A stretch of DNA of 26,991 nt from Cyanobacteria bacterium OTE_58_metabat_593. GTDB taxonomy: Bacteria; Cyanobacteriota; Cyanobacteriia; Cyanobacteriales; Microcoleaceae. The DNA is taken from assembly GCA_031372825.1 (NCBI GenBank), contig JANMLZ010000082.1, forward strand, positions 1 to 26,991. Reading direction: 5' to 3'. A program made the position numbers and the translations under genes. How positions within the stretch are numbered: position 1 is the first letter of the stretch; every line of letters starts with the position of its first letter. This document shows, piece by piece, positions 1-26,991 of the stretch. Under the pieces are notes generated by a model. It saw nothing but the letters and a program-made list of their open reading frames with translations, did not search any database and was not told the DNA's origin.

Positions 1-28
1 TATAGTCATTTCAAATAAGTATGAGACA
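1..28. repeat. IS630 terminal inverted repeat, left
   Basis: TATAGTCATTTCAAATAAGTATGAGACA matches the reverse complement of 922-949 at 26 of 28 positions. Confidence 0.75.
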
Positions 29-874
29 CTCTTTCTGCACAATAAGCACGAATAATTTCATCAAGAGATGTGCCAGGAGACGCATACATTTTAGCTCTCT
101 TTAATGCACTAAAATCATGCTCAATATCATTTAAGTCAGGAGAGTATTTTGGCAAAAATAATATCTGATGACCCGCCTCCTCAACCAATAGTCTAATGAC
201 CGTCTTACGATGAATGGGTGCATTATCCATAATTAATATAGATGGACTTGTTAAATCTGGTAACAAATATAAAGATAACCATCCTTCAAATCCTTCTGCA
301 TTCAAACTACCCATAAACAGCATTGGTGCAATTAAGTCCTTCTTTCCTTTTCTTCTTCCTGCTACTAAATTTTCTCTTTTTCCCCGTTTTCCTGGTCTTT
401 CACCATAGACTTTTTTTCCTCTTTTTGAAAGAGCACAAACGCAACCTTCAAATTCCTCAAATCCTGATTAATCAATGAATACAATGCTTTTACTGCCATA
501 AAGTTTAATTAATTCTCTCAGATTTTTGTAATATTTCATTCTTTCTTCTCTATTTCTTTCTTGATAGCGAAGTTGTTTTTTTGGTAATTTTCAGTTTTTT
601 TAAGGCATAGCAGATGGCACTCGGTCTGACCGAAAAAGTTCTTGCTCTTTCTACTAATCTTGCTGAGCAGATTTTTTTCAACATCTTTTTTAAGGGCTTC
701 CCAATCTAGCTTTCGTTGACGGTGTTTGACCTGAGTTGGTCGAAGGTCTTCCCTACCTAACCATCTATAAATTGTTGCTCTTCCTACCTTAAATATGGCG
801 GCAGCTTTCGTTATACTCCCTCCATTTTCCACATAATTGACTACTTTTTGTCTTAGGTCTAGACTGTAAGCCAT
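6..874 (-). pseudogene. IS630-family DDE transposase, disrupted
   Basis: The N-terminal HTH (MAYSLDLRQKVVNYVENGGSITKAAAIFKVGRATIYRWL) reads well for about 65 aa and then loses sense, indicating a frameshift. The C-terminal frame reads VFID*SGFEEF with an in-frame TAA at 468-470, where an FIDESGF-type motif is expected. The C-terminal DDE_3-like part (ILIMDNAPIHRK...LFLPKYSPDLNDIEHDFSALK) is intact. Confidence 0.8.
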
Positions 875-921
875 TTTTTTCTAATTAACTATTTTTATCG
901 ATTTTATCATGATCTTACTTC

Positions 922-949
922 TGTCTCACATTTATTTGAAATGACTATA
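922..949. repeat. IS630 terminal inverted repeat, right
   Basis: TGTCTCACATTTATTTGAAATGACTATA, followed by TA. Confidence 0.75.
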
Positions 950-1223
950 TAGTTCGCCACAGTACCTAAATATGTTTAGTGGATGTGCGGGGGATTTAAT
1001 TGCTGCTAGTATTGTGGCTATGGGTAATGTGAGAGTTTTAGGAACGCCTACAACGGTCACTTACGCGGGCACTGTCACGACTGACTCAAAGCTTACTCTC
1101 GCCTATGAGTACGAGTCTGAGTCTGAAACTGTGCCGGAAACTACTACGATCGCAGGTGTTGGTTTAGCTTTTGGCTTGGGCTGCTGGTGGAAGAGGAAGG
1201 TGGGGAAAAGGACTTTTAAATAA
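945..1223 (+). pseudogene. 3' fragment of a PEP-CTERM sorting-domain protein gene, truncated by the IS630 insertion
   Basis: The reading frame is open right from the IS end at 945. The C-terminus VPETTTIAGVGLAFGLGCWWKRKVGKR has the PEP-CTERM layout: a VPEP-like motif, a hydrophobic helix and a basic tail. No plausible N-terminus or signal peptide is present; the first candidate start, ATG 972, lies inside the frame. Confidence 0.55.
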
Positions 1224-1248
1224 GATGAGCTGCATTTGTCCGCCACAC

Positions 1249-1274
1249 AAAAAAGCCCTGGGACAAGCAGGGCT
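1249..1274 (-). terminator. Rho-independent terminator downstream of the porin gene
   Basis: On the minus strand a 7-bp stem AGCCCTG/CAGGGCT (1254-1260 with 1268-1274) with a 7-nt loop is followed by TTTTTT (1249-1254 region). Confidence 0.6.
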
Positions 1275-1340
1275 AATGTTAAATTATAGAGTTGTTAGCA
1301 GAGAGAGAATATGACTCTCCCTGCCTCCTAGAACGTGCTC

Positions 1341-3482
1341 TTAGAACGTGAAAGTAGTTCTCAGAGTACCAATAATGATGTCGTCGTTCTGATCGTTTTG
1401 ATTGGGGTTGGTAATCCAAATGACGCCCGGAGTCACAGAAATGTTATCGCTGAGCTTGAACTTGTAGAAGCCTTCAACGTGCCACGACTCGTCATTTGAG
1501 AACCTCCGCAAATTGCCGCCAGCCTCAAGTTTATCCAAGTAAGGCTCGCGACCTACTACAAAACCAAGTAAGTTGCCTTCTTTCCCTAAATCGGGCAAAG
1601 CCAAGGTGACAGCGTAGTTCCAAATTCTCGCATCGCCGATGCCGATAATGCGAGCATTGGTTAAACCAGCCCACCCGCCAATTATAAATCTCGGGTTCAG
1701 GCGGAATGAAGCTTGAGCGCCGTAGGAGTTGCTGACAACTTTGCGAGCGCGGAAGCCGGAGAAGCCTTCGCTCAAACCGTTGAGAGAATTAGCTACGCCG
1801 GTACCGGTGAAACCGCCGAGACTGCCGGGCCCGTTTCCTAAACCGTTGTCAAACCCGAAGTTACCTCTGCTAAAGTAACCGTGGTTGTAGTTGAAACCAA
1901 CTTGCAAGTTGCGTCCGGGGGTAAAAGTCAATTGGCCCATTGCGGCGTAGTCGCCGTTGAGCAAGCCGGCGCCCCTGGCAGAACTGGCCGCATTTGACGC
2001 CAAATAGCCGAAGGACAGAGAAGTGGGGCCGAACACGCCGCCTAGCAAGCCCCTGCCGCCGAAGGCGTAGTCAAAGCCGATACCTGCACCGCCACCTAAG
2101 CGATAAATCGGGTTCCGCTGTCCAAAGGCGCTCAATGACCCGTTACCGCCGTCAAAGTCTTCAAAGTAAGGGTTGGTAGTCGGGAGGATGTCGTCCCAAA
2201 CCACAGCGTTTGCTGCAAGGGTAACGTTCAGTTGCTGACCGACAGGGAATTTGTACAGCAAGGTGTCGAGGGCAAAAACGTTATCGGTTCGGCCGACTAC
2301 GTTCCAAGTTTGAGTGCCTTCACTGGTAGCCCCTAAGTTAAAGTTTCGACCGTTGCCGACCTGAAGCCTGGTTAGCAGCAAGTCTCGGCCGGTGAAGCTA
2401 GTGTTTAAATTGAGACGCACCCGCTGTTGGAAGACAGCCTCGTTTTGGTTGCTGCCGATTCTTCGGTTGTTTCTGTCAAAAAGCCTAGTGTCGCCACTAA
2501 AGTCGTCGCTGAGGGCAAAAATTGCTTCCCCAGTCAGTTTGGTCGTGGTTGAGAATTGGTTGGCTTCGAGTTCGGATGTCCGAGCGTCCAGAGCATCGAC
2601 GCGGCCGCGCAGGGTTGCCAATTCCGCTGCAAATTCTTCTTGGAGCCGTTGGAGGGCTGCCAAGTCATCTTTGGTAGCTAAGTTGGTCGTGCCTGCTTTA
2701 ATTAGATCGTTAACTTTATCTAGGCAAGCATTTAAACCGGCGGCAAATTCGTAGCGGGTCATTGCCCGGTTGCCACGGAATGTGCCGTCGGGATACCCGG
2801 CTATACAGCCATAGCGCTCAACTAGGGATTGCAGTGCTTGGAATGCCCAGTCTGTGGGGCGCACGTCGGAAAGTTGAGATACTGAGGTAACTTGACCTTG
2901 AGTTTCGCCGTCGGCAGCACCTTCGCTGCTGTATTGGCTGAGCTGTTGTAATGTAGCGGCTGGGTTTTGAGCTTGTGGTGCAGCGGTTTGGGCTACAGAT
3001 TCAGGCAGTTTCGGCAAACTTTGTTGTACCGGCGCTGTCACTGTCGGGGCAATTGTTTCTAATTGAACTGCGCCGATTTGCTCCTCGACAGCGGTAGCTG
3101 CTGCTGATTTTTCTACTGGTTGAACGACTGTTGACTCAACTGCTGCTTCATATTCGTTTACAGCAGGTTGTGATGCCGCGTCTAGGGCACTGTTGCCTAG
3201 GACGATCGTACTTTGTGTTGAAGCTGTGCTATTGGCTTCAATCGCTGGCTGGGTTTCGCCGGCGGCTTGGGAAATTTCTGCGACTGGGCTGGCTGCGGTT
3301 GTTTCGCTCACAGCAGAAGCGGCATTGAGTTTCGCTTCCGAGGTTTCAGCGGTTTCAGCTTGAGGCTTTAGCGCATCAGCCGCTGGCTGAGCGTCTGCTG
3401 CCATCGCGCTCGAAGCAACCACTAGGGTAGCTCCTAGGACTGCTGGGCTAATTAGTAAGTAGCTCCACAAAAATTTAGACAT
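1341..3482 (-). CDS. Outer-membrane porin with an SLH domain, a coiled coil and an OprB-like beta-barrel (cyanobacterial Som-type)
   Basis: Signal peptide ending in AMA. A low-complexity A/Q/E/T-rich linker follows. SLH motif WAFQALQSLVERYGCIAGYPDGTFRGNRAMTRYEFAAGLNACL. A coiled coil follows, then a Gly/aromatic-rich barrel ending in terminal F. Confidence 0.9.
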   Translation of the reverse strand: MSKFLWSYLLISPAVLGATLVVASSAMAADAQPAADALKPQAETAETSEAKLNAASAVSETTAASPVAEISQAAGETQPAIEANSTASTQSTIVLGNSALDAASQPAVNEYEAAVESTVVQPVEKSAAATAVEEQIGAVQLETIAPTVTAPVQQSLPKLPESVAQTAAPQAQNPAATLQQLSQYSSEGAADGETQGQVTSVSQLSDVRPTDWAFQALQSLVERYGCIAGYPDGTFRGNRAMTRYEFAAGLNACLDKVNDLIKAGTTNLATKDDLAALQRLQEEFAAELATLRGRVDALDARTSELEANQFSTTTKLTGEAIFALSDDFSGDTRLFDRNNRRIGSNQNEAVFQQRVRLNLNTSFTGRDLLLTRLQVGNGRNFNLGATSEGTQTWNVVGRTDNVFALDTLLYKFPVGQQLNVTLAANAVVWDDILPTTNPYFEDFDGGNGSLSAFGQRNPIYRLGGGAGIGFDYAFGGRGLLGGVFGPTSLSFGYLASNAASSARGAGLLNGDYAAMGQLTFTPGRNLQVGFNYNHGYFSRGNFGFDNGLGNGPGSLGGFTGTGVANSLNGLSEGFSGFRARKVVSNSYGAQASFRLNPRFIIGGWAGLTNARIIGIGDARIWNYAVTLALPDLGKEGNLLGFVVGREPYLDKLEAGGNLRRFSNDESWHVEGFYKFKLSDNISVTPGVIWITNPNQNDQNDDIIIGTLRTTFTF

Positions 3483-3614
3483 TTTCTCTCTCCTCCTCAG
3501 ACCGATTACAAAGAAACTTTTCTAGTCTTCTATGTGGTCAGTAATTGCCACACTAGGATACTTTAAAAAAAGACCTAAAATTCACTTTTTTTTGGATTTT
3601 TGGGGCTGACTGAG

Positions 3615-3800
3615 TATGTTGACATCCTCCCCGGCGTGAACGCACGGGGATTCTAAGAATCACTTCCTAGACCTTTCTGTTTCAATGCAACTGCCATCAG
3701 ACTTATGCCTATCCGGTCTTACGTTCGCTCCACAGACTTTCACCGCAAGCCCTGCGGCGAGTATGTTTTTGGCTGCGTTCACATCCCGGTCGTGGTGAGT
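3615..3800 (-). ncRNA. Putative omega (right-end) guide RNA of TnpB; extent is a guess
   Basis: In characterised TnpB elements the omega RNA overlaps the 3' end of tnpB and runs to the right end. Strong hairpins sit immediately 3' of the stop codon here. No covariance or expression evidence is available. Confidence 0.35.
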
Positions 3801-4832
3801 CCCACATTTAGGGCAGTCCCATTCCCGAATGTTCAACGGCAGCTTTTCAACGATGTGTCCACACTCAGCACACCGCTTAGAACTCGGAAACCAGCGGTCA
3901 ATTTTGACGAAGCTACGACCATACCAGTCGCACTTGTATTCAAGCTGCCTGACCAATTCGCCCCAACTTGCATCACTGATCGAGAGAGCAAGCTTCCGAT
4001 TCTTTACCATGTTCTTGACAGCCAAGTCCTCAACGGCGATCGTTTGGTTTTCACGCACCAATTGAGTTGTCAACTTGTGAAGAAAATCTTGTCGGGCATC
4101 ACTGATTTCTTGATGCACTTTCGCCACCTTAAGCCGTGCTTTATGGCGGTTGCTAGACCCTTTTTGCTTCCGGCTCAAAGACTTCTGAGCTTTTCTGAGC
4201 TTGGCACGTTTTACCTTAAACCCTTTGGGGTTGGCAATATGCTCACCTGTACTCAAGGCGACCAAACTGGTCACACCCAAATCAATCCCAATTTCATTCG
4301 GAGACTCAGGCAATGGCTCAATCAGGGTATCCACCAACAGCGCAACAGTCCAGCGTCCCGAAGGCGAGAGCTTCACTGTCACCGTGGAGGGAATTGCACC
4401 TTCGGGCATCGTGCGACTCCACCGAATTGCCAAAGGTTCAGCAGACTTAGCCAGGAAAACCTGACCCTCCTTGAACTTAAAAGCAGATTTGGTGAATTCA
4501 GCACTCCCACCATTGCGCTTCTTTTTGAAGTTGGGATATTGCGCCCGACCTGCGAAGAAGTTGCTAAAAGCGGTTTGCAAATGGCGCAGTCCCTGCTGTA
4601 AGGGCACACAACTGACCTCATTGAGAAATTGAAGAGTCTCTTCTTTTTTCCAAGTGGTCAGCATGGCAGAGCTTTCAATGTACCCAATTCGTTTTTTCTC
4701 GCCGTACCAAGCCTCAGTTCTAGCAGCAAGGGCACGGTTATAGACCAAGCGAGTGCAGCCCATCGTTCGCCTGAGCAAGGTTTCCTGCTCAGGTGTGGGA
4801 TATAAGCGGTATTTGAAAGATTTCTGGGTCAT
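3660..4832 (-). CDS. tnpB: TnpB (OrfB) RNA-guided RuvC-type endonuclease
   Basis: Typical N-terminus KYRLYPTPEQETLLRRTMGCTRLVYNRAL. The RuvC triad context is intact: IGIDLGV (D), IAVEDL (E) and RDVNAAKNI (D). The zinc finger CAECGH...CPKCG is present. Confidence 0.9.
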   Translation of the reverse strand: MTQKSFKYRLYPTPEQETLLRRTMGCTRLVYNRALAARTEAWYGEKKRIGYIESSAMLTTWKKEETLQFLNEVSCVPLQQGLRHLQTAFSNFFAGRAQYPNFKKKRNGGSAEFTKSAFKFKEGQVFLAKSAEPLAIRWSRTMPEGAIPSTVTVKLSPSGRWTVALLVDTLIEPLPESPNEIGIDLGVTSLVALSTGEHIANPKGFKVKRAKLRKAQKSLSRKQKGSSNRHKARLKVAKVHQEISDARQDFLHKLTTQLVRENQTIAVEDLAVKNMVKNRKLALSISDASWGELVRQLEYKCDWYGRSFVKIDRWFPSSKRCAECGHIVEKLPLNIREWDCPKCGTHHDRDVNAAKNILAAGLAVKVCGANVRPDRHKSDGSCIETERSRK

Positions 4833-5077
4833 GCCTCACATTATAGCAGCTATTCTGTGAGCTGCGTTTATTTTGATGTCAAGCCGTCCTAAAAGGACGG
4901 GGTTTCCACCCACATTTTTCGATGATGTGACTGGTTTTTAGGTTTGCTTGTTTTTCGAGCGGTACTCTAGAGTGTAAAAACCTGACAATAGATAGGCTAT
5001 TGAGTGATTTGGCGAGTGACTGTTTTGATGCAAGCCCGATCGCCTGTTTAATTTTTAACACAACACGCCCGACTCGT

Positions 5078-6784
5078 CTAGGCTGATTCGACTTTAACCT
5101 CCAAGCTGTGTCCGAGGACGCTAAAGACTCTGCGGTGATCGAAAAGTTCCAATAAATCACTATTAATTTTGTTGTGAGCTGCTTCTTGCCGCAAAATTTT
5201 CATCGCTGCCTCTGTGCGTAGAGCTCGCTTGTAGGGGCGATCGCCTGCTGTCAGGGCGTCGTAAATATCGGCGATCGTCATCAATTGTGCTTGAATGGGG
5301 ATTTCTGAGTGTTTTAGACCTCGCGGATAGCCTGTACCGTCGAGTTTCTCGTGATGTCCGTAAGCGATGCTGGGAACGTTTTTTAGGTCTTTTGTCCAGG
5401 GAATTTGGTTGAGAAATTCGTAAGTGTGAGTTACGTGAGATTCTATTGCCGATCGTTCTTCTGGCGTGAGATTGCCCCTCGACACCATCAATTGCACGAT
5501 CTCATCTGGGGTTAGCAGCGGTTTAATTGCCCCGTCTATATCTCTGTAAGTTTGCCGAGAAAGTTCTCGCAGTTGAGCTAGGGGTTCTTCCGCCAAAATG
5601 TGAGGCTCGTTTGCCTCGATCAAGACTTCCCAGTATTCTGCCAATCTGGTTTTTGCGTCTGCTAGAAAAGTGTCTAGCTGTTCGATTTCCAGGCATTGAG
5701 TGCATTCTGGCTCGTCGTTAGGGTGTTTTCGGTAGGCTGAATGATCCAGCAAGTATTTATATTTAGATTGGACGCATTCCATTTCCATCGTCCGCTGAGC
5801 TAGGGCGAAACGGTGACGAATGATTTCTAGCTGTGCGGGGTAGAGCTTTTTCTGCTTGGTCAAAACTGCTTCTGGCACTCCGATTTTGCCAAAATCGTGC
5901 AGCAGGGCGGCGTAGCGAATTTCTTGAATTTGGCGGTTGTTAAAGTAAACAGAGCGCAGCCATCCGCTGTTGACAGCGTTTACTTCTTCTGACAGGCGTA
6001 CTGTGAGGGCTGCTACTCGTTCTGAATGGCCGTAGGTGCAGGGGTCTCTGGCTTCTATAACTTGCACTGAGGCTTTGACGAAGCCCTCGAACAAATGTTC
6101 TATGCTTTCTTGGAGTTGATTGCGCTCGATCGAGATTGCTGCTTGAGATGCCAGCGATCGAACTATCCTTTCTTCCCACTCCGAATACTGCTGCGTCGAT
6201 TCCCAGGCATTCTCTGCCGTCAGCACCGCATCTGCCTTTGTTTTGCGGTTAATCAGTTGCAGTATGCCTATTGTCTCGCCTTGTCGGTTTTGCATCGGCA
6301 ACACCATCACCGAACAAGTGCGGTAATTAATATCCCTGTCAAAACTGGTATCTAGTTGGTAGGGTACGCCAGGGGGCAAGTCATAGGCATCCGACAGGTT
6401 CAAACTTTGACCTGTAGTTGCGACGTAACCCGCCAAGCTTTTGTCTGTCAGCGGCAGAGCAAATTCCTTAAACGACAGTCTGGGTTTAGAACCATTTTGG
6501 GCTACTTTGAACAGCAACTTAGATTTCTCGTCACTGTGATCTACTAAATAAACGCTGCCCGCATCGCTGTAGGTGATTTCCCTGCTTTTGGATAAAATTA
6601 AGTTTAACAAGCCACCCAAATCTTGGGCGCTCGACAAAGCGGTGCCAATATCCAAAAGCTTTTCTATCAGATCGGTTCTTTCAGCAGACTCGTTCAAGAA
6701 CTCTGGCTTTTCAAATACGATCATGGTCTGAGGATGGCGAATAGCCTTTAATACATTGAACTTTTTGCATCTAGACTTTCTCAC
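5078..6784 (-). CDS. GAF-domain / HD-GYP-domain signalling protein (putative c-di-GMP phosphodiesterase)
   Basis: HD motif AALLHDFGKIGVP and HHEKLDGTGYPRGL (GYP) are present, with an N-terminal GAF-like region. A long helical insert lies between the HD and GYP parts. The true start may be the internal Met at 6724 (MIVFEKPEF). Confidence 0.85.
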   Translation of the reverse strand: MRKSRCKKFNVLKAIRHPQTMIVFEKPEFLNESAERTDLIEKLLDIGTALSSAQDLGGLLNLILSKSREITYSDAGSVYLVDHSDEKSKLLFKVAQNGSKPRLSFKEFALPLTDKSLAGYVATTGQSLNLSDAYDLPPGVPYQLDTSFDRDINYRTCSVMVLPMQNRQGETIGILQLINRKTKADAVLTAENAWESTQQYSEWEERIVRSLASQAAISIERNQLQESIEHLFEGFVKASVQVIEARDPCTYGHSERVAALTVRLSEEVNAVNSGWLRSVYFNNRQIQEIRYAALLHDFGKIGVPEAVLTKQKKLYPAQLEIIRHRFALAQRTMEMECVQSKYKYLLDHSAYRKHPNDEPECTQCLEIEQLDTFLADAKTRLAEYWEVLIEANEPHILAEEPLAQLRELSRQTYRDIDGAIKPLLTPDEIVQLMVSRGNLTPEERSAIESHVTHTYEFLNQIPWTKDLKNVPSIAYGHHEKLDGTGYPRGLKHSEIPIQAQLMTIADIYDALTAGDRPYKRALRTEAAMKILRQEAAHNKINSDLLELFDHRRVFSVLGHSLEVKVESA

Positions 6785-6885
6785 ACCCGATTCTAACCCA
6801 GAGTCGATTTTTTATTTGCGAGCTTTCCGCGATCGAGGACTCTCGCTAGATGCCGTGGCTCCTGTTACGAAAACTGGAGCTGCTT

Positions 6886-7167
6886 TTAATCTAACTTAGA
6901 AATCTGTTGCGCTAGGGCAAAATCTTTCTCAGTTAAGCCTCCGGCATCGTGAGTTGTCAAGTTAACTATTACTTTGTTATAGGAGATTTTTATATCTGGG
7001 TGATGTCCTGCGGCTTCTGAGGGGGCGACTAACTTATTTACAAAGGCGATCGATTCGATAAAATCTTTAAATGAACGGGTACACCGTAGTTGCTTGCCTT
7101 CAACCGCCCAGCCTGACAATTGACTGGCGCGCTCTTTAATTTCAATATTGTTAAGTAGGTCAGCCAT
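6886..7167 (-). CDS. Pterin-4-alpha-carbinolamine dehydratase (PCD/DCoH family)
   Basis: 93 aa containing GHHPDIKISYNKVIVNLTTHDAGGLTEKDFALA, the PCD signature. Confidence 0.9.
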   Translation of the reverse strand: MADLLNNIEIKERASQLSGWAVEGKQLRCTRSFKDFIESIAFVNKLVAPSEAAGHHPDIKISYNKVIVNLTTHDAGGLTEKDFALAQQISKLD

Positions 7168-7242
7168 AATTTTTTTTAAATTTTGGGATTAGCTTTTTGG
7201 CAGATTCGCAGCCCACGTGTGGAAAATCTCACCAAAAACTAT

Positions 7243-7463
7243 CCGCTCTCACCAATAGTATTTGTGCTCAAGTTTTAATACTCAAGATTTAACACTATTT
7301 GGGGTGAGAGCGGTCTAGTGGGTCTTCAGATTAGAACCTGACTGCCGGGAGATTCCCTAGCTCAGCCTGGTTCCCCATGGAATTCGTTTCCTGTTGGAAA
7401 CGATGGCTGGCTGCTAGTGAGCGGCCCCGGCGCACAGCCGGTAGTTTCCAATCTGATGACCCA
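7243..7463 (+). ncRNA. Candidate structured RNA (unclassified): hairpin A 7243-7313 plus a 145-nt extended hairpin B 7319-7463
   Basis: Hairpin A pairs CCGCTCTCACC (7243-7253) with GGTGAGAGCGG (7303-7313). Hairpin B has a closing helix TGGGTCTTCAGATT (7319-7332) with AATCTGATGACCCA (7450-7463), 13 of 14 paired. It has nested helices and an apical stem CGTTTCC-TGTT-GGAAACG (7385-7402). One G-U pair favours the + strand. The region has no credible ORF. Confidence 0.25.
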
Positions 7464-7880
7464 TGCGTTTACTACTTTCTATCATGAGCATCACCTCCAG
7501 TTTTTACTAAATGGTTTATATTTGAACGCACTTCATCTAAATCAAGGATTCAGTATGAAGATTTGTGTGCTACCCATTGGTAGCGTTACCAGATGAACCT
7601 GCGTTCTGAGTCTCATTCCGGTATGCACAGTTACTAGAATAACACAAGGAATCAGAAGTGGGGGATGCTGGTTGAAAATTTTTCAAAATATCGGCAAATG
7701 ACTGGCACTGCAATGTTTGCGATCGATCTCTACAGCCAGCGGGTGACCAGATTTTTATTCAAAAGTTCTGCTGTGGGGCGATCGGGTGTAAAGCGGGAAA
7801 TAATGTGCGATCGGTCGATCGATAACCGGGCTTCTAAATACCATTGGTTCACGAATACTCGATGTTGTGATCGATCAAAT

Positions 7881-7912
7881 AAAAAGCTCCTGCCGATCAG
7901 CAGGAGCTTTTT
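7881..7912. terminator. Bidirectional intrinsic-terminator-like hairpin
   Basis: AAAAA-GCTCCTGC-CGATCA-GCAGGAGC-TTTTT: an 8-bp GC-rich stem flanked by an A-run and a T-run. Confidence 0.5.
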
Positions 7913-8288
7913 AAACATTAAGGGTAAGTTCAAGCAATTTAGGCTTTACCGCTTCTAAAAACCTATGTAAATCTTTTCTTGAAGAACAAGATCTCACAGA
8001 AGTCCAAGTCCACGATATAACTTCCTCAAGGTAAAGAGTAGTGCATTACTGCTTGCTTATTGCTCGGCGGTTGCTCAACTTTAAGCATGGCCACAATTCC
8101 TTAGTTAAAGTTTACGACCTTGGGGGGGTAGATTATTTAGTTGTAGTGGGATGATTAATTTGTGTTAGGTGTTTTACGGCTTTCACCCCGTCTAAGCCTT
8201 CACAACCCGCATTAATCCAGCGTTATCAAATCATACATTAATTTTGCCCGATCGGGGCCCAAAGCCGAAATACTGAGAATTAGATCTT

Positions 8289-8414
8289 CTAATCCTTGGT
8301 AAACCTAGATATTCCGGCTACTGCTTTAAACCCCTCTTTTTCCCAGCGTCGTATTGTGTCAACGCTCACCGCCTTGAGTTCTGCCAATTCACCAATGCTA
8401 ATCAGTCTGTTCAT
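8289..8414 (-). CDS. 41-aa MerR/excisionase-type HTH mini-protein (below the ORF-track size cutoff)
   Basis: My translation is MNRLISIGELAELKAVSVDTIRRWEKEGFKAVAGISRFTKD. The core IGELAELKAVSVDTIRRWEKEG matches the MerR-like or excisionase HTH also found at the N-terminus of IS607 serine recombinases. An AGGT sits 8 nt before the ATG, and a near-consensus promoter lies upstream. Confidence 0.4.
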   Translation of the reverse strand: MNRLISIGELAELKAVSVDTIRRWEKEGFKAVAGISRFTKD

Positions 8415-8418
8415 TAAC

Positions 8419-8469
8419 TTACCTAGGATCTAGTTCATAAATCCTAGGTAAATCTAGGTAAACTGTCAA
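8419..8469 (-). promoter_or_regulatory. Sigma70-like promoter overlapped by an 11-bp perfect palindrome (putative operator)
   Basis: On the minus strand TTGACA (8469-8464), a 17-nt spacer and TAGGAT (8446-8441). Inverted repeat TTACCTAGGAT (8419-8429) / ATCCTAGGTAA (8441-8451). An extra half-site-like ATCTAGGTAAA lies at 8452-8462. Confidence 0.4.
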
Positions 8470-8518
8470 CTGTCGTCTACCCTTTTAAAATGTTGGAATT
8501 TTTGAGCTTTCGCGATGC

Positions 8519-9577
8519 TTACAGAGCATTACCGCGAGGCAGAACTTCTTCTGGGAAGATGAAGTTTTCGTGTGGTTGGTCAGTTGGAGCCATCCAAGCA
8601 CGAATGCCTTCGTTCAGCAGAATGTTCTTAGTGTAGAACGTTTCAAACTCAGGATCTTCAGCAGCGCGAAGTTCTTGGGATACGAAGTCATAGGCGCGCA
8701 GGTTTAATGCTAAACCGACGATGCCCAAAGAGCTCATCCACAAGCCTGTGACGGGGACGAACAACATGAAGAAGTGCAACCAGCGCTTGTTGGAGAAGGC
8801 AATTCCGAAGATTTGGCTCCAAAAACGGTTAGCTGTAACCATCGAGTAGGTTTCTTCAGACTGAGTTGGGTTGAAGGCGCGGAAGGTGTTTGAACCTTCG
8901 CCATCTTCAAACAGGGTGTTTTCCACGGTTGCACCGTGAATAGCGCACAATAGCGCACCGCCCAAGATGCCTGCAACGCCCATCATGTGGAAGGGGTTGA
9001 GCGTCCAGTTATGGAAGCCTTGCAGGAACAATAGGAAGCGGAAAATTGCTGCAACGCCGAAACTGGGGGCGAAGAACCAGCCTGATTGACCCAAGGGGTA
9101 AAGCAGGAACACTGACACAAACACGGCGATAGGGCCGGTGAATGCTAGGGCGTTGTAGGGACGGATGCCGACTAAACGGGAGATTTCGATCTGACGCAGG
9201 CAAAAGCCGATCAGTGCGAAAGCGCCGTGGAGGGCGACAAATGCCCACAGGCCACCGAGTTGGAACCAGCGGGTGAAGTCCCACTGTGCTTCGGGGCCCC
9301 ACAGGAACAGCAAGGAATGTCCGAGGCTGTTAGCTGGGGTGGATACTGCTACGGTGAGGAAGTTGGCTCCTTCAAGGTAGGAGCTTGCCAAACCGTGGGT
9401 GTACCAGGATGTGACGAAGGTGGTGCCTGTCAACCAGCCACCGATGGCCATGTAGGCGCATGGGAATAGCAAGATGCCAGACCAACCTACGAACACGAAA
9501 CGATCGCGCTTGAGCCAGTCGTCGAGTACATCAAAGATGCCTCTTTCGTTCTGGGCGCGTCCGACTGCGATTGTCAT
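8519..9577 (-). CDS. psbD: Photosystem II D2 reaction-centre protein
   Basis: 352 aa starting [34 protein letters not shown] and ending [15 protein letters not shown] sits about 9 nt upstream of ATG 9577. The ORF-track start at 9592 is an upstream TTG. Confidence 0.97.
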
Positions 9578-9888
9578 AGCGGAAATCTCCAAATGGATAT
9601 AATTACAACGGATCTGTGTCTAGTCAGTAATCTTCAACTGTTGATTCTGCTTAGCAGAAAACGAGTTGGATTATGAACAGACTTTACTTTTCTTTACCGT
9701 AATCATGATTATACGGGTAATTCTTTACAAGAGCAAGCATTTCTTAATAATTTTTCCGGATCTTCAGTGATTCCCTGAGTCTCGGGAGTCCGGGAAGCCC
9801 CGGAAGTCCCCAAAGTTGCTCGTCTGCATTTCGGAACTTCTACTATATATACTGATGATAGAGTTCCAGACTTAGGTTTTAAGACTAT

Positions 9889-10164
9889 ATGTTCAGCATT
9901 GACATCATTGTGAAGAGCACGCCCGTGTCGCTTTCGGTGCAGCGGAAGTTGGAAGAGGACGCTGTGACTGTTTATCAGCAGGTTCTGGAGGCGATTCGCA
10001 ACTCCCAACCGCAAATTTTGGAACTCACCTGTGAGAAAAATCCTGAGAAAAAAGTAGCTGTCCTTAGCAGCGAGATTTCTGGGGTGGTGGTTTCTCAGAA
10101 ATCGGGTACTTCGTCTACAGGCAGATCCCCGGGTTTTGTCTCGATGGCGGCGATGGCAGAATGA
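9889..10164 (+). CDS. Hypothetical 91-aa protein, translationally coupled to the downstream ABC ATPase
   Basis: Clean ORF with balanced composition. Its stop overlaps the next start (ATGA at 10161-10164). No family was recognised. Confidence 0.55.
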   Translation: MFSIDIIVKSTPVSLSVQRKLEEDAVTVYQQVLEAIRNSQPQILELTCEKNPEKKVAVLSSEISGVVVSQKSGTSSTGRSPGFVSMAAMAE

Positions 10165-10859
10165 GGGCTGGGGGTGTTGATGCCGATATGATTCAGTCAG
10201 CGGTTGCTGTGCGGGATTTGTGTTTTAGCTGGCCGTCGGGCGATCGAGTTTTGCAAGGTTGCTCTCTCGATGTACCCAAGGGCGAGTTTTGGATGCTTTT
10301 GGGTACTAACGGTAGTGGCAAATCTACGCTGCTGAGGCTGATGGCTGGGCTGCTGCACCCCCAGTCGGGTGAAATTGACCTGGCTGGGCGGATTGGTTTT
10401 GTGTTCCAAAACCCGGATCATCAACTGGTGATGCCGACGGTGGGTGCGGATGTGGCTTTTGGTTTGGTGGAGGAACAGTTGTCTAATCTTCAGGTGCGGG
10501 CGAGGGTGGCGGAGGCTTTGGAGGCTGTGAATTTGCTGGAGTTGCAGCGGCGGCCGATTTATGCTTTGAGTGGGGGACAGAAACAACGGATTGCGCTGGC
10601 TGGGGCGATCGCCCGTCACTGCGAAATTCTATTATTAGATGAACCGACGGCTTTGTTAGATCCTGATTCGCAGTTGGATTTGGTGGCGGCGGTGCAGCGG
10701 TTGGTGAAAGATCGCGGGATTACGGCTTTGTGGGTGACTCACCGTTTGGATGAGTTGAATTATTGTGATGGGGCTTTTTTGTTGGAGAAGGGCCAAGTTG
10801 TCGATCGGGGAGATCCGGCGCGTTTGAAGCAGCGGTTGATGCAAAATGCCGATGTTTAG
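10161..10859 (+). CDS. ABC transporter ATP-binding protein, CbiO/EcfA-like
   Basis: Walker A GTNGSGKST, signature LSGGQKQR, Walker B ILLLDEPT and H-loop VTH. No permease gene is adjacent. An alternative start is the Met at 10188. Confidence 0.9.
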   Translation: MRAGGVDADMIQSAVAVRDLCFSWPSGDRVLQGCSLDVPKGEFWMLLGTNGSGKSTLLRLMAGLLHPQSGEIDLAGRIGFVFQNPDHQLVMPTVGADVAFGLVEEQLSNLQVRARVAEALEAVNLLELQRRPIYALSGGQKQRIALAGAIARHCEILLLDEPTALLDPDSQLDLVAAVQRLVKDRGITALWVTHRLDELNYCDGAFLLEKGQVVDRGDPARLKQRLMQNADV

Positions 10860-10892
10860 CGTAGAAATCAAAGAGTCGCTAGGAGCAAAAAA

Positions 10893-11147
10893 ATGACCAT
10901 TGAAAATGCCATTATCGATAAGGTGCGGGTATTGTCACCCCAAAAGCAACAAGAGGTATTAGCGTTCATCGAGTTTTTGGATACTGATGAGTGGGAGGAT
11001 ATCTATAGAGGGCGGTTTAAGGAACTCCAGCAAGAAGTGCTGATCGGAATTGAGGCGGCGGATCGAGGAGATGTCATTGATGCTGACGTGATGTTTCAAA
11101 GGTTGCGGGAGAAACTACGGCAGCAGCAAGCTCAGGTAGGTCAATGA
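10893..11147 (+). CDS. Type II antitoxin, ParD/RelB-like with a DUF2281-like N-terminus
   Basis: VLSPQKQQEVLAFIEFL at the N-terminus and GIEAADRGDVIDADVMFQRLREKL at the C-terminus, typical of ParD-type antitoxins. An ATGA overlap links it to the downstream toxin remnant. Confidence 0.7.
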   Translation: MTIENAIIDKVRVLSPQKQQEVLAFIEFLDTDEWEDIYRGRFKELQQEVLIGIEAADRGDVIDADVMFQRLREKLRQQQAQVGQ

Positions 11148-11242
11148 GTAATCGTGCTCTTGAGGAAGGGGTTGAAGTTTTGCGAGTCGTCAGCGGTTAT
11201 CGGGATTTACGGGTTCTATTCTCACAATCTGATGAGGATTGA
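11144..11242 (+). pseudogene. ParE/RelE-family toxin remnant (32 codons, C-terminal part only)
   Basis: My translation is MSNRALEEGVEVLRVVSGYRDLRVLFSQSDED. VEVLRVVSGYRDL matches the conserved C-terminal (V/I)xILRVxHGxRDL of ParE toxins. The N-terminal two thirds of a normal toxin are absent. Confidence 0.5.
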
Positions 11243-11322
11243 CCGTGTGAGTGAGTACGTATGAAGTATTAGAAATTGAATAGTTTCAATATAAGGTAGC
11301 AGCGTGCCAGCTTGATACTAAA

Positions 11323-12111
11323 TCAATCTCGCAATCCTCGATCGTGCAACCAAGCATTTGCCCAAATTGTATCGGCTTCTGACAGCGCTGGTATGACTTC
11401 CCAGTTGCGATAATCTATCTTCAGGTCATAACTTGCGATGTCATAAATTTGAGTGAATAATTCCTGCAAATCAATGATAGGTTCGATGTCGCCCGATCGC
11501 AGTGGCAGAGGAAAGGCAGGCATCGGATTCTGCACGTTAAAAGCGTACAAATCTGCTCTGGGACGGCGATTTCCCCGACACACTAAAACGCTATAGTGGC
11601 TTTCCACATTATTGCCAATAACTGGCATTTTTCGACCGCGCCGCAATAAATCTATTTCAATTAAATGAGTACGAGTGGATAAGATTTCTTCTCGCTTTTC
11701 TTCATACATTTGTCGTCCTTTTCCTGTGCGCTTATTGCTAGGTGATAGGATTTCAATAACTGTGATTAATTCTTCGTTTCCCCTTTCTCTAATTTCTAAA
11801 TAGCCTTCCCGAACCTGGTAAGGCATGGGAATACTTACTGTTAATGGTTGTGTCGGTGGCTCTGCAACCGCTACGTTTGATGCGATTAATTCGGTTGTGG
11901 TTCTTGGCTGAATTACGTTTACATCAGGAATGCCAATTGATAAATTGTCGTCAGCCGTTTCATACATTCTCACTTCTACAGACACTAAATACTTAGGACG
12001 TAGTTGCGGAGATAACAATCTGGCAATTTCAATAATTAGCCAGTGGTGTAAGGCAGGCCAGAGTTCTGGATGCTCTAAATACGGGTCCATACCAGGGAAG
12101 GGAGATGGCAT
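11323..12111 (-). CDS. DUF4058 family protein
   Basis: Characteristic N-terminus MPSPFPGMDPYLEHPELWPALHHWLI. Internal IPDV ... VIEILSPSNK resembles the PD-(D/E)xK-type motif of Uma2/DUF820 proteins. Confidence 0.8.
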   Translation of the reverse strand: MPSPFPGMDPYLEHPELWPALHHWLIIEIARLLSPQLRPKYLVSVEVRMYETADDNLSIGIPDVNVIQPRTTTELIASNVAVAEPPTQPLTVSIPMPYQVREGYLEIRERGNEELITVIEILSPSNKRTGKGRQMYEEKREEILSTRTHLIEIDLLRRGRKMPVIGNNVESHYSVLVCRGNRRPRADLYAFNVQNPMPAFPLPLRSGDIEPIIDLQELFTQIYDIASYDLKIDYRNWEVIPALSEADTIWANAWLHDRGLRD

Positions 12112-12223
12112 TGATGTGACTCCTTGACTTAAGTCTATTTACAGTTTAGCAAGATTAGTCGGTCGGCGGGTTTGAGTCCCCGCCGGAATCTGGCAACAAA
12201 CGCAAGATATCAGTTCGATCGCA

Positions 12224-12466
12224 TTAAACTTCGATCGCCAATTGCATCGGAATTGGCACGGTGTTTTCATCCAATACAGACACCGCATTCACGAACACAA
12301 TTGTATGCGGGACTGCGGGCATTAAGCGGCGCAGTGCATTTAGGTAAGATTCAGCATCGCGGCGGCGGGCGAAACGGGCGACTGTTAACCGCTGGCAGTT
12401 GGGGAGGTGGCGAATTAGATGCCAAGGTTGAAGTCGATCGCGATATGTCGGTTCTTTTGGTATCAT
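12224..12466 (-). CDS. Small hypothetical protein (80 aa)
   Basis: The minus-strand reading (LQPWHLIRHLPNCQRLTVARFARRRDAESYLNALRRLMP) looks more protein-like than the overlapping Arg/Gly-rich plus-strand ORF. It resembles small conserved cyanobacterial proteins from memory only. Confidence 0.45.
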   Translation of the reverse strand: MIPKEPTYRDRLQPWHLIRHLPNCQRLTVARFARRRDAESYLNALRRLMPAVPHTIVFVNAVSVLDENTVPIPMQLAIEV

Positions 12467-12593
12467 AGGAAAATCCTTCCCACTTTTGTGGGTGGTGAAT
12501 GAAAGGCGATCGCTCTTGATTTATCAGGTCGGAGGGCGATCGCTATTAACTGTATATATTAAAAGCTATGAGCATAGCTGCTGTCAAGCATAA

Positions 12594-12806
12594 ATGGGAT
12601 TAATTCGGTTGCGAGTTCGAGAACTAGCTGAGGAAAAGGGTTGGACGCTGAAAGAAGTCTCTGACAGAACGGGAATTCCCTACAGTACGGTTAAAAAATA
12701 CGCCCAAGCTCCAAAAATGGCAACGGTGGACTACACGGCTTTGCAGAAACTTGCTGAAGTCTTCGATGTGATGGTGGAAGACTTGGTTGAGGTTTTGGAA
12801 CGGTAA
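12594..12806 (+). CDS. XRE/Cro-C1 family HTH transcriptional regulator (70 aa)
   Basis: LRELAEEKGWTLKEVSDRTGIPYSTVKKYAQ is a canonical Cro/C1 HTH. Confidence 0.85.
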   Translation: MGLIRLRVRELAEEKGWTLKEVSDRTGIPYSTVKKYAQAPKMATVDYTALQKLAEVFDVMVEDLVEVLER

Positions 12807-12835
12807 ACTGATTTGTCGTTGGGAATATGGGTAGT

Positions 12836-12922
12836 CAGAAACCGGGTTTTTCCGGGAAAAATTCGCTACAGCCCGCAGACTCGGTAAAAACCCGGTTTCT
12901 TTGGTCGCAGCACGCAAGTCCT
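12836..12922 (+). repeat. MITE-like hairpin repeat, copy a
   Basis: 65-nt core (12836-12900) with a perfect 15-bp internal inverted repeat AGAAACCGGGTTTTT / AAAAACCCGGTTTCT. It matches the core at 15820-15884 at 54 of 65 positions in the same orientation. It is followed by CACGCAAGTCCT, which resembles the AGGACTTACGCA terminal repeat seen at 24533 and 24633. Confidence 0.6.
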
Positions 12923-13019
12923 GACTGATTAGTCGCTCTTTGCAGTAAAAATACGCATATTGGAATTTTCCGGTTGTAGACTAGAGTCAGGAGTTGTTCA
13001 GTCTGCCGGAGTTAGATCG

Positions 13020-13511
13020 ATGCCAATTAATCGTCTGTCTGATATACAAGAAAGTTTGGAATTGCTGCAAGAGCAATTAGGTGGCAAGCAGAAAGCTCTA
13101 AATTTTGCACCGCAAGAAGAAAAGATCCGAATTAAACAGCAAATTCGAGAGCTACGCAAGGAGATTCGGGAGCAGGAAAAGGAGTATTGGCAGGTTCTGG
13201 CTAGGCAAACGCAAACAGCGGACATTCCCGAACCGGAAGCTGAGATTATTGTTGCCGAGATTGTCGAAGAAGTTGGGCAAATTGAAGTGCAGCGACAGTA
13301 TTCCGATGAAGTGCTTCAGATTTTGCAGCAGATTCGGGACAAGCTGAACGAACCGGGACCGACAGCAGCCGCGAAACTTAAAGGCGTAATCTCAAGCATT
13401 CCGCCGTTTGTAGGAATTTCCTACGAGGCAGAATTGGATACAGAGAATTTTTTACAGCAGCATTTTCCAACGTTTCGGGAATGGGCTAAAGTATTAGCAA
13501 AAAAGTCCTAG
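13020..13511 (+). CDS. Coiled-coil protein (163 aa from ATG 13020); possibly the N-terminal module of the downstream STAND NTPase
   Basis: GGAG lies 8 nt upstream of ATG 13020; the track start at 12960 is a TTG. There is a heptad-rich K/E/Q segment (QEEKIRIKQQIRELRKEIREQEKEYW). It ends GCA AAA AAG TCC TAG. No enzymatic motif was recognised. Confidence 0.65.
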   Translation: MPINRLSDIQESLELLQEQLGGKQKALNFAPQEEKIRIKQQIRELRKEIREQEKEYWQVLARQTQTADIPEPEAEIIVAEIVEEVGQIEVQRQYSDEVLQILQQIRDKLNEPGPTAAAKLKGVISSIPPFVGISYEAELDTENFLQQHFPTFREWAKVLAKKS

Positions 13512-13540
13512 ACCTGGAGCAAAAAACACCCAATCCAGGT
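13499..13540 (+). promoter_or_regulatory. Candidate -1 ribosomal frameshift (or homopolymer-slippage) cassette: A_AAA_AAG heptamer, 6-nt spacer, 7-bp hairpin
   Basis: The heptamer at 13499-13505 is in the zero frame of the upstream ORF, two codons before its TAG. Stem ACCTGGA (13512-13518) pairs with TCCAGGT (13534-13540). The -1 frame is open from 13490 into the NB-ARC ORF. Confidence 0.45.
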
Positions 13541-13615
13541 TTCACAAGTTTTTACCAACTTTACGATATTCCCTCCGAACTAGGTTCCAAAAACTTTGTC
13601 GGGCGGGATGAGGAA

Positions 13616-15787
13616 ATGCAGCAATTGCACGGATTGTTGCAGGATGGAAATCGCGTTGCGATCGCGGCTGTGTCGGGAATGGGCGGCATCGGCAAGACAG
13701 AATTGGCATGGCAGTATGCAACATTTCACCGCGAATCTAACACTTATCCAGCGGGGATTTGGTGGCTGTTTGTGCGGGAAATCGATTTAGCGCCGCAGGT
13801 GTTGCAAAAAGCACTGCGAATGGGAATTCAGCCGCCGGATACTCTCGACAATCTGGAGGAACGGTTGCAGTTTTGCTACGAAGAGTGGGCAAAAAAAACC
13901 TCTGGGAATGCTCTGCTGGTATTGGATGATGTCATTGATTACCGCGCGGTGCAGCCGTTGCTGCCTCGAAATCCCCGCTTTAAGGTGTTGCTGACAGCGC
14001 GACAAATTGTGCCTCCACCTGTGGGGTGTTTGCCGTTAAAAGTGTTGAAACCAGAGGCGGCGCTAAACTTGCTGCGGCTGACGGCTGGGGATTTGCCGGG
14101 AAACGGGCTGGGACGGATTGATGCCCAGCTTGAAGATGCTGAAGCGCTTTGTCAGTGGTTGGATTATTTGCCTTTGGGCATCGAACTGGTGGGGCGCTAT
14201 CTGCGACGCAAGCGCGCGCTGTCCGTGGCAGAAATGCTGCAACGGTTGCAGAGTCAGCGATTGGAGGCGCGGGCATTGCAGGAGGCGGAAGCTGGGATGA
14301 CGGCTAGGCGCGGAGTGGCGGCAGCCTTTGAGTTGAGTTGGGCGGAGTTGAAACCTGCCGCGCGGACGCTGGGGTGTCTGCTGAGCGTGTTTGCTCTGGC
14401 TCCGATTCCTTGGGAGTTGGTAGCTGACTGTTTGTCGGATTGGGATGAGGAGGAGTTGGAGGATTGTCGGGATTACGAACTGCTGGAACAAAGTTTGCTG
14501 TCGCTGGTGGAGGATGAAAGCTCAGATCCGGCTCAATCTGGGCTGGTGCAGCCACGCTATCAACTTCATGCTTTGATTCGGGAGTTTTTTGCGGCGAAAT
14601 TGCAGGGACGGGCCGATGCGGAGAATTTGCGGAGAGGCTTTGCTGTGGTGTTGACGGCGGTGGGGAAGACGATTCCGTATGTGGTGGCGCTGGAGGTGCA
14701 GGAACGGGTAAAGGAGGCGCTGCCGCATTTGGCGGTGGTGGCGGAGCAATGGTCCCAATTGGTGCAAGATAGCGATGATGCCGTGTTGTCTTTTACGGGG
14801 TTAGCGCGGGTTGCCGAGAGCCAGAGTTTGTGGGCAGAGGCGGAGAAGTGGTATCAAGCTTGCCTCCAGATGACGGAGGAACGCTACGGAGCCGAGCATC
14901 CCAATACGGGATTGAGCTTGAACAATCTGGCGGGGATGTACAAGTCAATGGGGCGCTATTCAGAGGCGGAACCCTTGTTAGAGAGAGCGCTCGCTATCAG
15001 AGAACAGCAGCTCGGAGCTGACCATCCCGATACGTCTAACAGTTTAAACAATCTGGGAGAACTGTACCGAGCAATGGGGCGCTACCCAGAGGCGCTACCC
15101 TTGTTAGAGCGATCGCTCGCTATCAGAGAGCAGCAGCTCGGAGCCGACAATCCTTATACAGCAGCGGGTTTGAACAATTTGGCAGTGCTGTACCATGAAA
15201 TGGGCCGCTACTCGGAGGCGGAACCCTTGTTAGTGCGATCGCTCTCAATCAGGGAGCAACAGCTCGGAGCCGACCATCCCAGTACAGCATTGAGTTTGAA
15301 CAATCTGGCATGGCTGTACGAGTCAATGGGACGCTACCCGGAGGCGGAACCCTTGTATTTGCGATCAATTTCGATTAACGAACAACAGCTCGGAGCCTAC
15401 CATCCCAATACGGCAATGAGTTTGATCAATCTGGCAGTCCTGTACAAGGTAATGGGACGTTACCCGGAGGCAGAACCCTTGTATTTGCGATCAATTTCGA
15501 TCCACGAACAGCAGCTTGGAGCCGACCATCCCAGTACAGCATTGAGTTTGAACAATCTGGCACAGCTATACCGTGCAATGCGTCGCTACCCGGAGGCGGA
15601 ACCCTTGTATTTGCGATCGTTAGAAATCTCGTTTCACCGATTGGGAGAGGAACATCCAAATACCCAAACCTTTTGGAGGAATTTCATTGATTGTCTTCGG
15701 GAGGCGATATCAGCGGGTCAAGACTCGCAACTTTCCCAGCATCCAACAACGCAAGCAATACTTCAGCAACTTCGGGAGATGGAGTAG
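13616..15787 (+). CDS. STAND NTPase: NB-ARC-type P-loop domain plus kinesin-light-chain-type TPR array
   Basis: Walker A GMGGIGKTELA lies only about 20 aa after the annotated Met, and Walker B is LLVLDDV. Six full 42-aa TPR units (LGADHPxTAxSLNNLAxLYxxMGRYxEAEPL) plus a cap follow. The conserved NFVGRDEE segment lies upstream of ATG 13616 in the same frame, so the 5' end as called is probably incomplete. Confidence 0.9.
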   Translation: MQQLHGLLQDGNRVAIAAVSGMGGIGKTELAWQYATFHRESNTYPAGIWWLFVREIDLAPQVLQKALRMGIQPPDTLDNLEERLQFCYEEWAKKTSGNALLVLDDVIDYRAVQPLLPRNPRFKVLLTARQIVPPPVGCLPLKVLKPEAALNLLRLTAGDLPGNGLGRIDAQLEDAEALCQWLDYLPLGIELVGRYLRRKRALSVAEMLQRLQSQRLEARALQEAEAGMTARRGVAAAFELSWAELKPAARTLGCLLSVFALAPIPWELVADCLSDWDEEELEDCRDYELLEQSLLSLVEDESSDPAQSGLVQPRYQLHALIREFFAAKLQGRADAENLRRGFAVVLTAVGKTIPYVVALEVQERVKEALPHLAVVAEQWSQLVQDSDDAVLSFTGLARVAESQSLWAEAEKWYQACLQMTEERYGAEHPNTGLSLNNLAGMYKSMGRYSEAEPLLERALAIREQQLGADHPDTSNSLNNLGELYRAMGRYPEALPLLERSLAIREQQLGADNPYTAAGLNNLAVLYHEMGRYSEAEPLLVRSLSIREQQLGADHPSTALSLNNLAWLYESMGRYPEAEPLYLRSISINEQQLGAYHPNTAMSLINLAVLYKVMGRYPEAEPLYLRSISIHEQQLGADHPSTALSLNNLAQLYRAMRRYPEAEPLYLRSLEISFHRLGEEHPNTQTFWRNFIDCLREAISAGQDSQLSQHPTTQAILQQLREME
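14880..15640 (+). repeat. Tandem 126-bp coding repeats (about six 42-aa TPR units) with high nucleotide identity
   Basis: Recurrent CAGCAGCTCGGAGCCGACCATCCC ... GGGCGCTACCCGGAGGCGGAACCCTTG blocks occur at 126-bp spacing. Confidence 0.8.
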
Positions 15788-15801
15788 CTGTTGTTTAAAT
15801 T

Positions 15802-15904
15802 AGGATTTACGCATAGGCCCAGAAACCGGGTTTTTTCCAGAATACTTTGTCACACCCTGCAAACTCGGTAAAAACCCGGTTTCTCTGACGAAGCGCATAA
15901 TTCC
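15802..15904 (+). repeat. MITE-like hairpin repeat, copy b
   Basis: Same 65-nt core as copy a (15820-15884). It is flanked by degenerate terminal repeats AGGATTTACGCAT (15802-15814) and GCGCATAATTCC (15893-15904). Confidence 0.6.
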
Positions 15905-16037
15905 CGATCGCACTTAATTCCGCAAATCCTCAAAATCACAAAAATCCTCAATCCCGGCACGAATTGCCAAAAGTGCGATCGGCATTGCCAGCCTTGATGA
16001 AAACCCGCTATGGGAAGACCATAACTTGCAATATAAT

Positions 16038-16430
16038 TCAATCAACAGACTGAACAGAATTTTCTTCCAACCACTTCGCTAACGTATCCTGGGTTTCCCC
16101 ATCAGATGCTAACCGTTCCATTATCCCCACAACTTCCATCTCAGGAACCTCAAGAGAATATCCATTTACTTCAAGGAAAGTTGCCATCACAGCAAACGCT
16201 GTTCTTTTATTACCATCTATAAAAGGATGATTCTTTGTCAAACCATAGCCATAGGCTGCTGCTAACTCAAACAAAGTCGGTTCACCATAGGCAAATAGAT
16301 GCCTCGGTCTAGCTAGACTAGCTGAAAGAAGATTTTCATCTCTAATTCCCGGACTACCGCCATGCTGAACAATTTGATCTGCATGAATCATTGTTGCTAT
16401 TTCTTCTGCCATCCAAAATGGTTCGCTCAT
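16038..16430 (-). CDS. doc: Doc (death-on-curing) Fic-fold toxin
   Basis: Fic/Doc motif HPFIDGNKRTAF in 130 aa. An ATGA overlap links it to the upstream antitoxin gene. Confidence 0.9.
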   Translation of the reverse strand: MSEPFWMAEEIATMIHADQIVQHGGSPGIRDENLLSASLARPRHLFAYGEPTLFELAAAYGYGLTKNHPFIDGNKRTAFAVMATFLEVNGYSLEVPEMEVVGIMERLASDGETQDTLAKWLEENSVQSVD

Positions 16431-16651
16431 TTAGCAAGTTCCCGCAGCGCATTTTTATACTTTTCGCTGACTTTCCTATAAGCTTTCATTGCTCGATCGA
16501 TTTCAGGATTGCAAGTATCGAGTTTAATGCCCTCATGAGTTTCTGTCAGGAAAAGACTATCTCCTTCACCGACATTGAGTTGTTGCAATACTTCTTCTGG
16601 CAGAGTTATTACGAAAGAGTCTCCAACTTTTTGAATTTTGACGGCGTACAT
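16427..16651 (-). CDS. AbrB/MazE/SpoVT-family antitoxin paired with Doc
   Basis: MYAVKIQKVGDSFVITLPEEVLQQLNVGEGDSLFL is a swapped-hairpin AbrB-type motif. An AGGTGA Shine-Dalgarno sequence precedes ATG 16651; the track start at 16702 is probably too long. Confidence 0.8.
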   Translation of the reverse strand: MYAVKIQKVGDSFVITLPEEVLQQLNVGEGDSLFLTETHEGIKLDTCNPEIDRAMKAYRKVSEKYKNALRELAK

Positions 16652-16750
16652 AGCATCACCTAAAAAGATCGCTTCTTTAATATTAACCGAATACGGCGGC
16701 AATGTTCAATCCCTTTCTCGATTAGTAACCTGCAATGTGAAATAGTAGTT

Positions 16751-17002
16751 TTACGCAACCTCTTCTAACTCAGGGATATGTTCAGATTCATAGTTTTCGA
16801 TTAAAATACCAATAACATCCATCATCGAAGCAAGAGGATGGCTTTCATTCTCACCGATTCGATCTGTCAGGCTATCTAGTAGTTCGACTAAACGCTCATA
16901 TTCCTGTTCCGTGTAAGGGACAAAAACTATTTTAGTAAGGGATGACCAAGCAGTAATTGTTTGTTCTAGATTAAGACTTTGCATTATTATTTCCGCTTTC
17001 AA
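16751..17002 (-). CDS. HigA-like antitoxin N-terminal domain only, no HTH (possibly truncated)
   Basis: TEQEYERLVELLDSLTDRIGENESHPLASMMDVIGILIENYESEHIP matches the helical N-terminal extension of long HigA/XRE antitoxins. The Cro/C1 HTH that normally follows is missing, and no toxin gene is adjacent. The start could be the Met at 16984. Confidence 0.5.
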   Translation of the reverse strand: MKAEIIMQSLNLEQTITAWSSLTKIVFVPYTEQEYERLVELLDSLTDRIGENESHPLASMMDVIGILIENYESEHIPELEEVA

Positions 17003-17014
17003 TAGTGTTGGTCA

Positions 17015-17071
17015 GGTGCGTCGCGATGAGATTGTCGATCGACTTTCAGGACTTTTCTGTGGCGACGCACC
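17015..17071. repeat. 10-bp inverted repeat hairpin GGTGCGTCGC ... GCGACGCACC (37-nt spacer)
   Basis: It lies directly 3' of ubiD on the minus strand. It could be a terminator or a small palindromic dispersed repeat. A related GGTGCAC motif occurs at 21205-21245. Confidence 0.5.
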
Positions 17072-17080
17072 CTACGACGA

Positions 17081-18589
17081 CTATTTCATCTCATACCCAA
17101 ACAAATTCGGATCGACTTCTCCCAAATTCAAATCAGCCAAACCATACTCAGCCCAACGCCGCTGAACCATCGCCGTCATATCAGGATCGGATTCCAAAGG
17201 TTTACCCCATTCGTGCTCAGTTTCCGGCGGCATCTTCGTAGTAGCATCAATCCCCATTCTGCCTCCCAAACCAAGCTTTTCACTGGCAAAATCTAACGTA
17301 TCAAAAGGCGTATTTGGCAAGATAAATACATCACGAACTGGGTCAACTTTAGAACTGATTGCCCAGACTACTTGACGCGGGTCGCGAATGTTGATACTTT
17401 TATCGACAACAATCACAAACTTAGTGTAAGTAAACTGTGGTAATGCACTCCAAAATGCTAAAGCAGCCCTTCGCGCTTGACCGGGATATGCTTTGTCGAT
17501 CGAGATAATTGCGGCTTTATAACTCAGCGCTTCCATCGGCAAGAAGAAATCGACAATTTCCGATACTTGCTGCCGTAAGATAGGAGTATAAATGCGATTC
17601 AGCGCGATCGCCATCATCGCTTCTTCTTTCGGTGGCCGCCCGCTAAATGTAGTCAGATAAATCGGGTCTTTGCGGTGCGTCATGCAATTGAATCGCACCA
17701 ACGGCGAATCTTCGACGCCGCCGTAATAACCCATGTGGTCGCCGAAGGGCCCGTCGGGTAAAACTTCACCGGGTGTAATCGTTCCTTCTAACACGATTTC
17801 CGAGTCCGCTGGTACTTCTAAATCTACGGTTTTGCACTTCGCCAACTGCACGCCGGAACCGCCGTAAAGTCCGGCGAATAACCATTCGGATAAATCTACA
17901 GGAATTGGGGTTGCTGCTGCGAGGATAATCAGGGGATCGACTCCCAGGGCGATCGCAACTTCCAACTTTTTACCAGCTTGTGCAGCTTTCCGCAAGTGCC
18001 GCGCCCCTCCCCGTACCGATAACCAGTGTACAGTCATCGTATTTTTTGACTGCAATTGCAATCGGTAAACGCCCACATTCGGCGTACCAGTTTCGCAATC
18101 TTTGGTAATGACTAAACCCAGGGTGATAATTTTGCCCGCATCTCCCGGATAGGGGCGAATCATCGGGATTTTGTTCAAATCCAGCCCTTCTCCCTCAAAT
18201 ACCACTTGCTGACAAGCTGGAAAGAAGTCGCGGCCTGGTTTGGCTTTCACTACGTCGAACAGCACTTTGCCAAATTCTATGGCTTGGGAAATCTTTTTCG
18301 GCGGTTTGGGCTGTTGTAGCATACCTAATTTTTTGCCGAGTTCTTCAAGTTCGATCGGCTTTTCCATGTTTAGCGCCCAGCAAACGCGCTGTTCCGTGCC
18401 CAACAGGTTAATCGCGACGGGGAATTCTGCCCCTTTGACGTTTTCAAACAGTAAGCCTGGCCCGCCTTTTTGCAGCATTTGGTTGGAAATTTCGGCAATT
18501 TCTAAGTCGGAATCGACTAAAGCGCTAATCCGGCGCAGTTGTCCCCGTTCTTCGAGTAGTTTGAGGAATCCTCGCAAGTCTCTAGCCAT
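17081..18589 (-). CDS. ubiD: UbiD-family (prenylated-FMN dependent) decarboxylase, 4-hydroxy-3-polyprenylbenzoate decarboxylase-like
   Basis: 502 aa beginning MARDLRGFLKLLEERGQLRRISALVDSDLEIAEI, with full-length UbiD-like sequence. Confidence 0.92.
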   Translation of the reverse strand: MARDLRGFLKLLEERGQLRRISALVDSDLEIAEISNQMLQKGGPGLLFENVKGAEFPVAINLLGTEQRVCWALNMEKPIELEELGKKLGMLQQPKPPKKISQAIEFGKVLFDVVKAKPGRDFFPACQQVVFEGEGLDLNKIPMIRPYPGDAGKIITLGLVITKDCETGTPNVGVYRLQLQSKNTMTVHWLSVRGGARHLRKAAQAGKKLEVAIALGVDPLIILAAATPIPVDLSEWLFAGLYGGSGVQLAKCKTVDLEVPADSEIVLEGTITPGEVLPDGPFGDHMGYYGGVEDSPLVRFNCMTHRKDPIYLTTFSGRPPKEEAMMAIALNRIYTPILRQQVSEIVDFFLPMEALSYKAAIISIDKAYPGQARRAALAFWSALPQFTYTKFVIVVDKSINIRDPRQVVWAISSKVDPVRDVFILPNTPFDTLDFASEKLGLGGRMGIDATTKMPPETEHEWGKPLESDPDMTAMVQRRWAEYGLADLNLGEVDPNLFGYEMK

Positions 18590-18699
18590 TTTTTTTAAGA
18601 ATTGTTAACGGTCTTTATTTATTATGAGGGGATCGACCGCCGCAAGTTAAGCTGCGATGATAAGTTAATCAAAAATCCCCGATACTCGTTCGATAGATT

Positions 18700-19863
18700 G
18701 TGAAAAATCCCCGGCGATCGCCCGATCGATCTCGCAAAAACGGTCGTTCTCGCAGCCAACAGTTTTATCCGCCTCAACTTAACCGCCAACAATTGTTTGA
18801 GGCTTTGCTACCGCCGTCTAGCAGCAGGTGCGGGGAAGGTGCTAGCGCCGACAAAAGCTCAGAGTGCGATCGGGGCATATCTATTTTGCTCCTAGACGCA
18901 GAAAACTTGAAACTTGACGTTAATGCTGAAAAATTTTTAGCCAGTCTGTGCTACTATCCCCTGCAAGTTAAAATTGCTTTTGCTAACTGGAAAAAGCCTA
19001 CTACGGGCAAGTTGGATGCTGAACTTTACGATCGCGGTTACGAACTAATTCACGTTCCGGGCGGTGCTAATAGTGCTGATGGTAAGATGATTGCCTTTGG
19101 CGCTGCTATTTTATATCGATATCCAGCGGTTAAACAAGTTTTTGTCTGTTCTTCGGATGGTTTGTTAAATCACCTCTGCAATCAATTGCAAAATCAGGGA
19201 TTGACTGTGTTTCGGGTGCGTAGGCAAAATGCTGTGTTGTCTGTAGAAAATCTTCTGACTGGTGATACTAATCACTATTCTTGCCAAAGGGAAGAGGAAG
19301 TCCCTAGTTTTGAAGAATTGGCTAATCAAATTGGTGAGTTTTTGAAGGCAGAACACAAATCTATTGATGAGCGGATAGCTCGATTTTCGAGTGTTGCTGA
19401 GCTTTTTCAAGAGCGCCGGACTGTTGCTTTCAATTCTACATCCCATGTAGCAGCACTGTCGGAATCAGGAGAAAACGAAGTTAATGTGGCTGAAGTATCT
19501 TTGGATTCTGTTGCTGCCAATCAAAATTTGCTCGAAATAATTCCAGATCTAAATTCAAATCCTATTGAGTCGCTGGATGTTTTAAAGAATATACTTGTGC
19601 AAATAATTGAAAGTGCAAAACTTGAGTTAAAAGAGGATGCTATTCCTGTCTCTAAAATTAAGAAAGATTTCTTTGCTAAATATCAGTCTCATGCAGATTT
19701 TATTGTAAAAAAAATCTTGGGTAATAGTTCTAGTCTAATCAAATTTTTGCAGTCGGAATCGGCGACTTTTAAAGTAGTATTAATCGGGAGCGAACATCAA
19801 GTGGCGATCTCTCAAAAACCATCGGCGTCAAAAATTGACTCATCTGCTGCCTTGGAAGCATAG
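18700..19863 (+). CDS. NYN (PIN-like) domain protein with a probable C-terminal OST-HTH/LOTUS domain
   Basis: ILLLDAENL ... ELIHVPGGANSADGKMI ... VFVCSSDGLLNHL fits the NYN/LabA-like fold. The C-terminal roughly 80 aa (AIPVSKIKKDFFAKYQ...LIKFLQSESATFKVV) is OST-HTH-like. The start is a GTG and is uncertain. Confidence 0.75.
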   Translation: MKNPRRSPDRSRKNGRSRSQQFYPPQLNRQQLFEALLPPSSSRCGEGASADKSSECDRGISILLLDAENLKLDVNAEKFLASLCYYPLQVKIAFANWKKPTTGKLDAELYDRGYELIHVPGGANSADGKMIAFGAAILYRYPAVKQVFVCSSDGLLNHLCNQLQNQGLTVFRVRRQNAVLSVENLLTGDTNHYSCQREEEVPSFEELANQIGEFLKAEHKSIDERIARFSSVAELFQERRTVAFNSTSHVAALSESGENEVNVAEVSLDSVAANQNLLEIIPDLNSNPIESLDVLKNILVQIIESAKLELKEDAIPVSKIKKDFFAKYQSHADFIVKKILGNSSSLIKFLQSESATFKVVLIGSEHQVAISQKPSASKIDSSAALEA

Positions 19864-19930
19864 GTTACAAAAATCGTTAATCGCACGTGCAATAACTCCA
19901 ATAGCTCTGGCAGCAGCTAACCGCCAATAA

Positions 19931-20019
19931 CTTAATCTAATGTTAACCAAAATTTAAACTAAGCTTATTTTTAAATTATTTAACCTACTTTTAACCAAAA
20001 TTTAAAACAAGCTTATTCT
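19931..20019 (+). promoter_or_regulatory. Two tandem arrays of Pho boxes (SphR/PhoB sites) upstream of pstS
   Basis: PyTTAAPyPy(T/A)-like octamers occur at exact 11-bp phasing. Array 1 is at 19931, 19942, 19953 and 19964. Array 2 is at 19979, 19990, 20001 and 20012. The two arrays are a 48-bp tandem duplication. Confidence 0.6.
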
Positions 20020-20102
20020 TTTATATGCCTTTCCTTGGGAGTTTCAGTCTATCCTATGGAGGAGATTTGCAAAGCCTGCTATTTATATTGAGGACGAGGA
20101 GT

Positions 20103-21131
20103 ATGAATTTCTTCACTGCACGTTGGCGACGTAGTTTTATAGTGACACTAGCAGCAGCAGCATTTTCGCTGACTTTGATTAGTTCCGCTGTAGCTGCCGT
20201 CACACTAAATGGTTCGGGGGCCACTTTTCCTAAACCCCTTTACGATCGCTACTTCTCTCAGATGAGAAGTGCAAATCAAATTACTGTGAACTACGAAGGA
20301 ACCGGCAGTGGTGCTGGGATCAAAGCATTAATTGCAGGCACTGTTGACTTTGCAGGTAGCGACGCGCTGATGACGGCGGCGCAAATCGCTGAAGTCAAAC
20401 GAGGCGTTATTGCAGTTCCAACTGCTGGTGGCGCTGTTGCGGTTGTTTACAACTTGCCTGGAGTAAACAATCTGAGGCTAAATAACGATGCCATGAAAGG
20501 CATCTTTGAAGGTAAAATTACTCGCTGGAATGATGCTAAAATCGCTGGAATTGCTGGACAAGCTAAAAACTTGCCAAATACTGCGGTTAGAGTAGCTGTA
20601 CGGGCAGATAGTAGTGGTACTACCTTTATTTTTGCTAACCATTTGCAGGCGACTGGTAGCACCGTTAAGGCTGCCGCTCAACCGAGTTGGCCAGGAAGCC
20701 CTGTCAGCGGTCAAGGAAACGCCGGCGTAGCTGGTTTGGTAAAGCAAACAGCGGGTGCGATCGGCTACGTTCAAGATACCTATGCTCGGCAAAACAATCT
20801 CCAAACAGCATTTATTCAAAATAAAGTTGGCCGGTTTGTAGATCCTAGCTTGGCAGAAGCCGAAAAAGCTTTTGCAGGGGAAACATTCCCAGCAGACTTC
20901 CGCTTAGTAGAAGGCAATCCTAACGACGGTTATCCGATTGTTGGTTTAACTTGGTTGTTAATCTACAAACAGTATCCTGCTGCGAAAGCAGATGCTGTTA
21001 AAAAAATGGTTAATTGGGTGATGACTACAGGTCAAGGTATCAACAAATCCCTAGAGTTTACTCAAATTCCGACCGCTACAGCTCAGAAGGTGATTCAAAC
21101 AGTTAATCAGAGTGTGGTTGCCAGAGGTTAA
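20103..21131 (+). CDS. pstS: Phosphate ABC transporter substrate-binding protein
   Basis: Signal peptide MNFFTARWRRSFIVTLAAAAFSLTLISSAVAA, then LNGSGATFPKPLY ... YEGTGSGAGI, which is PstS-like. The track start at 20025 would place coding sequence directly on the Pho boxes, so ATG 20103 is preferred. Confidence 0.9.
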   Translation: MNFFTARWRRSFIVTLAAAAFSLTLISSAVAAVTLNGSGATFPKPLYDRYFSQMRSANQITVNYEGTGSGAGIKALIAGTVDFAGSDALMTAAQIAEVKRGVIAVPTAGGAVAVVYNLPGVNNLRLNNDAMKGIFEGKITRWNDAKIAGIAGQAKNLPNTAVRVAVRADSSGTTFIFANHLQATGSTVKAAAQPSWPGSPVSGQGNAGVAGLVKQTAGAIGYVQDTYARQNNLQTAFIQNKVGRFVDPSLAEAEKAFAGETFPADFRLVEGNPNDGYPIVGLTWLLIYKQYPAAKADAVKKMVNWVMTTGQGINKSLEFTQIPTATAQKVIQTVNQSVVARG

Positions 21132-21204
21132 TCTGGGCGATCGCAGGGAGTTATGAGTTTGTGAGTTAAATGTATGACTCAAAACTTATAACTTCAAAGT
21201 TTAA

Positions 21205-21245
21205 GGTGCACTACATTTACTGGGTTGAGGGGCGCACGGTGCACC
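21205..21245 (+). terminator. Intercistronic stem-loop between pstS and pstC (possible attenuator)
   Basis: GGTGCAC (21205-21211) pairs with GTGCACC (21239-21245). No clear T-run follows. Confidence 0.25.
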
Positions 21246-21311
21246 CTAACAGCCTATTAAAATTATTCGTCTTTCAAGCAAATATTTCGATTTTTACGCA
21301 ATAATTCCGGT

Positions 21312-22313
21312 ATGACCAATCCATCAAAAAAACCGAAAAAATTGACTCGGCAATCGGCAGAAATAAACACAGCACTAGACTTGACAGATACCAAGGGTGA
21401 AGGTTTATGGATGGAGTCAGCATTTACACTATTGGTATGGGCTTTTGCCTTAGCGACAGCGGGTACGCTGTTCTGGATGAGCTGGATAATTTTTAAAGAT
21501 GCTTGGCCAGCGATCGGCAAATTTGGACTCTCATTCTTGTGGAATGCTAAGTGGGATATCGGTGAGTTGCAGTTTGGGGCTTTGCCGTTTATTTACGGTA
21601 CTGTGATTAGTTCTGCGATCGGCATAATCATCGCCCTTCCTTTGGGGCTGTCAGTAGCGATCGTTACTAGCGAGAACTTCTTACCGCCTTGGGTGCGATC
21701 GCCCTTGGGATTCATGGTTGAATTAATCTCAGCAATTCCCAGCGTGATAGTTGGACTGTGGGGAATCTTCGTTTTGATTCCCTTTTTACTACCCTTACAG
21801 CAGTCTTTATTCAATAATTTCAGTTGGTTTCCCCTGTTTAGCAGCGAACCTTTAGGCCCGGGAATGCTGCCAGCGGGAATACTGTTAGCGATTATGATTT
21901 TGCCAACAGTAGCTGCCATCAGCCGCGATGTATTGATGTCAGTTCCAGTAGATTTGCGAAGTGCTTCAATGTCTCTCGGCGCAACCCGTTGGGAAACGAT
22001 ATTTAAGCTGTTATTGCCAGCAGCTAGTTCCGGCATTATCGGAGCTACCATCTTAGCCTTGGGACGTGCTTTAGGCGAAACAATGGCCGTCACAATGGTG
22101 ATTGGTAACTCAATTCAAATCAACAAATCGCTGCTAGCTCCCAGCTACTCAATTCCCGCTGTTTTGGCAAGTCAATTTCGGGAAGCTCTCGAACCGCTGC
22201 ATATCGGCGCTTTGATGTATTTAGCCCTAATTCTATTTGTCATCACTCTGTTGGTGAATGCGATCGCAGTATTGCTAGTTCAGCTAATCGGCGTCAAGGG
22301 AGCTAAGAATTAA
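21312..22313 (+). CDS. pstC: Phosphate ABC transporter permease PstC
   Basis: Polytopic membrane protein with an EAA-like loop (LGRALGETMAV), positioned between pstS and pstA. Confidence 0.9.
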   Translation: MTNPSKKPKKLTRQSAEINTALDLTDTKGEGLWMESAFTLLVWAFALATAGTLFWMSWIIFKDAWPAIGKFGLSFLWNAKWDIGELQFGALPFIYGTVISSAIGIIIALPLGLSVAIVTSENFLPPWVRSPLGFMVELISAIPSVIVGLWGIFVLIPFLLPLQQSLFNNFSWFPLFSSEPLGPGMLPAGILLAIMILPTVAAISRDVLMSVPVDLRSASMSLGATRWETIFKLLLPAASSGIIGATILALGRALGETMAVTMVIGNSIQINKSLLAPSYSIPAVLASQFREALEPLHIGALMYLALILFVITLLVNAIAVLLVQLIGVKGAKN

Positions 22314-22315
22314 AA

Positions 22316-23296
22316 ATGTCTCAAGCACAAAATTCACACAGCATTTTCGATGCTGAAATTTACAAACCCCTATCGTTTACCCGCAGTTTTTTTAGCCAAG
22401 GAATGACAGTTATTGCCTTTGCTTTTACAGCTCTGGCACTGCTCCCTTTGTTTGCTATCTTATACCAAATTCTGGGGGAAGGACTAACACACTTGAGTTG
22501 GGAAGTGCTAGTGTCTCTACCAGCACCAGTTGGAGTTGAAGACCAGCCCAACGGCTTTGCAAATGCGATTCTCGGCACTGCTTTAATGGTAGGAATTGCT
22601 ACATTATTCAGCGTGCCAATCGGCGTAATGACCGGAATATTTCTATCTGAGTTTGGTAGAGAAAATAAAGGACTCGCCAATAGCATTCGCTTTATTACCG
22701 TCATTCTCAGTAGCGTTCCCTCGATCGTAGTTGGCGTCTTTTCTTACGCCCTAATTGTAGTTACAACCAAAGTATTTTCATCACTAGCAGGCGGTTTTGC
22801 CCTCGGCATCATCATGCTGCCAGTTGTGGCATTGACAACAGAACAAGCATTAAAATTAGTGCCTACTTCCTACCGTCTCGCTTCTGCTGGTTTGGGAGGC
22901 GGACGCTTTCAAACGATGTTTCGGGTGATTATACCATCAGCACTCCCAACTATTACCACAGGTGTTTTACTGGCTGCTTCTCGGGCCGCCGGCGAAACCG
23001 CACCGCTGATTGTAACTGCGTTGTCAAGTCAATTTTGGCCTCCTTTAGTTGATAAATTGGGCGAGATTATGCAGTCTCCCGTTGGTTCAGAAACCATCTC
23101 AAGACTCAAAGAAATTCCAGAGACACTGCTGACTCCGACTCCTTCCATGTCAGTATTAATTTATGGCTATGCTAGCTCTCCCTACAAGGAGCAGAACGAA
23201 TTAGCGTGGACGGCCGCTTCTGTTCTTTTGGGTATGGTTTTGATTACTAGCGTTATATCCCGCACAGTCACTCGGAAACGTTTACAAGATCGATAG
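22316..23296 (+). CDS. pstA: Phosphate ABC transporter permease PstA
   Basis: Polytopic membrane protein containing ASRAAGETAPL, positioned between pstC and pstB. Confidence 0.9.
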   Translation: MSQAQNSHSIFDAEIYKPLSFTRSFFSQGMTVIAFAFTALALLPLFAILYQILGEGLTHLSWEVLVSLPAPVGVEDQPNGFANAILGTALMVGIATLFSVPIGVMTGIFLSEFGRENKGLANSIRFITVILSSVPSIVVGVFSYALIVVTTKVFSSLAGGFALGIIMLPVVALTTEQALKLVPTSYRLASAGLGGGRFQTMFRVIIPSALPTITTGVLLAASRAAGETAPLIVTALSSQFWPPLVDKLGEIMQSPVGSETISRLKEIPETLLTPTPSMSVLIYGYASSPYKEQNELAWTAASVLLGMVLITSVISRTVTRKRLQDR

Positions 23297-23360
23297 CTCA
23301 ATAATTCAAGTGCATCTATTAGTCAAATAGTCAAGTGTTAACACTATAACCAGGCAAATA

Positions 23361-24212
23361 ATGAAACCTAAAGCTAACTTGAAAGCCGAAAAGTATACAG
23401 AGCAATTCCTTGAAGATTCTACCCCGGAAATTGACCCCAATGCAATGCCAGCACTGCGGGTTCAAGACTTGAGTTTTTCCTACGGAACTCATAAAGTCCT
23501 AGAAAATTTATCGATGAATATTCCTCACCCGCAAGTAACGGCGATTATTGGCCCTTCAGGTTGCGGAAAATCCACTTTTCTCAAAGCTCTCAACCGGATT
23601 GGTGAATTGGAGGGAAAAGTTAAAATAGAAGGAAGAGTAGAGTTTTTTGGACAGGATATCTACAGCCCGAAAGTAAACATTAATAGTTTGCGCCGTCAAA
23701 TGGGAATGGTGTTTCAAAGACCGAATCCTTTTCCGCTGAGCATCTACGATAATATTGCTTACGGGGTCAGGATTTTTGGCCGCAAAAGCAAAGCAGAATT
23801 AGATGAGATTGTGGAATCTGCTCTAAAAAGTGCGGCGCTTTGGAATGAAGTCAAAGATAGTTTGAATAAATCAGCCCAGGGAATTTCGGGGGGACAGCAG
23901 CAGCGACTTTGCATTGCTCGCGCTTTGGCTGTGAAGCCAAAAGTTTTGTTAATGGATGAGCCTTGTTCGGCTCTCGATCCGATTTCTACGATGAAGATTG
24001 AGGAGTTATTTCAGACTTTGCGGCAACAGTTGACTGTGGTGATTGTAACGCACAATATGCAGCAGGCGGCTCGTGTTTCTGATTACACGGCATTTTTTAA
24101 TACTGATGAAAGTCGCATCGGCCGGATGGTAGAATTCGGGCCGACAAGTAAGATTTTTACTTCTGCTAGTAATGAGAGCACCAGGGATTATATTCAAGGC
24201 CGTTTCGGCTAA
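23361..24212 (+). CDS. pstB: Phosphate ABC transporter ATP-binding protein PstB
   Basis: GPSGCGKSTFLKALNR, ISGGQQQRLCIARALAVKPKVLLMDEPCSALDP and VTHNMQQAARVSD. Confidence 0.95.
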   Translation: MKPKANLKAEKYTEQFLEDSTPEIDPNAMPALRVQDLSFSYGTHKVLENLSMNIPHPQVTAIIGPSGCGKSTFLKALNRIGELEGKVKIEGRVEFFGQDIYSPKVNINSLRRQMGMVFQRPNPFPLSIYDNIAYGVRIFGRKSKAELDEIVESALKSAALWNEVKDSLNKSAQGISGGQQQRLCIARALAVKPKVLLMDEPCSALDPISTMKIEELFQTLRQQLTVVIVTHNMQQAARVSDYTAFFNTDESRIGRMVEFGPTSKIFTSASNESTRDYIQGRFG

Positions 24213-24453
24213 TACTTACATCTTGAACCTCTTTCAGAACAGGCTTTCCGGCCTGTTCCACAACAGACAAATATTTTTGTGGAGGAGGCAAAATGCCTGC
24301 TATAGTTATGTCTTCACGACTGCGGAAGCGAGAGTTAAGCGTTTTCGGCGCTACTGAAGCAGTGCAGGATTGCCCGGATGTTTTCAACCATTTCTGTCTC
24401 TGGACTAAGGTTTGCGTGACCCGATACCACGAGTTCACACTGGTTTTGCTCGC

Positions 24454-24485
24454 AGTTAACAGTTAACTGTTAACTGTTAACTGTT
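24454..24485. repeat. Tandem heptanucleotide repeat (A/T)GTTAAC, four copies plus a partial one (STRR-like)
   Basis: AGTTAAC AGTTAAC TGTTAAC TGTTAAC TGTT. Each unit contains the GTTAAC palindrome. Confidence 0.6.
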
Positions 24486-24532
24486 TGAACAATACCGATG
24501 CAACCGGAAACGATATCAAATCCACTCGCGAT

Positions 24533-24633
24533 AGGACTTACGCACTCAAACGAAATCTCGTTGTTCTCAGCGTCAGTAGAGAAGCTGAAAGCCTCATTCT
24601 AACGTTGCTGAGCTGGCTGAGTGCGTAAGTCCT
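24533..24633. repeat. MITE-like element with perfect 16-bp terminal inverted repeats
   Basis: AGGACTTACGCACTCA (24533-24548) pairs with TGAGTGCGTAAGTCCT (24618-24633). A nested repeat CTCAGC...GCTGAG lies inside. It sits 3 nt after the stop of the crystallin-repeat gene and may act as its terminator. Confidence 0.6.
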
Positions 24634-24636
24634 AGA

Positions 24637-26970
24637 TTATGCTTTGATGAACCTGGTCGATGAGGTCTTATTAGCAAAGGTGTGGCTCTTCGCTAGATCG
24701 GGGTACTCACCGGGTTCGAGTTCGATGTAGGCACCACTACCACTAAAAGTGTCGTAGAGCCTGATCTTGTCTCCTGGGGTGTAGTTTGGTCCAGCAAATA
24801 CCTTCACCGAGGAAGTCAGGTTGTCGTAGGCCGAGTAGGTGCCGAGGTTGTCCACATCCTCAAACACGATCAGCTTCCGACCTCCGTAATTCACTGCCGA
24901 GTAGAGTTCCGCTACTACCGGGATGGGAGTCACCGGCTGGGCTGGTGGCATACCCTGGTTGAACTTGACCGAAGAGATCACGTCCCCGAAGTGGATGGGT
25001 GGATAGTGGATATCCCCATACTCACCAGGCTTGAGCACTAACTGAGTACTGATAAAGTTGGGGTCGCGGTAGAAGCTCACCTCATAGTTGGCCTTCGGGT
25101 CGTAGTTAGGACCGGGACGGATCTTCAACGAGCTAACTGTGTCAGCCATCTGATAAGGAGTTGCCAGGTCGGGGGTGTCCTGGCTCAAAAGCAGACGCCG
25201 ACCCGGATCAGCACCCCAGATCGAGCTCTTGGAGAAGAAATGGTCGTACAACTCCACGATTAAGGGAATGTGGGCGTACTCCATCGACCCTGGGGGAACG
25301 GGTTCAGATCCCGTGCCATCTCCTTTGATGAACCTGGTTGATGATGTCAGATTGCTAAAGGTGTGGCTCTTCGCTAGATCCGGGTACTCACCGGGGGCGA
25401 GATCGATGTACTTGCCACTACCATTGAACGTGTCGTAGAGCCTGATCTTGTCCCCTGGGGTGTAGTTCGGCCCTTTGAATACCTTCACCGAGGAAGTGAG
25501 GTTGTCGTAGGCTGAGTAGGTACCGAGGTTGTCCACATCCTCAAATATAATCAGCTTCCGACCTCCGTAGTTCGGACCGTCGTAAAGTTCTGCCACCACC
25601 GGGATGGTAGTCACCGGTGGGGCTGGTGGTACACCCTGGTTGAACTTGACCGAAGAGATTACGTCCCCAAACAGGATTGGTGGATTGTGGATATCCCCAT
25701 GCTCACCAGGCTTGAGCACTAACTGAGTACTGATAAAGTTGGGGTCGCGGTAGAAGCTCACCTCGTAGTTGGCCTTCGGGTCGTAGTTAGGACCGGGACG
25801 GATCTTCAACGAGCTAACTGTGTTATCCATCTGATAAGGAGTTGCCAGGTCGGGGGTGTTCTGGCTCAAGAGCAGACGCCGACCCGGATCAGCACCCCAG
25901 ATCGAGCTCTTGGAGAAGAAATGGTCGTACAACTCCACGATGATGGGAATATTGGCATACTCCATCGACCCAGAGGTAACTGGTTCAGACCCGCCTACTC
26001 CGGTGAGGAACCTGGTTGATGAGGTCCGACCACCAAAGGTGTGGCTCTTCGCTAGATCCGGGTACTCACCGGGTTCGAGTTCGATGTAGGCACCACTACC
26101 ACTAAAAGTGTCGTAGAGCCTGATCTTGTCTCCTGGGGTGTAGTTTGGTCCTTTGAATACCTTCACTGAGTAAGTGATGTTGTCATAGGCTGAGTAGGTA
26201 GCGAGGTTGTCCACATCCTCAAAGACGATCAGCTTCCTACCCCCGTAGTTCACTGCTGAGTAGAGTTCTGCCACCACCGGGATGGAAGTTATTGGCGGGG
26301 CTGGTGGTACACCCTGGTTGAACTTGACTGAAGAGATCACATCCCCGAACTGGATTGGTGGATAGTGGATATCCTGATACTCACCAGGCTTGAGCACTAA
26401 CTGAGTACTGATAAAGTTGGGGTCGCGGTAGAAGCTCACCTGGTAGTTGGCCTTCGGGTCGAAGTCAGGACCGGGACGGATCTTCAACGAGCTAACTGTG
26501 TTATCCATCTGATAAGGAGTTGCCAGCTCGGGGGTGTCCTGGCTCAAGAGCAGACGCCGACCCGGATCAGCACCCCACACCGAGCTCTTGGAGAAGAAAT
26601 GGTCGTACAACTCCACGATGATGGGAATCTGCCCATAGGGACCTGGCGGTGGTGGTGGTGGGGGGGGAATGATGGCAGGAACTGTGATTTTGACGGTCTT
26701 GCCGCCAACGACTTCTCCATCAGCGACGACATCAAGAGAGCCACTAAACACCTGGGACGAACTGGTACCGGGTACATTACCAAGCCAGGAAACGTCAAAG
26801 CTAACTTGATTGTCTTGGTCTCTGCTGAGTGGGCCATAACCAGCGGTAGGTGCGATCGCCTGCACAAAAGGTGCGGTGGCGCCACTGGCTACCAGACTGA
26901 CGTTCCCGATTACTGCGATCTGTGCTGTCAATTCAGTCACGATCGTATCGATAATCGTATCGACACTCAC
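24637..26970 (-). CDS. Repeat protein with six beta-gamma-crystallin-type domains (3 x [A+B]) behind a unique N-terminal domain and a poly-Pro linker; the N-terminus may lie outside the window
   Basis: Greek-key signatures are present: ELYSAVNYGGRKL (YxxxxYxG), RLYDTF, FYRDPNF and PGEYPDL. Ca-binding-type D/N-N-x-x-S/T-S motifs are DNTVSS and DNLTSS, with related GDVISS and NKTSST. The annotated start is a GTG, and the frame stays open to the window edge at 26991. Confidence 0.8.
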   Translation of the reverse strand: MSVDTIIDTIVTELTAQIAVIGNVSLVASGATAPFVQAIAPTAGYGPLSRDQDNQVSFDVSWLGNVPGTSSSQVFSGSLDVVADGEVVGGKTVKITVPAIIPPPPPPPPGPYGQIPIIVELYDHFFSKSSVWGADPGRRLLLSQDTPELATPYQMDNTVSSLKIRPGPDFDPKANYQVSFYRDPNFISTQLVLKPGEYQDIHYPPIQFGDVISSVKFNQGVPPAPPITSIPVVAELYSAVNYGGRKLIVFEDVDNLATYSAYDNITYSVKVFKGPNYTPGDKIRLYDTFSGSGAYIELEPGEYPDLAKSHTFGGRTSSTRFLTGVGGSEPVTSGSMEYANIPIIVELYDHFFSKSSIWGADPGRRLLLSQNTPDLATPYQMDNTVSSLKIRPGPNYDPKANYEVSFYRDPNFISTQLVLKPGEHGDIHNPPILFGDVISSVKFNQGVPPAPPVTTIPVVAELYDGPNYGGRKLIIFEDVDNLGTYSAYDNLTSSVKVFKGPNYTPGDKIRLYDTFNGSGKYIDLAPGEYPDLAKSHTFSNLTSSTRFIKGDGTGSEPVPPGSMEYAHIPLIVELYDHFFSKSSIWGADPGRRLLLSQDTPDLATPYQMADTVSSLKIRPGPNYDPKANYEVSFYRDPNFISTQLVLKPGEYGDIHYPPIHFGDVISSVKFNQGMPPAQPVTPIPVVAELYSAVNYGGRKLIVFEDVDNLGTYSAYDNLTSSVKVFAGPNYTPGDKIRLYDTFSGSGAYIELEPGEYPDLAKSHTFANKTSSTRFIKA
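24640..26628 (-). repeat. About 2.9 tandem copies of a 681-bp (227-aa) coding repeat
   Basis: The plus-strand shadow ORFs at 25175 and 25856 are near-identical and exactly 681 bp apart, with a third copy near 26537. Nucleotide identity is roughly 90 percent by eye. Confidence 0.85.
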
Positions 26971-26991
26971 ACCTTGGACCAGCTTGCAACC

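Follow-up and report, generated by a model that had tools for sequence, protein, structure and literature searches.

To our knowledge, few cellular genes of bacteria, as distinct from mobile elements and phages, have a conserved programmed frameshift; they include dnaX, copA, csoS2, cdd and chlD. In E. coli, the slipperiness of the heptamer A_AAA_AAG is set by the tRNA-Lys repertoire. For dnaX, the product ratio is fixed, with the shifted ribosome terminating at once and the short gamma being the recoded product (PMC5009743). On the side of the STAND NTPases, Kaur et al. (2020 and 2021, eLife; PMC7159879, PMC8195603) set out the effector-associated domain (EAD) principle and describe TRADD-N and AP-ATPase-TPR as separate genes; frameshifting, recoding and slippage are not mentioned in their 2021 paper (PMC8195603). 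According to the abstract of the preprint by Dyrka et al. (bioRxiv 10.1101/2020.01.06.895854), BASS are NLR-associated amyloid signalling motifs of filamentous bacteria. At the locus analysed here, a short upstream ORF (ORF1) and the NB-ARC/TPR ORF that follows it probably form one recoded gene, expressed through programmed -1 frameshifting, although no protein, ribosome-profiling or reporter data are at hand. The frameshift mechanism as such is classical. Its gene context appears to be unreported, and no published report of an adaptor-to-STAND frameshift arrangement was found in the literature searched.

The window, i.e. the whole stretch of 26,991 nt that was analysed, carries ORF1 at positions 13020..13511 (this and all further features are on the forward strand). 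Based on the ORF list, its zero-frame product has 163 aa. The ATG at 13020 is preceded by GGAG and aligns with the start in distant homologues, while TTG 12960 is an alternative upstream start. The 3' end of ORF1 reads GCA AAA AAG TCC TAG, as had been noticed from the sequence alone, and the slippery heptamer A_AAA_AAG (13499..13505) is phased as X XXY YYZ with the zero frame. The zero-frame stop TAG (13509..13511), evident from both the sequence and the ORF list, lies one codon past the heptamer. The description of the -1 frame in that sequence-only reading also holds: it is open from 13490, just behind a TAA at 13487-13489, up to the stop at 15785-15787, contains no ATG, GTG or TTG ahead of ATG 13616, and translates as SISKKVLDLEQKTPNPGFTSFYQLYDIPSELGSKNFVGRDEEMQQL....

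Gene callers place the NB-ARC (AP-ATPase) and TPR ORF at 13616..15787, starting from its first ATG. The Walker A motif GMGGIGKT (13676..13699) is found in both translation and sequence, and the Pfam matches to NB-ARC (E = 4e-14, 52.9 bits with a cut-off of 23.5) and TPR_12 (E = 2e-83) give the order of an NB-ARC domain with Walker A followed by C-terminal TPR repeats. PADLOC returned no Avs or NLR model for this protein, its sole match being a generic TPR model (E = 3e-11). No DDE domain is present in the downstream ORF.

Between the heptamer and the first ATG lies a -1 coding stretch without a start codon (13505..13615), in which a variable linker (VLDLEQKTPNPG...) leads into the conserved LYDIPSELGSKNFVGRDEE at the beginning of the NB-ARC module. 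In the -1 translation, Pfam AAA_16 begins at residue 35 (nt 13592) and NB-ARC at residue 40 (nt 13607). The earlier claim that the conserved motif, here FVGRDEE, is encoded upstream of ATG 13616 was confirmed by the translation, and the Pfam NB-ARC match starts upstream of this codon as well. Across nine Microcoleus loci, all of the variable codons in LYDIPSELGSKNFVGRDEE (7/7) are synonymous in the -1 frame, and the start-less stretch matches the N-terminus of a Pegethrix NB-ARC protein (P0034). According to sequence comparison, the region ahead of ATG 13616 changes in the manner of a coding sequence read in the NB-ARC frame and is under purifying selection.

A set of ~117 related cyanobacterial loci, obtained from a genome scan and a metagenome scan, was used for comparison. 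The genome scan covered 55 loci, of which 52 could be analysed; with the window added, this gives 53. The heptamer, a zero-frame stop close by and a -1 ORF lacking its own start occur together in about 100 loci, which come from many genera and orders of cyanobacteria and include complete genomes of four genera. Among the genome loci, an in-frame A6G or A9-10 run is found in 45/53, with the stop 0-3 codons later. In forty of these 45, the -1 ORF reaches 150 aa or more or runs off the contig, whereas the -1 ORFs of all eight loci without the run are at most 52 aa (Fisher p = 1.5e-6). The metagenome loci contain the run in 58/62 cases, 49 of the 58 with a long -1 ORF. The heptamer is kept with a truncated -1 ORF in 14 loci (5 genome, 9 metagenome). 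In the Nostocales, Pseudanabaena and related class, an A9-10 run takes the place of the heptamer. The -1 partner is NB-ARC/TPR, NACHT, nSTAND (nSTAND4) or TM-TPR and is swapped between lineages around a constant module and slippery site.

At the nucleotide level, every A6G locus spells its two Lys codons AAA AAG. The codon in front of them is one of GCA, CTA, CCA, GTA, TTA or ACA, so that the residue varies (A, L, V, P or T) while the third base is always A. Partnerless loci read GCG AAA AAG, GCG AAA AGG, GCT AAA AGA or GGA GAA AAC instead. The heptamer is conserved beyond what the protein needs, and it has decayed in 8/8 genome loci lacking a -1 ORF. The sequence-only reading had suggested looking among orthologues for a fused ORF and a conserved heptamer; the heptamer turned out to be recurrent, and in-frame fusions were found. 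Four loci (L011 and L091/L092 with A7, L018 with A10) carry one extra A and read AKKV.. or KKKT.. in frame, exactly at the predicted junction. Such one-extra-A variants are only 4 among the ~117 loci; the protein P0032 also has A7 and is in frame. In P0235 the module is in frame with a homologue of the -1 products of L051/L052 (E = 1e-98), and in P0166 with a homologue of those of L041/L046/L049 (E = 1e-79 to 1e-104). Equivalent fusions are encoded in frame in more distant relatives.

A candidate stimulatory hairpin lies at 13510..13542. Its 7-bp core stem ACCTGGA/TCCAGGT (13512-13518 with 13534-13540), recognised before from the sequence alone, is present in the window, with a loop of 15 nt and a spacer of 4-6 nt. 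RNAfold lengthens the stem to 9 bp (13510-13518 with 13534-13542), with an energy of -11.6 kcal/mol and z = -3.47; 0/200 dinucleotide shuffles fold as well. The same energy corresponds to the 31st percentile of 45-nt windows from the locus's own downstream gene and is not exceptional. The heptamer occurs 9 times in the window against 11.9 expected copies, which alone is not unusual either. Since neither the heptamer nor the hairpin energy is exceptional by itself, their significance rests on position and comparative conservation. All seven stem pairs are kept in 13/16 loci of the Microcoleus clade; in the three other close relatives (L007, L012, L062) the stem is weakened without compensation. 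A stimulatory RNA structure for a site of this type would be expected about 5-9 nt past the heptamer. The hairpin proposed earlier for this role is present with its short spacer, but it is only moderate within the window's clade.

In the wider family, a hairpin 3-6 nt past the heptamer is found in 18/37 dereplicated A6G loci (binomial p = 3e-14), counting only those whose energy ranks among the lowest 5% of the control windows taken at that locus. The A9 class has one in 0/7 loci, with a median percentile of 0.45. The stem sequences differ from locus to locus. In the TIR-module loci L058-L060, the heptamer is followed by a strong hairpin, and in the TRADD-N-module loci L001/L012 by only the weakened stem of the clade; a -1 STAND ORF follows in each of them. 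As the loops differ in length, alignment-based covariation across the family gave no clear signal for or against the stems.

One homopolymer indel would give the same picture in a single genome, either as a sequencing error or as a recent inactivating one-base deletion that made a once-fused gene a pseudogene. This possibility had been left standing from the sequence alone. It is excluded by the recurrence of the configuration in ~100 independent assemblies across cyanobacterial orders. Neither ORF is disrupted, purifying selection acts on both of them, and the chance that remains for this reading is negligible. Another reading of the sequence alone was that of an A6 on/off switch, i.e. a DNA contingency tract in which A6 <-> A7 mutation toggles the fusion in subpopulations, without any recoding. 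Homopolymers are mutable, and the extra-A variants (A7 in L011, P0032 and L091/L092, A10 in L018) indicate that tract changes at the DNA level do occur, if rarely. However, the out-of-frame tract length is equal in ~100 loci overall and the tract is short relative to known contingency loci. A phase-variable tract should be polymorphic in close strains with ON and OFF both common, which is not fulfilled, and no +1 configurations were seen among the genome and metagenome loci scanned. The adjacent zero-frame stop, the third-base constraint and the enriched hairpins would be unexpected for a DNA switch. Because the tract is A6 in 16/16 loci of the window's clade, a switch is considered unlikely, with only a slim chance of being correct. 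The idea of two independent genes, with the NB-ARC/TPR protein starting from Met 13616, from a non-canonical codon or by reinitiation and the heptamer merely coding for Lys-Lys, can point to the gene callers, which start all homologues at the equivalent Met (MQQLHG), to the two-gene neighbourhood of TRADD-N and AP-ATPase-TPR in Kaur et al. 2021 (PMC8195603), and to free module proteins without a partner (L017, L019, L032). Its chance is nevertheless very slim. FVGRDEE and the start of NB-ARC lie ahead of the ATG in a frame under purifying selection, and in several Nostocales loci (L020, L023, L027, L028, L036) even Walker A precedes the first canonical start. The position of that start is variable among relatives, from 17 to 782 nt past the stop, and no alternative start is conserved: relatives have CAG or CGG in place of CTG 13514, and ATT 13493 lacks conservation as well. 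Mere coding for Lys-Lys also does not fit with AAA AAG always standing behind an A-ending codon and decaying only where no -1 ORF exists. On comparative grounds, independent initiation of the downstream ORF is not available.

Transcriptional slippage, whereby RNA polymerase adds one A in some transcripts and the fusion arises by standard translation, would give a product identical to that of the -1 frameshift. The Nostocales, Pseudanabaena and related class, with A9-A10 and no hairpin enrichment (0/7), speaks for it. Tracts of ~9 A are substrates for transcriptional slippage, e.g. in Thermus dnaX and some IS elements (reviewed in PMC5009743). In the window and 88 related loci, however, the run is no longer than A6 or A7 before the G; with a homopolymer of ~8-9 or more A/T as the requirement, the A6 of the window falls short and only the Nostocales-type relatives (A9-10) qualify. 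As far as we know, A6/A7 is too short for efficient slippage by RNA polymerase. The hairpin enriched 3-6 nt downstream in the A6/A7-G class is a hallmark of ribosomal frameshifting, and a terminal G, together with X XXY YYZ phasing that is strictly kept, is of importance for tRNA re-pairing but not for slippage of the polymerase. Slippage keeps a small chance, and the shift in the A6G loci is inferred to be ribosomal rather than transcriptional.

Programmed -1 frameshifting, also among the readings first offered, is best supported by the recurrence, the nucleotide conservation, the in-frame fusions and the coding nature of the start-less stretch. According to this model, most ribosomes would stop at TAG 13509 and release a free helical module of 163 aa. 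A fraction of them, with two lysyl-tRNAs on A_AAA_AAG (13499-13505), would slip back one base, probably aided by the stop one codon away and the hairpin 4-6 nt downstream. The shifted ribosomes would read ...LAKK-VLDLEQK... and produce a module-NB-ARC-TPR protein of 922 aa, with ...WAKVLAKKVLDLE as the trans-frame junction peptide. Positions 13505-15787 make up the 760-aa C-terminal part of this predicted fusion. The computed length from ATG 13020 agrees with the single protein of ~920 aa that had been anticipated. The two products would be N-terminally identical, in a ratio set by the frameshift efficiency.

The ORF1 module is an uncharacterised all-helical domain, made of a coiled-coil hairpin and a helical bundle, which AlphaFold2 models as 7 helices with a pLDDT of 89. 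ORF1 has no HTH. No family match was obtained in Pfam, NCBIfam or PADLOC, the module matched neither the EAD nor the death-like families of Pfam, and a PDB structural search gave no match to its fold among solved structures. The module family has 299 representatives, mostly of 160-175 aa. It occurs C-terminal to TIR, TRADD-N, SNF2, NACHT and Roc-COR proteins, and at the N-terminus of STAND or TPR proteins, joined in frame or via the frameshift. An EAD-type distribution, on effector proteins as well as at the N-terminus of NTPase sensors, is thereby fulfilled. Because it is also C-terminal in TIR, TRADD-N and SNF2 proteins, the module looks like a homotypic adaptor, a role inferred from domain architectures only. 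It had been supposed that the N-terminal module might be the effector; it behaves instead like an adaptor common to effector proteins, without evident effector function. As an adaptor, it could allow the sensor fusion to co-assemble with the free module or with module-tagged effectors.

A further-reaching and only tentative interpretation, which we regard as possible but not likely, is that of a portable cassette of helical adaptor, -1 site and hairpin, repeatedly attached to unrelated sensors (NB-ARC, NACHT, nSTAND, TM-TPR). The frameshift efficiency would then set the stoichiometry of free adaptor, or of TIR-module or TRADD-N-module effector-adaptor, to adaptor-sensor, and the activated sensor oligomer would nucleate the excess module or effector. 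Such nucleation might resemble the seeding of ASC or caspase filaments by inflammasome sensors. Translation stress could itself alter this ratio and thereby influence an immune decision, for example when lysyl-tRNA is depleted or a phage interferes with the ribosomes.

If programmed frameshifting is confirmed, the frameshifts of cellular genes would gain an entire family, with about 100 loci spread over cyanobacterial orders, which as far as the literature searched shows would have no precedent in NLR-like STAND systems. Re-annotation would be due for hundreds of NB-ARC, NACHT and nSTAND genes that are now called N-terminally truncated, beside "hypothetical" 165-aa genes. A new adaptor domain would be defined, and the adaptor/effector-to-sensor ratio in bacterial NLR-like complexes would become a testable question. 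The family also allows two recoding solutions at one junction to be compared in nature, namely A6G with a hairpin versus A9-10 without one.

Compared with E. coli dnaX (tau/gamma), the locus is alike in its A_AAA_AAG heptamer, its candidate downstream hairpin and the two products predicted in a fixed ratio. The label 'dnaX-type' given to it from the sequence alone does not extend to the truncation logic or the SD-like element: the shift at the window locus would give the long product, and dnaX's SD-like stimulator has no counterpart in 13480-13498 of the window sequence. More similar are the IS3 OrfA/OrfAB, retroviral gag-pol and phage tail chaperone G/GT systems, which yield the short product by standard decoding and need the shift for the long fusion. 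They too have an A_AAA_AAG-type heptamer near the end of the upstream ORF with a close zero-frame stop, then a short spacer, a 3' stem-loop and a downstream ORF without its own start. Unlike these, the window locus is neither a mobile element nor a phage gene, and its partner is a STAND NTPase sensor that is swapped between lineages.

With the systems of Kaur et al., the family shares its gene neighbourhood, as syntenic Microcoleus loci encode a TRADD-like_N protein and NB-ARC/TPR with CyanoTRADDas_TM nearby. The module resembles EADs in occurring on effector proteins and at the N-termini of STAND NTPases, but it lies outside the Pfam EAD and death-like families, and its link to the NTPase is made by the proposed recoding. 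As far as the preprint's abstract describes them, BASS systems are alike in that a small upstream gene and an NB-ARC/TPR gene have a short sequence module in common, believed to link effector with sensor in multicellular bacteria. The BASS motif is present twice, once in each of two proteins translated separately, whereas the 160-aa helical domain of the window is encoded once and, as proposed here, joined to its sensor by frameshifting.

ORF1 (13020-13511, forward strand) encodes a 163-aa all-helical module and more likely starts at ATG 13020 than at the alternative TTG 12960. It ends in AKKS*, with 13511 as the last nucleotide, and the stretch 13491-13518 reads ...GTA TTA GCA AAA AAG TCC TAG ACC TGG AG..., with an A_AAA_AAG heptamer at 13499-13505 (+) in X XXY YYZ phasing with ORF1. 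In the -1 frame, a TAA at 13487-13489 is followed by an open stretch reaching 15787, in which no ATG, GTG or TTG occurs before ATG 13616. The heptamer, its phasing, the open -1 frame, this first start and a stem at 13512-13518/13534-13540 had all been described in the sequence-only reading and are present as described. On the translation from 13490, Pfam places AAA_16 from residue 35 and NB-ARC from residue 40, with ATG 13616 corresponding to M43. Therefore, the domain begins 5' of the sole start codon. A scan of 12700-13800 found no terminator between ORF1 and the NB-ARC ORF, and its single promoter-like match is no better than chance. A conserved non-canonical start within 13490-13615 was rejected, as CTG 13514 and ATT 13493 are not kept in close relatives.

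A_AAA_AAG occurs nine times in the window against 11.9 expected, so the heptamer by itself is nothing unusual. RNAfold extends the stem to 9 bp (-11.6 kcal/mol, z = -3.47, 0/200 shuffles as good), but among 45-nt windows taken from the downstream gene, which is richer in GC, the hairpin lies at an unremarkable 31st percentile. Since neither element stands out locally, their meaning must come from comparison with relatives.

A genome scan with the module alignment as query yielded 55 cyanobacterial loci, and a metagenome scan 62 further loci. The analysable genome set (n = 53) comprises 52 of the 55 scanned loci and the window itself, leaving out L042, which runs off its contig, and the in-frame fusions L011 and L018. 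An in-frame A_AAA_AAG (A6G class) or, in Nostocales and Pseudanabaena-type loci, an A9-A10 run (A9-10 class), followed by a stop 0-3 codons on, is found in 45 of the 53. In 40 of these 45, the -1 ORF reaches 150 aa or more, or is still open where the contig ends (longest 1081 aa), whereas in all eight loci without the run it is 52 aa or shorter (Fisher p = 1.5e-6). Of the 62 metagenome loci, 58 carry the run, 49 of them with a long -1 ORF. The comparison of orthologous loci that the sequence-only reading had proposed thus shows run, nearby stop and long -1 ORF recurring in both sets. In the syntenic Microcoleus loci L001 and L002, the module-gene stop and the called NB-ARC start are 105 nt apart, the same gap as in the window.

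Near-identical Microcystis metagenome contigs, all with the heptamer, fall into two sets by the length of the -1 ORF, 32 aa or 680-731 aa (groups contrasted: L101, L102, L112, L115-L117 and L121 versus L100, L105, L113, L114 and L120). L112 and L114 are identical in the first 42 nt after the stop, and this split in length points to another polymorphism further downstream or to a decayed allele there.

Both lysines are encoded by AAA AAG in every A6G-class locus, and the preceding codon is GCA, CTA, CCA, GTA, TTA or ACA, i.e. five residues with the third base always A. Tails of modules without a downstream partner (e.g. L017, an SNF2-module protein, L019, L032 and L057) read GCG AAA AAG, GCG AAA AGG, GCT AAA AGA or GGA GAA AAC. 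What is constrained is the nucleotide sequence, not the peptide.

In three Tychonema/Oscillatoriales loci (L014 4493-4540, L016 1170-1215 and L056 227-270), the heptamer has decayed to GGA AAA AAC or GGA GAA AAC, there is no -1 ORF, and tandem 7-nt GGGCATA repeats follow the module-gene stop. Many non-Microcoleus loci (e.g. L015, L025, L030, L033 and L047) have a purine-rich, SD-like AAGG(N)G 1-5 nt 5' of the heptamer, in tails such as AAA GGT GCG GCA AAA AAG. This element encodes the K-G conserved in the module tail and is absent from the window.

The same fusions also exist in frame. Variants with one extra A are found in L011 (A7, ~4480-4500), L018 (A10, ~4455-4475) and L091 and L092 (A7, ~2960-2975), and their junctions (AKKVVD, IKKKTDD and AKKALA, respectively) are exactly those predicted for a -1 shift in A6 or A9 relatives. 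Among 1.84 billion representatives, a profile search identified 299 module-family members, most of 160-175 aa, and a few in which a more divergent module is N-terminal and in frame on a long protein. Among these, P0235 (module, NB-ARC-like and TPR) is homologous to the -1 products of L051 and L052 over ~570 residues (E = 1e-98), and P0166 (module, TM and TPR) to those of L041, L046 and L049 (E = 1e-79 to 1e-104). L011 and the protein P0032 have in addition lost the NB-ARC part, leaving a module-TPR protein.

Based on Pfam, the -1 products comprise NB-ARC with TPR in several divergent lineages, NACHT with multiple TM segments in Caldora, nSTAND_NTPase4 in Nostocales, TM with TPR, and one product without a match. 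TIR-module proteins (L058-L060) likewise end in A_AAA_AAG, followed by a 9-10 bp hairpin and an AAA_22/TPR -1 ORF of 730-780 aa, and Microcoleus TRADD-N-module proteins end in A_AAA_AAG followed by an NB-ARC/TPR -1 ORF. Since partner classes differ by lineage and the TIR- and TRADD-N-module loci behave alike, it is the module and slippery site that stay constant, and the sensor that can be exchanged. Two of the TIR-module contigs, L058 (region 507-3806) and L059 (region 552-3071), carry a second NB-ARC/TPR gene, which in L058 follows a 144-aa ORF that faintly matches Phage_TAC_11 and has another TIR gene downstream; these contigs look like clustered conflict-system islands.

No family was assigned to ORF1 by PADLOC, Pfam or NCBIfam, which gave only sub-threshold coiled-coil noise. 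AlphaFold2 (19 sequences) confidently models an all-helical fold of seven helices (pLDDT 89), which in the PDB resembles only generic helical bundles, none of them matching at E <= 0.001. Nearly all ORF1 homologues end in ...AKKS or ...AKK, either stand-alone (165-213 aa) or with the module at the C-terminus of TRADD-like_N (387-406 aa) or TIR proteins (322-345 aa). The module is C-terminal in TIR, TRADD-like_N, SNF2-helicase, NACHT and Roc-COR proteins and N-terminal on STAND or TPR sensors. Because it ends a NACHT NTPase (P0193, 1110 aa), a Roc-COR fragment (P0175, 465 aa) and an SNF2 helicase (P0125, 884 aa), it counts as a promiscuous tag at the C-termini of signalling and conflict proteins in cyanobacteria. 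Kaur et al. define effector-associated adaptor domains by such a C-terminal/N-terminal distribution (PMC8195603), from which a homotypic adaptor role may be inferred by analogy, though it has not been shown. A TRADD-N remnant 5' of ORF1 was sought by tblastn and none was found, so ORF1 in the window is the module alone.

Upstream of ORF1 lie a DUF4058 protein (11323-12111, -; E = 1e-106) and a Cro/C1-type HTH_26 protein (12594-12806, +). The NB-ARC/TPR gene is followed directly by what looks like a toxin-antitoxin pair (16038-16702), in which a Fic/DOC-family toxin gene (16038-16430, -; Pfam E = 8e-18) overlaps a MazE-type antitoxin gene (16427-16702, -). The syntenic Microcoleus loci have two copies of the HTH gene as well as a CyanoTRADDas_TM gene, and their module gene carries a TRADD-N extension. 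An IS3-like mobile element was ruled out, with no transposase domain on either side.

We consider it probable that -1 programmed ribosomal frameshifting at 13499-13505 produces the 163-aa module and a 922-aa module-NB-ARC-TPR fusion, although there is no experimental evidence and the tRNA-Lys repertoire, whose lack of tRNA-Lys(CUU) favours A_AAA_AAG slippage in E. coli, is unknown here. This first of three explanations offered by the sequence-only reading best accounts for the recurrence, the nucleotide constraint, the start-less -1 ORFs and the in-frame fusions. The shift would create the trans-frame junction peptide WAKVLAKKVLDLE, in which trypsin would cut the junction. Two independent genes with unusual initiation of the second are very unlikely: across genome and metagenome loci, the first canonical -1 start lies 17 to 782 nt past the zero-frame stop, and in five Nostocales loci Walker A, ~250 nt past the stop, precedes a first start at 323-740 nt. 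In nine Microcoleus loci, the 19 codons LYDIPSELGSKNFVGRDEE 5' of the ATG contain seven variable codons, 7/7 synonymous in the NB-ARC frame, and variation is free in the first 18 linker codons. All NB-ARC homologues at 90-95% identity have MQQLHG as their called start, as in the window, and a protein search with the conceptual fusion of ORF1 and the first part of the NB-ARC region found no protein spanning both halves. P0034, a Pegethrix NB-ARC protein with its own N-terminus, contains LYDIPADLGSENFVGRED, matching the window's start-less -1 stretch. The downstream ORFs are predicted to be incapable of expression on their own. A sequencing error, the third explanation, is excluded because complete genomes of four genera (Microcoleus, Stenomitos, Anabaena and Microcystis) carry the run; error or a pseudogene together retain hardly any credibility. 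DNA phase variation, with the A-tract as an on/off switch, is given little credence.

Transcriptional slippage is unlikely for the window and somewhat less so for the A9-10 class, and here the hairpins matter. The 45 nt after each slippery run were folded and compared with 45-nt windows of the locus's own downstream ORF, because loop lengths are too different for alignment: MAFFT and RNAalifold on 14 hairpin regions, with their unequal loops, yielded no more than a 4-bp core of mixed pair types (-0.25 kcal/mol). In the A6G class, dereplicated at 70% identity (n = 37), 18 loci rank among the lowest 5% of energies (binomial p = 3e-14; median percentile 0.056), with stems of 7-13 bp, 3-6 nt past the heptamer and unrelated in sequence between loci. 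In contrast, none of seven A9-10 loci do (median percentile 0.45). This split fits ribosomal frameshifting in A6G, and possibly transcriptional slippage in A9-10. A further main weakness of the frameshift reading is the modest hairpin in the window's own clade. All seven core pairs are kept in 13 of 16 loci, one via a G·U pair, with a 15-nt loop more variable than the stem arms; two loci retain six pairs and one five, without compensation. Rfam at a permissive threshold (13300-13800) gave no frameshift-element family, only chance matches below gathering scores.

According to Kaur et al. (2021), TRADD-N and AP-ATPase-TPR form a two-gene neighbourhood, and frameshift, recoding or slippage is nowhere mentioned in their text (PMC8195603). 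The searchable text of a 2016 recoding review and of the GeneTack survey contains no such case, and no report of frameshifting in TRADD-N, NB-ARC or STAND genes, or in comparable cyanobacterial cellular genes, was found; coverage is incomplete and absence is not proof. Within the literature searched, the predicted recoding site is unreported and widely conserved, a known mechanism in a new biological context, the NLR-like STAND systems of multicellular cyanobacteria. The likeness to dnaX tau/gamma drawn in the sequence-only reading cannot be upheld, as the window lacks the dnaX upstream SD element and the shift extends the protein. The signal itself, A_AAA_AAG with a hairpin, is shared with the classical systems, and the expression logic is the same as in IS3 OrfAB, gag-pol and phage G/GT.
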